In this document: piece after piece, positions 1-47,726 of the stretch | How positions within the stretch are numbered: the stretch's first letter is position 1 | How the letters are laid out: the number at the start of each line of letters is the position of its first letter | Source of the DNA: Escherichia phage HC6 | DNA: 47,726 nt | Reading direction: 5' to 3' (one strand) | Sequence record: OL362274.1 | Made by a program: the position numbers and the translations under genes | The notes under the pieces: generated by a model | The model's input: the letters and a program-made list of their open reading frames with translations, nothing else | What the model was told of the DNA's origin: nothing | Database searches by the model: none

Positions 1-23
1 CGCCTTTAACCGAGGATTCAATA

Positions 24-536
24 ATGCGACCCTTAAAAGAAGAAAAACTCACGCAAGACAGGCTGAAAGAGTTGCTGCATTATAACCATGATACTGGTAT
101 TTTCACATGGGTTCAGCGCGCCTCAAAAAGCGTAAGAGTTGGTAATTCAGCTGGCAGTAAGAATAAGTCAGGCTATATAGATATACGCATCGATAAGTCT
201 TTACACAAAGCTCATCGGCTTGCGTGGCTTTACATTTATGGTGTGTGGCCCAATGGGAAAATAGATCACATCAATAACGTGAAGACAGATAACAGAATCT
301 GCAACCTGAGAGAAGCAAGCAATAATGAAAACGGATGGAATGCTGGTAAACCATCGACAAATACGTCAGGAGTAAAAGGTGTGAGTTGGGATGCAGAGAA
401 AAATAAATGGAAGGCGCATTGCAGGGTTTTTGGGAAAAAATATACAGTAGGTAGGTTTTCATCAAAAGAATATGCTGAGAGAGCCGTGGCGGAGTTCAGA
501 GAGAAACATCACGGGGAGTTTTTTAATCATGGCTAG
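24..536 (+). CDS. HNH homing endonuclease with AP2-like DNA-binding domain
   Basis: 170 aa; HRLAWLYIYG...IDHIN...DNRICNLR HNH signature then GVKGVSW...KW.A AP2-like motif; clear paralog of 37495..38121; stop overlaps terminase ATG. Confidence 0.8.
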   Translation: MRPLKEEKLTQDRLKELLHYNHDTGIFTWVQRASKSVRVGNSAGSKNKSGYIDIRIDKSLHKAHRLAWLYIYGVWPNGKIDHINNVKTDNRICNLREASNNENGWNAGKPSTNTSGVKGVSWDAEKNKWKAHCRVFGKKYTVGRFSSKEYAERAVAEFREKHHGEFFNHG

Positions 537-1953
537 AAAAAGACTCTCAAGTGTGGCAATCGAAAAACTTGAACAGGCGGTTGGAAACTCAACTTCAAAG
601 CCTGAGTCTGCTGTATTTGGCATTGTTAACAAACTGCTTGCCGATGGTACGCCTAATGTTATAAAGCGCCTAAAAATGACATCAACAGGCGTATCTGAAA
701 CAAACGAAGAACCAACAATCCTCATTCCCGAGAGAATGGAATTACTGCTTTATCCTCGCCGTTTCAAAGTGTTCTATGGAGGTAGGGGCAGCGGAAAGAC
801 GGCTAACGTTGTTTCTTACCTTATAGAAAAGGCAAGATTTCGCAACAGCCGCGTCGGATGTTTCCGTGAGATACAGAACTCAATCAAAGAATCAAGCTAT
901 GCCGAACTGGTTGATGAGATAAACAGAAAAGGCCACGCTCAGGAATACCGTTGCGTGGATGGTGAGATAACACACCACTCAACGAGGTCAAAGTTTGTTT
1001 TCCGTGGCCTTTGGCGAAACATAACCGCAATCAAGGGCATGGCTGGCCTTACAGATGTATTCTGTGAAGAATCAGAAAATATCAGCCAGGTTTCATGGGA
1101 TACGCTAATCCCAACAGTCCGCGCCGCTGGCTCTGAAATTATTATTGTTTTTAACCCAAACAAAGAGACGGACCCGACATGGACTAACTTTGTTGCGCCT
1201 TATATTGACAAGATGGTTGACGGCATATATCAGGATGATGACATCGTTGTTGTTAATGTTAATTACATCCACAACCCGTGGTTCACGGAAGAACTTAAGC
1301 AGCACATGAACCAGATGAAAGCTGTGGATTATGATCGCTACCTTTGGGTGTATGAAGGCTTATTCAACAAGCGGTCTGACGAAGCTGTTCTCGGGGGGAA
1401 ATGGCAAACACTCGACTTTGAACCATCTCCTGAGTGGGGTGGGCCTTACTACGGCATTGACTTTGGTTTTTCTCAGGATGCAACAGCAGCAACTGAATCA
1501 TATGTAGAAGATTTGGGTGATGGACGAAGAAACCTGTATATCTATCGTGACTTTGCAAAGGTTGGCCTTGAGATAACTGACACGCCGGAAGCGATGCGCT
1601 CAGCATTCCCAAATTCAGAGAAGTACAGATGGTATGGGGATTGCGCAAGACCTGAAACAATAAGCCATATACGACGCTCTGGATTCGATATTCATCCGTG
1701 CGCAAAATGGCCGGGGAGCATTGAGGACGGTATTACGTGGCTGCGTGGGTGTGACAGGATTTACGTGCACTCAAGATGCAGGCACGTCATTGAAGAGATG
1801 ACAATGTACAGCTATAAGGTGGACAAATTAACAGGTAACATACTCCCTGATATAGTTGATAAATACAATCACGCGATTGATAGTTTACGCTATGGACTTG
1901 GAGATCACATCGTTCAACGCGGTAGCGGGATGCTAATCCGGCGCAGGCGATAA
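529..1953 (+). CDS. terminase large subunit
   Basis: Walker A YGGRGSGKT about 100 aa in; 475 aa; sits before portal; ATG at 529 in same frame as track ORF 472; roughly 80-aa N-terminal extension makes start uncertain. Confidence 0.85.
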   Translation: MARKRLSSVAIEKLEQAVGNSTSKPESAVFGIVNKLLADGTPNVIKRLKMTSTGVSETNEEPTILIPERMELLLYPRRFKVFYGGRGSGKTANVVSYLIEKARFRNSRVGCFREIQNSIKESSYAELVDEINRKGHAQEYRCVDGEITHHSTRSKFVFRGLWRNITAIKGMAGLTDVFCEESENISQVSWDTLIPTVRAAGSEIIIVFNPNKETDPTWTNFVAPYIDKMVDGIYQDDDIVVVNVNYIHNPWFTEELKQHMNQMKAVDYDRYLWVYEGLFNKRSDEAVLGGKWQTLDFEPSPEWGGPYYGIDFGFSQDATAATESYVEDLGDGRRNLYIYRDFAKVGLEITDTPEAMRSAFPNSEKYRWYGDCARPETISHIRRSGFDIHPCAKWPGSIEDGITWLRGCDRIYVHSRCRHVIEEMTMYSYKVDKLTGNILPDIVDKYNHAIDSLRYGLGDHIVQRGSGMLIRRRR

Positions 1954-1969
1954 ATCCGCATCACCACAC

Positions 1970-2001
1970 TTGACCAATCTACACCGAGCGCATAGTATAA
2001 T
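1970..2001 (+). promoter_or_regulatory. sigma70-like promoter (TTGACC - 17 nt - TAGTAT) overlapping AATCTACAcc motif
   Basis: hexamers read directly; 30 nt upstream of ATG 2030. Confidence 0.4.
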
Positions 2002-2029
2002 CTACATCAGGCTTATCGGAGATATCACT

Positions 2030-2236
2030 ATGCGCAGCTATGCAGGGTTCACACAGGAGGAGAAAGAGCAGGTTTATTCACTGGCTCGGGCTGGTGTGCC
2101 AGATGAGGTGATTTGCCGTCGGTATGACATCGACGAGGATTTCCTGCTGCGCGTTATTGATGATGTCTTCGTTAACCTGCAAGAGAAGCGCGGATATAAA
2201 GGTATCTGCTGCAAGAATGATTTTTTGAGAGGGTGA
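2030..2236 (+). CDS. hypothetical small protein
   Basis: 68 aa from ATG 2030 (MRSYAGFTQEEKEQ...), GGAGA RBS about 8 nt upstream; in frame with track ORF 1970. Confidence 0.45.
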   Translation: MRSYAGFTQEEKEQVYSLARAGVPDEVICRRYDIDEDFLLRVIDDVFVNLQEKRGYKGICCKNDFLRG

Positions 2237-2240
2237 TGTG

Positions 2241-2435
2241 ATGATTAAGATGAGCAAGATGAGCAACAGAAGCAAGGTTTGCAGGATTGCTTTATTGCCA
2301 ATCTTCCTGCCTGTGTGGTTGTTATGGGTTTTATTTTCTGGGGCGAGAAATCTATTTGAGTATCTTGAATTTTGTCAGGCAAAGGTTATACGAAAATTCC
2401 ATGATGTCATTGATAAGTGGTTTCCGCTTGGTTGA
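2241..2435 (+). CDS. small membrane protein
   Basis: 64 aa, hydrophobic LLPIFLPVWLLWVLF; preceded by GAGGGTGATGTG-ATG junction. Confidence 0.5.
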   Translation: MIKMSKMSNRSKVCRIALLPIFLPVWLLWVLFSGARNLFEYLEFCQAKVIRKFHDVIDKWFPLG

Positions 2436-2444
2436 GGTGATGTG

Positions 2445-2612
2445 ATGAAAATTGAAGAAACAGTTAACTGCATGGCGATTAATGTGTTCACGGATTGCGA
2501 TACCATTTGCGTGCAGGATTTCACTGGCGATTATGTCAGGATTGACAAACACCAAGCCGCGCAGCTAATCGAAGTCCTGCAACGCTGGGTTAATGGTGAG
2601 GAAATTGAGTGA
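2445..2612 (+). CDS. hypothetical small protein
   Basis: 55 aa (MKIEETVNCMAINVF...), below track cutoff; GAGGTGATGTG-ATG junction; stop TGA overlaps next ATG. Confidence 0.45.
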   Translation: MKIEETVNCMAINVFTDCDTICVQDFTGDYVRIDKHQAAQLIEVLQRWVNGEEIE

Positions 2613-2797
2613 TGAGTGTTTATTTCATTCATGCTGAAGTGCTTGATGGTGGTGATGTTGTTACCAAGGTTTGCGCGACATCTACGGCATCAAACGCCAG
2701 TGAAGCGTTTGATTGGTTTTTGGGTTGCGAATTGGTTGTAAAGTACGAAATAAAAGGCTACGACGTCATCATTGATAAACTGGAAAAGGTGGAGTGA
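2612..2797 (+). CDS. hypothetical small protein
   Basis: 61 aa; ATG 2612 overlaps upstream TGA; ends ...KVE* within GGTGGAGTGATG junction. Confidence 0.5.
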   Translation: MSVYFIHAEVLDGGDVVTKVCATSTASNASEAFDWFLGCELVVKYEIKGYDVIIDKLEKVE

Positions 2798-3015
2798 TGA
2801 AAGCTGTCAAAACAATCCTGTTCTGCATCATCAACCCGCACCTGATTGTGATGCTAATCTGCGGCGCCATGCTTATTGGCGCGAGAAAGTCGCTTTATTA
2901 TCTTTCCGATAAGCTGGATGACGCGGCGCGTTACATTCAGAAGATTGATCATAAACTCGGGTCGAAGTCATACCCCGCATGGTTCAGATCGCTTGTTGAT
3001 GATGAGGTGGAGTGA
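2797..3015 (+). CDS. small membrane protein
   Basis: 72 aa; TM-like ILFCIINPHLIVMLICGAMLIGA; TGATG overlap at both ends. Confidence 0.5.
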   Translation: MKAVKTILFCIINPHLIVMLICGAMLIGARKSLYYLSDKLDDAARYIQKIDHKLGSKSYPAWFRSLVDDEVE

Positions 3016-3176
3016 TGGCGCTATTCTGGTCGTTCTGGATTCCACTTAATTTTATGTTCTGGTGGTTTATAGCAGCCGGAGTGCAAGAGTCAAGCAAGAT
3101 ACATTTCATGATTAGTTCATTTTTCGCTGTGATGACTGGTGTTGTGCCATGCTTGTTGTATCAATATTTCAAATAG
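3015..3176 (+). CDS. small membrane protein
   Basis: 53 aa (MALFWSFWIPLNFMFWWFIAAG...), below track cutoff; start overlaps upstream stop. Confidence 0.45.
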   Translation: MALFWSFWIPLNFMFWWFIAAGVQESSKIHFMISSFFAVMTGVVPCLLYQYFK

Positions 3177-3186
3177 AGGTGGAGTG

Positions 3187-3384
3187 ATGCATTTCAAATC
3201 ACTAAATACCATAAGGAACGAGATGGTTGGTGGCAAATATAAAAACCACAGAGACGAAGTAGTAACCGTTGTTAATGTTGTTGGCGCTGGCGGTGGTTAT
3301 CAGGTCCATTTTAATTACGGCATGCCATACAATGTGGTTTGCGGACTTGGCAAGTTCAGGCAGCGATACCCGCATAAGGTTTAG
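3187..3384 (+). CDS. hypothetical small protein
   Basis: 65 aa from ATG 3187 after GAGGTGGAGTG; in frame with track ORF 3139. Confidence 0.5.
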   Translation: MHFKSLNTIRNEMVGGKYKNHRDEVVTVVNVVGAGGGYQVHFNYGMPYNVVCGLGKFRQRYPHKV

Positions 3385-3404
3385 CCATATACCATCCATG
3401 CTAT

Positions 3405-3435
3405 AATCCCATCCAACGTGATGGGATTTTTTATT
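3405..3435 (+). terminator. rho-independent terminator
   Basis: ATCCCAT / ATGGGAT 7-bp stem, 8-nt loop, then TTTTTTATT. Confidence 0.6.
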
Positions 3436-3443
3436 GGTGACAT

Positions 3444-4856
3444 ATGTCAAAAATTGATGCACTAAACGCTTATATACGCGACCGCGTAGCGAACAATAAC
3501 CGGGCGATCCAGCAGCAACGGCTTTGCGCTGGCGGGAAGAATCTGGACCAGAAGCGAGAGTTCATGTGGAAGGAACTTGGCTACCCGCAGGAAATCACCG
3601 CCGAGATGTTCCGCTATGCCTATGAGCGACACCCAGCCGCCGCCGCTGGAATTAACCGCATTATTAATAAATGTTGGCAGAAATACCCTGAAGTTGTCGA
3701 AGATGGCGAGGATGACAAGAACTCAACGACATGGGAGCTGTCCATCAACGACATGATGAAGCGCGCCTACCCGTTCATCAAGGAGGCTGATAAGCGCAAC
3801 GCCATCAACCGCTATTCCGCTGTTATCCTGCAAATCCGTGACGGCAAACAGTGGAGTGAGCCTGTAGACATTACAAAAACCCGCCGCATTAAAGATAAAT
3901 CCATCGCTCGCTTTATTCCGGTATGGGAAGAGCAGCTACGCGTTAGCGCATGGAATAACGACGAAACCAGCGAAGACTACGGAATGCCTGAGATGTACGA
4001 ATATCAGGAAAGCGCCGTGGAGGACTTCGATAGCGATGGCAAGCCTGAGCGTTCCGTGCAGATTCACCCTGACCGCATCATCATTCTGGCTGAGGGTAGT
4101 TTTGACGGCAGTATGTTCAGTGGCATCCCGATGTTGCGTGCTGGCTACAATAGCCTTATCGACATGGCTAAGGTTTCAGGTAGTTCAGCAGAAGGATTCC
4201 TGAAGAATGCCAGCCGTCAACTGGCTGTTAACTACACGAAGGACAACGTAACGCCAGCAAGCCTTGCGCAGTCTATGGGTGTCGATATTGAAGAACTCAC
4301 TGACATCATGAATGAGAACATCGAAGCGCTAAACTCAGGCATCGACGCAGCTATGTTCACAATGGGGGCGGATGCAAAGGTGCTTGCCGTAACGCCAGCC
4401 GACCCGAAACCAACATGGGAAGTGGCTGCCAACCAGTTCGCTGCATCAATGGCGCTTCCGTTCACCGTCATTTTTGGTCAGCAAACCGGACGCCTTGCGA
4501 GTGATGAGGACAAGATGCAGGAGGCGATGACAGCCAAGCAGCGCCGCGAAACGTGGGTTGATTATGTCATCTCAATGTTCGTTGAGCGCATGATTCAGTT
4601 CGGCATTGTCGATAAAGCACCGGCAAATGGCTACAAGGTTAAGTGGGATGATCTGCTTGCCCCATCAGAGCTGGATAAAGCTGAATTGCTGTCCAAGCTC
4701 GCCACTGCGAACAAGTCCTTCTTTGATGCTGGTCAATCTGCACTGCTGACCGTCGATGAAGCTCGCGGCATGGTTGGCATGGAGCCAATTGAACTTGACG
4801 AAAGCTATCGCGAAGACACACCGCCGGAAGATGAAAATGAAGATACTCCGGTTTAA
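3444..4856 (+). CDS. portal protein
   Basis: 470 aa; between terminase and Mu F-like gene; acidic C-terminus ([11 protein letters not shown]); assignment by size, position and composition. Confidence 0.7.
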
Positions 4857-5787
4857 CGCCAGACTTCCGCAACCCCGCATATCACAGAGCCTGACAGACC
4901 CGTTAGGCGCTGCAACTCGCCTGTCAAAGATGGACAAGGTGATAACGCGCAAATACAAACAACTCAGGACTCGTTCGCTTGAGTTGTTTCGCACCATTCC
5001 GAGCAGTCAGACCAACGCAGAATCAAGTGGTCTGTATTTCTACGATTTCAGTAGTGCGCGTGCCGCTACGTTCATGGATGAGTTACAGGAGCTGGTTGAC
5101 GAGATTCTGCTGGAAGGTGATGATTTTAGTCATGGCAGGATGTGGGCCAATGTGTTCATTGGTGATGCGTATCAGGCGGGGACGCAGAAGGCTAACTCTG
5201 AGCTGTCAAGTCTTTCTCCGGTTTATGCTGAGCAGAGGCCGATTGCCACGATACTCTACAGTGAGCCTTATCTTAATCGACTGCAACTGGCGCACACAGC
5301 AGGATACTCAGACTGGCGCGGGTTGAGTGATTATTCCCGCCAGCAACTGGCATCTGTCATCATGGAAGGCATTGCGCGTGGTGCCAATCCTCGTGATGTT
5401 GAGGATGATATCGTCAAGCGTGTCGATGTATCTCACAGCTACGCAAAACAGATTGCGCAGACTGAAATAACCGGAACGCTGCGGCAGGCAAACAGACGGG
5501 AGGTTATTGAGGCGCGCGAAGAATTAGGTATTGAAACGGTTATGCTGTGGCAATCAGCATTAATGCGCACAACCCGCCAGACGCACGCGGCGAGACACGG
5601 ACTGTTTTACACGCCAGAAGAGATTGACACATTTTATAGCGAGAATGGCAATAGATATAATTGCCACTGCGCCCAGGTACCAACACTGTTAATGGATGGC
5701 AAGCCAGTCATTCTTGAGTCGTCACAGGAAAGGTTAGACAAGCAACGAGATGCGTGGCAATCGGCAAACAAAAAGCCCTCTAAGTGA
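4831..5787 (+). CDS. head morphogenesis protein (Mu F-like minor capsid protein)
   Basis: about 319 aa, resembles Mu F-like head morphogenesis proteins by recollection; start could be ATG 4831, 4837 (GGAAG RBS 6 nt upstream) or 4930; overlaps portal end. Confidence 0.75.
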
Positions 5788-5799
5788 GGGCTTGGTTTT
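5771..5799. terminator. bidirectional hairpin terminator
   Basis: GCCCTC / GAGGGC stem enclosing the head-morphogenesis stop codon; T-run on minus strand, weaker on plus. Confidence 0.45.
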
Positions 5800-5870
5800 A
5801 TCTTATCAGCATGCACAGAACAAATACTATTATCGCATAGCACAATATCTCTACGACGCTGAATATTGTT

Positions 5871-6521
5871 TTAATCATCAAGTTTCACGCCGGGAATTTT
5901 GCCTGCTGCGATGGCTTCATAAATTAGCTTGGCCCCATCCTCGCGCTTGTAATCTTGCGCCACCATTTCTAATACCGCACAGATAGATTCAAGTACGGCC
6001 TCATGTTTCCTTTCTGCTTCTGTGCGTAGTGGTTTTAGGCTTTCCGGTACGAAGCAGCATGACCGACCAGCACCACCTTCATCCCAATAGCAAACAGCAA
6101 CATCGTTTCCGTCCGTTGTTGTCTTGTGCGCCACAACTTCCATTTCAGTGCCGGCATCAGGAATCCAGGCATTGCGGTATCCTAACTTTGGATTGATGAA
6201 GAATTCTACTTTTGCACCAACTGGAGGTAGGCCTTCGCCGCTCCATGTTGGCTTTTGTGATGCTGCGAGTGCGGATTCGTATTGGCTTCTAGTTACCATT
6301 GCCTTCGTACTGTCGCATGATAAAACAACATCATTATCAACTCGCCAGTATCCAACTAAACCCTTTCCTGTTCTGTGTCTCCAGCCAAATCCATTGTATC
6401 TTGGGTCATCATAACGCCAGCAACAGAAATAGCCGTCGGCATCTTGCGTAACCACCACCCAGTTTTCGTTCCACCCACCACGCTTAGGTAATTCTTGAAC
6501 TAACAGTTCGATAAGTTTCAT
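5871..6521 (-). CDS. hypothetical protein
   Basis: 216 aa; last gene of minus-strand island; no motif recognised. Confidence 0.6.
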   Translation of the reverse strand: MKLIELLVQELPKRGGWNENWVVVTQDADGYFCCWRYDDPRYNGFGWRHRTGKGLVGYWRVDNDVVLSCDSTKAMVTRSQYESALAASQKPTWSGEGLPPVGAKVEFFINPKLGYRNAWIPDAGTEMEVVAHKTTTDGNDVAVCYWDEGGAGRSCCFVPESLKPLRTEAERKHEAVLESICAVLEMVAQDYKREDGAKLIYEAIAAGKIPGVKLDD

Positions 6522-6522
6522 T

Positions 6523-6774
6523 TCATTCTCCTAGCGCTTTGTTGATTGCATCCTGTGCTGATTTAATCACTTCTGGGTATGCGTCATTCCAGTTTTGCTT
6601 ATACGCTTTACTGAGCATTTTCTGCAAAGCCTCCAGAAGCTCAGGTGCTGCAGCGATGACGTTGGCATCATCCTTATTGGTAACATCGCACACGAATTGG
6701 TCGCCATTACTATAGACCCCACCAAGTTCATCATCGTAATGCCACGACCCCGGGATTCCTTTAAATTCTTTCAT
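6523..6774 (-). CDS. hypothetical protein
   Basis: 83 aa from ATG 6774 (MKEFKGIPGSW...), GAGGT RBS; track ORF starts 6786 at GTG. Confidence 0.55.
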   Translation of the reverse strand: MKEFKGIPGSWHYDDELGGVYSNGDQFVCDVTNKDDANVIAAAPELLEALQKMLSKAYKQNWNDAYPEVIKSAQDAINKALGE

Positions 6775-6782
6775 AACCAACC

Positions 6783-6926
6783 TCACTTAATATATTCAAT
6801 GATTTCGCATTCACGCATCTGCACCAGACCAAATGGCGCAACCACTTTACCGCACGGACGAATTTTGATTTGCTCAAGGTTGAACATTCTGCGGCATCCT
6901 GTTTCATTGAATTTGACTATTACCAT
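6783..6926 (-). CDS. hypothetical small protein
   Basis: 47 aa (MVIVKFNETGCRRMF...); AAGGTGA RBS 5 nt before ATG; below track cutoff. Confidence 0.4.
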   Translation of the reverse strand: MVIVKFNETGCRRMFNLEQIKIRPCGKVVAPFGLVQMRECEIIEYIK

Positions 6927-6935
6927 GATTTCACC

Positions 6936-7319
6936 TTAAAAAATAATTAATGTAGGCTGCAATTCTTCTTCATACCAGGTCCAACCAATGCACTGACCTT
7001 CCATTGCGTCAATGTGAGGCTTTACCCAATCCAAAAATGCCTGAATCTCACCGCTATAGTTTTTGATATCGCTACGGCTGAAGATGTATTGCTCTTCGCT
7101 ATAGTCAAATTTTGGGCAACTATTAACTACGGATGGGTGATGGTAAAAGCTACAGCAGTTACCAATAGAATCCCAGCGCGGCAGTGTAAAAAATTCATGG
7201 TCAGGGAGCTTTGCTGGCTTGTCGGCACCAGCAAACATATACCGGATTACATCCATCACTTCCTTTGGCGCATCTCCCTTAATCTGACACTTAAGAACTA
7301 GCTCTGTGTACATTCCCAT
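6936..7319 (-). CDS. hypothetical protein
   Basis: 127 aa; first gene of minus-strand island; no motif recognised. Confidence 0.6.
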   Translation of the reverse strand: MGMYTELVLKCQIKGDAPKEVMDVIRYMFAGADKPAKLPDHEFFTLPRWDSIGNCCSFYHHPSVVNSCPKFDYSEEQYIFSRSDIKNYSGEIQAFLDWVKPHIDAMEGQCIGWTWYEEELQPTLIIF

Positions 7320-7340
7320 CTTTTATTCCTCACTGTTTGG

Positions 7341-7382
7341 TTGATGTAGATAATATGCACCACCACTCAATCTACGTCAACA
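7341..7382. promoter_or_regulatory. divergent promoter region with paired TCTACRYCA motifs
   Basis: TTGATGTAGATAAT (inverted copy) and TCAATCTACGTCAACA between divergent genes 7319 and 7424. Confidence 0.4.
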
Positions 7383-7423
7383 CCATTGTGATAGAATTAA
7401 TTATTATTTGAACAGGAGGCAGA

Positions 7424-7864
7424 ATGAAACTATCGCAACGCGGCAAAGAACTAATCAAGTCGTTCGAGGGTTTTGAGCTTCGTGCTTATCCCGACCCAGC
7501 GACTGGTGGCGCCCCGTGGACCGCTGGTTATGGTCACACTGGTGCAGACGTTAAGCCCGGAATGACAGTGACGCAGGAGATGGCTAATGCATGGCTGGAT
7601 GGTGACGTGAAGAGGTTTGAGGATGGCGTATCGGCGCTGCTAACCGCACCAACCACTCAGTCGCAATTCGATGCAATGGTGTCGTTGGCATACAACATTG
7701 GTCTTGGCAACTTCCGCAAATCAACCCTGCTACGCAAGCATAACGAGAAATGCTACACCTGTGCTGCCAGCCAATTCCTCGTGTGGAATCGCGCCGCTGG
7801 TAAGGTTATGAATGGCCTGACACGGAGGCGTAACGCGGAACGCGCTATGTATATGGGGCAATGA
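7424..7864 (+). CDS. endolysin (GH24 lysozyme)
   Basis: 146 aa; AGGAGG RBS; LRAYPDP, GYGHTG and LAYNIG motifs resemble lambda R / P22 gp19-type lysozymes. Confidence 0.85.
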   Translation: MKLSQRGKELIKSFEGFELRAYPDPATGGAPWTAGYGHTGADVKPGMTVTQEMANAWLDGDVKRFEDGVSALLTAPTTQSQFDAMVSLAYNIGLGNFRKSTLLRKHNEKCYTCAASQFLVWNRAAGKVMNGLTRRRNAERAMYMGQ

Positions 7865-8100
7865 AAAAGCTAAGCAACTGGCTGCTCGGCGCGTGGATTT
7901 CGTTCTGCTCACTGTTGCAGCTGTGGCCTGATGCAATGATGCATGTGTGGGTAATGATGCCTGATGACCTGAAAGCGGCGCTACCGCCAATCGTGGTTAA
8001 AGGTGTAAGCTACTCAATTATGCTTGTCGGCATCCTCGGCAAAATGCACGGCATGAGGAAGGAAAACCGGAGGCTGCGCGATGATGTCGATTCTCGCTAA
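7861..8100 (+). CDS. putative holin
   Basis: 79 aa with two hydrophobic segments and basic C-terminus; ATGA overlap with endolysin stop; function inferred from position. Confidence 0.45.
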   Translation: MKKLSNWLLGAWISFCSLLQLWPDAMMHVWVMMPDDLKAALPPIVVKGVSYSIMLVGILGKMHGMRKENRRLRDDVDSR

Positions 8101-8572
8101 ATACTGGCGACCACTAGTAATTATTATAATTGTTGCTGCTGGCGCGTTGTGGGTAGCAAATAAAGTATCCAGCTATGGCGAGCAGCAATATGCCGCTGGA
8201 TATGCAAAAGCAATCGCAGACCAGAAGGCCGCAGACAAACAAGAGGAGCAACGACGCAATGCAGAACTGCAAAAGATTCAGGCCGACGCACAGCAAAGGA
8301 TTGATGCTGCGCGTAATGATGCTGTTAATGCTGCTGCTAAGTCTGGCAGGTTGCAGCAACAACTCACCAGTATCCGCAAGCAGCTCGTCGGATATTCCAC
8401 CGCTGAGTCCATTGGCAACCCAGCCGCAGATACCGGAGTTTTGCTTGCCGATGTGCTCAGCAAATCTATCGAAAGAAATCGACAACTGGCAGATTATGCT
8501 GACAGGGCAAGAGAAGCGGGATTAGCGTGTGAGGCGCAGTATAATTCGCTGCGCAATAAAAAAGCCCCGTGA
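8081..8572 (+). CDS. i-spanin (Rz-like)
   Basis: 163 aa; N-terminal TM (WRPLVIIIIVAAGALWVA), then Q/A/R-rich coiled-coil-like region; directly after lysin and holin. Confidence 0.7.
   Translation: MMSILAKYWRPLVIIIIVAAGALWVANKVSSYGEQQYAAGYAKAIADQKAADKQEEQRRNAELQKIQADAQQRIDAARNDAVNAAAKSGRLQQQLTSIRKQLVGYSTAESIGNPAADTGVLLADVLSKSIERNRQLADYADRAREAGLACEAQYNSLRNKKAP
8316..8525 (+). CDS. o-spanin (Rz1-like lipoprotein) embedded in i-spanin gene
   Basis: +1 frame inside 8081..8572; MMLLMLLLSLAG-C lipobox; Pro-rich mature part; 69 aa. Confidence 0.65.
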   Translation: MMLLMLLLSLAGCSNNSPVSASSSSDIPPLSPLATQPQIPEFCLPMCSANLSKEIDNWQIMLTGQEKRD

Positions 8573-8590
8573 TGGGGCTTGTGTTTAATT
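8557..8590. terminator. bidirectional rho-independent terminator
   Basis: AAAAAA-GCCCC-gtgat-GGGGC-TTGTGTTT; T-run on both strands; between convergent gene blocks. Confidence 0.6.
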
Positions 8591-8740
8591 GGTTTGCTCA
8601 GACTCTTCTCTCTGCTTCCACATCTGCTTCAGCTGAAAATAAGCATACGCCTCATCTCCATCTTTCGCATTGCGTTCCATTTTCTCACACCATGCCGATG
8701 GTTTTGGCGGCTCATTCTGCTGGCAGTGTTGTTGGCTCAT
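8585..8740 (-). CDS. hypothetical small protein
   Basis: 51 aa from ATG 8740; track ORF extends to 8803; overlapped by plus-strand ORF 8569..8790, so uncertain. Confidence 0.3.
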   Translation of the reverse strand: MSQQHCQQNEPPKPSAWCEKMERNAKDGDEAYAYFQLKQMWKQREESEQTN

Positions 8741-8786
8741 TAACAGATTCCTCGGCCATAGCTTCAACGATGCGTACCAGTGAACA

Positions 8787-9020
8787 CTAAAGATTAGGTG
8801 CATTGTAATTACCCGCCAAAAACAGGACGCTACCCGTGCTAATCAGCACCTGTTTCGCGTTTGCCTGTGACAGATTCTGCACGATGAATTGCGCTGTTTC
8901 TGTGCCGATTTTCAGCACTGCGCTGCCGTCGCTATTCAGTGATACCAGCTGTGCGGACGTGTCAGCAATGTTGGTAAAGTTCGCGTTTCGTTGCGCGATG
9001 GTGATATCGCAGAATGACAT
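8787..9020 (-). CDS. hypothetical protein
   Basis: 77 aa track ORF in minus-strand block. Confidence 0.5.
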   Translation of the reverse strand: MSFCDITIAQRNANFTNIADTSAQLVSLNSDGSAVLKIGTETAQFIVQNLSQANAKQVLISTGSVLFLAGNYNAPNL

Positions 9021-9022
9021 TT

Positions 9023-9235
9023 TTATGCTCCTGTGTTGAAGTGAATTTTGCCGTTTTCGCCATGTGTTGCCGGTTCGATTGTCACTGTGATTGTAGGCTC
9101 TCCAAAAGAAGGGATGTTGAACTGGAAGTCAATTACGCCAGCAACCATGCGTCCATCCTGATCGACAATCATACTTCTGCCATTAACTTGCTCAACATGG
9201 AGATACACTGGCTCGTCATATTTAGGTAGCGACAT
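9023..9235 (-). CDS. hypothetical protein
   Basis: 70 aa track ORF, tightly packed. Confidence 0.5.
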   Translation of the reverse strand: MSLPKYDEPVYLHVEQVNGRSMIVDQDGRMVAGVIDFQFNIPSFGEPTITVTIEPATHGENGKIHFNTGA

Positions 9236-9714
9236 TATTTAATCTCTCCATTCAGCTCATTAACAATTAACGTTGCATAGCCAGCAATATCTTTCCAGCT
9301 GTCATCATAGGTCGGGTCGCCATTCAGAATGCGCCCAATCTTGTGCTGAATCATGTCGAGCGCCTCGCGTTGACTTGGTGTGAGATTGTGCCAGCCATCA
9401 ACTTCGCGCATCACACCTTTCAACTCCTGCATAATTTCAGCGCCGTCCTTGAATTTGCCGTATCGGCTACCGCGTTCGGTGATGAGGGCTTCTGTTGGGG
9501 ATGTAAACCACATTTCCGCGCCGACCTCCGTAACATTCACTGGCTCACGATGGGCGATAACAATATCGCCAGCCTTTTCGATATCCTTCTCTCGCCCCGC
9601 ATAATCCGCGCTGAGGTAGTATATTTTGCCACTGGTTGCTGATTTCACAACAAGAACAGCATCTTCATGACCATTAAAATAATCAGCACTCCCCTTCAGG
9701 TATTTGTATTTCAT
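9235..9714 (-). CDS. hypothetical protein with conserved-looking C-terminal domain
   Basis: 159 aa; C-terminal SRYGKF...LTPSQREALDMIQHKIGRILNGDPTYDDSWKDIAGYA looks like a conserved phage domain I cannot name. Confidence 0.6.
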   Translation of the reverse strand: MKYKYLKGSADYFNGHEDAVLVVKSATSGKIYYLSADYAGREKDIEKAGDIVIAHREPVNVTEVGAEMWFTSPTEALITERGSRYGKFKDGAEIMQELKGVMREVDGWHNLTPSQREALDMIQHKIGRILNGDPTYDDSWKDIAGYATLIVNELNGEIK

Positions 9715-9896
9715 CTCACCACCTCAAATTTAATTTTCACCACCTCATCAGTTGATGCGCCATTCTCAACAACCCATTTATAGGCATCAAACCGGTCTTC
9801 AAAGACAATCATTCTTGACGGGGTGTCATCACCATCCCCATTAACATAAGAGACCGGTGCACCTCTGTCGTTTATTACTGTCCATCTTTCCATCAC
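9711..9896 (-). CDS. hypothetical small protein
   Basis: 61 aa; overlaps neighbours by 4 nt. Confidence 0.45.
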   Translation of the reverse strand: MMERWTVINDRGAPVSYVNGDGDDTPSRMIVFEDRFDAYKWVVENGASTDEVVKIKFEVVR

Positions 9897-10093
9897 TCGC
9901 CTCTCAATGTAACCTTGTTGCTTTCGTCAACATTAAAATTAGCCCGAATCAAATCATACATCTCATCCTTTGGCATATCAGCCAGTGCCACATAGCAACG
10001 GGCAAAGTAGCGAACATCACGGAGTGTCAGTGGCTGACGCTTCTCCACAATGCTGGTGATAATGTCCATCGGCTCGCGTCGTGGTCTTGGCAT
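9893..10093 (-). CDS. hypothetical small protein
   Basis: 66 aa; first gene after divergent promoter region. Confidence 0.5.
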   Translation of the reverse strand: MPRPRREPMDIITSIVEKRQPLTLRDVRYFARCYVALADMPKDEMYDLIRANFNVDESNKVTLRGE

Positions 10094-10120
10094 ATTTACT
10101 ACTCCTTCTCGAAAAACATC

Positions 10121-10165
10121 TTGACGTTTCTACATCACTTAGTCAATACTTATTGACGTAGATTG
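10121..10165. promoter_or_regulatory. divergent promoter region with paired TCTACRYCA motifs
   Basis: TTGACGTTTCTACATCAC and inverted TTGACGTAGATTG between divergent genes 10093 and 10193. Confidence 0.4.
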
Positions 10166-10192
10166 TACCACAACGGAAAAGGTGATGTGGAA

Positions 10193-10390
10193 ATGCGATA
10201 CAAAGAAATAGCAGCGAGATATCAGAAGGAAGTTCGCGAGGTTATGGAAATCCTTAACGTTCGCGAGGATACCATTAAGTTTGTGGAAACTGCCATGTGC
10301 TCACTGGCGCTTGAAGCGGAGGTTGCAGGTCGTGAAAAGGCTGACGAACTTATATCTGCGGTGGTTTATAGTTCAACCAGTAACGGTTGA
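10193..10390 (+). CDS. hypothetical small protein
   Basis: 65 aa from ATG 10193 (MRYKEIAARYQ...); in frame with track ORF 10163. Confidence 0.5.
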   Translation: MRYKEIAARYQKEVREVMEILNVREDTIKFVETAMCSLALEAEVAGREKADELISAVVYSSTSNG

Positions 10391-10450
10391 AGATGAAGGT
10401 TATCTGTGCGTTGAGCACGTTGTTATCAAATTCTACTGGAGAAATTATAA

Positions 10451-10645
10451 ATGGCGCATGACGAGATGTACGAAAAGTCGTTAATCCAGCGACTGAATGA
10501 AGTTGAACGCACTCGCGAATGGCTGGAGTGCGAGTTGCGAGAGGTGCGAAACCGACTGCAACGCAAGCGCAGTCAGCAGAAAGACGTTATCGACTGGTCC
10601 GGTGATGCACCTAAATTTAACAACATTGGAGAATGGTTGAAATGA
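10451..10645 (+). CDS. hypothetical protein
   Basis: 64 aa, charged, helical-looking. Confidence 0.5.
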   Translation: MAHDEMYEKSLIQRLNEVERTREWLECELREVRNRLQRKRSQQKDVIDWSGDAPKFNNIGEWLK

Positions 10646-10893
10646 GCGCACCACACATGCCAGTGATGAATGAGAACGGATTGCTTGAGTGCCCATGCTG
10701 CGCGTCCAGTGAAATTTATCTGGTTAAAACAGTAGGTGGCTGGAGTTATGTTGAGTGCGACTCATGTTTGCTAAAAACAGAGCATGGTAAGTCACCGGAA
10801 TTGGCAATAAAGACATGGAATCGTCGCAACGGGCACCTCTACACCGCAGAAGACTTCAACCAGGCAGCAGAGGACCGTGATTATGGACTATAA
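10633..10893 (+). CDS. Lar-family restriction alleviation protein-like
   Basis: CPCC...SSEIY...CDSC...AIKTWNRR matches my recollection of the Lar zinc-ribbon pattern; start 10633 or 10642. Confidence 0.55.
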   Translation: MVEMSAPHMPVMNENGLLECPCCASSEIYLVKTVGGWSYVECDSCLLKTEHGKSPELAIKTWNRRNGHLYTAEDFNQAAEDRDYGL

Positions 10894-11371
10894 ATCACAA
10901 ATCATGCGCGTGATTATCAATCATCCTGGTGCAACGCGCGCATACATTGAAAAGCATTGCGGAGGGAAGCATTCAAGCACCACGACGCATCGTCTGCATG
11001 AGATGCTTGCGCTTGGCTTCATTCGTCGCGAGAAGTCAGTGATTCGTGGCGGCAAATGGCAATATAAATATTTCATCTCTGATGATGCGGCTGGTATTGA
11101 TGATGCGATTAAGTGCCATTTACTTGATAACTCTGGCGCAGAGGTGAAAGAAATTAGCGCAGCCACTGGCATTGATTACCGAATCGTGAAAAGCCGCATC
11201 CGCATTATGTTTCATAACGGTGATGTGACGCGAAGCTATGACCACCACAAGAAGCTATGGCGCTATTCATGGCGTGAGCAGGAAGTTAACGTCAGCAACC
11301 TGTTCAATTCACTTCTTCGCAACGCAAGAGGTCAGCATGGGAAAAGCAAAACGCAAGAAGCAAGAGTATGA
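10883..11371 (+). CDS. putative DNA-binding protein (tandem winged-helix-like)
   Basis: 162 aa from ATG 10883; two HTH-like segments; inference only. Confidence 0.5.
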   Translation: MDYKSQIMRVIINHPGATRAYIEKHCGGKHSSTTTHRLHEMLALGFIRREKSVIRGGKWQYKYFISDDAAGIDDAIKCHLLDNSGAEVKEISAATGIDYRIVKSRIRIMFHNGDVTRSYDHHKKLWRYSWREQEVNVSNLFNSLLRNARGQHGKSKTQEARV

Positions 11372-11495
11372 ACCATTACCGCCATGCGAAATGTCGGGAA
11401 TTCCGCAGCAGGAGGATGTATTCTCACCGAATCTGAGTGGCGCAAGGTGGCAAGGGTACAAATTATGTTCCGCAAACTCGCTGAGGACGTACTAA
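11337..11495 (+). CDS. hypothetical small protein
   Basis: 52 aa (MGKAKRKKQEYEPLPPCEMS...) between neighbours; weak. Confidence 0.3.
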   Translation: MGKAKRKKQEYEPLPPCEMSGIPQQEDVFSPNLSGARWQGYKLCSANSLRTY

Positions 11496-11855
11496 ATGAG
11501 ATGGGCTATTAAGCATAAATCTGGCAGGACTCTATTTGTAACATCAGATGAATTTATTGCCAATAACCGTGGAAAGATGGGCTGGATAGTGGAGGAAGTG
11601 AAGATGACGAGCAGAGAGCAGTTTAATAAATGGTTTTATGAATACACCGGGTGCGACCCAAAGGATAGCAGATATGTGAATATGGTCGAGATGTATTGGA
11701 TGGCGTGGCAGGCATCGCGCGCAGCAATTGAAGTTGCAACGCCGTGGCTATGCGGAGATGGTGATAACGATAACGAATGGACTGAAGGCTATAACGATGG
11801 CGTCATGGCGACAGAGAAAGCAATTATCAGTGCAGGCTTAAAGGTGAAAAAATGA
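11496..11855 (+). CDS. hypothetical protein
   Basis: 119 aa track ORF. Confidence 0.55.
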   Translation: MRWAIKHKSGRTLFVTSDEFIANNRGKMGWIVEEVKMTSREQFNKWFYEYTGCDPKDSRYVNMVEMYWMAWQASRAAIEVATPWLCGDGDNDNEWTEGYNDGVMATEKAIISAGLKVKK

Positions 11856-12181
11856 TTATCCAACTAAACGACATTATGAAAGCAGACATCATTCAGCTTG
11901 AAGATTATGACGTGCAACTGGCATTTGAAATTGAAACCGTTGAGCGTCAACTGCAATATGCAGATAAGAAGAGTGATCGTATCTGGCACGAGAAAGCACT
12001 TAAGGCACGCGACCACATGAAACGCACACGAGCACTCATTAAAACCCGACTGGATAAGTTGTATTTTGGCGAAGAAAGAATGATTCACGGGGCGATACTG
12101 GCGCAAATCCGTAAGGAAATGCCAATTGGCAAGTTTATGTCATACGTCCACTGGGCGAAGCAGGAGGCTGGATTGGTATGA
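11852..12181 (+). CDS. hypothetical protein
   Basis: 109 aa track ORF; ATGA overlap with upstream gene. Confidence 0.55.
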   Translation: MIIQLNDIMKADIIQLEDYDVQLAFEIETVERQLQYADKKSDRIWHEKALKARDHMKRTRALIKTRLDKLYFGEERMIHGAILAQIRKEMPIGKFMSYVHWAKQEAGLV

Positions 12182-12363
12182 TGCGCATGTATCAGTGCTA
12201 CAGGTGTGGTGAGTCAAAGGATTGGTATAGATTTAATCCTGGTCAAAAATATTGGACCAGAAAGTGTATTCGTTGTGAGCAATCACCAGTTGGTTCAATG
12301 CCGATTAGGGAAGATTCATCTCACGTGTTTCATAGTCGAAAGATAATGAGGGTATGCAAATGA
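12178..12363 (+). CDS. small zinc-ribbon protein
   Basis: 61 aa with CYRCG...CIRCE two CxxC pairs. Confidence 0.5.
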   Translation: MMRMYQCYRCGESKDWYRFNPGQKYWTRKCIRCEQSPVGSMPIREDSSHVFHSRKIMRVCK

Positions 12364-12506
12364 TTCCATTGCTGTGGATATTATCAGCCTACGCATTCGC
12401 GAGAGTATTTGAGGCTGACACTCTGTACCAGATGATTTGCTATGGCTCTCTGTTCTGTCTTTCAGGTGCTGCACTTGCATTTATGGATGATGTGATTTCA
12501 GACTAA
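12360..12506 (+). CDS. small membrane protein
   Basis: 48 aa hydrophobic; ATGA overlap with upstream stop; below track cutoff. Confidence 0.35.
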   Translation: MIPLLWILSAYAFARVFEADTLYQMICYGSLFCLSGAALAFMDDVISD

Positions 12507-12561
12507 CTCCGTATATCTTTTGTTCATCATGGGTTGCTATCATTTAATCAGGAGGTAGCCC

Positions 12562-12684
12562 ATGAACATAATCCCTATCACTTACTTTCTCACGCTATAC
12601 GCGCTCACCAATTCGCCATTGTTTGCACTGGCTACCGCCTCATGGTGGTATATCTCCCTGTGTTATAATTCGACCACAAACTAA
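12562..12684 (+). CDS. small hydrophobic peptide
   Basis: 40 aa; strong AGGAGGT RBS 5 nt upstream of ATG. Confidence 0.3.
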   Translation: MNIIPITYFLTLYALTNSPLFALATASWWYISLCYNSTTN

Positions 12685-12700
12685 CCGTGGAGAGTTAACC

Positions 12701-14583
<1,883 letters not shown>

Positions 14584-14585
14584 TA

Positions 14586-15656
14586 ATGGAAAAGATTATC
14601 TTTACCAAAGATTTGGTAGCCAACTCCGCAGTAGTGGCTGACCAGTGGAAACATCTCACCATCGACCGCAAGGTGTTCTGCAATGCAGAAGCTGAGCTGG
14701 CGAAAACTTACGGTGTTAACGCCACCGCACTGGTAACAAAAGATTACTGGCGCGACGTGGACAACGTCACCACCCGTGTTTTCCGCAACGAAGCTGGTCA
14801 GGACATGATGGCTGACCTGATGGGTATCGCGGCAAACATCAATATCGGTAAGACCGTGGCAATCAGCCGCATTGCTTCCGATGCTGGTAAGGTCGTCCGC
14901 ACTCTGTCTGGTCAGGAGCCGGAGGATTTGGATAAAACTCGCTACGATTACACTGGCGATGTGATTCCAATCTTCAAGACTGGCTACAGCCGCGAATGGC
15001 GCGAACTGCTGGGTATGCAGTCTGAAGGTTTTGACCCACTGCTGGACGATCAGGCTAACGTTACCTTCAACCTGCGTTCCGACATGGCGCAGTACCTGCT
15101 GACTGGCGACCAGACTCTGAACGTGAATGGCGTTTACACTGGCTACGGTATCACCAACCACCCGAACACTGTTCAGGTTAACCTGAAAGCTTCCGGCGGC
15201 CTGAATATCGACCTGCAAACCGCAACGCCAGACGAAATCGTGACCTTCTTTAATCAGGATTTCCAGGCCATTCTGGATGCGCAGAACGTATTTGAGCAGG
15301 TGACTCTGTGGGTTTCCCCGGCAGTACGTCGCAGCTTCATGCGTCCGTATTCTAATGCAGCAGGCTTCAAAGGCGGCACGGTTGAGCAGTACATCACGCA
15401 GTTCGGCAACGGTCGCATCGGCAAGATTGGTACCAACTTCCTGCTGACTGGCAACCATTTCGTTGGCTACGTTCGCAACGACATGTACATCCGTCCGCGT
15501 GTTGCTCAGCCTGTCTCCACCTATGCGGCGGCACGTGTCAACCCGCACGATAACTTCAACTTCCTCGTGTGGTCGGCTTTTGGTCTGCAAATTCGCAAGG
15601 ATGCCACTGGTAAATCCAGAGTATTCAACGGCTACGGCACGCAAACTCCGGTGTAA
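14586..15656 (+). CDS. major capsid protein
   Basis: 356 aa; GGAGAG RBS; strong terminator downstream; highly-expressed-gene codon choice; position in head module. Confidence 0.8.
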   Translation: MEKIIFTKDLVANSAVVADQWKHLTIDRKVFCNAEAELAKTYGVNATALVTKDYWRDVDNVTTRVFRNEAGQDMMADLMGIAANINIGKTVAISRIASDAGKVVRTLSGQEPEDLDKTRYDYTGDVIPIFKTGYSREWRELLGMQSEGFDPLLDDQANVTFNLRSDMAQYLLTGDQTLNVNGVYTGYGITNHPNTVQVNLKASGGLNIDLQTATPDEIVTFFNQDFQAILDAQNVFEQVTLWVSPAVRRSFMRPYSNAAGFKGGTVEQYITQFGNGRIGKIGTNFLLTGNHFVGYVRNDMYIRPRVAQPVSTYAAARVNPHDNFNFLVWSAFGLQIRKDATGKSRVFNGYGTQTPV

Positions 15657-15657
15657 T

Positions 15658-15686
15658 AAAAAGGGGCGAAAGCCCCTTTGTGAATT
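15658..15686 (+). terminator. rho-independent terminator
   Basis: AGGGGC-gaaa-GCCCCT then TTGTGAATTT. Confidence 0.6.
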
Positions 15687-15697
15687 TGAGTTGAATA

Positions 15698-15895
15698 ATG
15701 GCTAAGTACGAAGTGATCGCTCGCGGAATCTTTGTAAAAGAGAAAGGCAAGATTCGTGAATTGCAGCTTGGTGAGGTGATTACCGAACCAGACGAGCATC
15801 TACTGCCAAAACTGCGCATCATGCCAGAGCTGGAAAAGTCTTTCGAAGTCGCAACCCCACAACAAAAGACGACAAAGAAAAAGAAAGCAGAGTAA
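15698..15895 (+). CDS. hypothetical small protein
   Basis: 65 aa with Lys-rich C-terminus. Confidence 0.5.
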   Translation: MAKYEVIARGIFVKEKGKIRELQLGEVITEPDEHLLPKLRIMPELEKSFEVATPQQKTTKKKKAE

Positions 15896-15900
15896 ACTGA

Positions 15901-15926
15901 ACCCGCATAATGCGGGTTTTTTATTG
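15901..15926 (+). terminator. rho-independent terminator
   Basis: ACCCGCA-taa-TGCGGGT then TTTTTTATT. Confidence 0.6.
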
Positions 15927-15936
15927 GGGGGTTATC

Positions 15937-16755
15937 ATGGCTGTCAGGTACGAAATAAACACAACTCCGGATGACGGGGAGGTTTTGCTTAGCGAAACCA
16001 TGTCAGCAGACTGGACTGCATTGCAGGTACAGATTGTGCCATTAAACTCTTCCGGCGGTTACGAGCCATTAACAAGCGGCTCTGTTTCCGTAATGGTATC
16101 TCCGTTCGCGTCTGGTGATTTCTGGATTGACGTCAACAATAATAATTATTATGGCGTGGCGCTGCGACTGAAAGTGATCAAGTCCCAAATGCCTGTTGGC
16201 ATTGCATCTCTGAAAGTCCTGGTATGGCGAGCTGCTACATCAGTGCCATCAAGTCAGGTTGTGGCGCAGTCCTACGCCGAACTTGCCAACAAGCAAGGTA
16301 AGTTATTCACCGCATCGCGTCGCGTGACTGGCGTTGCTGGCGGGGCTAACCTTGACAGCATTTTTATTACCGGTTCAAAGCAGGTCGTGTTTAATCAACG
16401 CATCATCGGATACACTGGCAAAGGTGTTGTAGCGTCAATCTACCGTGGGGCTGTGGTCACTGGAGGCACTGCCGCGGAGATTAATAATCCCAACGACATA
16501 ACGCCTCAGGCAGCTACGGCGCAGTTACTTACTGGTGCTACCGTGACAAACATTGGACAGCTGACGGTGGCAGCAACATACAGTGAGGGTAACGCATCGA
16601 ATCAGGGTCAGGGTAACTCGCAGGCGAAACTCGGCGAGCAGATTATCATGGCACCAAATACGACGTATTTGCTTCGCATAACATCACTGGACACTGCGGT
16701 GCAAAATATCAATGCATATGTGTCATGGTTTGAGGATGATACTTATCTGGCGTGA
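15937..16755 (+). CDS. putative virion structural protein
   Basis: 272 aa from ATG 15937; Gly/Thr/Val-rich beta-like composition; track start 15910 lies inside terminator. Confidence 0.45.
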   Translation: MAVRYEINTTPDDGEVLLSETMSADWTALQVQIVPLNSSGGYEPLTSGSVSVMVSPFASGDFWIDVNNNNYYGVALRLKVIKSQMPVGIASLKVLVWRAATSVPSSQVVAQSYAELANKQGKLFTASRRVTGVAGGANLDSIFITGSKQVVFNQRIIGYTGKGVVASIYRGAVVTGGTAAEINNPNDITPQAATAQLLTGATVTNIGQLTVAATYSEGNASNQGQGNSQAKLGEQIIMAPNTTYLLRITSLDTAVQNINAYVSWFEDDTYLA

Positions 16756-16761
16756 TAAAAC

Positions 16762-16784
16762 AAAGCCCCGTGAAGGGGCTTTGA
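16762..16784. terminator. bidirectional rho-independent terminator
   Basis: AAAGCCCC-gtgaa-GGGGCTTT between convergent genes. Confidence 0.6.
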
Positions 16785-16787
16785 TTG

Positions 16788-17327
16788 CTACAGACGCATA
16801 GGCATAACAACAATCTTCGCAGTCTCGCCAGATGGCGCACTAAGACAGCAAACTGCGGCATTTGTATTTCCATTCAGTTCAAATTTGACACAACAGAATT
16901 TAGGATTAAACAGCTTCGCCACTTTCTCAATATCAACAAGGTATCCAGCATTGAAGCCTATTTCCTCTGCTGCTTTCGTTTCCCTTGGTATAACGTGATC
17001 AATATCAGGGAATCGACCATCAATCTCTTCGCAGATACCAGCACCAACCATTGTGTCCATATGGCCGAAATGATAAGTAACGATTCCAGATTTTGTATCG
17101 ATGATCGCATGGTTATATTTCTTTTTCGGAGACTTGCTCACCTTTACAATCACACTTTCTGTCAGCTTATTGTCATGGCTGCCGCCAATAAATGCGCGAC
17201 GACCGTCAGTTGAGGCAATACGACCATCAGGCATGAAGCAGATGCCATTCAGGTAATACCGCACATCATTGCGAGCCTGAAATATTAATGCTGATTCAAG
17301 TAATAGTTTGCTTATTTTTAGTTTCAT
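16788..17327 (-). CDS. truncated DNA polymerase III beta sliding clamp (DnaN)-like protein
   Basis: 179 aa; DVRYYLNG, STDGRRA, DGRFPD, EIGFN and C-terminal VVMPMRL match E. coli DnaN domains II-III as I recall them; no domain I. Confidence 0.7.
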   Translation of the reverse strand: MKLKISKLLLESALIFQARNDVRYYLNGICFMPDGRIASTDGRRAFIGGSHDNKLTESVIVKVSKSPKKKYNHAIIDTKSGIVTYHFGHMDTMVGAGICEEIDGRFPDIDHVIPRETKAAEEIGFNAGYLVDIEKVAKLFNPKFCCVKFELNGNTNAAVCCLSAPSGETAKIVVMPMRL

Positions 17328-17500
17328 TTGATCACCTCAAATTTATATTTAGGCTCAGGCCATGTCGCGGTTCCGTCTTCCCATCGGACATATACTGGTT
17401 GAATTTTGTCCTCAATATCTACCTTCTCAACTACGCAAGGTAGCGGGTCATATTCTGGAATGATTATCTTATCTCCAACTTTTAAATCAGTTAATTCCAT
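17324..17500 (-). CDS. hypothetical small protein
   Basis: 58 aa (MELTDLKVGDKIIIPEYDPL...); ATGA overlaps at both ends; below track cutoff. Confidence 0.4.
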   Translation of the reverse strand: MELTDLKVGDKIIIPEYDPLPCVVEKVDIEDKIQPVYVRWEDGTATWPEPKYKFEVIK

Positions 17501-17673
17501 CACTTCACCTTAATCATGTGTTGTTTTGCAACCTTCAGGCATTCTTCAAAAATGCCGCCATTCTTAGCGCTCTGATTGCGCTTGTAATACTGAATTGCCA
17601 CATCAATTGCCATCTGGTCGATGTCAGGCAACTTGGTGCGAAGTTGTTTTTCAATGAATTGTTCTGGTGTCAT
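17500..17673 (-). CDS. hypothetical small protein
   Basis: 57 aa (MTPEQFIEKQLRTKLPDIDQ...); TAATG overlap with methyltransferase stop. Confidence 0.4.
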   Translation of the reverse strand: MTPEQFIEKQLRTKLPDIDQMAIDVAIQYYKRNQSAKNGGIFEECLKVAKQHMIKVK

Positions 17674-18473
17674 TAAACGGACCTCATGAATGCTTTAATG
17701 AATTCTTCTGCGACTTGTGGAACTATGGCATTACCATAACCGCGCAATCGTCCCACTCTTGCGGATACCCCATGAGTTGCCTCGCAAAATCCGCCTGGTA
17801 TGACTCTAGTTTCCTTATCTGCTCCATGGTTGGGTTTCCATGAATCCCATAAACATGAAGCCACATCTGGCGATAAAGAGTATCGTTCCTGAATTTCCCG
17901 TCCTTTCTGTAAAATGACTTGCTGAGATTCCCGTAATCCTTCCATCCTCGCGCCGTTGGTGTCGCCCATCCTCGCGCCAAAGATGATTCTTTTCCTTTCC
18001 TGTGGAGAGCCGACGCTGCAAGCTGGCAATACTGACGCCCCGCAGGCGTAGCCTTTGTCTTCCAGGTTAAGGAATACAAAATCGAGCCAGTGCTTCCCAA
18101 TTGCTGCTGCAACCTGCTCTCCAAACAGCAATTCAGGCTTGCACTCTCTGATGAGCCTGAGAAATGCTGGGGCAAGGTGTCGATCGTCGTCAAATCCGAG
18201 AGACTTACCGGCAACGCTAAACGGCTGGCAAGGTGGTGATCCTGTCCAGAGTCGAGTGCTTTCTGGTATTCCTGCCAGCTGGAGTGCAAGGGGCCACCCT
18301 CCGATTCCGGCAAAGAAGTGACACTGTGTAAATCCTTCCAGGTCTGAAGGGGTGACTTCGGTGATTGATCGTTCATCGACATATCCGTAAGGAATTAGTT
18401 TATTGTTAATTAATTCACGCAGCCATGCCGCTGCGCCCTTGTCCCACTCATTGTAATAGTGGACCATCATCAC
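17673..18473 (-). CDS. DNA (cytosine-5)-methyltransferase, compact
   Basis: 266 aa; FFAGIGG (motif I), PPCQPFS (motif IV), GEQV (motif VI), QERKR (motif VIII), GNAIV (motif X); little room for a target-recognition domain. Confidence 0.75.
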   Translation of the reverse strand: MMMVHYYNEWDKGAAAWLRELINNKLIPYGYVDERSITEVTPSDLEGFTQCHFFAGIGGWPLALQLAGIPESTRLWTGSPPCQPFSVAGKSLGFDDDRHLAPAFLRLIRECKPELLFGEQVAAAIGKHWLDFVFLNLEDKGYACGASVLPACSVGSPQERKRIIFGARMGDTNGARMEGLRESQQVILQKGREIQERYSLSPDVASCLWDSWKPNHGADKETRVIPGGFCEATHGVSARVGRLRGYGNAIVPQVAEEFIKAFMRSV

Positions 18474-19279
18474 ATCTTCTCCAGAATTGCCATCACCTCG
18501 TGAATATCAGCAACAGGAATCTTGATAAACTCCTCATTCTCTGCCACTACATGACCAGCAAGAAGAATAACGTGGTCAGCTGGCTTCAGTAACTCAATCA
18601 GTCGGTCTACTGGCTTAATCTTTTTCGACTTAAGCACCTTCGCCGTTACCTTATCCTTGCCTTGCGCCTTCGCTTCTTCGACTGCCTCGTCGATAACTTT
18701 AACCGCATCATCGCCATGTTCGCGAGTTACTGCTACGGCATTTGCATAGCTGATTTGCCCTGCACTGATTCGCGCTTTTACTTCGGCTGGCACATCACCC
18801 AGTGACAGGTGCATCTGCACGTCAGATACTGAACGGCCGACCTTTTTGGCGATTTCCTCATTGGTCCAGCCAAAGCCTTTCAGTCGCGTGTAAGCCTTTG
18901 CGCGCTCAAATGGGTCAAGCTGCTTACCCTGACTGGATGACACCATGAAGGCAATTTTATCGGCCTCATCGCCAGTGAAATCCTTACACTCAATACGAAC
19001 GATTGGTGCGCCGCGCTCAATGGCACGCAATGCGCCTAGATAGCGATGCTGACCATCAAGAATGCGGATTCCCTTCTCATCAGGAATAACTGTTAATGCT
19101 GGTAATGGCTGACCTGATTCCCAGCACTGCGCGAAATACTCCACATGCTGCTCGTCTGCTTCGCGGATGTTGTATCCCGGCTCCAGATAGATTTGCTCCA
19201 CTGGCACGAGATAGGTTTTGTTAACAGCGATTCCGTTGCGCGTTTCTTTGTCTGAATAGATTTTGCTAAGTGTTTTCAT
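18470..19279 (-). CDS. ParB-like nuclease domain protein
   Basis: 269 aa from ATG 19279; ILDGQHRY ParB/sulfiredoxin-type motif plus HTH-like EIAKKVGRSVSDV. Confidence 0.7.
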   Translation of the reverse strand: MKTLSKIYSDKETRNGIAVNKTYLVPVEQIYLEPGYNIREADEQHVEYFAQCWESGQPLPALTVIPDEKGIRILDGQHRYLGALRAIERGAPIVRIECKDFTGDEADKIAFMVSSSQGKQLDPFERAKAYTRLKGFGWTNEEIAKKVGRSVSDVQMHLSLGDVPAEVKARISAGQISYANAVAVTREHGDDAVKVIDEAVEEAKAQGKDKVTAKVLKSKKIKPVDRLIELLKPADHVILLAGHVVAENEEFIKIPVADIHEVMAILEKM

Positions 19280-19280
19280 A

Positions 19281-19472
19281 TCATTCACCACTTTCTTCCA
19301 ATAATTGCTCGTAATATGCGACGTACTCATTAGCAAGATGGTACAGGCGCTCAGCAGACTTGCGTTCTGCATTACTTAAGTCACCAATAGACTCAATGTT
19401 GCCAATTGCATCAACACAATCATTGAAGTCTTGCTCTGTATTACGAAATCGACAGTAGGACATGTTTGCCAT
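19281..19472 (-). CDS. hypothetical small protein
   Basis: 63 aa, acidic. Confidence 0.5.
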   Translation of the reverse strand: MANMSYCRFRNTEQDFNDCVDAIGNIESIGDLSNAERKSAERLYHLANEYVAYYEQLLEESGE

Positions 19473-19474
19473 GA

Positions 19475-20104
19475 TTAATCCTCATCACCAGAATTAGCAA
19501 TATCGTAAAACTGACCGTAGGTTATCTGCTTAAAGTTATCAGGTATCGTTACCTGTCCGTGACCTTCATCTTTTGTATTTGGCACAGCAAAAATCAAACA
19601 ATCATCCTTTTTCGGGTGTTTGCCTCCATAAGTAGAAAGCATTGCAAAACCAAATCCGCGACCAGATTGCTCACCAATGCCGGTACGTGCGATGCCATAA
19701 TGGTTAACAATGTAGTCCTTCCATTCTGGCAATAACTTTAATTTCTCGTTTGCCTCGCGCATCACTGCGTCCAGCTTTTTGTTGTATTCACGACCATCCT
19801 TTGTGTTTCCTTTCCCACGAACAATAACCACGCGCTGACCTTCCCAAAAATCTTCACGTTTTATTGTTACAGGGCATGGAAATTCAAATTTATTGCTCCA
19901 CGCAAAACTCTCAAGCAGGCCACCGCCAACAGCGCCCCAACTGCGCGTTGTGGTAAATGCGACAGCTCCAACCTTTTTCATTGCGTCACCGAGAATTTCA
20001 TTGCGGCGATTCTTGATGTCATCGTATGCGTCGATTAGTTTCTTAACATCATCACCTTCAACCATGTAATAATCATAATGTTTTGCGTTACTACTCATCT
20101 TCAT
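19475..20104 (-). CDS. hypothetical protein
   Basis: about 209 aa; first gene of minus-strand operon; start ATG 20104 or 20098 after GAGGTG; no motif recognised. Confidence 0.55.
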   Translation of the reverse strand: MKMSSNAKHYDYYMVEGDDVKKLIDAYDDIKNRRNEILGDAMKKVGAVAFTTTRSWGAVGGGLLESFAWSNKFEFPCPVTIKREDFWEGQRVVIVRGKGNTKDGREYNKKLDAVMREANEKLKLLPEWKDYIVNHYGIARTGIGEQSGRGFGFAMLSTYGGKHPKKDDCLIFAVPNTKDEGHGQVTIPDNFKQITYGQFYDIANSGDED

Positions 20105-20125
20105 CACCTCTAACATTTATTGTTG

Positions 20126-20185
20126 TTTCTACGTCACTAACTATAAACGCCACATCAATCTACGTCAACAGGAATATGCTAAAAT
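20126..20185. promoter_or_regulatory. divergent promoter region with paired TCTACGTCA motifs
   Basis: TTTCTACGTCAC and TCAATCTACGTCAACA followed by TAAAAT -10-like hexamer; between divergent genes 20104 and 20216. Confidence 0.45.
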
Positions 20186-20215
20186 CATGCTAATCAAACA
20201 ACAGGAGATTTAAAC

Positions 20216-20335
20216 ATGGGTTCAACCAACTCACCATCTCGTTCGCGCGCTACTGGCAACACAAAAACTGGCGGCAAAACTGGCGTGGTGAAGCCAAACG
20301 GCTCTACCCGTTCACCATCGCGCGGTAAAAAATAA
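20216..20335 (+). CDS. small basic peptide
   Basis: 39 aa (MGSTNSPSRSRATGNTKTGGKTGVVKPNGSTRSPSRGKK); AGGAG RBS; stop overlaps next ATG. Confidence 0.35.
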   Translation: MGSTNSPSRSRATGNTKTGGKTGVVKPNGSTRSPSRGKK

Positions 20336-20775
20336 TGTTCGGCGCAGATGTTGCCATCATGATCATGTATGTGCTTGGATTTGCCTGCACGGGCATGGTT
20401 GCGTTTCTGGTGTTCATTCCGGCAATGGTGATGTCTGTGTATCTTGGATGGGTGCTTGTTGATTCATTTCCCGCCGAATATCTGTATTACCTTGCGCAGT
20501 GTATGGTCTGGTTGTTTCCGGCTATTGCGCTGCGTAAAAGTACAAAGATGGCGCTCTGCGTGCTGACGATGAGCCTTTACGAATGGCTGGTTGCGATAGA
20601 GTCATTCGTATGGGAATTTATCACGCCTGTAGAAACGCCGCTTCATGCGCAGTACGCATTTATTATTATCGGCATCCATCTGTTCATCCTTTCCATCACT
20701 TTTAAATGGGGCGGCGAAATTGGACATTATTCTTGGCGTGGTTGCCATCGTTTTTTCGCTGATTCAAATCTATAA
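20335..20775 (+). CDS. polytopic membrane protein
   Basis: 146 aa with several hydrophobic segments. Confidence 0.55.
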   Translation: MFGADVAIMIMYVLGFACTGMVAFLVFIPAMVMSVYLGWVLVDSFPAEYLYYLAQCMVWLFPAIALRKSTKMALCVLTMSLYEWLVAIESFVWEFITPVETPLHAQYAFIIIGIHLFILSITFKWGGEIGHYSWRGCHRFFADSNL

Positions 20776-20807
20776 GTGCTGGAAACATATTATCAGCGAG
20801 ACTCGCA

Positions 20808-21092
20808 ATGAACGAAACACTAAGACAGGCCGCAGAGCAAGTTATAAGCGGGACGACGGGGCAGGTGATTGACAAGGCTGGATATGCCTCCATTGGTACT
20901 GGTATTGGACTGAAAGTTGCAGAGCAAACGCCTGTCACGCAGTCTTATTTTGAGGCTATGATTCCACACAGTCTGACAGAGTGGGCGGCAGTAGCGTCAA
21001 TCCTCGGCGCCCTGTCTCTGGTAATAAAGAACCTCTTTGAAATGTGGTGGAAGGTACGGGAGTCAAAAAAAAATGGCAGCACCAACACCTGA
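20808..21092 (+). CDS. hypothetical protein with C-terminal TM segment
   Basis: 94 aa; hydrophobic WAAVASILGALSLVI; ends in A9 tract. Confidence 0.5.
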   Translation: MNETLRQAAEQVISGTTGQVIDKAGYASIGTGIGLKVAEQTPVTQSYFEAMIPHSLTEWAAVASILGALSLVIKNLFEMWWKVRESKKNGSTNT

Positions 21093-21465
21093 AGAATTAG
21101 TAAGCCAGATGGCATCACGTGGAATGACTATCACCACAACGGATGCGTCTGGTATTCTGTGTCTTGTGGCATCAATCAGTGAATGCCTTGAGCTGAACTA
21201 CCCCAATGATGAATGCCGGCAAAATGCGATCATGCTGTGGGCTTCCATCCTGATTAGCGCAAATACCGCAGGGCGCTACGTCACCAGTCAGAGCGCACCA
21301 TCTGGCGCATCGCAATCATTCGCTTATGGCAGCAAGCCGTGGGTGGCGCTATACAATCAGATGAAACTACTGGATACAGCAGGATGCACTGGCGATTTAG
21401 TGGAAGACCCGGACGGCGGCGGCAAGCCGTGGTTTGCGGTTGTGCGTGGGAGTAAATGCAAATGA
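21073..21465 (+). CDS. putative head-tail connector / adaptor protein
   Basis: 130 aa from ATG 21073; function by position only. Confidence 0.4.
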   Translation: MAAPTPEELVSQMASRGMTITTTDASGILCLVASISECLELNYPNDECRQNAIMLWASILISANTAGRYVTSQSAPSGASQSFAYGSKPWVALYNQMKLLDTAGCTGDLVEDPDGGGKPWFAVVRGSKCK

Positions 21466-21803
21466 CTTCACTGGCTAACTGGAGCTACACGCAACCATGC
21501 ACCATCTGGCACAAAAGAGGCACTGACAAGTACGGCAAGCCAACTTTTGACGCGCCAGTGAGCATCATGTGCGATTATGGCTTTAACGATGATGTATCGA
21601 CCGATGCGAAAGGCAATGAGATTGTGCAGAAAAATACATTCTGGACAGAATACACTGACGCTAATGTTGGTGATTACATCATGATTGGCACGGTGACAGA
21701 AGCTGACCCGCTGGCGGCTGGCGCAAATCAGATTCTGAATGTGATTAACTATGGCTCAACTTTCAACAGGTCAGAGCCACCTGACTTTGCACTGGTGACA
21801 TAA
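21456..21803 (+). CDS. putative head-tail joining protein
   Basis: 115 aa; positional. Confidence 0.4.
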   Translation: MQMTSLANWSYTQPCTIWHKRGTDKYGKPTFDAPVSIMCDYGFNDDVSTDAKGNEIVQKNTFWTEYTDANVGDYIMIGTVTEADPLAAGANQILNVINYGSTFNRSEPPDFALVT

Positions 21804-22201
21804 TGCCAGCGAAATTAAGAGGCGTCCGACAGGCCGTAGAGAGAACATCGCAGATTGTGGATGAGATAATCGCCACGAAAGCTGTGCGTGCAATTAAGTC
21901 AGCGACATACATCATCCGCACCGAATCAGCCACGCTAACGCCAATTGATACATCAACGCTAATTAACAGTCAGTTTGATACCGTGGAAGTTAGCGGAACG
22001 CGAATCACTGGCAAGGTTGGCTACTCTGCAAAATATGCACTGTACGTCCACAATGCCAGCGGTAAACTTGCAGGGAAACCGCGCAGCAACGGCAACGGCA
22101 CGTATTGGTCGCCGGGTGGTGAACCACAATTCCTGACCAAAGCAGCGCAACGCACAAAAGACCTTGTTGATAGCGTGATTAAGAAGGAGATGACACTCTA
22201 A
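21803..22201 (+). CDS. tail completion protein (HK97 gp10-like)
   Basis: 132 aa; TLTPIDTSTL resembles the P(V/I)DTG-L motif of HK97 gp10-family proteins. Confidence 0.5.
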   Translation: MPAKLRGVRQAVERTSQIVDEIIATKAVRAIKSATYIIRTESATLTPIDTSTLINSQFDTVEVSGTRITGKVGYSAKYALYVHNASGKLAGKPRSNGNGTYWSPGGEPQFLTKAAQRTKDLVDSVIKKEMTL

Positions 22202-22575
22202 TGAATATGCTTGAACTGGTTGATGCATATCTTCAGGATGCAGGATTGTACGATGGCTGGACTTCGCAGCTGCAGTTCTGGAATGACACCGGAGATGGAA
22301 GTGAGCAATTTATTGTTCTGCAATCCAACGGTGGCACTCAGGTTATGGATGGCCTCGGCGGTGACTTCTATTTTTCGCTGTATGTTGTTGGCAAACAAGG
22401 CCAATACAATGTTGCTGATGTTGATTCGAAGGCCAATGAGATTATCGAATACATCAAAACACACCCGATTGATTCATGCGTTAACTACATCCAGTTGCAA
22501 GCGCCACTTGGCAGGGCAATGCTGACGGAAGAAAAAAGACCAGTGCATGAACTGCTATTGCGTGTTGTGAAATAA
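22201..22575 (+). CDS. putative tail terminator protein
   Basis: 124 aa; positional, before major tail gene. Confidence 0.4.
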   Translation: MNMLELVDAYLQDAGLYDGWTSQLQFWNDTGDGSEQFIVLQSNGGTQVMDGLGGDFYFSLYVVGKQGQYNVADVDSKANEIIEYIKTHPIDSCVNYIQLQAPLGRAMLTEEKRPVHELLLRVVK

Positions 22576-22577
22576 AT

Positions 22578-22602
22578 AAAGCCGCATGAAGCGGCTTTTA
22601 AT
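22578..22602 (+). terminator. rho-independent terminator
   Basis: AAGCCGC-atga-AGCGGCTT then TTAATTT. Confidence 0.55.
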
Positions 22603-22603
22603 T

Positions 22604-22680
22604 TGGTGGACACGGACGGATTTGAACCTTCAATCAGCCGATTATTAGTCGGTTGCTTTAACCAATTAAGCTACGCGTCC
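22604..22680 (-). tRNA. tRNA, anticodon AAT (Ile-like) by hand fold
   Basis: 77 nt cloverleaf on minus strand: 7-bp acceptor stem, GCTT/AAGC D-stem, GGTTCAAATCC T-arm, encoded CCA; anticodon and isotype need tRNAscan-SE. Confidence 0.6.
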
Positions 22681-22682
22681 AT

Positions 22683-23180
22683 AAGTGCTGGTTTAAGCAT
22701 TGCCAGCGTGCTTTCTTAACATCCAGCCCCGTAACCCATACGTACCCCTACATATGATTGCGATAATGCTGGATATTAAGTGTTGTGGTGGCCGGTGCTG
22801 ATCTCCGGCATAAGGCGCTTATTCGGCGGCGTCGAGCTTGCTTATTCGCTTGAGCCATCCTCGTGAGTCAGCCACGTCCCACTGCGCATCAGCCTGCGCA
22901 TTCACCACAACGGAAAGAGCACTGATGCGCTCACTTGGGACTCCTTAGCCATAACCCACGGGCTTCTGGTACACCAATGCTCTTACCTGTTGTGTTCCCT
23001 GACTTATTAATCACACCTCAGGGACGCAGTGCGCCGAATTTGTTTACAAGGAATCGGAAGACCTTGCTGACTTACAGGCTATTACGCCGCCATCAGAACA
23101 ACATCATCGTTTGCATTTATCTTTGTGGTCAGTTTCTAAAAAGTCCGCAAAGTCGCTCACGAAAACTATCTGAAATACAA
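22683..23180. other. ORF-free structured region, candidate ncRNA or cis element
   Basis: about 500 bp with no convincing ORF; long imperfect hairpin 22876..22941 and hairpin TCCCTGA...TCAGGGA near 22993..23021. Confidence 0.3.
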
Positions 23181-23222
23181 TCTACACCACAAAATAATCG
23201 CTGTCAACACCTGTGATATAAT
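23181..23222 (+). promoter_or_regulatory. promoter with extended -10 (TGaTATAAT) and upstream AATCTACACC / TGTCAACAC elements
   Basis: nearly same architecture as 24554..24603; 37 nt upstream of major tail gene. Confidence 0.45.
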
Positions 23223-23258
23223 CACCACGTTAGCAGCTAACACAATTCGGAGATCGAA

Positions 23259-23975
23259 ATGGCTATTTGTGCAAATGATAAAGGCGTTCTGGTCGGTCGC
23301 ATGACCCGACTGTTCCTTGCTGAAGGGTGCGGCGACGCAGTTCCGGATGCAGGCGACTGGAAGTATTTAGGCTCAACCACCAGTAAAGGCGTTGACTACT
23401 CGCCGCAGACCACTACGTCGGAAGCGGATACCGCTGGCGGCTTTGTTTCTACTCTCGTTACCAGCTCTGATATGACCATCAGTGCAGAGGTAGAAATCCG
23501 CAAGAATGACCCGAGCGATGAGTTTGGTTTTCATCGTCTGGTTGAGATTTACGCCACCGAACTGAAAGCGCGTCGTCAGCCTTCTTTGTGGGTACGTGAG
23601 GTAACTGGTGCAACTATCGTTACCGCGTACTGCAACATCACCAGCATCAGTTATGAAGGCGGCACCAACGACATCGTAACTGGCGGCCTTGAGTTCAAGG
23701 TTTACGATTCTGACAGCGTTACCGTCGAAAGCCTTGAGCCACTGAAGTTCACCACCGACCTGCAATCAACTGGCAGCACTGGCAGCCCGTTAACTGTTGC
23801 TGTTGAAGGTGGCGTCGCTCCTTACACCTACGTGTGGCGCAAAGATGGCGCGGTTGTTGGCGGCGAATCTGGCGCATCACTGGCAAGCCCAACTGCTGGC
23901 GTGTATACCGTTACGGTAACTGATTCATCTACTGACCCGGAAATTATTATCAGCACGGCGTGCACCGTATCCTGA
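23259..23975 (+). CDS. major tail tube protein with C-terminal Ig-like domain
   Basis: 238 aa; own promoter and terminator; Ser/Thr/Gly-rich C-terminal domain like lambda gpV Ig-like extension. Confidence 0.7.
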   Translation: MAICANDKGVLVGRMTRLFLAEGCGDAVPDAGDWKYLGSTTSKGVDYSPQTTTSEADTAGGFVSTLVTSSDMTISAEVEIRKNDPSDEFGFHRLVEIYATELKARRQPSLWVREVTGATIVTAYCNITSISYEGGTNDIVTGGLEFKVYDSDSVTVESLEPLKFTTDLQSTGSTGSPLTVAVEGGVAPYTYVWRKDGAVVGGESGASLASPTAGVYTVTVTDSSTDPEIIISTACTVS

Positions 23976-23980
23976 TAAAG

Positions 23981-24010
23981 AAAAAGCCCCGAAAGGGGCT
24001 TTGTTTTATT
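23981..24010. terminator. bidirectional rho-independent terminator
   Basis: AAAAAGCCCC-gaaa-GGGGCTTTGTTTTATT. Confidence 0.6.
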
Positions 24011-24188
24011 CTAGTGGCGGATCTGGTAACGGCATCCAGTGGGTCACGCACTCAACAAGCACGTTATCGCAGTAGAAATCCCAATATCTGTCGTAAGCCC
24101 CAGACCAAATCTCTCCATACTCATTGAATACCAGAATGGCTTTAAATTGCTCCGGCATCCGCTCACTACACTTAATCCACTGGCTCAT
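24006..24188 (-). CDS. DUF551-like protein
   Basis: 60 aa; W.KCSERMPE ... VTHWMPLPDPP matches DUF551 signature as recalled. Confidence 0.55.
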   Translation of the reverse strand: MSQWIKCSERMPEQFKAILVFNEYGEIWSGAYDRYWDFYCDNVLVECVTHWMPLPDPPLE

Positions 24189-24328
24189 ATCACCTTGTCC
24201 TCATCAAAAATCACGCCAATAACGCGAAGTAAGTCTTTCGCCATGCGTTCCGCTTCCTCGTAGTCGTAACCTGCATCAACATACAAATCAGTGTAGAAAA
24301 TCAGGTCAGCTTTTGTTTGTTCGTTCAT
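24185..24328 (-). CDS. hypothetical small protein
   Basis: 47 aa (MNEQTKADLIFYTDLYVDAGYDYEEAER...); ATGA overlap with DUF551 gene. Confidence 0.35.
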   Translation of the reverse strand: MNEQTKADLIFYTDLYVDAGYDYEEAERMAKDLLRVIGVIFDEDKVI

Positions 24329-24519
24329 TTCTTGTCGCCACTGTTAACTAATGCCCAAACAAGTGCCGCAACCCATCCAATAAAGCTCCACCCGACAAGA
24401 ATATTCAGTACACAGATTGCTGTCGTGTTTGTGTGCTTGCGTTGCAAAGCCACAAATGATGGAAGAAGATAAACAAATATAACCAATCCAGCAAAAAGCA
24501 ACAAAATAACAACATCCAT
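24325..24519 (-). CDS. superinfection immunity (Imm-like) membrane protein
   Basis: 64 aa; YLLPSFVALQRKHTNTTAICVLNILVGWSFIGWVAALVWAL fits Imm-family pattern as recalled. Confidence 0.65.
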   Translation of the reverse strand: MDVVILLLFAGLVIFVYLLPSFVALQRKHTNTTAICVLNILVGWSFIGWVAALVWALVNSGDKK

Positions 24520-24553
24520 AACTCACCTCATTCATATCTCGTTTCGATGATTT

Positions 24554-24603
24554 GAATCTACATCACCACCTCGCAGGTGTCAACACTACTGAGATGATAT
24601 AAT
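24554..24603 (+). promoter_or_regulatory. promoter with extended -10 (TGaTATAAT) and upstream AATCTACATC / TGTCAACAC elements
   Basis: shares element order with 23181..23222; upstream of tail chaperone and tape-measure genes. Confidence 0.45.
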
Positions 24604-24623
24604 CAACATCAGTCAAATTCAGG

Positions 24624-25370
24624 ATGCAAAACATGAGCAATCGCACGCCACTAACAGAAATCGGGGAGATGCGCATCTCGCTTTCTGACAGGAGTTTTTT
24701 CTTTAAGCCATCATTCCGTGCCATGAATGAAATTGGCACGCCAAAAGAAATCGTCGAGGTATACGCTAAGCTCAATGGCATTGATTATATTGCGCCGTTG
24801 CAGCACGTCGAATACCTGCCATTTGGCGCGCAGATGCAGGTTATGAAGACCATCAGCAAACCTGTGTATGGTCGCCATGTACTGAGCGCAGCCTATATCG
24901 TCATGCAATCATGCTGTGAAGATGATATTTCTGTGCTGATTGGTGGATGGAAGCCAACACCGCGCGGTGTGCGATACGTGCCGGGAGTAATGCCAATTGG
25001 CGGCACTGGACATTTGCCAGGTGGAACAGGTGGAATTATTGAGATTGCCCGCTCATTAATGGAGCACGGCATTATTGGCAAATCACCACTCAAAGTGCCT
25101 GAGCGTCTGGAAGAGCAGGGTAAGAAAACCACAAATGAGTTTCATGCGTCGCAATACATCATCTCAGCGCGCACGCATTTCGACATGACGCGTGATGAGG
25201 CCGAAAACCTGTCCATGACAGAGTTTCAGATGATGATTAAAAATAAATATCCAGAGCCGAAAGGGTTAACGAAAGAAGAGCGCGCGGCAGAGTACGATCA
25301 GGCTAAAGCAGACCGTGAGCGCATGAAGGCACTGGCTGAACGCAAAGCGAAAAAAGCGAGGAATACATAA
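24624..25370 (+). CDS. putative tail assembly chaperone
   Basis: about 246 aa directly upstream of tape measure; alternative start ATG 24633; single ORF, no frameshift site evident. Confidence 0.4.
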   Translation: MQNMSNRTPLTEIGEMRISLSDRSFFFKPSFRAMNEIGTPKEIVEVYAKLNGIDYIAPLQHVEYLPFGAQMQVMKTISKPVYGRHVLSAAYIVMQSCCEDDISVLIGGWKPTPRGVRYVPGVMPIGGTGHLPGGTGGIIEIARSLMEHGIIGKSPLKVPERLEEQGKKTTNEFHASQYIISARTHFDMTRDEAENLSMTEFQMMIKNKYPEPKGLTKEERAAEYDQAKADRERMKALAERKAKKARNT

Positions 25371-27744
25371 TGGCTGAAGAAGTCGGCGGAATTGTCTATG
25401 AAGTCGGGATGGATGTTAAAGGCCTGAAGGCTGGCGCGACAACAGCCAATAAGACTTTAGATGACCTTGAATCATCAACCAACAAAACCACAAGCGCCCT
25501 TGGCAAGCTGGATAAAAACGCCAGAAATGCTGGCAGCGGAATGAAAAATGCTGGCGGCGCAGCTTCAGGGCTAAAAACGCGGATGACGGCTCTTGCTGGC
25601 GCAATATCCGTGTCACTGATTATCGAATGGGGAAAGCGATTCCTTGATGTTGCCGATAACATGACACAACTTCAGGCAAGGATTGCTCGCTTGTCAACTG
25701 ATGCGAAAACCGCGAACGAAACATTCAGTACACTGGCAAATATCGCCTCGACCACTGGCGCAAGTCTCAGCGACACCACGAAGCTGTGGGAAACATTGAC
25801 GTCATCACTGAAAGAGGCTGGCGCGACAAATGCGCAGGTTCTTAACCTTACTGACACTCTGCAAAAGATAGGACGAATCGGCGGGTCATCAACAGAAGAA
25901 ATGGCGAACGCCCTGCGTCAGTTCGGTCAGTCAATTGCTTCTGGCACAATCCGCGCCGAAGAATTTAACTCCATCCTTGAACAGATGCCTGAACTTGCGC
26001 GCCAGATTGCAGCTGGACTTGGCATTTCAATGGGCGAACTTCGCGCCAGAATGCTTGACGGAAAGCTGACGGCAGAAGATGCACTGAATGCCATTCAGGA
26101 CAGGACAAGCATCGTCAATGCTGAGTTTGAAAAACTTCCTCGCACAATGGATCAGGCCGTTGGTTCTCTTGAAGTTTCATTCTCCAAACTTGTGGTTGCC
26201 GTTAACGATGCCACTGGCGCATCAAAAACAGCAGTAGAGATTATCGACCAGCTGGCAAAATACATTGATTTCCTCGGCGACAAATCAACCAGCACGAGCG
26301 ACAAGATTCTATCTCTCGCCACGGTTATCTCGAAGCTAAACCCAGGCGCATGGGCACAAATGGGGGTTGATGCGCTTTTCGGTGATGATGATATTGAGAA
26401 GCAAAAACAATATAACGATCAAGTCGAGCGATTCGTTAAGGCTTCAAAAGAAGGTTACGAGCAGACAAAGAAACAGGCTGAAGCAACAAAACACCTGAAG
26501 ATTGCACAAGCACCAACCAAAGACAAGAAAGGCAAAGGAAAGGGCAAAAGCGCCGAAGAACGGCAAGCTGAGTCAGTTGCTGAAAAGCTGGAGAAATTAC
26601 GCCAGCAAACCATGCTTAATGCCACATCTACCAGCGAACTCTCCCGCGAACAAGCTATTCTCAACGCGCAGCAATCGCTTGGCAAAGCTGCCACTCAGGA
26701 GCAAATAAAGCTGGCTGGTGAGTACGCTGCGAAAATTTGGGACCAGAAGAATGCACTGAAGGAGCAGGCAGAAGCGGAGAAGGAAAAGCAGCGCATAGAA
26801 AAATCATATCAGGGGTTGCGCGCTATTGCGTCGCCAACGACTGGCATTGACAGTGAATACCAGCAACGTATGGCTGACCTTGACGCATACGCCGCAGCAT
26901 ATCCACAAAAAATCAAGGAGATTGAGCAGACTCGCGCAGCAATTGAAGCACAATACCGCCAGCAGCGAATGGACGCCATGTGGGCAGAGTGGCAGCAGCA
27001 AAGCCTCGGGGCGCAATTGTTCGGTACGGCGCTTGATTCTGCAATGAGCACGGCATCAAATAGCATCACCGGATTGCTGACAGGAACAATGAGCGTTCAG
27101 GATGCCATGCGCAGTCTCGGCTCTACGGTACTCAACTCTCTGGTAAATAGTTTCGTCGAAATGGGTGTGCAGTGGGTTAAATCTGCTGTTATGGGACAGA
27201 CTGCGCAGGTTGCGGCAACAGCAACCACAACGGCGGCGCAAACAGCAGGGCTGGCAACCACAACAGCAGCATCCACGGCGGCAGCAGCCACTACCACGGC
27301 AGCATGGACTCCTGCAGCAATCGTAGCATCAATCGGCTCATTCGGCGGGGCAGCTGCAATTGGGGTAGGTGCCGTTCTCGGAGCTCTGGCGATGGGCATT
27401 GCTGGCAAGCGTAAAAATGGTGGCCCTGTTAGTGCCGGAAGTATGTACGAAGTGGGCGAAAATGGCTTGCCTGAAATATTCCAGGCGTCCAACGGTCGCC
27501 AGTATATGATTCCCGGTAACGATGGCTCAGTTATCAGCAACAAAGATATTACCGGAAGTGGCAGTGGCGTTGTGGTTTATAATAACGTGATAAATAACAG
27601 CTCAGCGCAGGTTAGCAGCAGCGCCAGAGATAACGGTGATGGCAGTGTGACGATTGAGACTATCGTTAGTGATATTTCGGAAAATGGCCCGATAGGGCAG
27701 GCCATCTCTAGAAACTACAACACCAACAGGAGAGCAACCGAATA

Positions 27745-27745
<1 letters not shown>
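25370..27745 (+). CDS. tail tape measure protein
   Basis: 791 aa, Ala/Gln-rich helical repeats, Gly/Ala/Thr-rich hydrophobic stretch near C-terminus. Confidence 0.9.
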
Positions 27746-31549
<3,804 letters not shown>

Positions 31550-31588
31550 TACAATATACATCAAATTCACAAAGGAGCATTTATTATA

Positions 31589-34168
31589 ATGGCTACCGTA
31601 CCAACAAATAATCCAATCCCAAGCGAAGACCCGCGCGATCTGAAATTTAATGCCGGTAAGATCGACGAGGTAGTGACATCTGATGCACATTACTATACCG
31701 ATCGCTTCGGTGTACGCCGCTGGACAATTGCTGGATTCCAATACACCGCAGAAGAAGCAATCCGTAACTACGGTTACATAACAATGGACAGCTTCGAAGA
31801 TGGCGCGACACTGACGCTTCCCAATCAGACACTGCGTTATGAAGCGAACGGAGAATATTACCGTTGGGATGGGGAGTTTCCAAAAGTAGTGCCCGCTGGT
31901 TCAACTCCAGACAGCACGGGTGAGGTTAAATTAGGAGCGTGGGTTAGTGTTGGTGATGCGTCATTGCGCGCCGATATTGCAAAACCAACCGGAACAAATT
32001 TAATTGGCGCAAAAAACGGGGAAACACTGTCTACAGTCCTGGGTAGTCGTTGGGCTAATTCGGGCGCAGATAAAAAAGAAATTCGTTTTGACCTGCCATT
32101 ACTATTCCCAGATTACGATGCGATTCTGGCGGCACACCCTGACTGGACGTTTATTTATCCAGGGTCATTCTGTATCGGGGATGATGGCAAAATCTATATT
32201 GCATACGGCCCAAGTAATAACGCAGCGACGGAACGTTTCGTTGTAGTTTACTCAGGGGAAGGTGAATACTTAGGGTATCTCCAGACTAATAATGGAGGCA
32301 CCGGGGTAAATGGTTCTGCGGTATCCGAGGGGATTATCGTAACCAATTACTATGGTTCACTTAAGTTATTCCTGGGATCCTACGATGGTAACTTAGCTGA
32401 GTTTGATATCTCAGCGGTGACCTACGGCACCACGATTAGCTATACAGCCTTGCATCAGGTAGGTCTGTATAACCAGTTCTCCTTCCACAATGGAATGTGG
32501 GCAGTTGAACAGGCCATCCCAGCGTTGGGCATTAACCGCCAACGTAATGCTATTGCGTACTTCAACTCCGCATTTGCATTAACTGGCTTCACGGAATTTT
32601 CTCCGTATGACGCTGGATACATCACGGAAACTACTACTGATTATGGGTCACTTCAAACTAAGCGACAAGCAATCTGTTTAGCTCCTGGTGTTTTGATTAT
32701 GGCATTCGGTGGTGTGTACATTACAGGAACAACTGTAGAAGCGCCTACTAATTATCAGGGGGTAAAAGCGTTCAGCACCGATGGGCACAAAATGGTAGAG
32801 GCAGTAATTCCTCCTACTGGTTTTATTAGTGTCCTGGATGCTAAAGGCTTAACGACTTCTCGTATAGAGAATGAGGGCATCTGCTATTCAAATGGTGAAG
32901 TGTTCACCTTATGGATCTATAACGACCGAACCACATCGAATGCGTATACGCATGGAATCCTAATTACCAAAGAGTATTCCAATTTCCCGGACTTGGATTT
33001 TTCTGCGGTGACAACGGTATCCCCAGGTTACGATACCATTCGGATGGCTTCTGGGGTTTATCCACGAATTCTCGCAGGCGACGTACTCTATAACCCTCTG
33101 ACCGGTATTGCCATGACTTCGTTGTCAGCAGTATTGGACTTTATGCGATTGTCCGGGCAGAAGGCAGTTACTATCTATACATCAAGCACCGGTCTTACAG
33201 ACCTGGCTGGAGTTGCCTACCCAATCGGGATAGAGCTTCATATTAGCAACCTGAATAACCAGAGCTTCTCTATAGATCAGACCGGGCCAACTACCCGTAA
33301 AACTGTTCGTGTTACTTATGACACCTCCGGTTACACAGTAGTTACTGCGGCTACTGGTTTGGAGACTTACCGTTTAACTTTAAACAATACTGACTCTGGG
33401 TCTTTAACTCAGGGGCGTATCGCTGCCAGAGCTTTCGGTAACACAACTTTAACCGAAGCAGAACAGATTCTTGTCCTCGATCAACAAAGTTCCGCATCTG
33501 CACATTCTCTTATTTTAGGTGGCGGCTCTTCATTATTTAAGAGTGCTACGACTATTAGTTTTGCTACTAATCCGTCGCCCGCAACCCTAGGTGGCACTAT
33601 TCGATGGCGTTTAGATGATACATCTCTACGTCCATACACAGATAATGCTTACAATTTAGGTAATCCATCATTACGTGTGGCTCAAGTATTCGCGGCAATT
33701 GGTACTATTAATACGTCTGATTCCCGTGAAAAAACTGATCCTTCTGAAATATCGGATGATATCCTTGATGCCTGGGGCGATGTACAGGTGATCACTTATA
33801 AGTGGTTAGCTTCTATCGCATCTAAAGGGGAGGACTCTGCTCGTTGGCATTTTGGGGTAATTGCCCAACAGGTTCGTGACACGTTCATCAAGCATGGATT
33901 GGATGGTACTGCCTTTGGCCTGCTTTGTTACGACGAGTGGGAAGATGAATATGAACCTGAGTTCGTTGATGAGATTGTTACTGTTAATATTGATGGTGTC
34001 GATACCGAAGTTACCCGTCAAGTGGAAACCGGTAATACCCTACTTACTAGAGCTGCCGGTAATCGCTGGGGCATTCGTCCCGATCAGTGTTTCTGGTTGG
34101 AGGCCGCTTATCAGCGACGCCGCTGTGATCGTATTGAAGAGCGATTAAAAAAACTGGAGGCTAAGTAA
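31589..34168 (+). CDS. tail fibre / tailspike with C-terminal intramolecular chaperone (peptidase S74-like)
   Basis: 859 aa; AAGGAG RBS; C-terminal region (DSREKTDP...RWHFGVIAQQV...WGIRPDQC) resembles endosialidase-type self-cleaving chaperone. Confidence 0.75.
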   Translation: MATVPTNNPIPSEDPRDLKFNAGKIDEVVTSDAHYYTDRFGVRRWTIAGFQYTAEEAIRNYGYITMDSFEDGATLTLPNQTLRYEANGEYYRWDGEFPKVVPAGSTPDSTGEVKLGAWVSVGDASLRADIAKPTGTNLIGAKNGETLSTVLGSRWANSGADKKEIRFDLPLLFPDYDAILAAHPDWTFIYPGSFCIGDDGKIYIAYGPSNNAATERFVVVYSGEGEYLGYLQTNNGGTGVNGSAVSEGIIVTNYYGSLKLFLGSYDGNLAEFDISAVTYGTTISYTALHQVGLYNQFSFHNGMWAVEQAIPALGINRQRNAIAYFNSAFALTGFTEFSPYDAGYITETTTDYGSLQTKRQAICLAPGVLIMAFGGVYITGTTVEAPTNYQGVKAFSTDGHKMVEAVIPPTGFISVLDAKGLTTSRIENEGICYSNGEVFTLWIYNDRTTSNAYTHGILITKEYSNFPDLDFSAVTTVSPGYDTIRMASGVYPRILAGDVLYNPLTGIAMTSLSAVLDFMRLSGQKAVTIYTSSTGLTDLAGVAYPIGIELHISNLNNQSFSIDQTGPTTRKTVRVTYDTSGYTVVTAATGLETYRLTLNNTDSGSLTQGRIAARAFGNTTLTEAEQILVLDQQSSASAHSLILGGGSSLFKSATTISFATNPSPATLGGTIRWRLDDTSLRPYTDNAYNLGNPSLRVAQVFAAIGTINTSDSREKTDPSEISDDILDAWGDVQVITYKWLASIASKGEDSARWHFGVIAQQVRDTFIKHGLDGTAFGLLCYDEWEDEYEPEFVDEIVTVNIDGVDTEVTRQVETGNTLLTRAAGNRWGIRPDQCFWLEAAYQRRRCDRIEERLKKLEAK

Positions 34169-34395
34169 TGCATGATTTTCCCCATTATTACATGCGGGGG
34201 CCGCTGTCATTATCCAAAGCGGAATTGGCATTGTGTTAGGTATGTGGGGTGCAGGAGGCGCGCCAATATACCTTGGTGGGGTGGATTCGACTGGCGAGCA
34301 TGGGACTTACCTAGTCTATTGGATTAGTTAGTACCAGTGTTAGCATATACTGTAGTTTGGGTTATTACGGCTTATATTTCCTAACAATAATCACT

Positions 34396-34425
34396 AAACC
34401 CCGCTTCAGCGGGGTTAGTTTTATC
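34396..34425. terminator. bidirectional hairpin terminator
   Basis: AACCCCGC-ttca-GCGGGGTT between convergent tail fibre and SSB genes. Confidence 0.5.
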
Positions 34426-34426
34426 A

Positions 34427-34918
34427 TCAGAAGGGAATGTCATCATCGAAGTCCATCGGAGTCTCATTGCCTCCTTGTTGGCTTTGTTGTTTTGGTTGCT
34501 GCTGTTGTTGTCGTTGCGGTTGTTGGCCTGATTGCTGGCGTGGTTGTTGTTGCCCTGCATCATCCCGCTTTCCACCAAGCATCTGCATAACACCGCCCAT
34601 CTGTGGAATTACAATCTCCGTTGTATATCGGTCAACTCCATTGCTGTCAGTCCACTTACGAGTGCGAAGTTGTCCTTCGATATAAACCTGCGAGCCTTTG
34701 CGAAGGTATTCTCCTGCAACTTCTGCAAGTTTTCCGAAGATGACCACGCGATGCCATTCAGTCTGCTCTTTCTTTTCTCCTGTCTGCTTATCTTTCCACT
34801 GCTCAGATGTTGCAACAGAAAGATTGGCAATTGCAGAGCCTGATGCTGAATATTTAACTTCAGGGTCGTTACCAACTCGACCAAGGATTATGCACTTATT
34901 AATACCAATCGAAGACAT
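34427..34918 (-). CDS. ssb: single-stranded DNA-binding protein
   Basis: 163 aa; OB-fold-like N-terminus, Gln/Gly-rich linker, canonical acidic tail DFDDDIPF. Confidence 0.95.
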
Positions 34919-35436
34919 TACTTGAATCTCCCGTTTTTATCTCTTAATCTGCCATTATGATTCTCTGTGGCGTGTAATGATGCGTGCTCTGACTTCGTCA
35001 TAAGCATTAGGTTACTTGGATGGTTGTTTGTTTTATCATGGTCTATATGATGAACGCATTCATTGTGAAACAACCTCCTCCCAATAATGCCTTCCATAAC
35101 TACGACATGTTCTCCTCTTCCTTTGTTTTCACCCATAGTTATCTCGACATAACCATTCGGTTTTACAGAGCGACCCTTGCCAACTCCTTTCTTTGATTTT
35201 GATATATTTTGCTTCCATTCTTCAGTAAACTTTCGTTTTTTACCCCTAAGTCCTGAACCAAGTCTTCCCTCTGCGGCAGCAATTCTTATTGCATCTCCTC
35301 TGCTTCTCAATATTCCGGCTTTCTTAAATCTAAACCTCAATGTTGACATGGCTATTCCTGTTTCATTGGAGATTTGAGGGATGCTCATGCCAGACAAATA
35401 CATATCAAACTCATTCATATGCACCTCCTTGTGCAA
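34918..35436 (-). CDS. HNH endonuclease
   Basis: [30 protein letters not shown] motif; N-terminal HTH-like region; start 35436 or 35418. Confidence 0.8.
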
Positions 35437-35498
35437 TATAGTAATTTACAACCATTAAGTCAACTTTTAATTACTTTATTTACGCCGCGTGCCATTTA

Positions 35499-36545
35499 TT
35501 AAAATCCTTCAATTGGAGTTGGTTTATGTTCTTGTTTTTCTTCCTGCGGTTCTGGCTGCTGTGGTTGCGGTTTAGCCAGTTTGGCAGGGTTGAAATTATC
35601 CTGAGGAGTGATTACCACAGGGGGTAATTGCTCATCATTGATAAAAGACTCAATGCGATCATATTCAGCAGCAGAAGCAGCGAGAGAAGGCCATATTGCA
35701 CGAATCTTATCTTTCAGGTTATCAGGTATTGATTTCGCCTCTTCCTTCAGTCCTTCCATTCCTTTTGCTGCTGAAAGCTGAAGTCGTGAGCGCCATGATT
35801 CAAACTCTTCGTCAACTTTAACACCAGAGTCCACCCATTTGATGAGTCCTCGACCATGAGCCTCTCCAATATAGCCATGACGAACGCTTTCACGACCAGA
35901 CTCAAAGAAGATGGGGCGTAGCTCTTCTGGTAATTTGGTGAACTCCTGAATTTTTCCTCCATCGTGCATCATCATGCTCACGGTCATCTCGAACATGAAA
36001 TCTTTCTCGCACACTGGCTGTAACCCAAGTGATACAGGTTCCTTCGGGTTTGCGAAGTCAGTTTTCTGGCGAGCGCGAAGACAGACAATGATATGCATAT
36101 TGCTTTGTAGCATGGCATTCATGAACTTCTTGTGTTCAGCTTTGGCGCGCTTCCAGTCAGCCATCTTTTTACCGTTAAGCAGCGGCTTTTCAGCAATCTC
36201 CGTGCAACTGCCTTCACCTTCCCATTCATGCGAACCTGAATCAATAACAAGAACCTTAACGCCGGCAGCCTGAAACTCTTCAATGGCCTGACGGTAACGG
36301 GCCGGGCTGAATGGAGCATACATATCAGCGTGCAGGAATTTGCCATCAAGGATGTTTGAGTACAGGCGACCGCGACCATTTTCAGTATCAAGGAATCCGA
36401 TTTCTTCTGGTGAGTCAACCATCCCGCGAGCCAGCTTAAGTGCGCTGTATGTTTTTCCGCTACCAGACTGGCCTGAAATACCGATGACTACACGAGAACC
36501 TGAACGCTCTGCTGGTTTAATATTGAGAATACCCATTTTCATCAC
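35499..36545 (-). CDS. Sak4-like RecA-fold ATPase
   Basis: Walker A GQSGSGKT near N-terminus; about 346 aa; next to SSB and exonuclease. Confidence 0.65.
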   Translation of the reverse strand: MMKMGILNIKPAERSGSRVVIGISGQSGSGKTYSALKLARGMVDSPEEIGFLDTENGRGRLYSNILDGKFLHADMYAPFSPARYRQAIEEFQAAGVKVLVIDSGSHEWEGEGSCTEIAEKPLLNGKKMADWKRAKAEHKKFMNAMLQSNMHIIVCLRARQKTDFANPKEPVSLGLQPVCEKDFMFEMTVSMMMHDGGKIQEFTKLPEELRPIFFESGRESVRHGYIGEAHGRGLIKWVDSGVKVDEEFESWRSRLQLSAAKGMEGLKEEAKSIPDNLKDKIRAIWPSLAASAAEYDRIESFINDEQLPPVVITPQDNFNPAKLAKPQPQQPEPQEEKQEHKPTPIEGF

Positions 36546-36553
36546 CTCACTAA

Positions 36554-37498
36554 TTATAAATTAAACTGTTTTTTGAACCATTCAGGCGTTTCCATTTCTA
36601 TGACAGGATTACCCATTGAATAACCGGGCCACGAATTGGCTTTTTTGCACGCCTTGTAAATTTCCATAGCGCCATGCAACTGAATTCGACCGATGCGTAA
36701 TTGCTCTTCAGTCAAGCGAATTAACGCAGGAATAAATGGTGCTTTCTTTTCCTGAACGAGAAGATTAACAGAGCGTGGCGCATGACCATATGCCGCAACA
36801 AACATGTCGTGCTGCATCGCCATTTTCATAAAGTACCCAAGTCTCGCAGCATGACGGAAAAACTCTTCTGGCTTGGCGCTCACCGCTGTTTTGTAGTCGA
36901 TGATGTCGCCACCTTTGGTAAGGCAGTCAAAGCGAACTTTTGCCTTCTCTCCGTTAAGTTCACCTAGAATTGACACTTCAGCATAAGCACCAGCGAGAAG
37001 ACTGCTGTAATAGCTGTTTGCGTGGATTACAGCACGCATTTGCTGAATAGCGTCATAATCACCACCTTCCAGCATTTGCTTTCCTACAGCAGCTTTTTCA
37101 GCCTCTTCACGGATGACATCGTAAATTTTCACTGGCTCGCCAGTCGCCTGGATGATTTTGATCACCTCAGCTTTCGACTTTCCTGAAAGTCCTTTGATGC
37201 CTCGTTCTTTTGCCCATGAGTTCATATCACTTACAGTAACAAGCAGGTCATCACCAAAATCTTCTTTGGTTGGCATTCGTGCATATTCAGCATCAAAACG
37301 CTCTGGTTCAAGCAACGCAGTATGGCTACCTGTACCGAATATAAGAGCTTTTGATTGCTCATCCTCTTCGTCTTTGTATCGCCATGCTGCCGGGCATCTG
37401 TCAAGTATATTCCATAATCCAGAACCATTAATGTGCTCTGTGTCAGCATGATAATCCTGATTGCTTAATTCATTGTTGAAATAAACTCTCATCATCAC
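36554..37498 (-). CDS. PD-(D/E)xK family exonuclease
   Basis: 314 aa; D...IIDYKT resembles PD-(D/E)xK core; context with Sak4-like and SSB. Confidence 0.6.
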   Translation of the reverse strand: MMMRVYFNNELSNQDYHADTEHINGSGLWNILDRCPAAWRYKDEEDEQSKALIFGTGSHTALLEPERFDAEYARMPTKEDFGDDLLVTVSDMNSWAKERGIKGLSGKSKAEVIKIIQATGEPVKIYDVIREEAEKAAVGKQMLEGGDYDAIQQMRAVIHANSYYSSLLAGAYAEVSILGELNGEKAKVRFDCLTKGGDIIDYKTAVSAKPEEFFRHAARLGYFMKMAMQHDMFVAAYGHAPRSVNLLVQEKKAPFIPALIRLTEEQLRIGRIQLHGAMEIYKACKKANSWPGYSMGNPVIEMETPEWFKKQFNL

Positions 37499-38121
37499 TC
37501 TCCGTGGTTACAGAATTCTTTATGCATCTTTTCTCTGAATTTCATCACAGACAACCTCGCTCTCTCAATATCATTGAATAACCCAAGATGGTATCTTTTC
37601 CCGTTAACATCACAGTAAGCATGCCACTTTTTAACCTGTTTTTGCCAATACACACCTTTAACTCCTGATGTGTTATTTTTTGGTTTTTTAGCGTTATACT
37701 GGTTCTGCATATTTGTTGCGATTCTTAAGTTGCAAATCCTGTTATCGTCACGCACACCGTTAATGTAATCAATTTGACCTTCAGGCCAGAAACCATAATA
37801 AATCAACCATGCCAAGCGATGCGCGTAGTATCTTTTATTATTTATGCTTATCTCTATGTATCCGTTATGTTTTTTCCTGCCAGCGACAATACCCTTTCTT
37901 ACACCTCCACCCGTCTTATTTCTAATGAAAACCCCTGTTTCATGGTTGTAATTTAAGCTATCCAAAACAACATAACGTGGTATTCTTTTTCTTCTTCCTA
38001 TGGTGTTTGACTCTGCACTTCCCTGAGCAAAATCTTGCTTTTGCAGTTCCGATAAACTCATTTCCACAAACCTCGCACTTCTTAACGGTGATAGCCATTT
38101 CTTACCCTCTATTGTAATCAT
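37495..38121 (-). CDS. HNH homing endonuclease with AP2-like domain
   Basis: AHRLAWLIYYG...IDYIN...DNRICNLR and GVKGVYW...KW.A motifs; paralog of 24..536. Confidence 0.8.
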   Translation of the reverse strand: MITIEGKKWLSPLRSARFVEMSLSELQKQDFAQGSAESNTIGRRKRIPRYVVLDSLNYNHETGVFIRNKTGGGVRKGIVAGRKKHNGYIEISINNKRYYAHRLAWLIYYGFWPEGQIDYINGVRDDNRICNLRIATNMQNQYNAKKPKNNTSGVKGVYWQKQVKKWHAYCDVNGKRYHLGLFNDIERARLSVMKFREKMHKEFCNHGE

Positions 38122-38166
38122 TTTCCGTTACATTGCAAGTAACTTTTATTTGTTACTAACGATACA

Positions 38167-38592
38167 TTAATCTACGTCATCCAGCAAGCCAAAATAGAAA
38201 AGCGTGGCTTTTTTTAATTCATCAAGCCCATAAGCTATGGCAGCATAATGACCAAGCCTGCACATCTCTGTTAGCACTGCTGATTGATCCTTGCTCACCC
38301 TGCTTTTGCTTTTATCGCGGCGCTTTGCTTCAATCATCCCACAACTGTGATTTACCCCCGGAGTCATTATCACATTGTCGCCTATACCAGCCTTAACCCC
38401 CATCTTCTGGCGCTTCAGCACAAACTGCACCCTGCTTGATGTGCCAGTTTCGTTGGGTACATGAAACCACAGAACATCAGGGAAGCGGTGTTGCATCCAT
38501 GTTCCGTAACCCATCTGGTCAGTCTCCTCTTTAGGACACTCACCACGATAACCGCTATCAAATACCCATATGCCGCTATCAAGCTGCTTCAC
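38167..38592 (-). CDS. VRR-NUC domain nuclease
   Basis: 141 aa; GIGDNVIMTPG...IEAKRR...SKDQ fits VRR-NUC pattern as recalled. Confidence 0.6.
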   Translation of the reverse strand: MKQLDSGIWVFDSGYRGECPKEETDQMGYGTWMQHRFPDVLWFHVPNETGTSSRVQFVLKRQKMGVKAGIGDNVIMTPGVNHSCGMIEAKRRDKSKSRVSKDQSAVLTEMCRLGHYAAIAYGLDELKKATLFYFGLLDDVD

Positions 38593-40507
38593 TTTGTTCT
38601 CCTTTAAATTCTTTGCGGTGGATTATGTCTCTGCCTTTATCATTAATTCGATGCGTTATGCGTTTTGGCGCTTTAATTAATCCCGCATACATCATGAATT
38701 GCTTGGCGTTCTGGCATTTCAGTATTTTCCCAGCCATTGACTTATCATCAAGGTGAGGAAAAACCGCCTTTGCCTTGAACATGTTTTTCATGTGAGTTGC
38801 GCCGCCATAAGGGTAGAAAACTTCATTAGCCCAGCCTTCTTTGCCATCACAACGGTTAATCCAGTAGCGATATAAAATCCCCTCTCCGTCCTTCGTTAGT
38901 TGAACCTTGAAATCCATAACATCAGCCCACTCGTTATCTGTATAAGCACGCTCATTCAGTGCCGAATTAGGGTCGCGCAACACGTGATCGCAATGTCTGC
39001 AATAGCGCGCAGTGGGGTCGTTTTTAGTGCCGCAACCATCATCAAAAATCCGGATTCCGTGCTTATCAAAACCGCAACGGATGTAACTGAAAAATTCTTC
39101 GCAGCGACCATCTGGAGATAGCGGGTCTTTCCCTATGCATCGACGCGCATATGGGCTGTTCATTGTTCCACATGTATGACACGGAACTTGTTCGCCACTG
39201 CGTTTTGAACGTTGCGCTTCAGCCTCTTCCAGAATCGGGTCTTCATACAGCTGACCAAGCTCAAACATCGTGCCAGAGAAATCAAGAACCAGATGGTCTT
39301 CTTTATGATACCCGGCATCAATTTGCTCTTTCTTCAGTAGGCGCATTCCGCGACCAAGAAGCTGGACAAGGAGAGTTAGCGACATTATTTTTCGCAATAT
39401 GCAGCTCGTATCCCATAACGGTATATTTACGCCAGTGGTAAGGGCGGCTATCTGGAATGTGAATTTTTTACGCCCGGTGTATGCATCTTTTAGAGCATTC
39501 CTTCTGGCTTTTGACCCCATATCTTCTGTAACTATTGAATAACTTCCTTCGGGTAGGTATTTTGCCGCCTCCTGACAATGTTTTTTACCAGCACATGTAA
39601 TCAGTACGCCGTTTCTGTTTTTAGTCAACTCCATAACCTTGAGCATGATTTTCTGCGTCAACGTACCTTGCTCAAGAATTTCTTTCTGCATCTGCTTGAG
39701 CTGCTCGGCGGTAAAGTCCTGAGTACCATCAACATCTGAACCATGAAAATCCGAAAGGTCATAATGCAGACTATCAACATCATGAAGACCAAAAATTGTT
39801 GGAACAAGAAAACCGTTTTCAACCATGTACTTGGTGTCTATGTTGATAATCTCTTTCTTCCAGAAAGCGCCTTTTATTGATGTAGTTCCGCGAAACGGTG
39901 AGCCTGTATAACCTATTATTCTCAACTCATGGCCATGCTTATCTTTACACCTTTTCATTAGCTCATTAATTATCACTGCATACTGCGTATCACCATTATT
40001 AACAACATCAATGTCATTAACCATATGATTTTCATCGATCAGCAGGAATCTTGGGCAAAAGTCAGAGAGCGCACCTTTTGCAATAACATTCCCATGCTCA
40101 TCTTTTTTATCAAACAAAGCATTTACAACAGTACCCTCAGAACCACAGATTATTGGGTACGTAGAACTTTTCCTACCCAACGAAGCACTGAATAGCGAGT
40201 TTCTAACACCAAGCAACCATAGCTCTTCCGCATCTTGCTCCACTATTTCGCCCTGTCTTGATAAAATCATCCCTGAATAGCCCATCTCCTGAAAACGCTT
40301 TGCTATCATGGCAATCATCAGTGACTTTCCGCTACCGACACTTGCTGTTACATAGCTTGGGCCAACATAATGACGAATCACATCGCCAGTTAACTTATAT
40401 ATCAACCACTGATAGGGTCTTGGCTCGATATCACCAGTATCCAGATAAGATTTCAGCAGATTAATATCAATCTCTGAAATCATTTTGTCGATTTTATGCA
40501 TTACCAA
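38579..40507 (-). CDS. SF2 DNA helicase with C-terminal zinc-ribbon extension
   Basis: Walker A SVGSGKS, motif II LIDENH, motif III TGSP; C-terminal about 200 aa with several Cys pairs. Confidence 0.8.
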   Translation of the reverse strand: MVMHKIDKMISEIDINLLKSYLDTGDIEPRPYQWLIYKLTGDVIRHYVGPSYVTASVGSGKSLMIAMIAKRFQEMGYSGMILSRQGEIVEQDAEELWLLGVRNSLFSASLGRKSSTYPIICGSEGTVVNALFDKKDEHGNVIAKGALSDFCPRFLLIDENHMVNDIDVVNNGDTQYAVIINELMKRCKDKHGHELRIIGYTGSPFRGTTSIKGAFWKKEIINIDTKYMVENGFLVPTIFGLHDVDSLHYDLSDFHGSDVDGTQDFTAEQLKQMQKEILEQGTLTQKIMLKVMELTKNRNGVLITCAGKKHCQEAAKYLPEGSYSIVTEDMGSKARRNALKDAYTGRKKFTFQIAALTTGVNIPLWDTSCILRKIMSLTLLVQLLGRGMRLLKKEQIDAGYHKEDHLVLDFSGTMFELGQLYEDPILEEAEAQRSKRSGEQVPCHTCGTMNSPYARRCIGKDPLSPDGRCEEFFSYIRCGFDKHGIRIFDDGCGTKNDPTARYCRHCDHVLRDPNSALNERAYTDNEWADVMDFKVQLTKDGEGILYRYWINRCDGKEGWANEVFYPYGGATHMKNMFKAKAVFPHLDDKSMAGKILKCQNAKQFMMYAGLIKAPKRITHRINDKGRDIIHRKEFKGEQSEAA

Positions 40508-40764
40508 ATCCTCGCACCAAGACGTTCAATTGTTTGTTTCTTTGTTTCATCATCTATTCCGCTATAAAAATACATATAACTAAGATTCCATAGATAATCT
40601 TCTGGTCGCTCATCGGCAAACAAATCATCCCACTCAAAAATCCATTCTCCAGTTCTCTGTCTTCTGTATATGGTTAGCCATGTATTGCTTCGTGGCGGGT
40701 ATCCGAAGGCAACAGGGATTGGCTTGCCATGAAAAATCCTCTTAAAAATGCTATCAAGGAACAC
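40501..40764 (-). CDS. hypothetical protein
   Basis: 87 aa, Trp/Tyr-rich. Confidence 0.5.
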   Translation of the reverse strand: MFLDSIFKRIFHGKPIPVAFGYPPRSNTWLTIYRRQRTGEWIFEWDDLFADERPEDYLWNLSYMYFYSGIDDETKKQTIERLGARIW

Positions 40765-40786
40765 TGCTATATCCTTTTATTGATGT

Positions 40787-40824
40787 TTCTACGTCAGTTA
40801 GCTTATACTCAATCTACACCAACA
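40787..40824. promoter_or_regulatory. divergent promoter region with paired TCTACRYCA motifs
   Basis: TTTCTACGTCAG and TCAATCTACACCAACA between divergent genes 40764 and 40840. Confidence 0.4.
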
Positions 40825-40839
40825 ATCAAGGGTAAATTT

Positions 40840-41793
40840 ATGAGATACGACTGGAAAGACATTGAGCCAAAAATGATCGGAAATTGGCAAGCTGCCATCA
40901 TGTCTATCGTCAATGTGGATAGCAGAGTTTTCAATGGCAAGCACCAGCCATGCCCGTCATGCTCAGGAAAAGACAGGTATCGCTTTGATGACAACTTCGA
41001 AACAAAAGGCGATGGCGGCGCAATCTGCAATCAGTGCGGTTCCGGCAGCGGCATGAATTGGCTGATGAAACTCTCCGGAATGAGCTTTCCTGAAGCGCTG
41101 GAGGCACTTGGTGGATTCCTGAATATGCACCCGCGTGAAAAGCTGGAGGCAATCAGGAAAGAGCTACCGAAGATAAATCACAGCGATGACTTCATCACCG
41201 AGCAGGAAGTCGCAGCAATCATGGCTAAAACGACTCGTGTCGCGATGAATGAGTGGACTTTGATAAATGGTATTGGTTGCGACGTTAACGTCACCAGAGG
41301 CAAATCTGGAGAACTTATTGCGGTTGAGATGATGCGAGCTGACACAATGAAACTGTGCAACGTGGCATTCATTGGCATGGATGGTGATTCAATCAGAACG
41401 TTTTTCCGCGCAGGATACAACAAGGACTCAGCCATCAACGGCAAACTCACGCGCGGCGCGATAAGCCCAATCGGAGAAGACAACGGGAAGTTCATTTACC
41501 TGGTATCTGATTATGCCGATGCGTGGAAATGCCACTACTTCACTGGCGCTCATGCCTGGTGCTGCTGGTCGCCGGAAAACATGTGGGAGGTTGTGCGCTC
41601 GGTTAGCGATGAAACGAAGGCGAGATTGCGCTGCATAGTTAATTATAAATTCGACGAACTTTGCGCTGCGGAAAATGCAGGGCTTCCGGTGATGCTTCCT
41701 GATGATGCTGAAACAATAAGGATGGCAAAGAGAATCAGGAGAAAGATTTATGACGCTGGCGAGCTGATAGAGAAAATGCCAGTAAGCAGATAA
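40840..41793 (+). CDS. DNA primase (zinc-binding plus Toprim-like)
   Basis: 317 aa from ATG 40840; CPSCSGKDRYRFDD...CNQCGSGSG zinc-binding motif typical of phage primases. Confidence 0.65.
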   Translation: MRYDWKDIEPKMIGNWQAAIMSIVNVDSRVFNGKHQPCPSCSGKDRYRFDDNFETKGDGGAICNQCGSGSGMNWLMKLSGMSFPEALEALGGFLNMHPREKLEAIRKELPKINHSDDFITEQEVAAIMAKTTRVAMNEWTLINGIGCDVNVTRGKSGELIAVEMMRADTMKLCNVAFIGMDGDSIRTFFRAGYNKDSAINGKLTRGAISPIGEDNGKFIYLVSDYADAWKCHYFTGAHAWCCWSPENMWEVVRSVSDETKARLRCIVNYKFDELCAAENAGLPVMLPDDAETIRMAKRIRRKIYDAGELIEKMPVSR

Positions 41794-41797
41794 AATA

Positions 41798-41822
41798 AAC
41801 CCTCCGACTGGAGGGTTTTTGT
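41798..41822. terminator. bidirectional rho-independent terminator
   Basis: AACCCTCC-gact-GGAGGGTTTTTGTT. Confidence 0.6.
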
Positions 41823-42127
41823 TATGCTTTGATGTTAACTTTTATTGCGAACACTTCCACCGGGTCAGGACCGAAGTGTGGGTGGGTGATGGTCTTAACC
41901 GTCCATCCATCGTATGGGATATCAATACGCCTGGATTTATCGTCCTTCTTTGGATATCCTTTTGTGATAATTAACCTTTCGTACTTCCTTCCAATCTGTC
42001 CGCTGTCTTTAAAGTTAATAAGGCGCTTCTTCCAGTAGTCATTAAAAAGGCGATACTCTTCCGTTTTCTCTCCGCGAATCATGGCATCGAAGTATTCACC
42101 TTTGACAGCAAGTTGCAGGTTAGCCAT
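41822..42127 (-). CDS. ASCH domain protein
   Basis: about 101 aa from ATG 42127; GEKTEEYR resembles ASCH pattern. Confidence 0.5.
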   Translation of the reverse strand: MANLQLAVKGEYFDAMIRGEKTEEYRLFNDYWKKRLINFKDSGQIGRKYERLIITKGYPKKDDKSRRIDIPYDGWTVKTITHPHFGPDPVEVFAIKVNIKA

Positions 42128-42384
42128 TACCGCGCCTCCAGTCTCCATACCGCCTGACCAATCCGGCTGGCATAGGTGTCTTTGGATACCGCTCCGTCTT
42201 TAGCCAGCTCCATAAGAATTTTTCGCAAATCTGCCGAACGCCATTCTTCATCAGGAAATTCCTTCTCCATTGCCAACCGCAAATTCCATGTTGCTATCCT
42301 GAATGGATATTCCCCGCCGAGAGCTTTCTCTTGCAGGGCAGCCCGGGAACGCATCACCTGCAAAACCTTCTCTTTTACATCCAT
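42127..42384 (-). CDS. hypothetical protein
   Basis: 85 aa track ORF. Confidence 0.5.
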   Translation of the reverse strand: MDVKEKVLQVMRSRAALQEKALGGEYPFRIATWNLRLAMEKEFPDEEWRSADLRKILMELAKDGAVSKDTYASRIGQAVWRLEAR

Positions 42385-42394
42385 TTCCTTACCC

Positions 42395-42586
42395 TCACTT
42401 AATCATCAATTTTGAAATGTCAACATAACCAACAGAAAATCTGCGCCAGTAATCATCAAGTACGTGGTAATTAGATCGAATCCATACTTTGTTAATCCCA
42501 GACCAGAAAAACCACGTCGAATAACCATACGGTCTGAAATTCCATGAGCCTTCTGAGCGGCAAAGTTCGCCTGATATTGTTATCAT
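42395..42586 (-). CDS. hypothetical small protein
   Basis: 63 aa track ORF. Confidence 0.4.
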   Translation of the reverse strand: MITISGELCRSEGSWNFRPYGYSTWFFWSGINKVWIRSNYHVLDDYWRRFSVGYVDISKLMIK

Positions 42587-44139
42587 TTCAACCTCGGATT
42601 TATGTGAACAGTGTTTCCGATAAATACGCAGTAACCATCCTCTTCAAGTGATGGCAATACACTTGATCTGAGTCGGTCATAAATTTTAGGTATCCCTTTG
42701 AATGGTCGCACGTTTTTAAGTGAATCATAAAGCCACTTCACCGTTACGCTATTTTTCCCTTTCTGAGCGGCGGAGCGTAGTTTTTCGGCAACAACATCAA
42801 ACTCAGATCGTTCACCAGCATACCCATTTGATTCAACAGCATCAGTGAACGTTTTTGTCAGTGCGTCATAAACACTGATGGCGCGACTAATTTCATTTTC
42901 ACCGATAATCTTTGAACGCTTTCCTCCATCGCACCAGTTTTCAGCAGCGTGAAATATTGCTGCCAGACGTATTATTTGCTTATCAGCTTTACCCATCGCG
43001 CCACGAAGAAGAACGTGGTCCCACTTACCGCCGGGAAGGAAGTTTTTCTCCCACTGATTTCGTAACAGGCCGATCATTCTTGCTGAGTCATTGTGAAGCG
43101 TCAGTTTTGTTTTTTCTGCTGACACAACATTATGTATAAATCTTGCATATTCCGACCTCAAGCTGTCTGGCATTGGCTTGCTTACAGGGCAATCATTAAC
43201 CATGTCCCAGTGTTCGCGATAGCCAAGCATTGATTGCTCTCGCAACATCAGGAAACGTTCAGAAAGACCGTTCCCCCTGTCGCCAGCGGCAAGAATGGCA
43301 TCAATACTTTCATCCTGCGCAATCACACTTATGTTTCCAAGCACGTAACCAGATGAAACGCCACGACCAACACGAGCAGAGCCAATGAATCCGCCATCCC
43401 ATCCCTTCAGGATTACTTCGGCGTTTGCCTTTCCACCTTCTTTTCCGTAAGAAAGGCCAAGGCATGTGTTAAGAACGCTTGCCTCGTCACTTATCAGATT
43501 AAAAAAACCACCTTCATGAATGGCCTGATGCTGAACAGCCTCCGGAGTTGCGTCCGTCAGTGGATATGTGATCGTATAAAGCTCCTCCAGCTTCTCCTTT
43601 TCGCGAGCAATATCATCTCCGATTAGTGCCTTTGCATTCTGATTACTGGCCTCTTTGTATGCCTTCATCAGTTCTTCGATGCGAAGATTTATTTTTATGA
43701 TTTGCTTTTCCATCTTTTTAGAAAGGTTGTCATATTCAATCTTCACCGGATTCATGTGCATTGAGTTGATGGCTGTTTTCCCTGCTGATGGAGGCTGAGA
43801 AGTCACCACGTAAAGAGAGACTGGAAGTTCTGAATGGTAATACTCAACGCTAAAGTTTCTCGTCATTGCGCTGGCAACGCACCCAAGTAAATGCATGAAC
43901 GATGTATTTATTGGGAACTGAACTGCGCGAGCTGCAGCGATTGCATAACGAGACAGCAAATCAGTCCGGTGCTCACTGGTCAGTTCTGTTTCTGAGTACG
44001 TTACATCGCGCTCCTTTCCTTCCTTGATGTCAAGCCACATGTTAGAACTTGGTGTCATGCCATGATGGAAGGCAACGCGAGCCGGAGATACTTTTAACTC
44101 CCTTGCTTCGTTGAAGATGTCTTGCGCTGTGATCATCAT
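42583..44139 (-). CDS. putative replication-associated ATPase (DUF3987-like)
   Basis: 518 aa; P-loop-like SQPPSAGKT and DEAS-like LISDEAS; beside candidate origin. Confidence 0.45.
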   Translation of the reverse strand: MMITAQDIFNEARELKVSPARVAFHHGMTPSSNMWLDIKEGKERDVTYSETELTSEHRTDLLSRYAIAAARAVQFPINTSFMHLLGCVASAMTRNFSVEYYHSELPVSLYVVTSQPPSAGKTAINSMHMNPVKIEYDNLSKKMEKQIIKINLRIEELMKAYKEASNQNAKALIGDDIAREKEKLEELYTITYPLTDATPEAVQHQAIHEGGFFNLISDEASVLNTCLGLSYGKEGGKANAEVILKGWDGGFIGSARVGRGVSSGYVLGNISVIAQDESIDAILAAGDRGNGLSERFLMLREQSMLGYREHWDMVNDCPVSKPMPDSLRSEYARFIHNVVSAEKTKLTLHNDSARMIGLLRNQWEKNFLPGGKWDHVLLRGAMGKADKQIIRLAAIFHAAENWCDGGKRSKIIGENEISRAISVYDALTKTFTDAVESNGYAGERSEFDVVAEKLRSAAQKGKNSVTVKWLYDSLKNVRPFKGIPKIYDRLRSSVLPSLEEDGYCVFIGNTVHINPRLK

Positions 44140-44375
44140 GAAATCCTTTTTACGTAAACCATGTCTTTGTCAGGATACCCAACCTTTGTTGAGAATTTCA
44201 TGCCTTCATTCCTGCGCATGAAGTAGTTTAATGCGTTCCTCAGGTTTGCAATGCCTCCAAACCTCTTCGAATTAATCATCACAGTCTCACCTACTGAAAC
44301 CGCCGACAACCCAGAAAGAGCTGCATTCTTTTTGCCGTACTTATCAAGTTTCACAAAAGCCTCCAACAGCAACAA
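44136..44375 (-). CDS. hypothetical protein
   Basis: 79 aa; first gene downstream of candidate origin on minus strand. Confidence 0.45.
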   Translation of the reverse strand: MLLLEAFVKLDKYGKKNAALSGLSAVSVGETVMINSKRFGGIANLRNALNYFMRRNEGMKFSTKVGYPDKDMVYVKRIS

Positions 44376-44430
44376 ATTATGATTGAATCATATCATAAGT
44401 ATTGATTCATGCAACATCAAATACGACTCG

Positions 44431-44730
44431 CGTGGGTAACGTGGGGCAGCCGTGGGGAACATCACCTTCCCCACGAACTTTTACTCTAAGTATATGTAAT
44501 ATAATAAAATTATTATTATTTGGGGTAATGGGTAATATTATTATTCATATTATAGATAGTAATTAACATAATATTAACAAATGGATTATTTGAATATATT
44601 TATAAGGGGATGGGTATGAAATCTGCCCCACTTACCCAAACATGTTAAAAGCCGCATGGCGCAAGGGTTTCCCGTGGGGCATACCACCTTCCCCACGACC
44701 TGCCCCACGGGCAAAAATTTACCCCACGAG
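44431..44730. repeat. iteron cluster flanking AT-rich stretch (candidate replication origin)
   Basis: seven exact CCCCACG/CGTGGGG copies plus two one-mismatch copies, both orientations, flanking about 140 bp of AT-rich DNA. Confidence 0.5.
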
Positions 44731-44750
44731 CACGTTTTTAACGCATTTAT

Positions 44751-44781
44751 GTTGACGTAGAATCATCATTGATGTAGATTG
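44751..44781. promoter_or_regulatory. promoter region with paired inverted TCTACRYCA motifs
   Basis: GTTGACGTAGAATC and TTGATGTAGATTG 30 nt upstream of ATG 44811. Confidence 0.4.
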
Positions 44782-44810
44782 AACTCATCGGAACAAACGA
44801 GAGTGAAGAG

Positions 44811-44957
44811 ATGAAAATCAAAGACCGTGAAGAATTTGAAGATGCACAGGCAATGGCACGCATTGCAGTTGAGCGCACAAACAAAAGCATTCCTGCAGAA
44901 GCATTCTGGAACGCAGCAATGCAGGCTTTAATCTCAGCGTATGGGTTAAGCAAATGA
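44811..44957 (+). CDS. hypothetical small protein
   Basis: 48 aa (MKIKDREEFEDAQAMARIAVERTNK...); first gene after candidate origin. Confidence 0.4.
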   Translation: MKIKDREEFEDAQAMARIAVERTNKSIPAEAFWNAAMQALISAYGLSK

Positions 44958-45137
44958 CAGGCGCAGCATTCGAACTTATTGCCAGTCTTGTTACCGTGGC
45001 ATTCATCATTATCGCAGTGGCAGTTTCCAAATCAGGGTATAAGGAGTAATAAGATGAGCAACTGGCATAACGAACACATCATGCAGCTGTATCGCCGTCG
45101 CATTAAGTCAATCATTAACTCTTGCGAGGTGCAATAA

Positions 45138-45320
45138 ATGGCAAAGACTATCTATCGTCGCGAGAAACTGGAGCAGGAACTCGGTCACGTTGGCGCGCAG
45201 AACTTCATGAGCAAGCAGGCACGCAATGCAATGGAATCTATCCGCGTAAATCGCGTTGTGCGCGTGTTTAATGGTGAAGGAAAGCGAAGAGTAATGGATG
45301 AGCTGATTGTCGTGTTCTGA
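45138..45320 (+). CDS. hypothetical small protein
   Basis: 60 aa track ORF, basic. Confidence 0.4.
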   Translation: MAKTIYRREKLEQELGHVGAQNFMSKQARNAMESIRVNRVVRVFNGEGKRRVMDELIVVF

Positions 45321-45356
45321 CATCGATTCAGCGCTTTTATTTTTAATGGTGATGAC

Positions 45357-45590
45357 ATGGCAAAAGTGAAAACATACGAGTTCTGGTTTGTGCAGAACAA
45401 AATGTATGCGAGCAGGGCAATCAGGCGAGTCCACTGGTGGAATAAGTGGCTAATCCTGTCAGGCTGCATCGTGCTGGCAAAGTGCAAATTCAAAGCAATT
45501 GACATCACAGATGAGGATGCGCTCAAAATCGCAAAGATTGAGTTTGAAGAAGATGGTTATTACGAAGAAATAATGGGGGTTAGGGTATGA
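45357..45590 (+). CDS. hypothetical protein
   Basis: 77 aa track ORF. Confidence 0.5.
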   Translation: MAKVKTYEFWFVQNKMYASRAIRRVHWWNKWLILSGCIVLAKCKFKAIDITDEDALKIAKIEFEEDGYYEEIMGVRV

Positions 45591-45868
45591 GTGAGGTTAA
45601 AACATACGCAGTAAACTGCAACGACGCGTGGCTCAACACAGATGGCGATGACATCTCTGACTCATATGTTAAGTATGCTGATTACGCAGCTCTTCAAACT
45701 AAATGCGATGAGCTACTTAAAGAAATTAAAAACATGCAGGACCAAGCCATTGATGATGGATGCCGAATTGCAGAGCTTGAAGAAGCCTTGCGAGATAAGC
45801 AGGCACTAATTCCTGATGAGCACGACACCACCAACCAGCAATTCGAAAGCCTGGCTAAAAGTGAATAG
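45587..45868 (+). CDS. hypothetical protein
   Basis: 93 aa, acidic; ATGA overlap with upstream gene. Confidence 0.5.
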   Translation: MSEVKTYAVNCNDAWLNTDGDDISDSYVKYADYAALQTKCDELLKEIKNMQDQAIDDGCRIAELEEALRDKQALIPDEHDTTNQQFESLAKSE

Positions 45869-45931
45869 CTACCCGTTCATATTAATTATCAGTGCGCTCT
45901 ATGTTGCGCACGCTTTAGTGGAGATGTATGG

Positions 45932-46153
45932 ATGACAACAAGAAGCGAATATCTTCGTGATATTTCTTATAAACTCGCAGAATGGTCTTCTGTTGTTAAT
46001 GACCGAGAGGCGCTTAGCAGAAAAACCCCAATTGAGCTTGAAAATCTTCTTGATGAAGCATCAAAGGTTATGATGGAGGAGTCTCATCTTCACAAGAGAA
46101 AAGAGATTTCCATTAGGCAGAAGTTTGCATTATGGCTTCTTAAACACAGCTAA
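45932..46153 (+). CDS. hypothetical protein
   Basis: 73 aa track ORF. Confidence 0.5.
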   Translation: MTTRSEYLRDISYKLAEWSSVVNDREALSRKTPIELENLLDEASKVMMEESHLHKRKEISIRQKFALWLLKHS

Positions 46154-46165
46154 CAGGAGATTCTT

Positions 46166-46273
46166 ATGACCAGACACCAACGACGTCGCTACACCGTTGG
46201 CGCTAAAATCTTCCTTGCTGTTTATGCGCTGGCATTGGTAGCAGCTATTGCGGGAGTTTTGCATTATGTTTAA
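46166..46273 (+). CDS. small membrane peptide
   Basis: 35 aa; AGGAG RBS 7 nt upstream. Confidence 0.3.
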   Translation: MTRHQRRRYTVGAKIFLAVYALALVAAIAGVLHYV

Positions 46274-46445
46274 CGATATCAGCGACGCAATGCAGAACAT
46301 GTGGGAACGCTACTGGAACAGCATGAAGACATGTCACTACATGATGGTACAGATAGGTAGTTACATTGAGGTTGTTCCTGACAATGGTGTGCACGACATT
46401 AAGTACATGTGCTCAACGAGGGATTATGCTAATGCAAACCACTAA
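46266..46445 (+). CDS. hypothetical small protein
   Basis: 59 aa from ATG 46266; in frame with track ORF 46248. Confidence 0.45.
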   Translation: MFNDISDAMQNMWERYWNSMKTCHYMMVQIGSYIEVVPDNGVHDIKYMCSTRDYANANH

Positions 46446-46599
46446 ACAGAAAGTCTGGCAACTCGCAAAGCAGCACGAATTAGACGATTTCATCGAGAAG
46501 GTTGCAAAGACATTCCCTGACGCGCTTGAAGTCGTTCATGTGCAGACGCGAAATGAAAATGCATGGTGCTACACAAAAAATCATACAAATGGTAGATGA
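46429..46599 (+). CDS. hypothetical small protein
   Basis: 56 aa; in frame with track ORF 46366. Confidence 0.4.
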   Translation, partial: LMQTTKQKVWQLAKQHELDDFIEKVAKTFPDALEVVHVQTRNENAWCYTKNHTNGR

Positions 46600-47026
46600 A
46601 ATGAAGCTAACAAAAAAACAACGCGAAGAGCTACGCATGAAGTTCGGTGGTCGCTGTGCTTATTGTGGGTGTGAGCTACCCGAGAAAGGTTGGCATGCAG
46701 ACCATGTTGAACCAGTGCTACGTAAATCTGAGCAGTGCATGAAGGCAGCGGCGAAAGGGATTTTCAAGCTGAAGGCAACCGGTGAGCTATATCGACCAGA
46801 AGCCGAGCGACTGGAAAACCTTTACCCTGCGTGCGCCCCCTGCAATCTGATGAAAACTTCCTATTCCCTGGAAATGTTCAGGAAGCAGGTATCTCTTCAG
46901 GTTGCTCGTGGGCGCAAAAGCAGCATGAATTTCCGCACTGCAGAGCGTTTCGGTCTTATCGCCGTGGTGGAGAGGCCAGTTGTTTTCTGGTTTGAGAAAT
47001 ACCAGGAAGAGAACGAAAAAAAATAA
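46589..47026 (+). CDS. HNH endonuclease
   Basis: CAYCG...HADHVEP...NLYPACAPCN HNH motif; about 145 aa from ATG 46589. Confidence 0.8.
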   Translation: MVDEMKLTKKQREELRMKFGGRCAYCGCELPEKGWHADHVEPVLRKSEQCMKAAAKGIFKLKATGELYRPEAERLENLYPACAPCNLMKTSYSLEMFRKQVSLQVARGRKSSMNFRTAERFGLIAVVERPVVFWFEKYQEENEKK

Positions 47027-47122
47027 ATGTGTTTATGATGCTCTGTTGGCAAGCGCGATAATGATGGTGTACAATAAACGCATAACCACCATTGCTTTCA
47101 CTTATATCATCACCCAACCTTT

Positions 47123-47149
47123 AACCCGCCTTGTGCGGGTTCTTTTTTA
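47123..47149 (+). terminator. rho-independent terminator
   Basis: CCCGC-cttgtg-GCGGG then TTCTTTTTT. Confidence 0.6.
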
Positions 47150-47206
47150 TCTACGTCTATGTGTTAAAATTAGCGTATGTGAGTTACTCAAAGAACACAA
47201 AAAGAC

Positions 47207-47647
47207 ATGGCGAATCCAAATCCAAAACACAAGTTTTCCTCTACAAATCAACCGCCTCCGCGCGGTAAGAGTTATCGCACAGTGCTGCTTGAGGCGCTTC
47301 GTGCTGCAAATACACCGATGAATGAGATTGAATTCGTCACGTATTACATCAATAGGGCCATGACATGCGAAGACGCTCAGGCAACTGGTATGCTTCGAGA
47401 GATATTCCTGCGGCTCAACCCAATTCCTAAGCCTGTAGCTCCTCCTGTGGAGTTTGACTTCCCTGCTGACGGAACTCCGGTTCAGAAAATGGATGCAATC
47501 ATCAAGGGTGTCTCCACTGGCGTCGTGCCTGCTGACATCGGCAAGATGATGGCTGACATTATCAAGTCTGGCCTTGATATTCAGGAAATCACCGAACTCG
47601 CAGCGCGACTTGAGCGACTGGAGAAATTGCTGGAACAGCAACAGTAA
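47207..47647 (+). CDS. putative terminase small subunit
   Basis: 146 aa, basic N-terminus, C-terminal coiled-coil-like LAARLERLEKLLEQQQ; would sit upstream of HNH and TerL if genome is circularly joined; weak. Confidence 0.35.
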   Translation: MANPNPKHKFSSTNQPPPRGKSYRTVLLEALRAANTPMNEIEFVTYYINRAMTCEDAQATGMLREIFLRLNPIPKPVAPPVEFDFPADGTPVQKMDAIIKGVSTGVVPADIGKMMADIIKSGLDIQEITELAARLERLEKLLEQQQ

Positions 47648-47663
47648 CTGATTTATAATAATT

Positions 47664-47713
47664 AATGCGGCAAAGGGTAGCTCCCTGCCCGGATTGGTCT
47701 CCGGGCTGCCGCA
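47664..47713 (+). other. nested hairpin structure at window edge
   Basis: TGCGGCA ... TGCCGCA outer stem enclosing AGGG-tagct-CCCT and CCCGGA-ttggtc-TCCGGG; may be cut by window end. Confidence 0.3.
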
Positions 47714-47726
47714 TCCATCCAGTGAC

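Follow-up and report, generated by a model that had tools for sequence, protein, structure and literature searches.

An EaC-family gene in a variable cassette slot behind a conserved promoter of a Skatevirus-like phage

Gene 0.3 (Ocr) of T7 is the first-expressed anti-defence gene of a lytic phage. The EaC protein of Salmonella phage P22 has borne its name since the PL operon of P22 was sequenced, and it stands without a function in the databases and literature that we searched, which covered EaC, DUF5420, the other ea genes of P22 and phages related to the one described here. In P22 (4964-5486), a C1-activated promoter annotated inside eaC gives rise to an antisense RNA, aI, which covers the 5' two-thirds of eaC and would lower the expression of eaC and of the genes downstream as lysogeny is established; an arrangement of this kind is not evident in the lytic phage. 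A P22 prophage with a deletion of eaC-eaE, for which failure of phage recovery was reported, was considered and set aside as uninformative, since a cassette upstream of xis would probably be polar on excision.

The window analyzed here is the whole stretch of 47,726 nucleotides from Escherichia phage HC6 (OL362274.1). It corresponds to Escherichia phage 6947 (ON637251.1, 47,726 bp): the two differ by a rotation of 23 nt and by 6 mismatches, and ON637251.1 coordinates equal window coordinates minus 23. The genome has no integrase and shows the layout of a T1-size siphovirus; the phage is a lytic Skatevirus-like siphovirus. The BASEL study places this cluster in Skatevirus, a group of small lytic siphoviruses that depend on the O-antigen.

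The gene considered here lies on the minus strand and encodes a 23-kDa protein with 70.4% identity to P22 EaC (gp25, YP_063720.1) over residues 1-203, i.e. 98% of the length (tblastn, E 8e-94). It matches PHROG 2260 over residues 11-208 (E 8.6e-59), a family whose function is listed as unknown. Proteins 90-100% identical to it are found in 17 Skatevirus-like phage records, several of which carry the annotation 'EaC protein'. On the strength of these comparisons the window protein is assigned to the P22 EaC family and is not an orphan: it is a known but uncharacterized family member in a new and informative genomic setting. The earlier note had described a protein without any recognizable motif. 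This holds insofar as searches of the protein with Pfam, NCBIfam and PADLOC gave no characterized domain, but calling it unknown was an overstatement for a protein 70% identical to the named P22 EaC. The two sequence features singled out there, FEFPCPV and GRGFGFAMLSTYGGKHP, are indeed present, at residues 71-77 and 147-163 of the 207-residue protein, respectively.

The direct match to the Pfam family DUF5420 (PF17457) has a score of only 15.3 bits (E 0.018), below the gathering threshold of 26 bits, and is limited to residues 84-144. With a profile built from close homologues, a search of 1.84 billion representative proteins retrieved 95 clusters, and DUF5420 was matched by 24 of 49 diverse full-length representatives at E <= 1e-3 (best E 5.6e-23). 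Several close homologues carry the NCBI name 'DUF5420 family protein'. Because about half of the diverse representatives retrieved by the profile (24/49) match DUF5420, although the window protein itself remains below the threshold, we regard EaC as a divergent enterobacterial branch of DUF5420. Nearly all members in the 95 clusters are stand-alone, single-domain proteins of 190-210 residues. Domain fusions were considered as a clue to function and rejected, as in the few longer members the protein is joined, in chimeric form, to an unrelated piece: part of Tle3 or an Ea22-like tail.

The minus-strand open reading frame, with its stop codon ending at 19475, encodes 213 residues from ATG 20116, 209 from ATG 20104 or 207 from ATG 20098. 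The gene is real, as proposed earlier in the form of a 209-residue protein at 19475-20104, but the start is likelier to be elsewhere. The most likely start, judged from the DNA and the protein alignment, is ATG 20098 (MSSNAKH..., 207 residues): it is favored by the GAGGTG located 8 nt upstream, by the N-terminus shared among the homologues, all of which begin with MSxxxKxYDYY in the alignment, and by the conservation of the leader as DNA. The same start is used in the GenBank annotation (ON637251.1). As far as GAGGTGATG, the leader DNA hardly varies among relatives that have a different first open reading frame, a different frame, or a reading 'MLEVM.' that stops after six codons. Since the DNA is retained where reading stops after six codons or shifts frame, the 'MLEVM' stretch is best taken as 5'UTR and not as coding sequence. 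The two features defined in this way are as follows:

19475..20098, minus strand: EaC-family protein gene, 207 amino acids plus stop (ORF list, identity to P22 EaC, PHROG 2260, dN/dS, AlphaFold)
20105..20110, minus strand: GAGGTG, ribosome-binding site for ATG 20098 at a distance of 8 nt, invariant in relatives with differing first open reading frames

Across 78 pairs of 13 distinct alleles from related phages, the median dN/dS was 0.058 (range 0.03-0.15), and the EaC gene is a constrained coding gene under strong purifying selection. A scan of 16500-20600 with Rfam gave no RNA family.

The gene opens an operon with the following features:

20140..20168, minus strand: TTGACG-17 nt-TATAGT, the sigma-70-type promoter of the operon, in agreement with the consensus at 10 of 12 positions
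20128-20136 and 20159-20167, minus strand: direct repeat TGACGTAGA (repeat D4), two exact copies 31 nt apart, partly conserved in relatives
19281..19472, minus strand: 63-residue protein matching PHROG 8760, an optional second member of the slot, present in 14 of 56 slots
18470..19279, minus strand: ParB/KorB-like DNA-binding protein (Pfam HTH_ParB E 2.4e-11, KorB E 5.9e-06; PHROG 1033 E 7e-91)
17673..18470, minus strand: C5 cytosine DNA methyltransferase (Pfam DNA_methylase E 3.8e-22)
16788..17327, minus strand: last gene of the operon, for a 179-residue protein similar to a portion of the beta sliding clamp (TIGR00663 dnaN E 1.1e-07)
16761..16783, minus strand: strong intrinsic terminator that ends the operon, 9-bp stem (6 GC pairs) and T run, found by terminator scan and annotated in phage Skate

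The promoter is the best sigma-70 match within 16500-20600, and it is nearly invariant in four relatives whose first genes differ. The promoter-proximal position claimed for the gene is borne out by this strong, conserved promoter located directly ahead of it. The two copies of TGACGTAGA bracket the promoter, one overlapping the -35 hexamer and the other lying just past the -10 hexamer; the pair could be a putative operator, or it could be due to chance.

The operon consists of seven tightly packed or overlapping genes, encoding EaC, the 63-residue protein, the ParB/KorB-like protein, the C5 methylase, two proteins of 57 and 59 residues, and the clamp-like protein. The ParB/KorB-like gene is the first conserved gene of the operon, with 97-99% identity among the relatives. 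A lytic phage has no evident use for partition, and the product could instead regulate its own operon. The C5 methyltransferase is present in phage 6947 and in Bas78 and missing from the 12 closest EaC-carrying viral contigs, and it is a second variable cassette inside the same operon. The 179-residue protein covers only positions 139-254 of the 367 in dnaN and is conserved across the relatives; it belongs to PHROG 3007 (E 4.5e-58), labeled 'RusA-like'. The names given to it in databases clash, 'DNA polymerase III beta subunit' versus 'RusA-like Holliday junction resolvase'. Hence the term accessory operon, as used in the earlier note, is appropriate for EaC and not for the operon as a whole, whose ParB/KorB-like and clamp-like genes are conserved in the relatives.

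The accessory character of EaC is evident from its distribution, as it is carried by 17 of 131 phage records that share the terminase. The 26-nt stretch immediately 3' of the promoter occurs in 58 viral contigs, and we surveyed the slot in these contigs with the conserved leader together with four annotated relatives; the ParB-like gene could be located in 56. The interval between the ribosome-binding site and the ParB-like gene (19281-20110 in the window) ranges from 31 nt, in one relative in which it is empty, to 1,210 nt, and contains zero to three genes. At least 20 slot architectures, composed of about ten small gene families, were found among the 56 related phages. The most frequent occupants were:

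PHROG 1273: 32 loci
38-residue protein: 25 loci
PHROG 8760, 63 residues: 14 loci
EaC: 9 loci
PHROG 14587, 86-residue, very acidic protein: 9 loci

Several further families were singletons. In the slot, EaC stands by itself, accompanies the 63-residue protein, precedes PHROG 1273 or follows the acidic protein; the 63-residue protein adjoins EaC, adjoins the acidic protein or stands alone. The similarity between relatives breaks exactly at the start codon. As EaC is one option among several occupants, we conclude that EaC is accessory, and dispensable in phages of this type, and that the slot is a hypervariable site for cassettes, placed behind a strong promoter that does not change. The acidic protein, with 22 Asp+Glu and 3 Lys+Arg among its 86 residues (pI 4.05), is named 'anti-restriction protein' in RefSeq and PHROGs, and it has homologues, 42% identical, in the lambdoid phages HK446 and ECP1. 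We found neither a Pfam match nor an experiment behind this name.

We modeled the EaC structure with AlphaFold2 from a 35-sequence alignment and obtained a mixed alpha/beta domain (pLDDT 86.8, pTM 0.78). The best Foldseek hit in the PDB had an E-value of only 2.4, and a search of BFVD returned only uncharacterized phage proteins. Sequence-profile searches of the PDB with a close and a diverse alignment gave best E-values of 1.3 and 0.034, respectively, both to unrelated helical segments. Quasi-RRM/ferredoxin-like alpha-beta sandwich domains were the best structural matches, over a sub-domain of 65-76 residues at 2.3-3.0 Å rmsd. On this evidence, the modeled fold appears to be without a characterized relative among solved structures. 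The structure-based search called for in the earlier note, run against the PDB and BFVD, gave no convincing match to a protein of known function, and homology to a housekeeping phage protein, the finding that would have spoken against an effector, did not appear in the sequence, profile or structure searches.

Across 49 diverse members, only Y10, R32, G159, P173, P186, Y194 and D199 are at least 90% conserved. A basic, glycine-rich loop at residues 94-106 (consensus RGKGNxKxGKxFN, in the window protein RGKGNTKDGREYN) was modeled as strand-loop-helix with pLDDT of 97-98, and the C-terminal motif TYGQFYD lies at residues 193-199; both motifs are conserved in two alignments (A1 and A2). The family-wide conservation comprises glycines, prolines, aromatic residues and the basic loop. 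No catalytic-type set of residues (a His/Asp/Glu/Cys constellation) is conserved across the 49 members, which suggests a binding protein rather than an enzyme.

Tentatively, and with the balance still slightly against it, we favor the reading that EaC is an early, accessory, non-enzymatic binding protein that targets the host or counters its defences, to the advantage of a newly arrived mobile element. According to this proposal, host RNA polymerase would transcribe EaC first, as soon as the DNA enters the cell, and the product would fold as a compact alpha/beta domain. The basic loop RGKGNxKxGK, with the conserved Arg and Tyr residues nearby, may then bind a host component or a phosphate-bearing ligand such as a nucleotide or nucleic acid. 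Such binding would neutralize or redirect a host function that limits the incoming element, either as host takeover or as counter-defence other than against restriction-modification (RM). This proposal best fits the early position of EaC in unrelated elements, its swappability, the lack of a constant partner, the pattern of conserved residues, the dN/dS values and the spread to plasmids. The suggestion of a candidate effector, which the earlier note drew from position only, was reasonable. Against a binding protein of this kind, the argument from the variable slot is one of guilt by association, and the 'anti-restriction' label of the neighboring family is a name only. In addition, with 207 residues and a pI of 6.45 the protein exceeds typical DNA mimics and signal sponges in size and carries less charge than they do.

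The genomic settings of the homologues bear on both this reading and its alternatives. In 39 of 68 prophage loci, EaC is located, as in P22, directly upstream of an excisionase and/or an integrase, the latter being of various types. It directly follows N in another lambdoid phage, and in a P2-like prophage it stands at the end of the early operon, after a Dam methylase and directly after a Toprim replicase, and is followed by the portal gene. In a Providencia phage, EaC opens an operon leading to bet/exo/ssb, and in an Aeromonas phage it is flanked by a helicase gene on one side and by genes for PAPS-reductase-like, HD, C5 methylase and nuclease proteins on the other. The family also occurs in Vibrio phages, where, as in the lambdoid, P2-like and Aeromonas phages, its members are early genes. 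A C5 or Dam methylase gene was observed no more than a few kb away from the EaC homologue in a number of unrelated phages and prophages. No gene was a constant partner of EaC across the loci examined. As an alternative, EaC might bind nucleic acids and, without being aimed at the host, assist the DNA metabolism of a phage or plasmid in replication, recombination or transcription, a reading that we judge unlikely, yet the strongest of the alternatives.

Full-length homologues with 45-49% identity were found on 531 PLSDB plasmids, 498 of which are predicted to be conjugative; this distribution indicates that EaC function does not depend on lysogeny, on lysis or on the assembly of virions. The plasmids are mostly large MOBH/MPF_F plasmids of Klebsiella that also carry a type IV-A-like CRISPR module (e.g. 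NZ_CP061701.1, 244207-244821). Around the homologue are small hypothetical genes, a gene for a RelE toxin and methylase genes, and repB is about 12 kb away. In pC39-334kb, it is located at 244.2 kb and mobI-mobH-traD at 176-183 kb. The plasmid gene is probably not in the immediate leading region beside the relaxase module, and its distance of about 68 kb from mobI-mobH counts against the favored reading of EaC as a protein that helps an arriving element.

The same settings led us to consider a competition or exclusion gene that protects the infected or carrying cell from other phages or plasmids. Such a role would agree with the location of EaC at the int/att end in prophages, with its presence on plasmids among toxin-antitoxin, restriction-modification and methylase genes, and with its place between replicase and portal in the P2-like prophage, an interval that we take to be the position of the old/tin defence hotspot. 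However, EaC matched no PADLOC-DB defence model (0 families at E <= 0.1), and in the lambdoid and P2-like elements it lies inside early operons, with no obvious promoter of its own, and should be repressed in lysogens. Moreover, the phage studied here is strictly lytic, with EaC leading its early genes, and we rate exclusion as improbable.

It is more improbable still that EaC is an enzyme acting on a nucleotide or another small molecule, which would destroy an immune signal or modify a metabolite, with the glycine-rich loops binding phosphate. In addition to the missing catalytic set, neither sequence nor fold searches gave a match to an enzyme family. A Walker A motif of a P-loop NTPase was considered and rejected, because VRGKGNTKDGR does not fit GxxxxGK[ST] and no P-loop family was matched.

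Published plating data for two BASEL phages allowed us to evaluate one specific function. Bas79 carries EaC (90% identical), whereas the slot of Bas78 holds PHROG 1273 instead. In these data, which are for whole phages and of which one replicate is visible, the plaque count of Bas79 dropped from 1.4e8 to 1.4e7 on EcoKI, 8e4 on EcoCFT_I, 8e3 on EcoRI, 1e2 on EcoRV, 7e2 on EcoCFT_II and 9e3 on EcoPI. Restriction of Bas79 by systems of types I, II and III thus ranges from 10- to 10^6-fold, similar to that of the EaC-less Bas78. Both phages lost about ten-fold on Old, and RexAB, PifA, Fun/Z and Tin had no effect on either. All six RM systems act as strongly on Bas79 as on Bas78, which speaks, indirectly, against EaC as a broad anti-restriction factor, and an obvious effector role of this type is contradicted by the plating data. 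The comparison bears on RM only and not on other defence systems; nevertheless, the fact that no benefit is visible for Bas79 in the only systematic immunity panel available counts against the favored reading as well. A classical anti-restriction protein, i.e. a DNA mimic or an inhibitor of restriction enzymes like T7 Ocr or ArdA, would suit a first-expressed gene, as Ocr is in T7, and a slot shared with the acidic 'anti-restriction' protein, but it is hardly credible given the near-neutral charge of EaC, the restriction of Bas79 and the co-occurrence of EaC with the acidic protein in two relatives, by which they are not simple alternatives.

The probability that remains after the favored reading and these four alternatives belongs to none of them. 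Returning to EaC as a host-directed binding protein, we also consider a more specific version, doubtful as it stands: that the EaC/DUF5420 proteins may be early effectors with a new fold, common to lytic and temperate phages as well as conjugative plasmids, which would disarm a non-RM immune or stress pathway by sequestering a protein or nucleotide signal. If this were true, the slot of the Skatevirus-like phages would be a counter-defence island, and PHROG 1273, PHROG 14587 and PHROG 8760 would also be unrecognized anti-defence genes. EaC would then add a new fold to the counter-defence repertoire and flag a new type of anti-defence island; otherwise it is an ordinary accessory gene. The family reaches lytic and temperate phages of Enterobacterales, Vibrio and Aeromonas and hundreds of conjugative plasmids from clinical Klebsiella. 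The sister phages, which share the promoter and the ribosome-binding site and differ mainly in the cassette, amount to a nearly ready-made isogenic series that includes the phenotyped Bas78 and Bas79.

Compared with the described systems, the protein resembles P22 EaC in being of the same length, in consisting of a single domain and in having no partner gene. Both genes lie within a block of non-structural genes and would be transcribed early from a promoter of the host RNA polymerase. They differ in that P22 eaC closes the long PL operon and directly precedes xis-int, whereas here the gene opens a short operon, with the ParB/KorB-like gene downstream, and the phage is lytic and has no integrase. 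From the DNA mimics Ocr and ArdA, EaC differs in not being strongly acidic (31 Asp+Glu versus 30 Lys+Arg) and in matching no Pfam anti-restriction family. With T7 gene 0.3, the locus shares a promoter-proximal first gene read by the host polymerase that is accessory and exchanged between relatives; EaC nevertheless has no similarity to Ocr in sequence or fold, lacks its acidity, and gives its natural carrier no visible protection against RM systems.

Follow-up and report, generated by a model that had tools for sequence, protein, structure and literature searches.

A dispersed asymmetric motif in the promoter regions of Escherichia phage HC6 and related virulent siphoviruses, and its probable role as an operator

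The window (the whole stretch of 47,726 nucleotides of Escherichia phage HC6 that was analysed; sequence record OL362274.1) contains a short asymmetric word, TCTACRYCA, almost exclusively in non-coding DNA, and comparison with predicted promoters places this word within the core of nearly all promoter regions, in several registers and in both orientations. In its extended form, WWTCTACRYCA, it probably constitutes the dispersed asymmetric operator of one sequence-specific regulator, embedded in the cores of sigma70-type promoters. Unusually, the -35 and -10 hexamers would themselves form part of such a putative operator, and the favoured candidate binder is a ParB/KorB-family protein of a virulent phage.

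The motif provides a map of essentially all regulatory regions of the phage, in a group that is widely isolated for biocontrol of Salmonella, E. coli and Klebsiella and whose gene regulation is undescribed. A full-text literature search (with the E1 genome report outside its scope) yielded no description of the motif or of the promoters of this phage group; the publications found are genome announcements and studies of biocontrol, in which neither is discussed. Since deletions and insertions must leave these sites intact, the motif also matters for genome engineering. The group includes the genome-minimised phage seszw.

Number, position and conservation of the motif

Counted as the exact pattern on both strands of the whole window, TCTACRYCA is found 14 times against 1.19 +/- 1.14 expected, and none of 100 shuffles of the window reaches this number. 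The annotation was taken from the record of Escherichia phage 6947 (ON637251.1; window coordinate = record coordinate + 23). Of the 14 exact sites, 13 are situated wholly within annotated non-coding DNA, which accounts for 7.06% of the genome (binomial P = 1.4e-14). The density amounts to 3.9 sites per kb in non-coding and 0.02 per kb in coding DNA, a ratio of about 170-fold, which rules out a similar density in coding sequence. The one exception is the site at 38171, which shares bases with the final codons of a gene on the minus strand. Six pairs of sites are present, with a start-to-start or centre spacing of 17-31 bp and with tandem, divergent and convergent arrangements all represented. 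Each of the seven divergent intergenic regions of the genome possesses at least one copy of the motif, usually as part of a pair. The sequence-only reading, which had described a recurring, essentially intergenic motif with frequent and sometimes inverted pairs, is borne out in these respects.

A weight matrix built from the 14 exact sites gives WWTCTACRYCA as the information-rich core, the reverse complement of which (TGRYGTAGAWW) contains both a -35-like and a -10-like word. A matrix scan together with a one-mismatch search adds five weaker copies, all of them at promoter-like places (Table 1). The coordinates listed earlier agree with ours to within a few bases; the sites near 1976 and 47149 are one-mismatch copies. 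The further statement that the core is often extended is overstated, since the 16-mer TCAATCTACGTCAACA occurs exactly at only two places (7367-7382 and 20155-20170). In k-mer counts, the motif is recovered only if the analysis is restricted to intergenic DNA, genome-wide counts being swamped by coding bias. A scan of a viral-contig collection for pairs of the motif returned mostly chance matches. Concerning the copy at 47150, the annotated CDS that covers it is probably wrong at this place, since a terminator hairpin precedes the site and an open reading frame follows it. An Rfam search of the window returned tRNA only.

The window genome clusters with small virulent siphoviruses (Skatevirus, Akiravirus, Macdonaldcampvirus and Caminolopintovirus), and the same cluster also takes in Klebsiella phages and the BASEL phages Bas77-81; among the relatives, STGO-35-1 has been predicted to be virulent (PMC8954984). 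Exact copies of TCTACRYCA number 11 in E1, 14 in Klebsiella phage 6991, 17 in STGO-35-1, 15 in SB28 and 16 in Akira, with about one expected in each, and the motif is found in relatives infecting Salmonella, Shigella and Klebsiella as well as Escherichia. Between phage 6947 and the Klebsiella phages, motif positions in orthologous intergenic regions are 90% identical, the other positions 64% (Fisher P = 2e-8) and capsid DNA about 77%; the differences at motif positions mostly concern the tolerated R, Y and W. Thus, the same asymmetric word is present in many copies, confined to regulatory DNA and kept in relatives, as in a dispersed operator family.

Table 1. Copies of the motif in the window with their predicted surroundings, and two proteins considered as regulators.
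Feature	Position	Strand	Surroundings or remark
One-mismatch copy TCTACACCG	1978..1986	+	2 nt after -35-like TTGACC (1970-1975), in spacer of rightward promoter; kept in E1, STGO, SB28 and Akira
TCTACATCA	2001..2009	+	Begins at last T of -10 TATAAT (1996-2001); gene of 68 aa (2030-2236) downstream
TCTACATCA	7342..7350	-	Immediately after -10 of leftward promoter 7380..7352
TCTACGTCA	7371..7379	+	Reverse complement is -35 TTGACG of leftward promoter; 12 nt upstream of extended -10 TGATAGAAT (7389-7397) of lysis operon
TCTACATCA	10129..10137	+	Spacer of rightward promoter TTGACG (10121)-18-AATACT (10145-10150)
TCTACGTCA	10154..10162	-	Begins at last T of minus-strand extended -10 TGGTACAAT (10170..10162); convergent partner of site 10129
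TCTACGTCA	20128..20136	+	About -3 to +6 of leftward promoter of EaC / ParB-like operon; belongs to invariant block CATTTATTGTTGTTTCTACGTCA
TCTACGTCA	20159..20167	+	Reverse complement is -35 of leftward promoter TTGACG-17-TATAGT (20168..20140); 12 nt upstream of extended -10 TGCTAAAAT (20177-20185) of head-tail operon
TCTACACCA	23181..23189	+	Reverse complement is -10 of leftward TTGACA-17-TAGATT (23207..23179), facing tRNA; rightward extended -10 TGATATAAT (23214-23222) for major tail gene nearby
TCTACATCA	24557..24565	+	Reverse complement is -10 of leftward TTGACA-17-TAGATT (24583..24555)
One-mismatch copy TCAACATCA	24603..24611	+	Begins at last T of extended -10 TGATATAAT (24595-24603), which serves tail-chaperone / tape-measure operon; identical in all four relatives in which the region was clustered (E1, STGO, SB28, Akira)
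One-mismatch copy TATACATCA	31555..31563	+	Right after TACAAT, in short gap preceding tailspike gene
TCTACGTCA	38171..38179	+	Shares bases with stop region of gene 38167-38592 (minus strand); reverse complement is -10 of TTGCCT-17-TAGATT in relatives (read from the sequences, not a tool prediction)
TCTACGTCA	40788..40796	+	Spacer of rightward promoter of primase gene, TTGATG (40780)-18-TATACT (40804-40809)
TCTACACCA	40813..40821	+	3 nt past -10 TATACT; on other strand, spacer of leftward TTGATT-16-TATAAG promoter (by eye)
TCTACGTCA	44753..44761	-	Plus strand reads as -35 TTGACG (44752-44757) of rightward promoter
TCTACATCA	44770..44778	-	Plus strand reads as -10 TAGATT (44775-44780) of same promoter; TTGACG-17-TAGATT (44752-44780) precedes small-gene operon starting at 44811 (presumed early)
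One-mismatch copy TGTACACCA	47065..47073	-	Plus strand is -10 of TTGGCA-18-TACAAT (47046-47075)
One-mismatch copy TCTACGTCT	47150..47158	+	Just past strong terminator hairpin 47123-47141; 3 nt before extended -10 TGTTAAAAT (47162-47170); ORF 47207-47647 and terminase genes downstream; kept in Kp6991, STGO and YX3973
ParB/KorB-like HTH protein, 269 aa, DGQHR-type N-domain	18470..19279	-	Best candidate binder
MarR-like / tandem winged-helix protein	10883..11371	+	Earlier candidate, disfavoured

Register with sigma70-type promoters

All promoters dealt with here are consensus predictions. A consensus scanner finds 68 promoter-like matches in the window, a total not above that of shuffles; 8 of them overlap the 14 exact sites, with about 0.7 expected by a hand estimate. 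An example lying on the motif is TTGACG-17-CATATT (7380..7352). A larger sample was drawn from 74 related viral contigs, in which the sites stand in 315 distinct contexts. In these, a TTGACA hexamer (at least five of six positions) is situated upstream of the TAGAWT of the motif at a distance of exactly 17 bp in 74 contexts and of 18 bp in 29, and any other spacing within 14-21 bp is found in one context only; the spacers themselves comprise 46 different sequences. With a T in front of it, the reverse complement of the motif yields a -35 hexamer, TTGRYG, 17 bp before a -10: in the related contigs, 62 of 114 such sites possess a -10-like hexamer exactly 17 bp downstream. Furthermore, an extended -10 element (TGnTAnnnT) follows the forward motif after 11-13 nt in 53 contexts with diverged spacers. 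Hexamers at sigma70-type spacing are thus found in the scanner overlaps and in 103 and 62 contexts of the relatives, and extended -10 elements are present besides.

Two further placements recur in the window. The motif may be situated in the spacer, 2 nt past the -35 (1978, 10129, 20128 and 40788), or start at the last T of the -10 (2001, 7350 and 10162 on the minus strand, and 24603). All nine positions are conserved regardless of which half provides the hexamer, and also where neither does. Concerning the operons served, the structural, lysis and terminase operons possess extended -10 promoters that need no -35 (TGATAGAAT, TGCTAAAAT, TGATATAAT twice and TGTTAAAAT), whereas promoters with hexamers made by the motif are mostly -35-dependent and, in divergent regions, run leftward toward the accessory and DNA-metabolism operons.

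At any one place sigma70 needs a single hexamer, yet the full word of 9-11 bp is kept, which argues that something else reads the whole word. The free orientation of the motif and its variable position in the footprint of RNA polymerase fit a repressor-type operator better than a promoter element with a set direction. A regulator covering the entire word would block RNA polymerase at promoters of the -35/-10 type, most of which run leftward into the accessory and DNA-metabolism operons. Where divergent promoters stand back to back or overlap, its binding would tip transcription toward the extended -10 promoters, by which the lysis, head-tail, tail and terminase operons would be favoured. The element could accordingly be conceived as an early-to-late switch or as a global shut-off, with the ParB/KorB-like HTH protein described below as the putative binder that would also autoregulate its own operon.

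The strict spacing of 11-13 nt to an extended -10 at some sites suggests positive control rather than pure repression. The motif might then be a positive promoter-specificity element like the MotA box of phage T4, at which an activator or a sigma-appropriation factor at about -30 recruits host RNA polymerase to middle or late promoters with a good extended -10 and no -35. At 7371 and at 20159, the motif indeed ends 12 nt before TGATAGAAT and TGCTAAAAT, respectively, with no -35 present; the operons served (lysis and head-tail) are late ones, and the spacing is held in the 53 contexts mentioned above while the spacer sequences diverge. Most copies, however, are situated elsewhere, i.e., in spacers, at the -10 or the +1, or at -40 to -53, and in either orientation. 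The site orthologous to 7342..7350 is reversed in Klebsiella phage YX3973, predicted promoters on the opposite strand have their -35 or -10 precisely at the same sites, and searches against Pfam, PHROG and NCBIfam found neither a MotA- or AsiA-like protein nor a sigma factor. As the sole explanation, a promoter-specificity element of this kind is therefore unlikely. It could coexist with the operator reading in the form of a dual-function regulator, and direct activation at the two late promoters may represent either this alternative or a second function of the same protein.

Candidate binding proteins

That the motif serves one phage regulator, whether as operator or as promoter element, had been proposed and is well supported by its intergenic enrichment, its conservation and its fixed sigma70 registers. 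The regulator that had been named speculatively, i.e., the tandem winged-helix protein (a Pfam MarR_2 match below the cut-off and a match to PHROG 1687), is disfavoured. Its gene is reduced to a remnant of 23 residues in Akira, where 16 copies of the motif remain, and is deleted in the viable 36.6-kb minimal genome of seszw, which keeps 13 copies. In Klebsiella phages with an unchanged motif, the protein is only 37% identical and its putative recognition helix has diverged.

Apart from this dispensable protein, the only conserved HTH protein recognisable by Pfam is the ParB/KorB-like one. If the operator reading holds, chances that this protein binds the motif appear about evenly balanced, and taken by itself the assignment is a tentative one, which is based indirectly on conservation, on dispensability and on co-occurrence of the gene with the sites. 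The protein matches the Pfam models HTH_ParB (2.4e-11) and KorB domain (5.9e-6), and among structures Spo0J 1vz0 (6e-13) and KorB 8qa8 (3e-3), as well as 1r71; matches to the parB_part, Noc and DGQHR models are each below the curated cut-off. Both the ParB N-domain and the HTH of a ParB-family protein are thus encoded. Across residues 95-165, with the HTH among them, the proteins of E. coli and Klebsiella phages share 100% identity. The gene lies within the operon of the motif-bearing leftward promoter at 20168, is found together with the sites in 32 of 33 evaluable relatives and stays in the minimal seszw genome, in which both of its neighbours are deleted.

Relatives with 63-73% identity of the protein (L198-L203) possess the same recognition helix (RSVSDVQMHLSL), and WWTCTAC is still enriched between their genes. 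In these relatives, the parB-like gene has a promoter of its own, TTGAC(C/T)-17-TAATCT, overlapped by an inverted pair GTAGAT-N4-ATCTAC, which, judged by its predicted position, is a classic autoregulatory layout. In relatives with 47-49% identity and a different helix, the motif is absent, as in Kp4864-1 (48% identical). This link between helix and motif is confounded with overall relatedness. The more distant phage ECO1230-10 (43% identical) possesses two intergenic TCTACATCA sites flanking its parB-like operon, which are not counted as support because this phage has its own palindrome, ACAATSATTGT, in six copies, one of them just upstream of the parB-like gene. No homology was found between EaC and Orf6 of ECO1230-10.

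Two observations fit the assignment less well. In SB28, the ParB-like gene is absent and 15 sites are kept; as SB28 represents one isolate only and promoter hexamers are formed by the same sites, the assignment is weakened by this but not refuted. Known sites of ParB, KorB and Noc are palindromes, whereas those of the window are single asymmetric words with variable spacing within pairs, the inverted pair being found only in some relatives.

The unchanged state of the motif across phages of Escherichia, Salmonella, Shigella and Klebsiella, in which most phage proteins diverge, would also be expected if it were bound by a host protein conserved among Enterobacteriaceae or by an unrecognised small phage protein, the ParB-like protein being unrelated to it. 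In line with this, each recognisable HTH gene is dispensable in some viable phage, and small core proteins (2030-2236, 9893-10093 and 11852-12181) are kept in the minimal genome. Nevertheless, we regard this alternative as improbable: toward its 3' end, the motif becomes less strict in relatives further away (e.g., AATCTACC), and the small core proteins exhibit no DNA-binding signature. An HTH-like pattern is discernible in the 68-aa protein (2030-2236), the third helix of which is, however, acidic. We know of no E. coli regulator with a site matching the motif; the sites of CRP, FNR, IHF, DnaA, MetJ, NarL, EvgA, sigmaE and others are, to our knowledge, not like it.

Still slightly less probable is a role in genome organisation, condensation or protection, in which the sites would be centromere-like, parS-type loading sites of a ParB-like protein, confined to intergenic DNA only because coding sequence cannot hold them. 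The encoded ParB-family protein with its N-terminal ParB/DGQHR domain would be consistent with such a role, as would the palindrome upstream of the parB-like gene of ECO1230-10. However, no ParA-type ATPase is annotated, and none was detected among 72 proteins of at most 220 aa; as the phage is moreover virulent, partition has no obvious role. In addition, the sites are asymmetric half-sites, and their exact register of 17-18 bp with hexamers in more than 160 contexts is unexpected for mere loading sites.

It is very improbable that there is no dedicated binder at all and that the word is a by-product of sigma70 hexamers (TTGACG and TAGATT) copied from one promoter cassette to another through duplication or recombination. 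Its reverse complement does hold a -35-like and a -10-like hexamer, each of which is used in register, but conservation is equally strong in the half without a hexamer role, and forward copies in spacers and at the +1 use neither hexamer. Furthermore, the two variable positions exchange only purine for purine and pyrimidine for pyrimidine, as would be expected of recognition sites of proteins. Finally, a function at the RNA level is ruled out by the varying orientation of the motif relative to transcription, and a methylase target by the R/Y variation of the central positions and by the retention of the motif in SB28 and most other relatives, in which the cytosine methylase homologue is absent.

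Returning to the operator reading with the ParB-like protein as binder, a ParB/KorB-family protein without ParA might act as a global transcription switch across these virulent enterobacterial siphoviruses through about 15 half-site operators, a possibility that we put forward only tentatively. It would apply, with the same reservation, to Skatevirus, Akiravirus, Macdonaldcampvirus, Caminolopintovirus and the Roufvirus-like Klebsiella phages. Binding would silence -35-dependent early promoters and pass the same DNA to the extended -10 late promoters. Should the ParB-like protein be the binder, global transcriptional control of the KorB type would no longer be confined to plasmids but would include virulent phages, and operators consisting of asymmetric half-sites as well.

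Comparison with known systems

The arrangement found in the window is reminiscent of the operators of the C1 repressor of phage P1, which are reportedly asymmetric sites of 17 bp scattered over the genome. In both cases, one asymmetric word is present more than 14 times per phage genome, singly or paired and in either orientation, with copies overlapping the -35, the -10 or the +1 of many separate operons. There are, however, some fundamental differences: C1 is the immunity repressor of the temperate P1, whereas the phage studied here is virulent and no C1 homologue was seen in it, and its word is shorter (9-11 bp) and doubles as promoter hexamers.

KorB of plasmid RK2 is a ParB-family global repressor with 12 OB operators. 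Equally, a ParB-family HTH protein as candidate binder would here control many operons via dispersed promoter sites and autoregulate its own. OB of RK2 consists of a 13-bp palindrome to which a dimer binds, with KorA and IncC (ParA) as partners of KorB, whereas the phage, a lytic replicon, possesses asymmetric half-sites and no ParA or KorA partner.

The stoperators of mycobacteriophage L5, which are said to be bound by gp71, asymmetric, 13 bp long and present in about 30 copies, resemble the putative operator as dispersed asymmetric sites that a single regulator of the phage reads, probably in monomeric form. They are orientation-dependent and stop elongation inside the operons of a temperate phage; the sites described here are free in orientation and coincide with promoter cores. 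All four pair orientations are found among them, and the reversal of an orthologous site in the Klebsiella phages likewise shows that orientation is not fixed as in stoperators of the L5 type.

The copies at 7371 and 20159 resemble the T4 MotA box, an asymmetric element of 9 bp that takes the place of the -35 and keeps a constant distance from a -10 that is strong or extended. Unlike in T4, this geometry is found in a minority of copies, and these copies also provide the predicted -35 for the promoter that runs the other way. With p4 of phage phi29 at the divergent promoters A2b/A2c-A3, the operator reading shares the proposed action of one regulator between close divergent promoters, by which early ones would be repressed and late ones favoured. 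In phi29, a single region with inverted-repeat sites is involved and p6 is needed, whereas in the phage studied here at least seven divergent regions, and unidirectional ones as well, share the word.

ParB-like genes and a small core protein

In the metagenomic relatives L198-L203, an inverted half-site pair, GTAGAT-N4-ATCTAC, is situated about 30-55 nt 5' of the start of the parB-like gene and overlaps the -10 hexamer (TAATCT) of a dedicated predicted parB-like promoter (e.g., L200, 9955-9985). The 3' part of the putative operator motif WWTCTACRYCA is relaxed in L198 and L199 (AATCTACC...). The unrelated Jilinvirus ECO1230-10, with a ParB-like protein of 43% identity, contains six copies of the palindrome ACAATSATTGT (at 3080, 5302, 8424, 18637, 37203, and 40471), with one copy preceding the parB-like gene by around 80 nt; these copies may constitute a parS-like site set for its ParB-like protein.

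In phage SB28, a natural deletion (L005, 14409-14823) has removed EaC, which shares a leftward operon with the parB-like gene, and has reduced the ParB-like protein to its last 29 residues. Since this deletion spares the promoter region and both its motif copies, SB28 represents a ready-made test strain.

Concerning the 68-aa core protein at 2030-2236, which is kept in the minimal genome (the viable 36.6-kb seszw), two motif copies are found in its own predicted promoter. This protein exhibits an HTH-like pattern (YSLARAGV.DE..C.RYD.DE..LLR) with an acidic third helix, and the pattern is conserved in the Klebsiella phages.

Transcription units and the tRNA region

Strong bidirectional terminator hairpins (5773-5793, 8562-8580, 23983-24002, and 41797-41818) are situated where transcription units of opposite orientation meet, and combined with the motif regions, the bidirectional terminators outline about ten alternating transcription units.

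The sole tRNA gene (Table) is assigned an anticodon that is unusual for bacteria; the equivalent gene is annotated as tRNA-Met (CAT) in STGO-35-1 and Akira. Upstream of it lies a leftward predicted promoter (23207..23179), in which a motif copy is embedded. The adjoining 578 bp (22681-23258) are devoid of annotated genes, and at this position E1 and SB28 possess an 'anti-repressor' gene. For an ORF at 22935-23216, the only match is a weak one to a PHROG family of unknown function.

Features located in the window
Feature	Position	Strand	Remarks
HNH_3 homing-endonuclease-like gene	24-536		
HNH_3 homing-endonuclease-like gene	37495-38061		
tRNA-Ile	22604-22680	-	anticodon AAT; ARAGORN
Promoter-like TTGGCA-18-TACAAT	47046-47075		
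Strong terminator	47123-47141		~50 nt past TTGGCA-18-TACAAT
ORF	47207-47647		146 aa; directly 5' of HNH and large-terminase genes

HNH_3 genes, repeat cluster, and right end

The two tabulated HNH_3 genes look like mobile insertions. Among the relatives, their presence or absence differs, and one HNH_3 gene stands between the motif copy at 38171 and the recombination genes. According to Pfam, three window proteins are HNH_3 members and two contain an AP2 DNA-binding domain, the presence of both on one protein being individually confirmed only for that of 24-536.

Hairpin-type repeats (CGTGGGG...CCCCACG) are clustered at 44440-44475 and 44672-44740, flanking a very AT-rich stretch (44500-44580) close to the motif pair 44753/44770; similar repeats are annotated in E1. 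The repeat cluster together with the AT-rich stretch (44440-44740) may represent an origin of replication or else a region involved in packaging.

At the right end, the transferred annotation of 47046-47647 (CDS 47061-47321 and 47318-47647) looks wrong. The promoter-like element and the terminator situated there could give rise to a short non-coding RNA or leader. This terminator is followed by a copy of the motif, then an extended -10, and finally the 146-aa ORF, the counterpart of which is annotated as DUF5681 in STGO-35-1.

Follow-up and report, generated by a model that had tools for sequence, protein, structure and literature searches.

Run-based slippage operates in T. thermophilus dnaX, in IS elements and in Shigella mxiE/spa13 (PMC1088944; PMC5009743), and runs of nine A or T are slippery in bacteria (PMC5009743). 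In E. coli, RNA polymerase reporters showed no slippage below A8, and deletions could not be detected on those poly(A) runs that were tested (PMC6260861), and ribosome sliding in an E. coli system was slight at A9-A10 and robust only at A11 (PMC4363877). For mapW, ORFs that are uninterrupted in some strains point to slippage during replication (PMC1088944). Here we describe a run of this type in Escherichia phage HC6 (OL362274.1), where nine A's lie at the junction of a membrane-protein gene and the gene of a probable head-tail adaptor. The sequence analysed, one strand of 47,726 nt given 5′ to 3′, is called the window below, and coordinates refer to it unless stated otherwise; the features are collected in Table 1.

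The first-pass annotation of the window, made from the letters, had placed an A9 homopolymer at this junction, and reading the sequence confirms that the nine A's are there, reaching into the 20-nt overlap of the two genes. It had also put the downstream ATG at 21073 with a frame open from 21037, in agreement with the ORF list, where the frame extends from a TTG start-type codon at 21037 to 21465. Locally the sequence reads ...GGGAGTC AAAAAAAAA TGGCAGC..., the final A of the run being the A of the downstream ATG. The upstream frame crosses the tract as TCA AAA AAA AAT GGC ... TGA (S86 K87 K88 N89 ... T94), and its TGA stop (21090-21092) comes 17 nt beyond the downstream ATG. The downstream gene lies in the +1 frame relative to the upstream gene, so that fusion of the two proteins would require one A fewer or two more in the mRNA, or a +1 ribosomal shift. 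With its 5′ bound set by the TAA that closes the downstream frame, the interval in which a shift would yield a fusion is 21025-21072. The predicted product consists of upstream residues 1-88 followed by the whole 130-aa downstream protein, that is, 218 aa with the junction ...ESKK-MAAPT..., the junction peptide being ...VRESKKMAAPTPEELVSQ... Both overlapping CDS were also annotated by the depositors of Escherichia phage 6947 (ON637251.1), in which the record coordinate equals the window coordinate minus 23.

Table 1. Features of the junction and of the lysis cassette in the window.
Feature	Position	Strand	Basis or remarks
Endolysin	7424-7864		Lysis cassette
Holin, phrog_13249	7861-8100		E=2.7e-52
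Rz with embedded Rz1	8081-8572		Rz1 in another frame, lipobox LSLAGC
94-aa single-pass membrane protein, phrog_13738	20808..21092	+	ORF list; PHROG 'membrane protein' match, E=1.7e-60; annotated CDS in relatives
Single hydrophobic (transmembrane) segment, residues 59-77	20982..21038	+	Kyte-Doolittle 19-residue peak of 1.70 at residue 59
TAA stop in the +1 frame	21022..21024	+	Closes the downstream frame on the 5′ side; read from the sequence, agrees with the ORF list
GGGAG Shine-Dalgarno (SD) motif of the downstream gene	21058..21062	+	Inside the upstream gene, 10 nt before the ATG
A9 homopolymer	21065..21073	+	Third base of Ser86 TCA, Lys87 AAA, Lys88 AAA, first two bases of Asn89 AAT; includes the A of the downstream ATG
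130-aa DUF7370 protein, phrog_786, probable head-tail adaptor	21073..21465	+	PF24085, E=5e-36
Overlap of the two genes	21073..21092	+	20 nt; NGSTNT* (frame 0) over downstream MAAPTPE

The upstream protein, which ends in the C-terminal tail ...WWKVRESKKNGSTNT, had been described in the first-pass annotation as membrane-anchored, and this description holds, both from its own hydrophobic segment and from the helix that TMHMM places at residues 59-81 of the homologue in phage E1 (VIP0023). The charge is -2 on the N-terminal side of the hydrophobic segment and +3 on its C-terminal side. The positive-inside rule would thus place the C-terminal tail in the cytoplasm, along with anything joined to it. 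Searches of PDB sequences with both proteins, and of NCBIfam, gave no matches, and Pfam returned a single, sub-threshold match for the upstream protein (P21 holin S, PF04971, E=0.074). The label 'holin' is carried by one record only. We rejected it, since the PF04971 match is sub-threshold and a canonical endolysin-holin-Rz/Rz1 cassette sits at 7424-8572. In relatives, the tail changes G to D exactly where downstream residue 2 changes from A to T. The NGSTNT end of the tail appears dispensable, since the upstream ORF of one relative, phage vB_SenS_SB28, terminates in ...HKKK*. Among the genome-reduced mutants of phage seszw (PMC9825161), whose genomes shrink to about 36 kb, all records listed keep the 94-aa gene and the adaptor gene, and at least 80% of the query is covered in 137 of the 139 matching records. 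The 94-aa gene may thus matter in itself; its retention in the seszw mutants could equally reflect the overlap with an essential gene. The neighbouring gene of a 146-aa four-helix membrane 'lipoprotein' (20335-20775) is disrupted in seszw_2t1, and a 100-bp deletion in it can be present in the mutant records (L294, L295).

That ATG 21073 is the true start of the downstream gene follows from the alignments with Pfam DUF7370 and with phrog_786, which begin at residue 2-4, and from the N-terminal MAAPT..EL shared by homologues. Furthermore, GGGAG or AGGAGG, and the ATG, are kept in every relative, and the site is an annotated ribosome_binding_site in phage Skate. With a workable SD spacing, a conserved internal start and an upstream stop nearby, the two genes have the attributes of a translationally coupled overlapping pair, and the adaptor is probably expressed normally from its own initiation, which would be coupled to translation of the upstream gene. 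The first-pass annotation had called the product a putative head-tail protein. Gene order, other annotators' labels ('head to tail adaptor') and the secondary-structure pattern speak for this: the gene heads a run comprising a head-tail connector-like gene, an HK97 gp10-like neck gene and a tail terminator gene (PF23842), followed by the major tail protein gene. The fold itself gave no such backing. In the AF2 model (pLDDT 80), a beta-hairpin accompanies a helical bundle, and a Foldseek search of the PDB and BFVD with this model returned no match at E<=0.001, so that the head-tail adaptor label stays probable, not proven.

Some other features of this part of the genome can be mentioned. Just 3′ of the adaptor gene there is a hot spot for insertions in relatives (window 21461-21484 and 22198-22200; L002, L013, L020, L035, L045 and L046). 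The inserts 3′ of the adaptor gene measure 146 nt with a 50-aa ORF in Skate and seszw and about 600 nt in L013, L020 and L035, and L045 and L046 carry a 659-nt HNH endonuclease insertion 3′ of the neck gene. On the minus strand, a tRNA gene (22604-22680) lies between the tail-terminator and major tail genes of the late operon; ARAGORN assigns it to tRNA-Ile with anticodon AAT, ON637251.1 likewise has tRNA-Ile, and the Bas80 homologue is annotated as tRNA-Met. Immediately 5′ of the tape-measure gene there is a single 248-aa DUF6246 ORF (24624-25370), at a position that usually holds a tail assembly chaperone pair with a -1 frameshift.

An A9 run is no more frequent in the window than chance would have it: there is one run of at least nine A's against 1.3 expected, at least one such run occurs in 62 of 100 shuffled sequences, and matches to at least eight A's number three against 4.95 expected. 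Among the 87 gene starts, ATG 21073 is the only one with A at all eight positions from -8 to -1. Gene overlaps are common in this genome (1, 4, 8, 11, 14, 20 and 47 nt), and the one between the holin and Rz genes also measures 20 nt. The second-longest homopolymer of the genome is an A8 at 47016-47023, in the final codons of a 145-aa HNH-like gene (46589-47026), just before its stop.

The phage belongs to a Skatevirus-like group of siphophages. The 2.3 kb around the tract are about 100% identical to phages 6947 and HC8A. In the Skate / E1 / seszw / IME207 group, over 100 siphophages of Salmonella, Escherichia and Shigella match this stretch at 90-99% identity. The window corresponds to ON637251.1 (47,726 bp) rotated by 23 nt, except for six substitutions (3090, 5499, 12152, 17183, 21096 and 26710); the one at 21096, 23 nt past the A-run, is A in the window and G in ON637251.1, and HC8A agrees with the window. 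Junctions were compiled from the window and 65 relatives (66 junctions) and from 10 more contigs encoding the identical 94-aa protein, giving a census of 76; the sources were 37 IMG/VR contigs, GenBank isolates, 13 metagenome contigs, 8 fused-ORF loci (see below) and those 10 further contigs. A scan of metagenome and genome contigs with a degenerate DNA pattern, which was unspecific, yielded at least 13 true relatives, all metagenomic and none fused, and the same kind of scan of species-representative genomes gave no true relative among the matches listed.

The first-pass annotation had made conservation of the tract length in relatives a point to be checked, and on this point the census goes against a conserved tract. 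In most relatives the run is broken to 3-6 A's: the longest run is 3-5 in 48 of the 76 junctions and 6 in one, as compared with 8 in 13 and 9 in six, the remaining eight being the fused loci. The six A9 junctions are those of the window, ZCEC08, ST1UNAM, Bas80 and two Logan contigs, and an exact match to the 79-nt junction is also present in HC8A. The commonest junction in relatives is TCA AAG AGA AAT, and most runs are interrupted by AAG, AGA, CGA or TCG codons, that is, by synonymous or Lys/Arg changes. In the set of 66 junctions, positions 21065 (A, G or C), 21068 (G in 30 vs A in 27), 21070 (A in 36 vs G in 21) and 21071 (A in 47 vs G in 10) vary freely, and positions 21066, 21072 and 21073 are invariant. 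At the protein level, [KR][KR]N is kept in every relative, as SKKN, SKRN, ARRN or HKKN. Two different left-flank backgrounds carry A9 (L309 and the window), so that A9 arose more than once through AAG to AAA changes. Conservation thus falls on the basic juxtamembrane residues and on the translation-initiation region, and the perfect homopolymer is a drifting minority state. One E1-like relative, vB_SenS_SB28 (MK947460.1, L023), has one extra A in an A5 run (around 21068), and its upstream ORF ends in an ATGA overlap. It is the sole +1 allele and the frame relation of its two genes differs. A second 1-nt insertion in this genome, around 20598 inside the 146-aa membrane-protein gene, means that the two are either real frameshifts or a sign of lower sequence quality.

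Fused alleles came to light when a protein collection was queried with the hypothetical 218-aa fusion and a match was obtained at 100% coverage. The matching cluster comprises four different fused proteins, P0001, P0070 and P0072 (218 aa) and P0074 (222 aa), all with ESKK-MAAPT at the junction. The contigs carrying the fused ORF are near genome length and come from SRR13227773 / GCA_029080495.1; from ERR4024228 and ERR4024256; from ERR11042773, ERR11042684 and ERZ28587718; and from SRR22877500. At the DNA level, the fused loci (L043-L050) read TC+A8+TGG or TCG+A7+TGG, one A below the A9 and TCG+A8 forms, respectively. When the tract is masked, each fused locus is closest to an unfused relative whose run has one A more, at identities of 99.8% (the window, to fused L043), 98.5% (ZCEC08), 94.9% and 94.9%, which implies three or four independent deletions. 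Fused alleles are confined to long-run backgrounds: the four fused lineages all have long runs, as do 11 unfused junctions, whereas the 47 junctions with short runs include no fusion (Fisher p=0.0024). When 49 relatives were compared over 20216-22575, 1-nt indels occurred at the A-run and otherwise only as two singletons, the insertion in L023 and a deletion in L050. The latter (Logan SRR22877500) is a second 1-nt deletion, at 21451, which turns the end ...RGSKCK* into ...RGVSANDFAG* and accounts for the 222 aa. In a 20-kb comparison of a fused contig with the window, only divergence-type indels were seen.

The fused alleles are rare, about nine contigs against 190 blocks in which the exact unfused 94-aa protein is indexed, and none of the 101 matching GenBank phage records has a fused junction. 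Two GenBank records, AB4P2 and INT55, were considered as fusions and rejected, the single feature across their junction reflecting a later ATG chosen for the adaptor. A literature search on the sequencing-run accessions of the fused alleles found nothing. One of the fused contigs (GCA_029080495.1, JAEGHV010000026.1; L300) is a mosaic whose identity to the window reaches 98% over 20095-24026 only and is about 92% in the rest; two ORFs, of 112 and 143 aa, are called in its methylase region (7424-8141 of that contig). Several such phage-length contigs derive from Salmonella or E. coli isolate assemblies. The fused alleles are probably real.

The first-pass annotation had proposed that transcriptional slippage or a +1 shift on the tract fuses the two proteins. 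The geometry and the 218-aa product of this proposal stand, the latter as a DNA-level allele in assemblies, but the unconserved tract speaks against a programmed use. Were recoding programmed, a defined fraction of a functional membrane-anchored adaptor fusion would be made from the A9 gene pair, and this we regard as highly improbable. A run of about eight or nine A or T at an ORF overlap is what such a mechanism calls for, the fused ORF is evidently viable enough to have been assembled from nature, and A9 is common to 6947, HC8A, ZCEC08, ST1UNAM and Bas80, at identities down to 93.8%. Moreover, AAA_AAA_AAU would let a P-site AAA re-pair in the +1 frame, and GGGAG lies 3 nt 5′ of the first AAA, which we take to be the spacing of the prfB +1 site. 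However, a slow A-site codon is absent, its place being taken by AAU and by AAA, the commoner Lys codon in the genome (526 vs 410 AAG), and the AAG AGA of most relatives cannot re-pair, so that the shift site is not conserved. The adaptor has its own conserved SD and ATG, and no trans-frame product is needed to express it. A run broken in most relatives is an explicit ground for rejection in Baranov et al. (2005; PMC1088944), and by that rule the A-run is not a functionally used slippage site. Folding of 21000-21150 revealed no RNA structure near the tract (z=+0.39 vs shuffles), and no N-terminal membrane extension was seen in distant DUF7370 homologues down to 29% identity, all matches outside the fused cluster being 119-154 aa. 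The record of phage E1 holds no virion mass-spectrometry note for these two genes. The published E. coli data predict little deletion or sliding at A9, which, together with the unconserved tract and the lack of structure, leaves programmed slippage unsupported. A small amount of adventitious fusion would be expected all the same, as runs of nine A or T are known to be slippery in bacteria (PMC5009743).

That the fused alleles are sequencing or assembly errors, and that the A-run is inert, a coding and spacer stretch of naturally constant length, strikes us as unlikely. Each of the four events is a deletion, and each lies in the longest homopolymer of a region where no other run exceeds six and none of comparable length can serve as an internal control; L050 and L023 each carry a second single-base indel, and the curated isolate genomes, that is, the 101 GenBank records, have no fused allele. 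Against this, the assemblies of one sample by NCBI and Logan are concordant on the fused allele, as are those by Logan and ENA, and within a study several runs yielded the allele. Elsewhere, contigs of Logan and ENA give A9 and A8 correctly, and all other genes on the fused loci are intact save the methylase gene of JAEGHV010000026.1, called as two ORFs. Two of the fused lineages, moreover, have only A7, a length that short-read consensus is expected to call correctly. If the variation is natural, the locus might be a contingency locus, in which the run is kept because replication slippage reversibly switches between separate and fused states that are each useful in different conditions. Several observations point that way: very close genomes differ by a frame-changing length polymorphism (A9 vs A8 at 99.8% and 98.5%; TCG+A8 vs TCG+A7), the three to four independent -1 events affect long runs only and have produced fused derivatives in both A9 and TCG+A8 backgrounds, and the uninterrupted mapW ORFs offer an analogy. 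Yet long runs are the minority state, gained and lost by ordinary synonymous changes, which argues against maintenance; the fused alleles are rare and are found in none of the plaque-purified isolates; and tolerance of a nearly neutral indel accounts for the same data. A contingency locus appears quite improbable. The more specific proposal, in which A8/A9 is a heritable, reversible switch, the fusion tethers the adaptor to the inner membrane and thereby alters membrane-protein function or virion assembly, and both states are kept, is one that we hold to be very doubtful.

We consider it likely, instead, that the A9 is where two ordinary constraints overlap, a homopolymer made by drift that is prone to slippage and whose -1 alleles are tolerated. 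One constraint would be on the upstream protein, whose transmembrane helix is followed by a conserved pair of basic residues (Lys/Arg-Lys/Arg), and the other on the purine-rich spacer between GGGAG and the adaptor ATG. The comparison of relatives indicates that synonymous drift (TCG to TCA, AAG to AAA) in one sub-lineage perfected the homopolymer. A run of 8-9 A's would then slip, and repeated loss of one A at the DNA level would give the in-frame 218-aa fusion of membrane protein and adaptor; unless they are artefacts, such -1 alleles have been found in at least four divergent assembly lineages. Both amino-acid sequences are kept in a -1 allele, and the adaptor's SD and ATG stay within the fused ORF, with a 9-nt spacer. 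Because the ribosome-binding site and ATG of the adaptor persist there, free adaptor is presumably still made, and the fusion is probably tolerated and nearly neutral. This near-neutrality would explain why this frameshift survives in nature where most do not. In the A9 phage itself, a small amount of the fusion would be expected, arising adventitiously when RNA polymerase or the ribosome slips.

The locus calls for some caution, as a long homopolymer in a gene overlap resembles a recoding signal and it is the census of relatives that shows codon drift. It also bears on annotation: relatives with one A less will be given a 218-aa 'membrane-DUF7370' chimera, which is not to be read as a new domain architecture. 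If the fused alleles are real, the phage tolerates having a membrane protein permanently joined to a probable neck protein, in what amounts to a small natural experiment on the robustness of overlapping, internally initiated genes. Moreover, the A8, A9 and AAG-AAG alleles would provide an easy handle on RNA polymerase and replication slippage in a lytic phage.

Compared with the systems in which a run is used, the phage tract is like those of T. thermophilus dnaX, IS orfA-orfB (A9 in both cases) and Shigella mxiE/spa13 in tract type, length and two-frame overlap. Those systems, however, conserve both the run and the arrangement of ORFs and depend on the trans-frame product, whereas most relatives of the phage have an interrupted run, and the downstream gene is read from a start of its own. 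The likeness to prfB-type +1 frameshifting lies in the SD-like GGGAG located 3 nt 5′ of a re-pairable AAA; here, though, the A site holds neither a stop nor a rare codon, GGGAG serves the next gene as its ribosome-binding site, and most relatives lack the slippery codons. Homopolymer contingency loci of bacterial pathogens share with the phage locus a one-base length difference between near-identical genomes that alters proteins, but here the carrier of the tract is a lytic phage. From translationally coupled overlapping phage genes, with SD and ATG inside the 3′ end of the upstream gene, nothing essential sets the pair apart, except that its A-rich spacer is accidentally perfect, with eight A's out of eight, a case unique among the gene starts of the window.

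The adventitious A or T runs, pseudo-pseudogenes and ORF pairs of the mapW type (PMC1088944) are likewise alike in having an A8-A9 in an ORF overlap where a one-base change fuses the frames. As in the phages, such pairs are split in some genomes and uninterrupted in others, and an unconserved run is classed there as having 'no apparent functional role'. They differ in that the phage ORFs are complete, unrelated and independently started genes, not halves of one protein. Since both phage genes are complete and independently translated, the split state is the normal one and the fusion the oddity. The A-run thus joins the many slippage-prone runs to which no function is assigned, the added curiosity being the recurrent, natural fused alleles.

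Follow-up and report, generated by a model that had tools for sequence, protein, structure and literature searches.

A candidate phage RNA that combines a tmRNA-like tag template with an arm complementary to the host tmRNA

In bacteria, stalled ribosomes are rescued mainly through trans-translation by tmRNA and SmpB, a pathway that is also a drug target, and we know of no natural RNA that targets or rewrites it. Prophages of EHEC carry base-pairing sRNAs and anti-sRNAs or sponges, such as AgvB and AsxR. In the two-piece tmRNAs of alpha-proteobacteria, some beta-proteobacteria and cyanobacteria (RF01849-51, RF04321), both pieces come from one gene and are joined by base pairing, with the 5' acceptor strand residing in the coding piece, showing that covalent continuity between the template and a whole tRNA-like domain is dispensable. 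tmRNA has already been implicated in phage-host conflict and RNA repair (PMC11090510). Mycobacteriophage DS6A has kept a partial tmRNA that may inhibit host trans-translation, and enterobacterial phages such as P1 are not listed in the phage tmRNA survey (PMC4131195). In cell-free systems, release from stalled ribosomes can be suppressed with oligonucleotides that are complementary to tmRNA (PMC3384345). Here we analyzed a window of 47,726 nucleotides from Escherichia phage HC6 (OL362274.1), in which the stretch beside a tRNA gene is predicted to encode an RNA element; no description of this element was found in Rfam or in the literature searched.

ARAGORN found one tRNA in the window, a tRNA-Ile(aat) at 22604..22680 on the minus strand. 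It folds into a cloverleaf with one A-G mismatch in the T-stem and passes the Rfam scan proposed in the first-pass annotation, with 62.1 bits (RF00005) against a gathering score of 29. The AAU anticodon (Ile by anticodon), which that annotation had called unusual, is confirmed by ARAGORN, Rfam and comparison with relatives. One relative has the identical tRNA with a CAT anticodon, making the AAT of the window a single C34->A change, and phage IME11 has the same AAT anticodon arm on a different tRNA body. The anticodon arm of the CAU tRNA resembles that of tRNA-Ile2 (E. coli ileX). The anticodon is a side issue to the main finding. The tRNA had also been placed between the tail terminator and major tail genes; the major tail gene was identified (PHROG 853, E = 1e-84), whereas the supposed tail terminator, the upstream gene 22201-22575, belongs to PHROG 782, a PHROG without assigned function, and is preceded by the gene for a Neck1/tail-completion protein. 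As first noted, neither strand of 22681..23258 has a convincing ORF, the longest being one of 93 aa with a TTG start (22935..23216, plus strand). Conservation of the stretch, with nucleotide identities of 70-100%, extends to 655 of 50,697 phage records and to 712 of 5,426 complete E. coli genomes (13%); the phages include P1, Felix O1-like, Vi1-like and N4-like phages and members of the BASEL collection. In public records the region is unannotated or inconsistently annotated.

We propose that the ORF-free stretch is a minus-strand transcription unit and not spacer, with the predicted order promoter, core RNA of ~175 nt, two stalk-loop modules, tRNA(AAU) and terminator. The predicted sigma-70-type promoter (23179..23207, minus strand; 10/12 matches in a promoter scan) consists of TTGACA (23207-23202), a 17-nt spacer and TAGATT (23184-23179), placing the predicted start near A23171. 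Klebsiella SCNJ1-C, Sf13/SUSP2, L039, L157 and KLPPOU148 have their own -35 and -10 elements at the same distance from GTTTTCG, and these five independent promoter contexts put the predicted start just before GUUUUCG. At the other end, a terminator scan revealed an intrinsic terminator-like hairpin, AAAGCCGCTTCATGCGGCTTT, with a T-rich tail (22578..22598, minus strand), which is two-way, closing the minus-strand unit and also serving the upstream plus-strand gene. The promoter and 5' end, like the arm pairing described below, are predictions. Across phages the core is always co-oriented with tRNA genes, sometimes inside tRNA clusters, and roughly half of the elements lack a neighboring tRNA. 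The earlier suggestion of an sRNA was right in kind, as the locus has the predicted promoter, covarying structure and wide conservation of a minus-strand non-coding RNA gene. It missed the identity of the RNA, which from its sequence appears to couple a tag template of the tmRNA type with an arm antisense to the tmRNA of the host.

The tag template is preceded by a single-stranded leader, GAAACUGACCACAAAGAUAAAU (23115..23136, minus strand), recognized from the sequence. It is nearly invariant at 21 nt across unrelated phage families and ends with AUAAAU, so that positions -5 and -4 are U and A, matching U85/A86 of E. coli tmRNA; every listed element has this A at -4. U85/A86 have a reported role in frame setting (PMC2481249). 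The template itself (23079..23114, minus strand), located by translation and weak Rfam alignments, encodes ANDDVVLMAA followed by stops, with the resume codon GCA at 23114-23112, ten codons to 23085 and a double stop TAA TAG at 23084-23079. Upstream in the tag frame, ATG, GTG and TTG are absent and an in-frame TAG lies 8 codons away. The 126 homologues yielded 22 tag variants, all of 10 codons, beginning with AN(D/E) and ending with (A/V)A and a stop, with synonymous variation at codons 1, 2 and 10; in-frame stops or indels were never seen in these tags. This pattern argues that the template is under coding-type constraint. Codon 3 is never the host GAC, and Asn occurs at tag position 5 in none of the 126 elements, which points to self-avoidance. 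Around the resume codon, the phage reads AAU GCA AAC GAU GAU GUU and the host GUC GCA AAC GAC GAA AAC.

The stops are enclosed by a helix-5 analogue (23067..23096, minus strand), in which the outer strand CUGA (23096-93) pairs with UCAG (23070-67) and inner pairs surround GUAAUA. The outer helix covaries between CUGA/UCAG and CUGG/CCAG, with two-sided changes in 4/4 pairs and 88.9% of cells paired. A PK2-like H-type pseudoknot follows (23034..23066, minus strand), in which S1 pairs CAAGG (23066-62) with CCUUG (23051-47) and S2 pairs CCGA (23057-54) with UCGG (23037-34). It is present in 58 of 61 representatives, where S1 occurs in 8 and S2 in 5 sequence variants, all still complementary, and the pairing reaches 97.5% for S1 and 88.8% for S2. 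Anchored searches and a hand-specified structure were used, as the hairpins vary in length. Helix 5 and the pseudoknot together are 88.7% paired compared to 28-47% in slid controls, with two-sided changes in 12 of 17 pairs, and none of 500 shuffles matched the observed covariation score. The covariation analysis across related phages, also suggested at first pass, thus revealed a conserved RNA structure. The next hairpin, UCCCUGA/UCAGGGA (22996..23024, minus strand; lineage comparison), differs in its stem by lineage yet stays paired, and its loop GGUGUGAUUAAUAAG is conserved. A pairing between the conserved GGCGCA and UUUGCGG and a GUUUU/GAAAC helix were also considered and rejected, being without covariation support.

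Beyond the core, the modules are mosaic and swappable among lineages. The stalk-loop module at 22906..22994 (minus strand; inverted repeat I1) has the stem CACAACAGGUAAGAGCAUU/AGUGCUCUUUCCGUUGUG and a lineage-specific interior; the same stalk with other interiors is found upstream and downstream of cores in other phages. It includes half of the long imperfect hairpin that had been put forward as main evidence for structure. That hairpin exists, with a perfect 9-nt core GCGCATCAG/CTGATGCGC at 22884-22892/22922-30, but it belongs to a lineage-specific swappable module outside the conserved core. The second module (22782..22911, minus strand; inverted repeat I3), closed by GUUGUGGUG/CACCACAAC, contains a UGCGCA hairpin, the tmRNA-resembling segments CGAGGAUG and CAAGCGAAU, and the hairpin GCCGG-AGAUCAGCA-CCGGC; it has sense matches to tmRNA 314-321 and 279-287 and a weak rydB match. 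Its interior is 91% identical in a Pseudomonas phage, where the closing helix is different but complementary and the tag module is absent. The second module is regarded as an independent unit because it occurs alone in that phage. An assignment of 22911-22782 as the tmRNA 3' end was rejected on the same ground, the shared short strings being real. The lineage-specific spacer at 22681..22781 (minus strand; inverted repeat I2) forms local hairpins, and homology to most relatives stops near 22781. The stalk-loop modules were also considered as chargeable mini-tRNAs, having a tRNA-like topology without the anticodon arm, and rejected, with stems of 10-19 bp and no free NCCA.

We propose that the core descends from a tmRNA that lost its tRNA-like domain, and that it retains everything the ribosome needs for resuming on a tmRNA template. 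It would not be charged with alanine because that domain is lost. The RNA aligns collinearly with E. coli ssrA, sharing the strings GCAAACGA, UAAUA(A/G)CCUG, CGAGGAUG and CAAGCGAAU. Over the leader and tag, the Rfam model tmRNA_permuted gave 27.0 and 22.1 bits against a threshold of 47, and beta_tmRNA gave 18.1 and 13.4 bits against a threshold of 84. At gathering thresholds, Rfam 15 returned only tRNAs and one int-alpA in the window and 16 related loci, and E-value scans returned only sub-threshold tmRNA, PinT and rydB fragments. Neither the window nor any of 72 related loci gave a tmRNA call in ARAGORN. The 47.7-kb window contains no second T-arm or acceptor piece, its only T-arm being that of the tRNA. 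Helix 2 and PK1 are absent, and the distance from the GACUUUGCGG motif to the resume codon is 30 nt compared to 58 nt in E. coli. Downstream of the template, one pseudoknot and one hairpin are conserved and further modules vary. A complete hidden tmRNA was considered and rejected: the candidate 5' strands UUGUGGUG, GGUGUUG and AGAUUGU are without G3-U70 and CCA and lie upstream of the predicted start. Candidate 5' acceptor strands are also absent from the minimal versions of the element, and hence were discarded.

At the 5' end of the predicted transcript lies a putative anti-tmRNA arm of ~32 nt, 5'-UAGUUUUCGUGAGCGACUUUGCGGACUUUUUA (23137..23168, minus strand), complementary to E. coli tmRNA nt 68-106. 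The target comprises the PK1 3' strand, U85/A86, the resume codon (G90) and the first 5-6 tag codons. RNAduplex predicts 29 Watson-Crick pairs with E. coli tmRNA, no G-U pair and -34.2 kcal/mol. The exact blocks are 10 nt (tmRNA 97-106), 7 nt (75-81) and 7 nt (68-74), plus GCGACU:AGUCGC, almost the blocks of the classical anti-ssrA oligonucleotide, which spans ...GTAGTTTTCGTCGTTTGCGACTA. Raw RNAduplex energy was rejected as a significance test, as shuffled tmRNA reaches equally low energies; other windows of the transcript also reach -30 kcal/mol against tmRNA. Therefore, significance was judged by arm shuffles, exact-block statistics, target position and the contrast between host and own template, and the case rests on near-contiguous Watson-Crick blocks, target position and conservation rather than on energy alone. 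Against dinucleotide shuffles, the window arm has z = -4.2, and arms overall z = -2 to -5. The window arm reaches about -33 kcal/mol on host tmRNA and -16 on its own template; arms overall reach -28 to -39 on host tmRNA and -10 to -22 on their own template, compared to -13 for the host's own 5' region. Cofolding selects the arm-tmRNA duplex, with a ddG of -12.7 compared to -6.9 for the reversed arm. The own template is re-coded, and therefore the arm is not expected to bind it.

The 126 elements contain 46 distinct arms, all aiming at the same tmRNA site with 19-35 pairs; they are not independent tests because the lineages share descent. Different sequences reach the same target. Felix O1-like arms pair CUAUUUU with AAAAUAG, N4-like arms pair GCGAUUA with UAGUCGC, and in temperate lineages GUUUUCGUC pairs with GACGAAAAC and CGUU with AACG. 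Erwinia and Yersinia phage arms fit more poorly (19-26 pairs), as scored on E. coli tmRNA. In one genome-contig search with GCAAAYGATGAAAACTA for the Yersinia phage arm GUUUUCA, the matches were 120 unrelated bacteria, none of them Yersinia, which gives no information on host-phage covariation. The arm shows the extended, conserved complementarity to a specific target RNA that is expected of a trans-acting antisense sRNA.

Based on these features, we propose that a tmRNA-derived phage RNA docks on the host tmRNA, puts the host template out of use and offers one of its own instead, a "knock-down and replace" to which we give a probability of about 0.5. The RNA would be made early, from the multicopy phage genome, and would anneal to the host tmRNA; like a synthetic anti-tmRNA oligonucleotide, it would mask the host template. 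The same duplex might, at its PK1-proximal end, tether the arm-resistant phage template to SmpB and the alanyl-tRNA-like domain of the host. Translation by rescued ribosomes would then continue on the phage template, with the phage-specified tag being appended, and the altered tag could change ClpXP/SspB handling or re-route the tagged proteins. The productive step, in which the chimeric phage RNA, by way of the host alanyl-tRNA-like domain and SmpB, makes stalled ribosomes translate the arm-resistant template into phage-chosen C-terminal tags, is advanced tentatively, at somewhat less than even odds. Three points were counted against such a template swap: the leader is 21 nt compared to 12 nt from PK1 to the resume codon in E. 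coli, the host pseudoknots would stay in place, and the phage tags are still degron-like.

Alternatively, the RNA might be a pure antisense inhibitor or sponge of host tmRNA, shutting down tagging during infection with its 3' part untranslated. The arm would block the host template or mark the duplex for RNase III, and the tmRNA-like 3' part would give stability or recruit S1, SmpB or the ribosome. This needs no unprecedented ribosome step and accounts for the strongest single feature, the complementarity between arm and tmRNA. Synthetic anti-tmRNA oligonucleotides act exactly so (PMC3384345), and the TLD-only tmRNA fragment of mycobacteriophage DS6A is a proposed tmRNA inhibitor (PMC4131195). 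However, inhibition leaves unexplained why 22/22 tags have 10 codons, as well as the synonymous variation, the constant stop, the A at -4 and helix 5. In addition, a ribosome accepting a blocked tmRNA would stay trapped, costing the phage ribosomes. We regard inhibition without translation as possible but rather doubtful.

A self-sufficient or two-piece phage tmRNA, with an unrecognized acceptor piece or tRNA-like domain, is improbable, even though the best Rfam match is the permuted tmRNA model, as the scores are far under the thresholds (27 vs 47; 18 vs 84). Candidate pieces are the T-arm stalk-loop modules of some phages, the GCCGG-AGAUCAGCA-CCGGC hairpin with CACCACAAC, and the adjacent tRNA. 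Some upstream modules have a perfect GGGUUCGAAUCCC T-arm and terminate in ...CUCUUUCCA, with GUUUUCG immediately after, but G3-U70, a free NCCA end and the 12-bp acceptor/T-stem geometry are missing from every candidate. The upstream stalk-loop of temperate phages ends ...UUUCCA, with the CC paired in a 10-15-bp stem and no 5' acceptor strand after it. The T-loop-like loop in the window, that of the GCCGG hairpin, is a degenerate, non-canonical loop of 9 nt followed by CACCACAAC in place of an acceptor strand with CCA. In two other phages, a possible 7-bp helix, GGUGUUG/CAACACU, has some compensatory change, but its 5' strand lies upstream of the predicted start, within the promoter; upstream of the core, the window has this predicted promoter and no acceptor piece, in contrast to a two-piece layout. 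Moreover, the minimal versions in Sf13 (about 198 nt from promoter to tRNA-Arg) and Kuttervirus lack these parts wholly, about half of the elements have no nearby tRNA to serve as a piece, and the anti-tmRNA arm would be left without a reason.

Still less probable is a decaying, functionless ssrA remnant persisting in a tRNA/'moron' insertion hotspot. The missing tRNA-like domain, the mosaic, swappable flanking modules and the absent or inconsistent public annotation are what decay might leave. In contrast, the core keeps 70-93% nucleotide identity between phage families that otherwise have nothing in common, among 655 phage records, and the 126 homologues from unrelated groups (P1, lambdoid prophages, Kuttervirus, Felix O1-like and N4-like phages) have kept the 10-codon tag and the arm. 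The helices are preserved by compensatory changes, and the reading frame, the predicted promoter and the host complementarity were kept while the own template diverged from the arm. A plus-strand protein gene (the 93-aa ORF, 22935-23216; PHROG 26260, E = 1e-6; 'hypothetical proteins' annotated here in several related records) or a packaging or recombination cis DNA site, the latter raised at first pass and both favored by a position inside the structural module, can hardly be upheld: the ORF has a TTG start and no Pfam match, its frame is broken or shifted in Kuttervirus, Felix O1-like, N4-like, Chaseviridae and several temperate versions, with peptides that do not align, the paired substitutions and codon-type constraint fit minus-strand RNA, and the same core sits in phages with unrelated packaging systems and lifestyles, inside tRNA clusters and co-oriented with the tRNAs.

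The element has been missed so far because tmRNA finders require the tRNA-like domain and because annotation pipelines see nothing or spurious small ORFs. If knock-down and replace is true, it would be a new level at which phages govern the quality control of host translation, where base pairing can supply a tmRNA template in trans and the coding function of a non-coding RNA is naturally knocked down and replaced. It would also offer a natural programmable scaffold to re-tag stalled proteins or to block tagging. A natural anti-tmRNA antisense RNA, which is the minimal reading, would by itself be a new class of phage counter-host RNA.

Comparison with known systems places the RNA closest to bacterial tmRNA (SsrA, RF00023), with which it shares the U/A at -5/-4, the GCA resume codon, the 10-codon AND...AA tag, the stops in the helix-5 loop (by the Rfam structure line for E. 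coli) and the H-type pseudoknot next to it. Unlike tmRNA, it lacks an acceptor stem, G3-U70, CCA, a functional T-arm, helix 2 and PK1, and it would be unable to be alanylated or to bind EF-Tu in the tmRNA manner because the acceptor stem, G3-U70, CCA and T-arm are missing. Unlike any tmRNA, it has an arm antisense to the host tmRNA. Its partner, unlike that in the two-piece tmRNAs, would be the host's complete tmRNA, paired at the template and not at helix 2. Similar to the phage tmRNAs of the mycobacteriophage Bxz1 group and Bacillus phage G and to the DS6A fragment, it is an ssrA-derived gene in a phage; the Bxz1 group and phage G have complete tmRNAs and DS6A the tRNA-like half, whereas the present RNA is the opposite half plus an antisense arm. 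Synthetic anti-ssrA oligonucleotides, used in ribosome display and cell-free translation, are likewise complementary to the tag-coding region of tmRNA (PMC3384345), but they are man-made DNA and pure inhibitors with no replacement template. With prophage sponges it shares a short phage-borne transcript, a 5'-terminal pairing region and an abundant host RNA target; however, that target is tmRNA and not an mRNA or Hfq-dependent sRNA, and a translatable template is also carried. Finally, although not itself a tRNA, the element shares locus, strand and probably transcript with phage rare-codon tRNAs (Arg-UCU, Ile-CAU) of lambdoid, T1-like and Felix O1-like phages. Phage tRNA clusters and the element would both deal with ribosome stalling. 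As the module travels with rare-codon tRNAs (Arg-UCU, Ile-CAU/AAU), it appears to be part of a phage ribosome-stalling kit.

On its minus strand, the ORF-free stretch carries a tmRNA-like RNA element with a core of about 175 nt. A predicted sigma-70-type promoter (TTGACA 23207-02, 17-nt spacer, TAGATT 23184-79) is followed by a conserved 5' region, a leader with AUAAAU at its end, a tag template and a double stop. The template (23114-23079, minus strand) reads GCA AAC GAU GAU GUU GUU CUG AUG GCG GCG UAA UAG, corresponding to ANDDVVLMAA and two stops, whereas the tag of E. coli tmRNA, ANDENYALAA and two stops, starts from GCA at nt 90 after AUAGUC. An ordinary ORF is unlikely, because no in-frame ATG, GTG or TTG lies upstream of the tag and an in-frame TAG is found 8 codons upstream. 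In a permissive Rfam scan of the minus strand, sub-threshold alignments to tmRNA_permuted (27 bits vs a threshold of 47) and beta_tmRNA (18 bits vs 84) span the tag-like reading frame. Promoters stand back to back at 23179-23222, with the minus-strand TTGACA/TAGATT serving the RNA; the putative plus-strand extended -10 TGATATAAT (23214-23222), before the major tail gene, was spotted by eye and is absent from the promoter-scan calls.

Pattern scans of IMG/VR plus the phage loci yielded 126 elements carrying 22 distinct tags. All 22 are exactly 10 codons long, start with AN(D/E), are hydrophobic at positions 6-8 and end in (A/V)A plus stop, with codon variation at codon 1 (GCA/GCU), codon 2 (AAC/AAU) and codon 10 (GCG/GCC/GCU). 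All listed elements have an A at -4, where E. coli tmRNA has A86, which sets the frame. The 10-codon length, the synonymous pattern and the A at -4 indicate, at the sequence level, that the tag reading frame would truly be decoded. The stop codons are enclosed by an analogue of helix 5, followed by an H-type pseudoknot present in 58/61 representatives, in which 8 S1 and 5 S2 sequence variants all keep complementarity. The first-pass annotation had suspected a structured RNA here, and covariation across related phages bears this out: in an alignment of 40 sequences, helix 5 and pseudoknot (17 pairs together) are 88.7% paired vs 28-47% with slid 3' partners, both-sided changes occur in 12 pairs, and the observed covariation score was reached by 0/500 shuffles. 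The hairpin 3' of the pseudoknot varies in its stem and conserves its loop, GGUGUGAUUAAUAA (23004-23017, minus strand). This loop and the leader GAAACUGACCA (23115-23136, minus strand) are sequence-invariant single-stranded pieces. The UGAUUAA of the loop and a nearby UAGCCUG are complementary to adjacent tmRNA sites (nt 236-247), such 7-mers being expected by chance.

ARAGORN called a tmRNA neither in the window nor in the 72 loci compared, and all Rfam tmRNA models stayed below threshold, both in the window and in 16 representative loci. In five unrelated promoter contexts (W/Klebsiella type, Sf13/SUSP2, loci L039 and L157, and KLPPOU148), the predicted start lies a few bases before an invariant GUUUUCG; this position is instead the end of a hairpin or stalk in P1, lambdoid phages and Kuttervirus. 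Minimal versions leave no room for a tRNA-like domain, as in Sf13 with about 198 nt from the promoter to the next tRNA. By sequence analysis, the element thus derives from a tmRNA and lacks the tRNA-like half; it does not count as a tmRNA because that domain is absent.

The core was folded against E. coli tmRNA (sequence from MG1655) in seeking a supplier of the missing domain. The first 32 nt or so of the RNA (23168-23137), hereafter the arm, form 29 Watson-Crick pairs and no G-U pair with tmRNA nt 68-106. The block UAGUUUUCGU pairs with ACGAAAACUA at tmRNA 97-106 (codons 3-6), GCGACU with AGUCGC at 86-91 (A86, the -3 to -1 bases and the resume codon), UUUGCGG with CCGCAAA at 75-81 (the 3' strand of PK1, the pseudoknot 5' of the host template), and CUUUUUA with UAAAAAG at 68-74. 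Raw duplex energy alone is unconvincing, as shuffled tmRNA and other transcript windows reach similar minima. Against dinucleotide shuffles of the arm, most of the 37 distinct arms tested have z values of -2 to -5, and two truncated Felix O1-like arms about +0.7. The 10-nt exact block, for which about 0.1 occurrences are expected by chance, is collinear with three further blocks. The 126 elements have 46 distinct arms, every one of which has its best duplex anchored on the same tmRNA site (19-35 pairs, median 30). Computed binding of the arm is -28 to -39 kcal/mol to host tmRNA vs -10 to -22 to its own leader and tag, the host's own 5' region scoring -13 kcal/mol in the same comparison. Cofolding selects the arm-tmRNA duplex with a net -12.7 kcal/mol, vs -6.9 with a reversed arm. 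Lineages address this target by different sequences: Felix O1-like arms use CUAUUUU with AAAAUAG, N4-like and Miltonvirus arms GCGAUUA with UAGUCGC (U85 and A86 included), temperate and P1 arms add GUUUUCGUC with GACGAAAAC and CGUU with AACG, and the phage 7-11 arm adds UCGUCGU with ACGACGA. Shuffle scores, exact block, single-site anchoring, host-versus-own contrast and cofolding together make a convincing computational case for arm-tmRNA complementarity.

The template of the element differs from that of the host exactly at the arm-binding positions. Bases -3 to -1 are AAU in the element vs GUC in the host, tag codon 3 is GAU or GAA and never the host's GAC, and Asn is found at position 5 in none of the 22 tags, so that the host string GAAAAC never appears. 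With an arm directed at the host template and its own template differing there, the RNA would thus join a silencer of the host template to a silencer-resistant template of its own.

We propose a 'knock-down and replace' mechanism, with a probability of about 0.4-0.5; all beyond sequence, structure and complementarity is what we infer. The RNA would be transcribed from its own predicted promoter together with the downstream tRNA, and its release would probably involve RNase P cutting at the tRNA as well as processing at stalks. The arm would then anneal to the single-stranded template region of host tmRNA; tmRNA-complementary oligonucleotides keep tmRNA from freeing stalled ribosomes (PMC3384345). 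As the arm pairs with the PK1 3' strand too, the phage leader would exit the duplex beside the remaining PK1 hairpin, where the host linker to the resume codon would start. AUAAAU followed by GCA would be presented 21 nt from the duplex exit, the host distance being 12 nt, and host SmpB with the charged tRNA-like domain could set the frame on the phage template, with helix 5 and the pseudoknot needed to feed it into the ribosome. This mechanism fits four observations: the RNA has no tRNA-like domain, its tag is under coding-type constraint, helix 5 and the pseudoknot are conserved, and the arm avoids its own template. The element is frequently linked to tRNA-Arg(UCU) and tRNA-Ile(CAU/AAU), which suggests a module managing stalling on rare-codon-rich phage messages. 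In work cited in PMC11090510, RNA repair targets include tmRNA, and SmpB-like domains occur in defence systems, which gives an anti-tmRNA phage countermeasure a plausible setting.

The main rival is a pure antisense inhibitor with an untranslated tmRNA-like body, which explains the arm but leaves the conservation of the reading frame unexplained; we consider it the less likely of the two. A cryptic two-piece tmRNA is unlikely, and no second T-arm or acceptor-like piece was found in the window. A dead remnant, set beside the covarying helix 5 and pseudoknot, is likewise unlikely, and so is a plus-strand protein or a cis-acting site, the latter raised in the first-pass annotation.

That no credible ORF lies beside the tRNA holds over the whole 578 bp between it and the major tail protein gene (23259-23975; PHROG 853, E = 1e-84). 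The longest ORF, of 93 aa with a TTG start (plus strand, 22935-23216), has no Pfam match, and most other lineages have its frame interrupted or shifted. In view of this, PHROG 26260, a 46-aa family that matches this ORF weakly and lies antisense to the tag/pseudoknot region, seems to consist of spurious calls. Public records (Bas77-Bas81, BUCT610, SJ46 and others) annotate 1-3 hypothetical proteins over the RNA locus; these too look like spurious ORF calls over a conserved non-coding RNA. Further along, three small minus-strand genes (23983-24519; a DUF551 protein, a 47-aa ORF and an Imm_superinfect superinfection-immunity protein) interrupt the plus-strand tail module, separating the major tail gene from the tail gene that follows it. 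A two-way terminator (23983-24002) bounds them. This trio looks like a second moron-type insertion adjoining the RNA/tRNA insertion.

Between the core and the tRNA lie two stem-closed stalk-loop modules. The first (22994-22906, minus strand) has a long stem, GGUAAGAGCAUU...AGUGCUCUUUCC, also found, around interchangeable interiors, before and after cores in many phages. Such cassettes flank the core on either side. The stem base GGUAAGrGCAyU ... AGUGCUCUUwCC is conserved, its outer pairs covary, and interiors are 40-60 nt; the cassette also occurs at loci L006 (upstream of the core), L046, L080, L103, L099, L187/L188 and L194. Some interiors hold a perfect T-arm GGGUUCGAAUCCC and a D-arm-like hairpin with CCGGAGAUC, so these resemble a tRNA that lacks both the anticodon arm and a free CCA. 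Cassettes could be processing signals or independent small RNAs. The second module (22911-22782, minus strand) has GUUGUGGUG/CACCACAAC as its closing helix. A 116-nt module interior is shared, at 91% identity, with Pseudomonas phage vB_Pae_CF121b (L315, 901-1016), which carries it alone, without the tag module, and with a different, still complementary closing helix (GGAGAGUGGUC/GACCACUCCCC); it is therefore an independent RNA module. It has short strings in common with the 3' part of tmRNA and contains GCCGGAGAUCAGCACCGG, a weak match to the E. coli sRNA RydB model. The long hairpin noted in the first-pass annotation is real, with a perfect 9-nt core (22884-22892/22922-30); it arises from pairing of the first-module interior with the start of the next module and is specific to that interior type.

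The minus-strand tRNA with an AAT anticodon, predicted by that annotation, was called by ARAGORN with that anticodon, as its one tRNA in the window (22604-22680, minus strand), and scores 62.1 bits with the Rfam tRNA model. It is a single C34 to A variant of a CAU tRNA that is otherwise identical in a relative. We take its anticodon arm, CGACU-NAU-AAUCG, to resemble that of tRNA-Ile2, the AUA reader requiring lysidine; an AAU anticodon would read AUU without this modification. The AAU arm also occurs in a different tRNA body in N4-like IME11 (locus L003), which argues against a sequencing error. To our knowledge, bacteria normally have no A34 tRNA-Ile.

By BLASTN, parts of the stretch were matched in 655/50,697 phage records and 712/5,426 complete E. 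coli genomes, the latter at 221 places on chromosomes and 548 on plasmids. The core (about 23028-23170) is 70-93% identical across phages otherwise without common content: Klebsiella siphophages (in the tail module, as in the window), N4-like Schitoviridae (IME11, Pylas, TR2), Ackermannviridae (Kuttervirus PhaxI, Miltonvirus KNP4), Felix O1-like Ounavirinae (Sf13, SUSP2; inside the tRNA cluster), Chaseviridae (Faunus, PYps23T), phage 7-11, a Jedunavirus, lambdoid prophages (between the Q antiterminator and holin) and P1-like phage-plasmids. Nearby tRNAs are all on the strand of the element, usually downstream (39/72 loci). In P1 (L185, NC_005856; record 68791-69350), the element carries no annotation. 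It begins at 68887, immediately past the terminator-like hairpin of the annotated 'dicF-like region' (68791-68892), with whose last bases it overlaps, and is followed by tRNA-Asn and tRNA-Thr; Rfam made no DicF call in the dicF-like region. Since the ban operon in which it lies is repressed by C1, the P1 element would be expressed upon lytic induction. Two records labelled Enterococcus phage Efm 3-10 and Acinetobacter phage vB_AbaM_AB4P2 (BLASTN matches H82 and H26) carry an enterobacterial-type element at 74-98% identity; they may bear the wrong label or be mixed rather than represent genuine outliers in host range.

The element is absent from Rfam 15, and a full-text literature search that included the tag peptide strings, papers in subscription journals lying outside its coverage, found no description of it. 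There is a substantial chance that the mechanism is categorically new. In the 2014 tmRNA Website census, mycobacteriophages and Bacillus phage G are the only phages listed with ssrA genes, DS6A having a fragment that consists of the tRNA-like domain alone; the present type escaped it (PMC4131195). On its sequence, our element joins a tmRNA derivative to an antisense RNA.

Follow-up and report, generated by a model that had tools for sequence, protein, structure and literature searches.

The pR/pRM promoters of phage lambda and the tetA/tetR promoters of Tn10 are divergent, overlapping sigma-70 promoter pairs. Late or middle phage promoters that depend on an activator are those of P2 Ogr and P4 Delta, of Mu C, and of the T4 MotA box, and the C1 operators of phage P1 and the KorB operators of plasmid RK2 are dispersed asymmetric operators that overlap promoters. 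The DNA compared here with these systems, referred to as the window, is a stretch of 47,726 nt from Escherichia phage HC6 (OL362274.1); Escherichia phage 6947 (ON637251) has the same sequence with an offset of 23 bases. The phage appears to be virulent, and neither an integrase nor a repressor is annotated.

Two loci in the window, P1 and P2, carry a similar set of short elements upstream of late structural genes (Table 1). Hexamers, spacings, conservation pattern and cargo were established from the sequence and its comparison with relatives, and start sites were predicted as the seventh base after the -10. On these grounds, each locus is quite probably a compact bidirectional module for host sigma-70 RNA polymerase, in which the rightward half (P1+, P2+), an extended -10 promoter lacking a -35, would transcribe late structural genes, and the leftward half (P1-, P2-), of the form TTGACA-17 bp-TAGATT, would transcribe accessory cargo. 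The cargo of P1- would be a tmRNA-like RNA and a tRNA, and that of P2- a superinfection-immunity gene resembling T4 Imm, a 47-aa ORF and a DUF551 gene. As in lambda pR/pRM and tetA/tetR, the predicted promoters lie on opposite strands with starts a few tens of bp apart and with one -35 in the upstream region of the other promoter, a layout that suits mutually exclusive use; unlike in those pairs, one partner here is an extended -10 promoter lacking a -35, and the operator is a candidate. The predicted starts of the two halves are separated by ~57 bp at locus P1 and ~62 bp at locus P2, so that the leftward -35 would fall within the region occupied by polymerase bound at the rightward promoter. 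The two halves may compete for polymerase, the leftward promoters could act early or constitutively and the rightward ones late, and a motif lying over the leftward -10, TCTACRYCA, is a possible site at which a phage protein turns the leftward promoter off. The repeated upstream elements would then be the promoters of leftward accessory genes, which revises the transcription map of this phage group. The promoter architecture is in itself ordinary; the interest lies in the RNA and the motif.

Table 1. Positions of shared elements, predicted promoters, transcription units and RNA features in the window.
Feature	Position	Strand	Remarks
AATCTACACC	23179-23188	+	locus P1; exact
AATCTACATC	24555-24564	+	locus P2; exact
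TGTCAACAC	23202-23210 (locus P1); 24578-24586 (locus P2)	+	exact
TGATATAATC	23214-23223 (locus P1); 24595-24604 (locus P2)	+	exact
TCTACRYCA copy TCTACACCA	23181..23189	+	overlaps P1- -10 and proximal spacer
TCTACRYCA copy TCTACATCA	24557..24565	+	overlaps P2- -10 and proximal spacer
P1- -35 hexamer TTGACA	23202..23207	-	within TGTCAACAC of the sequence-only reading
P1- -10 hexamer TAGATT	23179..23184	-	within AATCTACACC of the sequence-only reading; predicted start ~23172
P2- -35 hexamer TTGACA	24578..24583	-	
P2- -10 hexamer TAGATT	24555..24560	-	predicted start ~24548, ~28 nt before imm start codon
P1+ extended -10 TGaTATAAT	23214..23222	+	serves major tail protein gene; predicted start ~23229, leader ~30 nt
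P2+ extended -10 TGaTATAAT	24595..24603	+	serves DUF6246 (chaperone position) and tape measure genes; predicted start ~24610
Terminator-like hairpin	22578..22598	called on -	ends P1- unit
tRNA-Ile (anticodon AAT)	22604..22680	-	distal cargo of P1- unit
tmRNA-like RNA	22783..23172	-	~390 nt, downstream of P1-
Acceptor-like helix, tRNA-like candidate	22909-22903 / 22790-22784	-	UGUGGUG/CACCACA; 3' part of RNA
D-like hairpin, tRNA-like candidate	22899-22884	-	
T-like hairpin, tRNA-like candidate	22809-22791	-	
Tag frame	23082..23114	-	GCA AAC GAT GAT GTT GTT CTG ATG GCG GCG TAA = ANDDVVLMAA + stop
Major tail protein gene	23259..23975	+	mis-named 'fibritin' in ON637251
Bidirectional terminator	23983..24002		common to major tail unit (+) and imm/DUF551 unit (-); annotated in ASO78B
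Three small leftward genes	24006-24519	-	P2- unit
DUF551 protein	24006-24188	-	P2- unit
47-aa ORF	24185-24328	-	P2- unit
Imm_superinfect protein	24325-24519	-	P2- unit

Shared elements at the two loci

The sequence-only reading had described three elements occurring in identical order at both loci, and all three were recovered exactly on the plus strand at the positions it gave, its start coordinate falling 2 nt within the first element. Exact copies of TGTCAACAC and TGATATAATC occur in the window at the two loci only, and the -10 block forms part of a 14-nt repeat (TGATATAATCACCA at one locus, TGATATAATCAACA at the other). The sequence AATCTACAYC, allowing at most one mismatch, was found 18 times versus 5.5 expected, a number reached in 0 of 100 shuffles. 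Measured from start to start, AATCTA and TGTCAA are 23 apart at both loci, whereas TGTCAACAC and TGATATAATC are 12 apart at locus P1 and 17 at locus P2. The similarity of the two loci is well beyond chance, which is ruled out as an explanation by the counts of the elements, of the motif and of TTGACA-N17-TAnnnT.

Predicted leftward promoters

Reverse-complemented, AATCTA and TGTCAA give TAGATT and TTGACA; they lie exactly 17 bp apart, and TTGACA-N17-TAGATT on the minus strand therefore reads as a canonical sigma-70 promoter pointing the opposite way. At both loci the -35 matches the consensus at 6/6 positions and the -10 at 4/6, including the A at position 2 and the T at position 6. A consensus scan of positions 22500-24700 returned the minus-strand TTGACA-17-TAGATT pairs at 23207-23179 and 24583-24555, with 10/12 matches each, and a single further match, which was weaker. 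On either strand of the whole window, just two sites match TTGACA-N17-TAnnnT, and these are P1- and P2-.

The pattern of conservation follows the hexamers. Among 33 distinct P2 sequences of relatives, both hexamers are invariant and the spacer length is constant, with 12 distal spacer bases free to vary; the block GAATCTAC-TCA is likewise invariant at P2 across relatives, and the remaining spacer varies. Of 34 close relatives, 31 have AATCTA-N17-TGTCAA ahead of the major tail gene, and the P1- pair is also found in BUCT610 and pYD38-A, with a 16-bp spacer in the latter. The gap between TGTCAA and the TG of the rightward promoter measures 6 at locus P1, 11 at locus P2 and 2 in BUCT610 and pYD38-A. 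It measures 8 at two further back-to-back pairs in this genome (7380/7389 and 20168/20177), so that the arrangement occurs at least four times when P1 and P2 are included. The annotation of ASO78B independently places divergent promoters at the P2 equivalent, including a minus-strand one at the position corresponding to P2-. The conservation of TGAYG just upstream of TAGATT exceeds what a plain sigma-70 promoter requires, which suggests that the AATCTACAYCA element has some further function.

Both leftward promoters have same-strand cargo downstream. Ahead of the major tail gene, relatives have an intergenic region of 451 to 1595 nt, whose tRNA genes all lie on the minus strand. The homology breakpoint among four cargo variants adjoins the leftward -10, immediately downstream of the hexamer, as would result if the promoter were retained and the cargo exchanged. 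Leaders, Shine-Dalgarno sequences and terminators bound four tidy transcription units, among which the major tail gene, lying between P1+ and the terminator, apparently forms a unit by itself. The hairpin that ends the P1- unit lies directly after the stop of the rightward upstream gene (end 22575), and may also end the transcript of that gene. The predicted leftward promoters would account for the expression of swappable cargo (tRNAs, the RNA gene and the immunity gene) inside late structural operons, which is relevant for engineering or annotating these therapeutic-candidate phages.

Predicted rightward extended -10 promoters

Both predicted rightward promoters present a TG one base upstream of TATAAT (-15/-14), at 23214 and 24595, as do E. 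coli extended -10 (TGn) promoters, which likewise show no recognisable -35. The claim that no -35 hexamer is recognisable was borne out, given that the best matches 16-19 bp upstream of TATAAT were 2/6 at locus P1 and 1/6 at locus P2. The box precedes the start codon by 45 nt at the major tail gene (23259) and by 38 nt at the DUF6246 gene (24633), which lies ahead of the tape measure gene. The P1+ box is invariant across 20 distinct sequences of relatives, and the extended -10 box is kept in all 36 relatives examined; two relatives (L042 and L043) that carry neither the upstream elements nor the leftward promoter still retain TGATATAAT. Consensus, distance to late structural genes and conservation thus all uphold the part of the sequence-only reading that took these sites for extended -10 late promoters. 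A wider reading, which would make the shared upstream elements activator sites of these promoters, fared differently (see below).

Similar boxes stand ahead of the portal, lysis, capsid, head-tail and tailspike modules, and are kept in DS8 and ASO78B. Judged by sequence, P1+ and P2+ would be members of a class that numbers at least seven extended -10 promoters lacking a -35, one before each late module, which sets them apart from E. coli extended -10 promoters generally. The count of TGNTANAAT by itself (12 versus 8 expected) is not significant; only its placement is. Co-regulation of the late promoters at P1+ and P2+ is plausible, and promoters of the extended -10 type can be compatible with activator dependence. 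TACAAT at 23175-23180 was considered as a third rightward -10, before the motif, and rejected: it has neither a -35 nor a TG, and was not called by the scan.

The TCTACRYCA motif

The AATCTACAYCA element over the leftward -10 is an instance of a genome-wide, promoter-associated motif, TCTACRYCA, with 14 exact copies versus 1.2 expected. Intergenic sequence makes up 7.2% of the genome and holds 13 of these 14 copies (binomial P ~2e-14). No 9-mer is more over-represented in this phage, and the motif also ranks near the top in DS8 and ASO78B. It occurs in both orientations and in four registers (after the -10, after the -35, antisense over the -10 and antisense over the -35), and at one locus the copy is inverted between relatives. 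Such variable registers fit an operator better than a polymerase-contact element. The C1 operators of phage P1 and the KorB operators of RK2 are likewise short repeats almost confined to promoter regions, where they occur in either orientation and with variable placement. Putative DNA-binding proteins are encoded at 18470-19279 on the minus strand (HTH_ParB/KorB-like) and at 10883-11371 (weakly MarR-like), the former being of the KorB/ParB HTH type as in the RK2 system; unlike the C1 and KorB systems, this phage is apparently virulent and the operator role is putative. In a comparison by eye, none of sigma-S -10, ECF-type 'CGTC' -10, MetJ, DnaA box or IHF sites fits all copies. Literature searches on TCTACRYCA, on the promoters of this group and on phage tmRNA-like RNAs yielded nothing relevant except for the Kagunavirus relatives, for which PHIRE scans have reported a different dispersed motif (PMC7203180 Table S4; PMC9825357).

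As an addition to the back-to-back promoter arrangement, a global phage regulator might use TCTACRYCA, which overlies core elements of the canonical promoters, as its operator. Once bound, it would shut off the leftward promoters at P1 and P2 and, by relieving promoter competition, free the overlapping extended -10 promoters, producing an early-to-late switch. The excess and intergenic placement of the motif, its orientations and registers, its rank among 9-mers in the three phages, the inverted copy and the existence of another dispersed motif in Kagunavirus relatives all speak for such an operator. The motif is, however, present at late-module promoters as well, and its reverse complement TTGAYGTAGATT contains -35-like and -10-like hexamers, so that the enrichment could in part reflect the reuse or duplication of one promoter cassette. 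On balance we regard this regulatory addition as rather unlikely.

Less likely alternatives: activator sites or shared ancestry

The sequence-only reading had suggested activator-dependent or extended -10 late promoters controlled together, and on the first option the shared upstream elements would be activator sites. In this account AATCTACAYC and TGTCAACAC would bind a phage activator that switches on both late promoters together, which would agree with the missing rightward -35, with the inclusion of AATCTACAYCA in a strongly over-represented promoter motif conserved beyond the hexamer, and with the HTH_ParB/KorB-like and MarR-like proteins encoded by the phage. Read on the other strand, the same elements nonetheless form a perfect -35 plus a usable -10. 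They are always exactly 17 bp apart, yet the distance from them to the rightward -10 changes by 5 bp from locus P1 to locus P2 and by 4 bp from 6947 to BUCT610; a shift of 4-5 bp is half a helical turn and is a misfit with one activator geometry. Neither AATCTA nor TGTCAA accompanies the extended -10 at the portal (3399) and capsid (12661) modules, and the -10 retained in L042 and L043 stands without the elements. The promoters governed by P2 Ogr and P4 Delta, Mu C and the T4 MotA box share with those described here the absence of a -35, and the latter would also be used late, but activator sites in those systems lie at a fixed distance from the -10, whereas the gap here varies from 2 to 11 bp and the candidate sites are missing from other late promoters. 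GTCAAC/TCAACA was also considered as a displaced -35 or as a MotA-box-like element of the rightward promoters, and was rejected on two counts, its position drifting from -31 to -26 relative to the predicted start and its sequence being the reverse complement of the leftward -35. An activator acting through these elements is therefore improbable, and they are better read as hexamers of predicted opposite-strand promoters. It is more improbable still that the likeness of the two loci is mere shared ancestry of a duplicated promoter cassette with upstream elements of no present function, despite the common element order, the equal 17-bp gap and the 14-nt -10 block, because the intervening sequences at P1 and P2 are unrelated and because in relatives the hexamers and the motif are invariant while spacers drift, which indicates selection on the elements themselves.

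A tmRNA-like RNA downstream of P1-

Returning to the back-to-back promoter arrangement, the leftward promoter at locus P1 exposes an unannotated tmRNA-like RNA, which is also present in model phage P1. The tag encoded by E. coli tmRNA is ANDENYALAA, which ANDDVVLMAA, encoded by the frame in this RNA, resembles. Comparison among homologues leads us to propose, tentatively but as a serious possibility, that P1- drives an undescribed tmRNA-derived family of ~390 nt, which would carry a selected 10-residue tag template and pseudoknots, would have no canonical tRNA-like domain, and would travel as mobile cargo. Its parts are a possible PK1-like fold, the tag frame, a stop-codon hairpin, two covarying pseudoknots and a candidate 3' tRNA-like domain, along with a long hairpin (CACAACAGGUAAGAGCAUU / AGUGCUCUUUCCGUUGUG). 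The tag frame opens at a resume-type GCA (Ala) rather than at a start codon, has an in-frame UAG upstream of it, where the frame is unconserved, and closes with a hydrophobic ..AA tail and a stop, followed at once by a second stop, TAG. All 115 unique homologues have a 10-codon frame of the form AN[DE][DEN]xx[LM]x[AV]A, bar one that ends in P. In the pseudoknots, 86.9% of cells are paired versus 37-47% in slid controls, with compensatory changes in both PK2 stems and one PK3 stem; the PK1-like helices are weakly supported. The RNA core gave no global folding-energy signal (z = -0.12), and the structural support is hence the covariation. Similarity to E. coli ssrA extends from the resume-codon region through the T-arm. 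The Silverhawkium copy of the RNA is directly preceded by a TTGACA-17-TAAGAT of its own, and the predicted start site is where conservation sets in.

The RNA shares with tmRNA (SsrA) the GCA resume codon, the 10-residue tag, the stop-codon hairpin and the tag-flanking pseudoknots, but differs from the described forms, two-piece permuted ones included (Rfam RF00023, RF01849-51, RF04321; PMC11915505), in having no canonical tRNA-like ends and in scoring below the Rfam thresholds. The score was 27 bits against a cut-off of 47 for RF04321, and 13-18 bits against a cut-off of 84 for RF01850. ARAGORN found no tmRNA in the window nor in 52 homologous loci; a lone ARAGORN 'tmRNA' call, in the relative L032, specified a nonsense tag and excluded the real tag frame. 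A canonical or permuted tmRNA was rejected in view of the absence of any above-threshold call by ARAGORN or Rfam. In place of the G3-U70 of a canonical tRNA-like domain, the candidate helix has U3-A70, and most copies have no encoded CCA. P1- adjoins the region just upstream of the tag, so that the 5' acceptor strand, the D-loop and the 5' strand of helix 2 are all missing. Protein coding was rejected for 22680-23172, as no minus-strand ORF of at least 40 aa is present, and a plus-strand ORF at 22935-23216 (TTG start, 93 aa) that overlaps the conserved RNA is probably spurious.

If functional, the RNA would provide a direct handle on the interplay of phages with ribosome rescue, and a tmRNA-like RNA of this kind could let phages re-tag or divert host trans-translation. 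It is widespread, and unannotated, in phages and prophages: 124 of 5426 complete E. coli genomes carry it, as do many phage families, which include N4-like, Vi01-like and FelixO1-like phages besides this siphovirus group. In phage P1, whose tag would read ANDDLMMVAA, it is part of the ban operon and is flanked by the dicF-like region and trnA; in lambdoid prophages it lies between Q and the holin gene.

Predicted divergent promoters at the two late loci

The phage, a 47.7-kb siphovirus, is a close relative of Shigella phage DS8, which belongs to the genus Deseoctovirus, and of some 50 phages of Salmonella, Escherichia and Shigella. Record ON637251.1 (Escherichia phage 6947), a complete genome, matches the window, with window coordinates equal to record coordinates + 23; in that record two capsid-region genes are called 'coat protein', the label 'fibritin' for the major tail gene having likewise arisen through transferred annotation. 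The sequence-only reading had proposed two look-alike late promoters with shared upstream elements, at the loci upstream of the major tail gene (P1) and of the DUF6246 and tape measure genes (P2). This observation was confirmed: three exact elements occur in identical order at both loci, exact copies of TGTCAACAC and of TGATATAATC are found nowhere else in the whole window, and the -10 block is a repeat of 14 nt. The reported lack of a recognisable -35 also held, no hexamer 16-19 bp upstream of either TATAAT box matching at more than 2/6.

Coordinates of the features discussed (element, box and motif positions are single coordinates).
Feature	Position	Strand	Remark
P1 elements	AATCTACACC 23179, TGTCAACAC 23202, TGATATAATC 23214	+	exact match
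P2 elements	AATCTACATC 24555, TGTCAACAC 24578, TGATATAATC 24595	+	exact match
P1- start site	near 23172	-	estimated; predicted
P2- start site	near 24548	-	estimated; predicted
-35-less extended -10 boxes, TGnTAnAAT	3399, 7389, 12661, 20177, 23214, 24595, 31547	+	ahead of first gene of late modules
TCTACRYCA copies	2001, 7342(-), 7371, 10129, 10154(-), 20128, 20159, 23181, 24557, 38171, 40788, 40813, 44753(-), 44770(-)		extended form AATCTACGTCAACAC
Terminator-like hairpin	22578-22598		within P1- intergenic region
tRNA in P1- unit	22604-22680	-	anticodon AAT, called Ile
tmRNA-like RNA	22783-23172	-	unannotated; homologous loci L004-L011, L046-L167
Tag region	23114-23079	-	AUAAAU GCA AAC GAU GAU GUU GUU CUG AUG GCG GCG UAA UAG; conserved; tag ANDDVVLMAA
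Major tail protein gene	23259-23975	+	wrongly labelled 'fibritin' in ON637251
Bidirectional terminator	23983-24002	both	end of P2- unit and of major tail gene
Three small leftward genes	24006-24519	-	between major tail and DUF6246 genes
DUF6246 gene	24633-25370	+	precedes tape measure gene
Tape measure gene	25370-27745	+	follows DUF6246 gene

Read on the minus strand, the two upstream elements form TTGACA-17 bp-TAGATT. In an unbiased consensus scan of 22500-24700 these sites scored 10/12, with one further, weaker match, and they are the sole two instances of TTGACA-N17-TAnnnT in the entire window. AATCTA and TGTCAA begin 23 nt apart at both loci (a 17-bp gap), and the distance from TGTCAACAC to the rightward -10 is 12 at P1 versus 17 at P2. 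The pair AATCTA-N17-TGTCAA is retained upstream of the major tail gene in 31 of 34 close relatives, and also in two less closely related phages, BUCT610 of Klebsiella (17-bp spacer) and pYD38-A of Vibrio (16-bp spacer); at P2 the hexamers are invariant across 33 distinct sequences from relatives, the distal spacer varying in sequence and remaining constant in length. The leftward -35 is separated from the rightward TG by 2 bp in BUCT610 and pYD38-A; at P1 the interval is 6 bp and at P2 it is 11 bp. Two relatives (L042, L043) have lost the leftward elements and retained TGATATAAT. Because their mutual spacing is rigid and their spacing to the rightward -10 is loose, the elements constitute a separate unit, and the earlier view that an activator of the rightward promoter binds there was rejected. 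They are, as judged from sequence, leftward sigma-70 promoters (P1- and P2-), all start sites being predictions.

The extended -10 part of the earlier interpretation stands for the rightward promoters (P1+ and P2+), since TGaTATAAT is a consensus extended -10 and lacks a -35 at both loci; extended -10 promoters can function without one. The motif TGNTANAAT is not over-represented in the genome (12 copies versus 8 expected); 8 of the 12 copies are intergenic, intergenic DNA being 7.2% of the genome (P ~3e-7). Seven of these lie 35-45 nt upstream of the start codons of the portal, lysis, capsid, head-tail, major tail, DUF6246/tape-measure and tailspike modules, and the late-module boxes are kept in DS8 and phage ASO78B even where their flanks have diverged. 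This intergenic placement ahead of seven modules makes P1+ and P2+ predicted members of a larger late promoter class. The back-to-back design, a well-known kind of promoter architecture, is repeated at 7380(-)/7389(+) and 20168(-)/20177(+). The leftward and rightward start sites are estimated to be separated by 57 bp at P1 and by 62 bp at P2, and the two halves would probably not be occupied simultaneously.

Cargo of the leftward promoters

The P2- unit comprises an Imm_superinfect (T4 Imm-like) gene, whose start codon lies ~28 nt downstream of the estimated start site behind a good Shine-Dalgarno sequence, followed by a 47-aa ORF and a DUF551 gene. Downstream of P1- lies a 683-nt 'intergenic' region with one tRNA and without any minus-strand ORF. 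The AAT anticodon of this tRNA is unusual; ARAGORN gives a tRNA-Met (CAT) at a similar position in many relatives, of which it may be a C34-to-A variant. In relatives the region spans 451-1595 nt and carries different tRNA sets, all on the minus strand, and the homology breakpoint between cargo variants falls directly downstream of the P1- TAGATT hexamer. P1- is a fixed socket with exchangeable cargo.

A putative tmRNA-derived RNA downstream of P1-

Unexpectedly, P1- is predicted to drive a widespread, unannotated tmRNA-derived RNA. Over its first ~190 nt the predicted transcript shares 70-93% identity with unannotated DNA of unrelated phages, including Vi01-like Ackermannviridae, the N4-like phages FSL SP-058 and PGN829.1, the FelixO1-like phage Silverhawkium (within a tRNA array, with its own TTGACA-17-TAAGAT promoter upstream) and phages P1 and D6, the phage P1 copy lying in the ban operon, flanked by the 'dicF-like region' and trnA. 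The Rfam permuted-tmRNA model aligns to the tag stretch, its score of 27 bits falling short of the cut-off of 47. A 10-codon frame, AN[DE][DEN]xx[LM]x[AV]A followed by a stop, is present in all 115 unique homologues except one that ends in P, and comparison of the homologues revealed neither a start codon nor a conserved frame upstream of it; tag templates of tmRNAs behave in this way. The E. coli tmRNA tag is ANDENYALAA.

Downstream of the tag, helices covary (86.9% of cells paired, versus 37-47% with partners slid), with compensatory changes in the stop-codon hairpin and in two pseudoknots, affecting both stems of one and a single stem of the other; upstream of the tag, a PK1-like fold has weak support. 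Beyond these helices come a long conserved hairpin and then a 3' domain, in which a 7-bp helix resembling an acceptor stem (UGUGGUG/CACCACA) is accompanied by two covarying hairpins; the final hairpin aligns with the E. coli ssrA T-arm. Unlike normal tmRNA, the phage RNA has no G3-U70 and no canonical tRNA-like domain, and because the promoter adjoins the sequence immediately preceding the tag, the 5' acceptor strand, the D-loop and the 5' strand of helix 2 are absent. ARAGORN called no tmRNA, either in the window or at the 52 homologous loci. Its 'tmRNA' at L032 1876-2250 (-), with a nonsense tag (AKAVRLRKCSFRCGECAG), is probably an artefact in which a tRNA-Met is reused as the tRNA-like part and the real tag frame is excluded.

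Of 5426 complete E. coli genomes, 124 carry the element, every copy being chromosomal and none listed in the NCBI annotation; lambdoid prophages are among the carriers, and in strain O26:H11 11368 it sits between the Q antiterminator and holin genes. Matches to at least 120 IMG/VR contigs, against only 4 of 185,579 species-representative genomes, mark the element as cargo of phages, not a core gene of bacteria. No description was found in Rfam 15 or the searchable literature, an earlier closed-access account being possible. In prophage contigs L069 (about 930-1090), L051 and L049 the core sits in an array of hairpin modules sharing the stem CACAACAGGUAAGAGCAUU / AGUGCUCUUUCCGUUGUG, some enclosing a T-arm-like GGGUUCGAAUCCC; the arrangement is modular, with cassettes that seem to have been shuffled. 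A 93-aa ORF with a TTG start (22935-23216, +) overlaps the conserved minus-strand RNA, and the hypothetical proteins annotated over the RNA region of BUCT610 and pYD38-A (L009 477-779; L010 660-947) are probably mis-calls.

A dispersed motif at predicted promoters

The other unexpected result, beside this RNA, is a motif dispersed genome-wide, of which AATCTACAYCA is one copy. The top over-represented 9-mer of the genome is TCTACGTCA (7 copies versus 0.21 expected), and TCTACRYCA occurs 14 times versus 1.2 expected, almost always in a promoter region; 13 copies are intergenic (P ~2e-14), often in pairs and in most intergenic regions with predicted promoters. Copies are kept at equivalent sites of DS8 and ASO78B, one being inverted between phages. 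The most economical reading is that TCTACRYCA may be the operator of a phage regulator; alternatively, the enrichment could reflect one promoter cassette reused. Relative to the predicted hexamers, four registers are seen: copies directly follow a -10 or a -35, or lie antisense over a -35 or over a -10 (the last at P1-, P2- and 44775+). The conserved block at P2 runs 5 nt past TAGATT into the spacer. For an operator, candidate regulators are an HTH_ParB/KorB-like protein (18470-19279, -) and a weak MarR-like protein. In Kagunavirus phages a different dispersed motif was found by PHIRE (PMC7203180 Table S4, PMC9825357) and is ascribed to a phage RNA polymerase in one paper.

Among other repeats, CCCCACGR (7 copies in the window versus 1.2 expected) has six copies clustered at 44450-44729. 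The cluster, which lies between divergent early genes and beside a stretch very rich in AT (about 44515-44610), looks like iterons of a replication origin. The 7-mer GCCAGTG/CACTGGC occurs 38 times in the whole window versus 6.3 expected, and related 8- and 9-mers are over-represented too.

Follow-up and report, generated by a model that had tools for sequence, protein, structure and literature searches.

Analysis of a 47,726-nucleotide stretch of DNA from Escherichia phage HC6 (OL362274.1; the whole stretch is referred to below as the window) shows that three small minus-strand genes form an accessory operon, located at a conserved hot spot within the tail-gene cluster. By sequence comparison, the first of these genes is a genuine homologue of T4 Imm, which keeps phages that arrive later from injecting their DNA. 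Superinfection exclusion is its best-supported function, and we consider this role probable for the first gene alone. The initial annotation had placed three small minus-strand genes in 24006-24519, and ORFs were found at exactly those coordinates (Table 1). At both junctions of the cassette the stop and start codons overlap in a 4-nt ATGA, indicating a single translationally coupled operon. The cassette has the major tail gene on one side, and a DUF6246 gene and the tape measure gene on the other. A 3-kb query from the window was 100% identical to ON637251.1 (Escherichia phage 6947), whose coordinates become window coordinates on addition of 23, and in that record all three cassette genes are labeled hypothetical.

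Table 1. Features of the three-gene cassette and its surroundings, in window coordinates.
Feature	Coordinates	Strand	Description
Imm-like gene, gene 1 of the operon	24325-24519	minus	64 aa, T4 Imm family membrane protein (predicted)
47-aa acidic protein gene, gene 2	24185-24328	minus	coupled to Imm; phrog_17424 only
DUF551 gene, gene 3 (last)	24006-24188	minus	60 aa, acidic; PF04448
Sigma-70-type promoter TTGACA-17-TAGATT	24583-24555	minus	promoter scan and conservation
Extended -10 element TGATATAAT	24595-24603	plus	back-to-back with the cassette promoter
Bidirectional intrinsic terminator	23983-24002	both strands	hairpin and U-run, between convergent genes
Tape measure protein gene	25370-27745	plus	791 aa; outside the cassette; inferred Imm target class

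Gene 1 had been proposed to fit the Imm superinfection-immunity pattern, and comparison with Pfam agreed. The 64-aa product matched the whole Imm_superinfect profile (PF14373, positions 1-42) with E 1.2e-18 and 67.1 bits; the curated cut-off of this profile is 27.9 bits, and T4 Imm itself (from NC_000866) scores 58.2 bits. The product also matched phrog_1039, 'immunity to superinfection' (E 2.9e-24), and BLASTP against T4 Imm gave 34% identity over 62 aa (E 1e-12). In the alignment with T4 Imm, R27 corresponds to T4 R33 and W44 to T4 W50. W44 is invariant among 23 Imm homologues, and the R and W are conserved family-wide, Guernseyvirinae included, so they mark membership of the family rather than a specific mechanism. 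Because gene 1 is homologous to the experimentally characterized T4 Imm, a role in superinfection exclusion is the natural reading. Members of PF14373 are present in 1810 phage records from very different phage types, and their functions may therefore differ. A literature search found no experimental exclusion test for any Imm homologue beyond the T-even phages, siphoviral homologues included.

The AF2 model of the gene 1 product (pLDDT 80) contains helices at residues 2-17, 19-26, 32-42 and 46-57, and W44 falls in the loop at 43-45. The Kyte-Doolittle profile shows two hydrophobic segments, and the GRAVY value is 1.26. The model and profile suggest a small helical inner-membrane protein. A sequence search of the PDB with the protein gave zero matches at E <= 10.

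T4 Imm is reported to co-purify with the T4 tape measure protein gp29 and to bind its helical-bundle domain, and the substitutions W50A and R33A reduce exclusion (10.64898/2026.03.06.709160). The mechanism was likened to that of colicin immunity proteins and of HK97 gp15, which is cited there as an exclusion protein interacting with the tape measure protein (10.64898/2026.03.06.709160). The predicted position of W44 in the modeled loop fits the loop tryptophan reported to face the tape measure protein (10.64898/2026.03.06.709160).

Gene 1 resembles T4 Imm in its PF14373 domain, in the R and W that are kept, and in an identity of 34% that runs along the whole protein. Both are small inner-membrane helical proteins encoded by virulent phages, the location and the phage lifestyle being predictions in the present case. 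Unlike T4 Imm (83 aa), the gene 1 product is 19 residues shorter and lacks the C-terminal tail. T4 imm sits among DNA-metabolism genes, whereas the present gene lies inside the tail cluster near the tape measure gene, in a siphovirus with a tape measure protein that bears no detectable similarity to gp29. The 47-aa gene coupled to Imm has no counterpart in T4.

Selection on the cassette was estimated as NG86 dN/dS over 28-29 distinct alleles, with dS of 0.4-0.6. The ratio was 0.062 for Imm (29 alleles) and 0.038 for the 47-aa gene (28-29 alleles), compared with 0.049 for the major tail gene. The values for the two small genes are near that of the major tail gene, so that purifying selection acts on them as strongly as on a structural gene.

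The 47-aa product of gene 2 is acidic (pI 4.1). Its only match, phrog_17424, is a family without assigned function, and searches of Pfam, NCBIfam and PADLOC returned no match. The family occurs in 204 phage records, all of them ~46 kb siphoviruses, and a word-index search with the protein gave 10 clusters, each at least 78% identical. HMMER against 1.84 billion representatives gave 10 matches, all short phage ORFs except for one weak repeat match, and none of these representatives was a remote homologue informative on the role of the protein. The 47-aa protein is restricted to this phage group. Its homologue follows Imm in BUCT610 and pYD38-A, and in Klebsiella phages 6991 and F14 it comes first, the locus having no Imm ahead of it. 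Judged from this gene order, no other member of the slot persists as widely as the 47-aa gene, and its presence does not strictly depend on that of Imm. Both the 47-aa protein and the DUF551 protein are cytoplasmic.

The last gene had been said to carry the DUF551 signature, and here too the Pfam search was in agreement. The 60-aa product matched DUF551 (PF04448) over profile positions 1-67 of 68, with E 1.4e-14 and 55.1 bits (curated cut-off 22 bits), and ends in THWMPLPDPPLE (residues 49-60), which includes the HWMPLPxPP motif. The protein is acidic (pI 4.4), and its AF2 model (pLDDT 93) is a small four-strand beta-barrel. A Foldseek search of the PDB with this model returned nothing at E <= 0.001, and a PDB sequence search with the protein gave zero matches at E <= 10. 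In the literature, DUF551 is a portable domain of lambdoid early regions to which no function has been assigned (for example the Ea22 variant and YfdS), and the supplements of PMC12373910 contain no functional data on it. The lambdoid proteins (Ea22 variant 2, and YfdS of CPS-53) have the same domain, with a W-x-x-C motif at the N-terminus and HWMPLPxPP at the C-terminus. In these, DUF551 forms the C-terminus of a larger protein of the early region, whereas here it is a stand-alone protein of 60 aa, encoded in the tail region of a predicted virulent phage.

Comparison of 28 alleles of the DUF551 slot in near-identical genomes revealed 13 types of centre, with ~21% identity between types. The 13 N-terminal residues (MSQWIKCSERMPE) of these alleles are on average 76% identical, and the 12 C-terminal residues (THWMPLPEPPQE) are 80% identical. 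The DUF551 proteins of relatives show 33-50% identity to the allele in the window. This pattern of sequence identity suggests that recombination between the conserved ends has replaced the centre repeatedly. Such replacement usually marks genes in conflict, and the turnover of DUF551 suggests an arms-race role rather than exclusion.

The cassette had also been described as bounded by a promoter and a bidirectional terminator; both were detected, and both are conserved in relatives. The terminator hairpin has an 8 bp stem with 5 GC and is followed by a U-run on both strands. It sits in the 30-nt gap that separates the convergent major tail and DUF551 genes. The predicted folding energies are -17.4 kcal/mol on one strand and -13.4 kcal/mol on the other (z -4.7 and -3.5), and none of 200 shuffled sequences folded as well. 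Across 31 related loci the stem is invariant and the loop differs (TTTC, TATC, TTCC, TATTCA). The Imm ATG is preceded by the SD GAGGTGA, and promoter, SD and terminator are kept in all 15 of the related loci without an upstream insert (15/15). The promoter hexamers are retained in the Klebsiella and Vibrio relatives despite a wholly different spacer sequence, and by this alignment are a phylogenetic footprint for promoter function.

An exact second copy of the cassette promoter is present at 23179-23207 (minus strand), and a copy with one mismatch at 44752-44780 (plus strand), just before a run of small plus-strand ORFs that begins at 44788. Resemblance to the copy preceding this ORF cluster suggests that TTGACA-17-TAGATT is an early promoter type. 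The extended -10 element TGATATAAT occurs exactly twice in the genome, at 23214-23222 and beside the cassette, each time paired with the minus-strand promoter. The divergent pair at 23179-23222 is almost identical to the cassette pair, and serves the major tail gene to the right and a minus-strand tRNA unit to the left. The TGATATAAT element next to the cassette probably restarts rightward transcription of the tail genes (DUF6246, tape measure). An Rfam scan of the cassette region for structured RNA detected a tRNA at 22607-22680 and no other structured RNA.

The close relatives of the phage include HC8A, ZCEC08, Bas80, Shigella phage Sf11 (genus Cedarrivervirus), and Salmonella phages Akira and KFS-SE2, among others. 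The group consists of ~46 kb siphoviruses distinct from the Drexlerviridae. A T1-like (Drexlerviridae) assignment was considered and rejected, the relatives being Cedarrivervirus and Roufvirus-like unclassified Caudoviricetes.

The slot was compared in 30 related loci from GenBank and IMG/VR. Its order is an optional gene for a 97-aa secreted protein, Imm, the 47-aa gene, an optional NinX/DUF2591 gene (96-134 aa, PF10765), DUF551 and the terminator. The same three-gene cassette occupies the same slot in Sf11 (gp21-gp23), Bas80 (Bas80_0058-0060) and ZCEC08 (Imm being ORF53), and in the annotated RefSeq orthologues. Some close relatives add the NinX gene or the 97-aa secreted protein; the phage in the window has neither, and its cassette is the minimal form of the slot. 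Imm is 89-97% identical to the copy in the window in all loci except L031 (82%), and the 47-aa protein is 93-100% identical to that in the window across the related loci. The Imm proteins of BUCT610 (Klebsiella) and pYD38-A (Vibrio) show 46-54% identity and have an N-terminal extension. All relatives examined, the distant Klebsiella and Vibrio phages included, have the slot and promoter, with variable contents: Imm is missing at this locus in 6991 and F14, and NinX, HNH and the 97-aa gene are each optional. Because 6991 and F14 keep the slot without Imm at the locus, Imm is dispensable cargo. The 97-aa secreted protein of the relatives was considered as an analogue of Spackle; this was rejected, since it is not similar to T4 Sp and falls in another PHROG.

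These comparisons also bear on how the cassette should be described. It had been called inserted between the major tail gene and the tail chaperone gene. The upstream neighbor is indeed the major tail protein gene (phrog_853, E 1e-84). The downstream neighbor belongs to DUF6246 / phrog_791 and occupies the place of a chaperone gene, immediately ahead of the tape measure gene; its naming as a tail chaperone is a guess from position. The term 'inserted' does not fit, because the slot and promoter are ancient, being common to the Klebsiella and Vibrio relatives. The cassette had further been called a moron, for which its own promoter and terminator and its opposite orientation speak. ZCEC08, a phage of the same genus, is predicted to be virulent and shows no lysogenic behavior, and the genome record has no annotated integrase or repressor. 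Since the genus is predicted to be virulent, the cassette is not a moron in the sense of a prophage-expressed gene. The term suits the architecture and not the lifestyle, and is usable only loosely.

The tape measure protein matched TMP_3 (PF20155, E 3e-55), and has a strongly hydrophobic segment at approximately residues 646-680, followed by KRK. Comparison with T4 gp29 showed no significant similarity, and a resemblance between the two proteins was rejected on this basis. Target recognition is therefore not simply transferable from T4, and if the mechanism is common to both phages, recognition must have been re-specified.

A related arrangement is found in the Guernseyvirinae (Salmonella virus VSe101, Escherichia phage Snoke), whose Imm homologue shows 41% identity (E 3e-15) to that of the window. 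There, too, Imm opens a cassette on the opposite strand, which lies between the tail tube gene and the chaperone/tape measure genes and is likewise closed at its far end by a bidirectional terminator. The downstream cargo differs, consisting of a phosphoesterase and other genes, and lacks both the 47-aa gene and DUF551. By BLAST, the tail tube proteins of the Guernseyvirinae and the present group are unrelated, and the similarity of their tape measure proteins is confined to the hydrophobic region at the C-terminus (25% identity, E 1e-4).

Another parallel is HK97, a temperate phage in which gp15 is expressed from the prophage and is a true moron. HK97 gp15 belongs to a protein family that we take to be unrelated to Imm. 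In work from 2012 by Cumby et al., gp15 was reportedly described as a small exclusion protein of the inner membrane, whose gene forms a transcription unit of its own in the tail cluster, beside the tape measure gene. The window is like HK97 in having an exclusion-type gene beside the tape measure gene, and unlike it in that the phage is predicted to be virulent. The recurrent placement of Imm would fit a functional tie to the tape measure protein, by analogy with HK97 gp15. T4 imm and the mycobacteriophage homologues do not adjoin tape measure genes.

Taken as a whole, the cassette is best explained as an autonomous operon from which Imm, made early, blocks the entry of genomes of superinfecting relatives by way of the tape measure protein, an account that we hold with somewhat better than even confidence. 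Host RNA polymerase would transcribe the cassette leftward, using the cassette's sigma-70 promoter and probably at an early stage of infection, and transcription would end at the bidirectional terminator common to the cassette and the major tail gene. Imm would enter the inner membrane of the infected cell, such that phages of the same or a related kind adsorbing later could not deliver their genomes. The most likely route is that of T4 Imm, in which Imm, at the inner membrane, would bind the tape measure protein of the incoming phage and keep it from opening a conduit. The 47-aa and DUF551 proteins would be co-expressed small acidic accessory factors in the cytoplasm.

In one alternative explanation, the whole cassette would be a unit for host takeover or counter-defence, with the two acidic proteins as its main effectors and Imm as a co-resident passenger. 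This would suit the changing cargo of the slot (NinX/DUF2591, HNH and others), the 13 unrelated centre types of DUF551 in near-identical genomes, which are typical of arms-race genes, and the low pI of both small proteins (4.1 and 4.4). The 47-aa gene is moreover the one most widely kept in the slot and occurs without Imm, and DUF551 and NinX are classic genes of lambdoid accessory regions. However, neither homology to known anti-defence proteins nor a functional match in PADLOC or Pfam was found, and the fold matches of DUF551 are insignificant. We regard this reading as rather unlikely, and it is compatible with, not exclusive of, entry blocking by Imm. A combination of both ideas, which we hold to be quite improbable, is a module of two layers: Imm and its coupled 47-aa cofactor would block entry mediated by the tape measure protein in siphoviruses, and the recombined hypervariable centre of DUF551, framed by conserved clamps at the N- and C-terminus, would be a determinant of specificity or counter-defence. 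If this were true, the T4 mechanism would reach beyond one type of tail, and would involve a new cofactor in the cytoplasm.

The Imm-family protein could instead have another role in the membrane, either in the timing of lysis, like a holin or antiholin, or in shielding the membrane of the infected cell against tail proteins, whether those of the phage itself or incoming ones. The family name would then be misleading outside the T-even phages. Imm is very small and very hydrophobic with two predicted membrane-embedded segments, as are many lysis regulators; it has weak matches to DUF3302 and to PADLOC 2TM, and its family extends across unrelated phage types, with function tested in T4 only. 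Yet the homology to T4 Imm covers essentially the entire protein, including the residues that were functionally tested, and the gene is far from the lysis genes of this genome, which lie at 7401-8549. The lack of Imm at the locus in some relatives also suits an accessory role better than a lysis clock, and we consider both a different membrane role and a misleading family name to be of low probability. The three ORFs are very short, and their designation as hypothetical in ON637251.1 might suggest chance or decaying frames in an intergenic spacer, with fortuitous motif matches. This is refuted by Pfam E-values of 1e-18 and 1e-14, by dN/dS of 0.04-0.06 at dS of 0.4-0.6, by the conserved SD, promoter and terminator, and by hundreds of homologues in related phages.

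If Imm acts as T4 Imm does, blocking of the tape measure protein would be common to contractile and non-contractile tailed phages, and the recurrent position of Imm beside tape measure genes would make sense. Phages of the present group (ZCEC08, BUCT610) are being proposed for therapy, and an active exclusion gene would affect cocktails of related phages in co-infection. Both the hypervariable DUF551 slot and the 47-aa protein, which is conserved, could be included at little cost in functional screens of phage accessory genes.

Annotation of this cassette is already known from near-identical phages, and ON637251.1 happens to omit it. Sf11 gp21 is annotated as 'putative superinfection exclusion protein; pfam14373' and gp23 as 'DUF551', Bas80_0060 and ZCEC08 ORF53 are annotated as 'superinfection immunity protein', and the RefSeq orthologues carry the labels 'immunity to superinfection' and 'DUF551 domain-containing protein'. 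The identification of the cassette is thus correct but ordinary, and because these annotations exist, current understanding is unchanged. What the present analysis adds is the conservation of functional residues, the estimates of selection, the hypervariability of the DUF551 slot, and the recurrence of Imm beside tape measure genes. Separately, ON637251.1 mislabels the major tail protein as 'fibritin'.

The gene content of the slot that holds the minus-strand cassette varied among related phages. At 24006-24188 of the window and across the related loci L003-L032, the DUF551 alleles had conserved termini and 13 unrelated centre types, and genomes with differing centres were otherwise 90-98% identical. 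The optional NinX/DUF2591 gene present in some relatives is built in the same way: its ends (MKNYEEMSDFEIN ... NPLRAAMIVFLKMNEDKL) are conserved and blocks in its interior vary. In roughly half of the relatives (loci L005, L007, L009-L012, L014, L018, L022-L025, L030 and L032), the promoter is separated from Imm by an additional gene, whose 97-aa product (phrog_2315) has a signal peptide. This gene is absent from the window, and comparison of its product with T4 Spackle revealed no similarity.

The window contains two near-identical copies of a back-to-back promoter module, each consisting of a minus-strand TTGACA-17-TAGATT promoter and a plus-strand extended -10 element (TGATATAAT). A further copy of the minus-type promoter, with one mismatch, precedes a cluster of small ORFs. 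Coordinates are listed in the table.

Coordinates of features in the window and in two Guernseyvirinae loci
Feature	Location	Strand	Remark
Terminator of tRNA unit	22598-22578	-	
tRNA	22604-22680	-	sole tRNA of its unit
Promoter of tRNA unit	23207-23179	-	
Promoter module 1	23179-23222	-/+ pair	precedes major tail gene
Major tail protein	23259-23975	+	
Promoter module 2	24555-24603	-/+ pair	precedes DUF6246/tape measure genes
Tape measure protein gene	25370-27745	+	
Copy of minus-type promoter	44752-44780	+	precedes small-ORF cluster
Imm homologue	L039 3992-4171		Guernseyvirinae
Imm homologue	L040 3854-4183		Guernseyvirinae

With respect to the genes for the tail tube and tape measure proteins, the Imm homologues of Guernseyvirinae have the same position and orientation as in phage 6947, which the window matches. 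Despite this shared placement, BLAST showed no relationship between the tail tube proteins of the two. Similarity between the tape measure proteins was confined to the C-terminal part (residues 627-790, 25% identity, E 1e-4), in which an Ala/Gly-rich hydrophobic segment (~646-680) is followed by a GGPxxAG...GExGxPE motif.

The major tail protein shows likeness to Ig-like or Hoc-like decoration domains in its C-terminal third. The product is labelled 'fibritin protein' in GenBank ON637251. Its match to the major tail protein family PHROG 853 (E 1e-84) contradicts this label, as does its position.

Upstream of the major tail gene, the window contains a second minus-strand unit, with one tRNA. 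This is identical to the tRNA-Met(CAT) of the close relative Bas80 at every base but one: where the Bas80 anticodon is CAT, the one here is AAT, and this change at the first position leads tools to call it tRNA-Ile; the records of two other relatives, HC8A and ZCEC08, carry the same annotation. Elsewhere among the relatives, the slot holds tRNA-Arg plus tRNA-Ser or tRNA-Met. An Rfam search of the ~500 nt that separate the tRNA from the minus-strand promoter (22681-23178) returned zero matches above threshold. Weak, sub-threshold tRNA/tmRNA-like matches at 23033-23191(-) were the only ones in this promoter-to-tRNA region, and may be remnants of lost tRNA genes. Two small plus-strand ORFs are annotated in the equivalent region of Bas80.

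Follow-up and report, generated by a model that had tools for sequence, protein, structure and literature searches.

A mosaic tail spike gene in Escherichia phage 6947: a siphoviral anchor followed by a predicted beta-propeller and S74 chaperone cassette

Sequence comparison indicates that Escherichia phage 6947 (ON637251), the siphovirus analyzed here, has a tail spike gene that is a real mosaic, in which a lineage-specific anchor is followed by a receptor-binding cassette that, by the same comparison, circulates in three unrelated phage groups. As an explanation of the whole, a modular homotrimeric tail spike of an Sf11/Skate/IME207-like siphovirus with an exchangeable cassette is considered highly probable. 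The gene matches PHROG tail spike/fibre families (best E=2e-88), and its parts and neighbors are collected in Table 1 in coordinates of the window, i.e., the whole stretch of 47,726 nucleotides that was analyzed.

Table 1. Coordinates of the spike gene, its predicted parts and its surroundings in the window
Feature	Position	Strand	Basis or remark
Tail spike (tail fibre) gene, single ORF, 859 aa	31589..34168	+	labeled 'hypothetical protein' in ON637251
Anchor specific to the lineage, aa 1-98, with the N-terminal helices for distal-tail-protein docking	31589..31882	+	
Tail_spike_N domain (PF18668), aa 63-123	31775..31957	+	Pfam E=1.2e-19
Putative 5' crossover zone, 83 nt, encoding FPKVVPAGSTP...GAWVSVGDAS	31883..31965	+	base-by-base comparison
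Predicted five-bladed beta-propeller, aa 160-470; presumed receptor-binding, possibly catalytic domain	32066..32998	+	
Small helix-plus-beta-sheet domain beyond the propeller, aa 500-586	33086..33346	+	AF2 secondary structure, pLDDT ~55-79 (moderate)
Presumed trimeric stalk, aa 587-709, with D685, R696 and T709	33347..33715	+	PDB sequence matches
Ser710 codon, predicted scissile/nucleophilic serine (T709/S710 bond)	33716..33718	+	alignment with endoNF S911 and T5 pb1 S1264
Peptidase_S74 intramolecular chaperone, aa 710-859 (150 aa)	33716..34165	+	Pfam E=9e-15; release after folding predicted
Non-coding spacer	34169..34396	+	first ~210 nt confined to PBM-2/3 and the 6947 group
GC-rich terminator hairpin, separating the spike gene from the convergent ssb	34397..34416	none	terminator scan
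Backbone ssb gene, 3' end (~70 nt); non-coding scar in PBM-2/3	34427..34496	-	PBM-3 match, alignment
Distal tail protein (157 aa), to which the spike anchor would dock	27745..28218	+	E=1.8e-99 to Sf11 gp17

Apart from the four near-identical siphoviruses 6947, HC8A, ST1UNAM and ZCEC08, nt 1 to ~380 of the gene match only the backbone siphoviruses IME207, Skate, Bas81 and Sf11 (82-88%), and nt ~253 to 2550/2580 match only Kayfunavirus, Gamaleyavirus PBM-2/3 and Cbunavirus EK8 (88-99%). Resolved by partner, the identity of the cassette is 92% for the T7-like Kayfunavirus, 99% for PBM-2/3 and 88% for EK8. The module homology starts at 31841-31883, and the anchor DNA is 87% identical to IME207 as far as 31965, so that the stretch from 31883 to 31965 is both backbone-like (~93% to IME207) and module-like (100% to PBM-3). 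By this comparison, the 5' crossover is placed at 31883-31965, within the conserved Tail_spike_N domain and ~235-320 nt upstream of 32200. The first-pass annotation had proposed an acquired receptor-binding region on a conserved anchor of roughly 200 codons; the mosaic structure stands, with different partner taxa on each side, whereas the anchor shrinks to ~126 codons. When the two halves are searched separately, their closest relatives differ, being siphoviruses for one and Kayfunavirus, Gamaleyavirus and Cbunavirus for the other. A second junction at codon ~567 was also considered and rejected: the stalk and chaperone reach at most 56% protein identity outside the cassette group, and no recent separate exchange is visible. 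The identity profiles around this codon show small patches.

Phages listed as carriers of the cassette are 6947, HC8A, ZCEC08, ST1UNAM, PBM-2/3, U8, ZCEC02, ST1749, LI10P1 and EK8. The same central domain is found behind other anchors, namely the P22 Head_binding and T7 tail types. In Kayfunavirus the cassette sits on a T7-type gp17 anchor, and in Schitoviridae it follows either a gp66-type anchor (Gamaleyavirus PBM-2/3) or an uncharacterized one (Cbunavirus EK8). Furthermore, a metagenomic protein carries a homologous propeller plus chaperone (37% identical) after a P22 head-binding domain. The anchor tracks phage taxonomy and the receptor-binding domain is common to several genera, as expected of an exchangeable cassette. 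The relevant passages of Pas, Latka, Fieseler & Briers (2023, Virol J 20:174) describe anchors that cluster by taxonomy, receptor-binding domains swapped across Kaguna-, Kayfuna- and Gamaleyavirus, and conserved 44/95-nt motifs at the anchor end. Judged by position, length and taxon distribution, the junctions at 31883-31965 and at the terminator may correspond to such conserved flanks. The set treated in those passages consists of O-antigen-specific beta-helix spikes, in contrast to the beta-propeller cassette found here; neither the Sf11/Skate/IME207-like backbone nor the propeller cassette is named in them, and in the present case a donor-backbone scar gives the direction of one transfer.

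Within the anchor, Tail_spike_N is recognized at aa 63-123 with 70.6 bits against a gathering cut-off of 25, and its PDB sequence matches include the CBA120 TSPs 4oj5, 5w6h and 5w6f; PF18668 is the family of the N-terminal domain of CBA120 TSP1 and G7C gp66. Spike residues 1-150 match Sf11 gp13 (9OCC chain G) with E=8e-70, and residues 1-29 are identical, including R16 and K19. In the cryo-EM structure of Sf11 (9OCC), spike residues 4-59 bundle with the adaptor helix of the distal tail protein. The corresponding protein of 6947 is 94% identical to residues 1-155 of Sf11 gp17 (9OCC chain C) over 155 aa, and its adaptor helix retains E129, E136 and E147, with D152 where Sf11 has E152. The spike of this Shigella siphophage has the same anchor and the same partner as that of 6947, and both have a hinge or a border between domains close to residue 160. 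In contrast, the receptor-binding part of Sf11 gp13 is of the Sf6/P22-like beta-helix endorhamnosidase type and lacks S74, and the distal tail protein of Sf11 has 457 aa versus 157 aa here.

For the central domain, the AF2 model, which is that of a monomer calculated from nine sequences, was interpreted at aa ~160-470 only; its quality is low at aa 1-158 and 586-859 (mean pLDDT 54.6). In this model the domain folds into a five-bladed beta-propeller resembling that of Staphylococcus phage phi11 Gp45, and not into an endosialidase; phrog_22693, one of the PHROG matches, is cited in support. The predicted propeller corresponds to the 'platform' domain of the Gp45 type, whereas the coiled-coil stem and the duplicated C-terminal tower of that type were not found: the N-terminus consists of the Sf11-type anchor and Tail_spike_N, the C-terminus of the stalk and S74, and the propeller is followed by a single small beta domain (aa 500-586). 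Gp45 (5EFV), which is grouped with the receptor-binding proteins of 80alpha and NF5, has an N-terminal iron-binding coiled-coil stem and a C-terminal tower, and no S74. Its ligand is GlcNAc on Gram-positive wall teichoic acid, and the identity is just ~10-12%. Gp45 is without reported enzymatic activity, and the sugar in its central propeller cavity has been modeled only; other five-bladed propellers among the matches are glycosidases. Candidate sugar-binding positions in the propeller are polar or acidic residues that are invariant, namely E247, E307, Q308, R319, D341, K358-R359-Q360 and R425-I-E-N-E-G430.

A search for prophage copies from which a serotype could be deduced found the propeller in 0 of 5,426 complete E. 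coli genomes, where the S74 part alone gives matches (68-77%), and a query of IMG/VR viral contigs with the propeller protein returned no confirmed relative. The two papers that name phage 6947 or its host strains contain no receptor data: the eLife paper deals with other UCS strains only, not with the host UCS2, and in the AEM paper 6947 serves as a control for cloning. It is conceivable, as a tentative proposal, that the cassette represents an uncharacterized class of receptor-binding or depolymerase domains in phages of Gram-negative hosts, related to the wall-teichoic-acid platform of staphylococcal receptor-binding proteins, folded by S74, with a glycan specificity of its own (possibly O1-type or another ExPEC/APEC polysaccharide) and systematically mislabeled as endosialidase.

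The first-pass annotation had likened the C-terminal 150 aa to the self-cleaving S74-type chaperone, and this assignment is borne out by the Pfam domain, by all five catalytic residues and by the length of the predicted released fragment, which is exactly 150 aa. Peptidase S74 (PF13884) is recognized at aa 710-771 with 55.1 bits against a gathering cut-off of 22, and the full-length chaperone is homologous to 3GW6 (E=5e-38), 3GUD (E=4e-21) and also 4UW8. The scissile serine and the lysine five residues downstream are S710 and K715 (S911/K916 in endoNF, S1264/K1269 in T5), and both are kept in all seven S74-bearing homologues. D685, R696 and T709 occupy the stalk positions -25 (Asp), -14 (Arg) and -1 (Thr), which make cleavage dependent on folding; in the published mechanism (PMC4690869), the arginine comes from a neighboring chain and cleavage is gated on trimer folding. 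The five residues are spaced as D1239, R1250, T1263, S1264 and K1269 of T5 pb1, the L-shaped tail fibre (4UW8) whose C-terminus is likewise S74, although pb1 is a long fibre with an unrelated receptor-binding domain (a bullet-shaped, oligomannose-binding beta domain). Four of the five are identical in the seven homologues, and the pre-serine position is Ser, not Thr, in P0007; in the 3GW6 structure, S911 of endoNF is replaced by Ala. A trimeric beta-helical stalk directly before the cleavage site would fit aa 610-709, which show sequence homology to the stalks of 9vvr, 7y5s, 4uw8 and 3gw6, with AF2 monomer pLDDT below 50 there, and a weak End_tail_spike match occurs at aa 675-709 (E=0.067). 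Collectively, the sequence confirms an S74 chaperone at the C-terminus of the spike and predicts its self-cleavage; a trimeric spike in which the cleavage actually occurs would be consistent with these features.

At the 3' side of the gene, 258 nt of non-coding DNA separate the end of the spike gene from the convergent ssb, whose stop-codon end is at 34427. The spacer would travel with the module, because outside the 6947 group its first ~210 nt were found in PBM-2/3 alone; it is absent from every other backbone genome compared, and backbone homology picks up again at 34386. Besides the cassette, PBM-2/3 contain this spacer and the terminator together with ~70 nt from the ssb of the siphovirus, and the match of PBM-3 to the window continues through 34496. 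In the intergenic region of PBM-3, the siphovirus ssb is matched at 91% by nt 228-328, and nt 340-450 correspond to native Gamaleyavirus, as do the PBM-3 anchor and the DNA upstream of it. Since PBM-2/3 share the spacer, the terminator and the ssb piece, the most recent event probably ran from a 6947-like siphovirus to the podovirus Gamaleyavirus PBM-2/3. On this evidence, the sole transfer with a readable direction goes out of this siphovirus lineage and not into it. The terminator hairpin sequence is also present in Ackermannviridae-sized (Kuttervirus-sized) phages, in Gamaleyavirus pSb-1 and in Kayfunavirus CLBP1. When the spacer was examined as an RNA gene, no Rfam family was found, with sub-threshold matches on the terminator hairpin only; ARAGORN detected no tRNA in it, and its fold (z=-2.4 including the terminator) is not compelling. 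Small ORFs of up to 51 aa lie entirely inside the spacer.

The compositional signal of the gene lies in the choice of T-ending codons and not in G+C. The first-pass annotation had described the first ~200 codons as genome-typical and GC-rich, and both the gene from about 32200 onward and the spacer as more A/T-rich; these statements are not supported by the computed values, which are 47.8% G+C for 31589-32199, 45.7% for 32200-34168, 45.5% for the spacer and 46.6% for the whole window, so that the genome itself is not GC-rich. Both parts of the spike gene lie ~37% in from their own end of the G+C distribution of same-length windows, the best G+C change point within the gene is not significant (permutation p=0.755), and GC3 is 0.41 and 0.40 in the two parts. 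The frequent TTA, ACT, TCT and AAT codons noted in the distal part are, on the other hand, real: they make up 88/655 (13.4%) of codons 205-859 versus 12/204 (5.9%) of codons 1-204 (Fisher p=0.0026) and 5.5% in the 43 other ORFs of the genome (p=4e-13), with raised synonymous fractions for TTA (34% vs 11%), ACT (43% vs 25%), TCT (34% vs 17%) and AAT (67% vs 48%). Sliding-window G+C likewise gave no signal. The bias is strongest in codons 568-859, where the four codons account for 55% of the codons for Leu, Thr, Ser and Asn, and T3 reaches 0.46; among 235 equal-sized windows of 11 other genes, the four-codon fraction has a mean of 0.20 and a maximum of 0.31, and T3 a mean of 0.28 and a maximum of 0.39, so that the last 292 codons exceed every control window in both measures. 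No boundary appears at ~32200: the A-minus-T skew shifts at ~32081 (p=0.005), third-position T jumps from 0.32 to 0.46 at codon 567 (window ~33289; 0/300 permutations as high), and the homology boundary is the crossover zone given above. The impression of A/T-richness arose because a T-ending-codon bias was taken for lower G+C, and the methodological lesson is that seeming A/T-richness can be such a bias at constant G+C. The T3-rich block starts slightly upstream of the presumed stalk. In codon-usage fits to three genomes (6947, U8 and PBM-3), the anchor fits 6947 best, the central part (aa 127-567) fits 6947 slightly ahead of U8 and PBM-3, and the C-terminal third (last 292 codons) fits Gamaleyavirus best. 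Naming a donor by codon usage was dropped, as the central and C-terminal parts give inconsistent answers.

The near-identical relatives invite a different functional reading, in which the spike acts as an endosialidase (endo-N-acetylneuraminidase) and breaks down the polysialic acid of the K1 capsule. Relatives in ST1UNAM, ZCEC08, PBM-2/3, U8 and ZCEC02 are annotated in this way, the host of PBM-3 is APEC O1:H7 ST95, and this lineage frequently carries K1. The domain order (anchor, propeller, stalk, chaperone) also parallels that of endoNF of coliphage K1F (gp17; 1V0E, 3GW6), which runs from a particle-binding N-terminus through a beta-propeller to a trimeric stalk and S74. Homology to endoNF lies in the chaperone together with the final portion of the stalk (aa 675-859 vs 3GW6, E=5e-38), where the Ser/Lys, Asp, Arg and Thr set stands at matching positions. 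In contrast, the six-bladed sialidase beta-propeller catalytic domain of GH58 was not found, the predicted propeller having five blades, and the Pfam search of the spike gave no match to any endosialidase catalytic-domain family. The structural similarity of 1V0E to the whole spike model is weak (TM 0.13-0.15), and the anchor of endoNF is of the T7 gp17 type, whereas that of 6947 is siphoviral. An endosialidase is consequently considered very unlikely, and the label on the relatives was probably taken over from the shared stalk and chaperone; this recurring annotation error could mislead the prediction of K1 specificity.

Two further readings concern the history of the gene. The cassette may be native to the siphovirus lineage and only have been exported, its codon oddity arising from protein composition or selection. 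This would agree with the single polarized event, the export to PBM-2/3, with the slightly better fit of the central part to 6947, and with the fact that distal spike modules on this backbone, including that of IME207, are generally T3-rich, which may be a property of the protein and not of a donor. However, the full spike gene is present in just 4 of 417 backbone-matching records, and relatives hold unrelated modules at the same site, a K1F-type endosialidase module behind the same anchor in IME207 and an Sf6-like spike in Sf11. The confinement of the spacer, the extreme codon choice of the last 292 codons with their Gamaleyavirus fit, and the identity of the spike gene between 6947 and ST1UNAM/ZCEC08 (98.5-98.7%, versus 94.3% for the flanking tail genes) also speak against a native cassette, which is regarded as rather improbable. 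Chance variation in a vertically inherited gene without any mosaic could draw on the uniform G+C and on the overall synonymous-usage distance of the spike gene, which ranks only 11 of 13 long genes; it is refuted by the sharp homology breakpoints with different partner taxa on either side and by a distal codon bias above the maximum of all other genes, and its probability is practically negligible.

In the favored explanation, a modular spike with an exchangeable cassette, the N-terminal helices (~aa 1-60) would dock onto the adaptor helix of the distal tail protein, with six spike trimers per tail by analogy with Sf11, and Tail_spike_N (aa 63-123) would close the lineage-specific anchor. After a hinge at ~aa 160, the Gp45-type five-bladed propeller would recognize, and possibly cleave, a glycan of the host surface. 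Beyond it, the small beta domain would be followed by the stalk, whose trimer folding would be driven by the 150-aa S74 chaperone before this removes itself by Ser710/Lys715 autoproteolysis at the T709/S710 bond. Everything distal to ~31883-31965 would constitute the exchangeable cassette, limited by the conserved end of Tail_spike_N at the 5' side and by the conserved terminator hairpin at the 3' side, and sequences shared in these flanks may permit unrelated phages to undergo homologous recombination. The sequences themselves establish the domain content, the catalytic residues, the breakpoints, the scar in PBM-2/3 and the codon bias, and we infer the trimeric state, the self-cleavage, the receptor glycan and exchange by recombination.

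Module swapping is known biology and an established route by which phages alter their host range, and the ssb scar in PBM-2/3 adds a clean case in which the direction of a receptor-binding domain transfer across families appears legible from sequence. Phage 6947 belongs to a phage-therapy collection, its isolation host was an E. coli strain of a clinical collection, and its host-range determinant carries only a 'hypothetical protein' label. The junctions at 31883-31965 and 34397-34416 offer concrete splice points for host-range engineering on this backbone, a use for which the authors of the Sf11 work propose the anchor and adaptor. If the tentative proposal of a separate receptor-binding class is true, the spread of the cassette through a siphovirus lineage, Autographiviridae and Schitoviridae would represent a traceable natural transfer of a host-range module between virion architectures.

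Phage 6947 (ON637251.1; 47,726 bp; from Houston wastewater, with E. coli UCS2 as host) has a tail spike that is modular, exchanged horizontally and equipped with an S74 chaperone, as the first-pass annotation had correctly called it. Outside four near-identical siphoviruses (6947, HC8A, ST1UNAM and ZCEC08), the relatives of the two gene ends are disjoint rather than the same. Gene nucleotides 1 to ~380 match backbone siphoviruses (82-88%), ~253 to 2550 Kayfunavirus, T7-like (85-92%), 271-2580 Gamaleyavirus PBM-2/3 (99.4%) and 478-2559 Cbunavirus EK8 (88%). The tail-gene block upstream, where the ORF list places an 829-aa baseplate hub gene before the spike, is 88-91% identical to that of the small siphoviruses Sf11, IME207 (Shuimuvirus), Skate, Bas80 and many Salmonella phages (417 matching records in total). 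The window comprises the complete genome and equals the GenBank record rotated by 23 nt; an AEM 2024 table lists 47,750 bp for 6947 and 47,726 bp for HC8A, the GenBank lengths being the other way round.

Features of the spike locus (nucleotide positions in the window; aa, spike residues)
Feature	Position	Strand	Details
Distal tail protein, anchor partner	27745-28218	+	157 aa; 94% identity to Sf11 gp17 over 155 aa
Spike ORF	31589-34168	+	859 aa; ORF list; GenBank product 'hypothetical protein'
Tail_spike_N	aa 63-123		Pfam
Peptidase_S74	aa 710-771		Pfam, E=9e-15
IME207 match	to 31965, again from 34386		pairwise alignment
U8 match (Kayfunavirus)	31841-34138		pairwise alignment
PBM-3 match	31859-34496		pairwise alignment
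EK8 match	32066-34147		pairwise alignment
Spacer, first part	34169-34378	+	~210 nt; only 6947, HC8A, ZCEC08, ST1UNAM, PBM-2/3
Terminator hairpin	34397-34416		terminator scan
ssb	34427-34918	-	convergent with spike gene; 258 nt non-coding between them
HNH endonuclease gene	34918-35436	-	172 aa; between ssb and recombinase gene

At single-base resolution, the identity of 6947 to IME207 is ~93% as far as 31965, and its identity to PBM-3 is 100% from 31883 onward. The crossover therefore falls within these 83 nt, which code for the conserved final part of Tail_spike_N and lie ~235-320 nt upstream of the boundary originally placed at about 32200. The same N-terminal anchor carries other modules elsewhere, namely an Sf6-like spike in Sf11 and a K1F-type endosialidase in IME207. 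The IME207 spike (listed host Klebsiella; 4001-6931 of its sequence) ends in a near-identical copy of the K1F endoNF chaperone, so that the anchor of the 6947 spike there bears a genuine module of endosialidase type. In protein searches, the central domain is also found behind further anchors, among them a P22 head-binding domain and the N-terminus of a T7 tail protein. From one 150-nt bin to the next, identity to U8 and EK8 ranges between 74% and 99% (across 33341-34090, EK8 74%, 93%, then 99%; U8 83%, later 97%), a pattern that suggests further small recombination or gene-conversion patches among cassette variants.

The idea of an acquired module on a conserved anchor is thus upheld by homology, whereas its compositional argument is not: the region from about 32200 and the spacer had been described as more A/T-rich, following GC-rich, genome-typical codons. 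G+C is 47.8% in codons 1-204, 45.7% in the remaining gene and 45.5% in the spacer, against a window mean of 46.6% that is itself not GC-rich; among windows of equal length, each gene part ranks ~37% of the way in from its respective end, GC3 is 0.41 versus 0.40, and the best GC change point is not significant (p=0.755). The reported abundance of TTA, ACT, TCT and AAT is real: together they make up 13.4% of codons 205-859, versus 5.9% of codons 1-204 (p=0.0026) and 5.5% in other ORFs (p=4e-13), and the enrichment persists in synonymous fractions. The signal is a preference for third-position T, with G+C unchanged. The A-minus-T skew shifts at ~32081 (p=0.005), and T3 jumps from 0.32 to 0.46 at codon 567 (~33289). 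Over the final 292 codons, TTA, ACT, TCT and AAT account for 55% of all Leu/Thr/Ser/Asn codons, with T3 at 0.46; none of 235 windows of that size taken from 11 other genes reaches either value (maxima 0.31 for the four codons, 0.39 for T3). Codon use in the first 126 codons is typical of the genome.

Spike residues 1-150 match Sf11 gp13 (9OCC, E=8e-70), and residues 1-29, including R16 and K19, are identical. In the Sf11 cryo-EM structure (9OCC), residues 4-59 bundle with an adaptor helix supplied by the distal tail protein, each tail bears six spike trimers, and the spike has a hinge close to residue 162. The 6947 distal tail protein keeps the acidic contact residues of Sf11 gp17. It matches residues 1-155 only of the 457-aa gp17, which bears a large C-terminal appendage, and is followed by two ORFs of 156 and ~149 aa; the appendage is either absent from 6947 or encoded separately or by recoding.

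At the other end, the proposed resemblance of the last 150 aa to an S74 chaperone is borne out by the Pfam match and by a match of the whole C-terminus to 3GW6 (E=5e-38). Residues D685, R696, T709, S710 and K715 have offsets identical to those of the five-residue cleavage mechanism proposed for endoNF and T5 pb1 (PMC4690869). Four of these residues are invariant across the seven homologues with an S74 domain; the fifth, just before the serine, is Ser rather than Thr in one of them (P0007). Cleavage is predicted at T709|S710, which would free exactly 150 residues. The spike is a full member of both the S74 and Tail_spike_N families.

Relatives of the spike are labelled 'endo-N-acetylneuraminidase', and the order of anchor, propeller, stalk and self-cleaving chaperone is that of endoNF, though without its endosialidase catalytic domain. 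AlphaFold2 gives 20 strands and pLDDT 80-94 across most of aa ~160-470. In a Foldseek search the NF5, 80alpha and phi11 RBPs come out on top and the K1F endosialidase is 24th (TM 0.13-0.15), the best viral-model match of the propeller being a Staphylococcus phage tail fibre (E=1e-33). The Pfam search returned no endosialidase family, the sole related match being a sub-threshold one to the stalk. An endosialidase identity was rejected on the defining catalytic-domain test. Since the propeller resembles phi11-type RBPs (whose stem and tower are absent here) and no endosialidase catalytic family is found by Pfam, the label was most likely carried over from the shared stalk and chaperone. By analogy, the propeller could either bind glycans, as proposed for phi11 Gp45, or also cleave them, as in GH43-type propellers; a group of invariant acidic and basic residues, R425-I-E-N-E-G430 among them, forms a candidate site. 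In Kayfunavirus ECG4 (MN218775.2) and LS3 (MN518893.2), homologous spike genes are labelled 'peptidoglycan lytic exotransglycosylase', and the ECG4 product reads like a scrambled, frame-shifted translation; these are probably sequencing or annotation errors.

In PBM-2/3 the shared sequence extends past the coding region, through the complete spacer and the terminator hairpin into ~70 nt of the ssb 3' end (96-99% identity). Within the 450 nt after the PBM-3 spike stop codon, nt 1-328 match the 6947 group, nt 228-328 are 91% identical to the ssb 3' end of many Jersey-like siphoviruses, and nt 340-450 are native Gamaleyavirus DNA (St11Ph5, Bp4, pSb-1), as are the PBM-3 spike N-terminus and upstream DNA. 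Because a siphovirus backbone gene fragment is stranded in a podovirus, the sequence comparison shows transfer from a 6947-like siphovirus to PBM-2/3. The spacer's initial ~210 nt, found in no phage record outside the 6947 group and PBM-2/3, may be left over from a donor genome. A search for an RNA family, tRNA or convincing ORF found none; the spacer folds slightly better than shuffles (z=-2.4), is G-rich in places and holds ORFs of 51 aa (34172-34327) and 32 aa (34233-34331). The terminator sequence also occurs in Ackermannviridae-sized phages, Gamaleyavirus pSb-1 and Kayfunavirus CLBP1. Both junction types agree in position and length with conserved motifs reported by Pas et al.

Farther downstream, the HNH endonuclease gene, which lies in the most A/T-rich stretch near the spike (G+C 0.37-0.41), looks like a mobile homing endonuclease insertion. 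Klebsiella phages KlebP_265 and BUCT541 have a 93% identical counterpart; IME207 lacks it, with erf directly after ssb, and a coverage gap (69% coverage, two pieces) suggests that it is missing from ST1UNAM too.

A non-exhaustive literature search found no paper on a coliphage spike that combines a five-bladed propeller with an S74 chaperone. Cassette exchange is already documented for E. coli tailspikes, and the 6947 spike evolves in the same way, its mosaic being ordinary, known biology. Three specifics are useful: precisely placed junctions, one transfer between families whose direction can be read, and a database label that is probably wrong.
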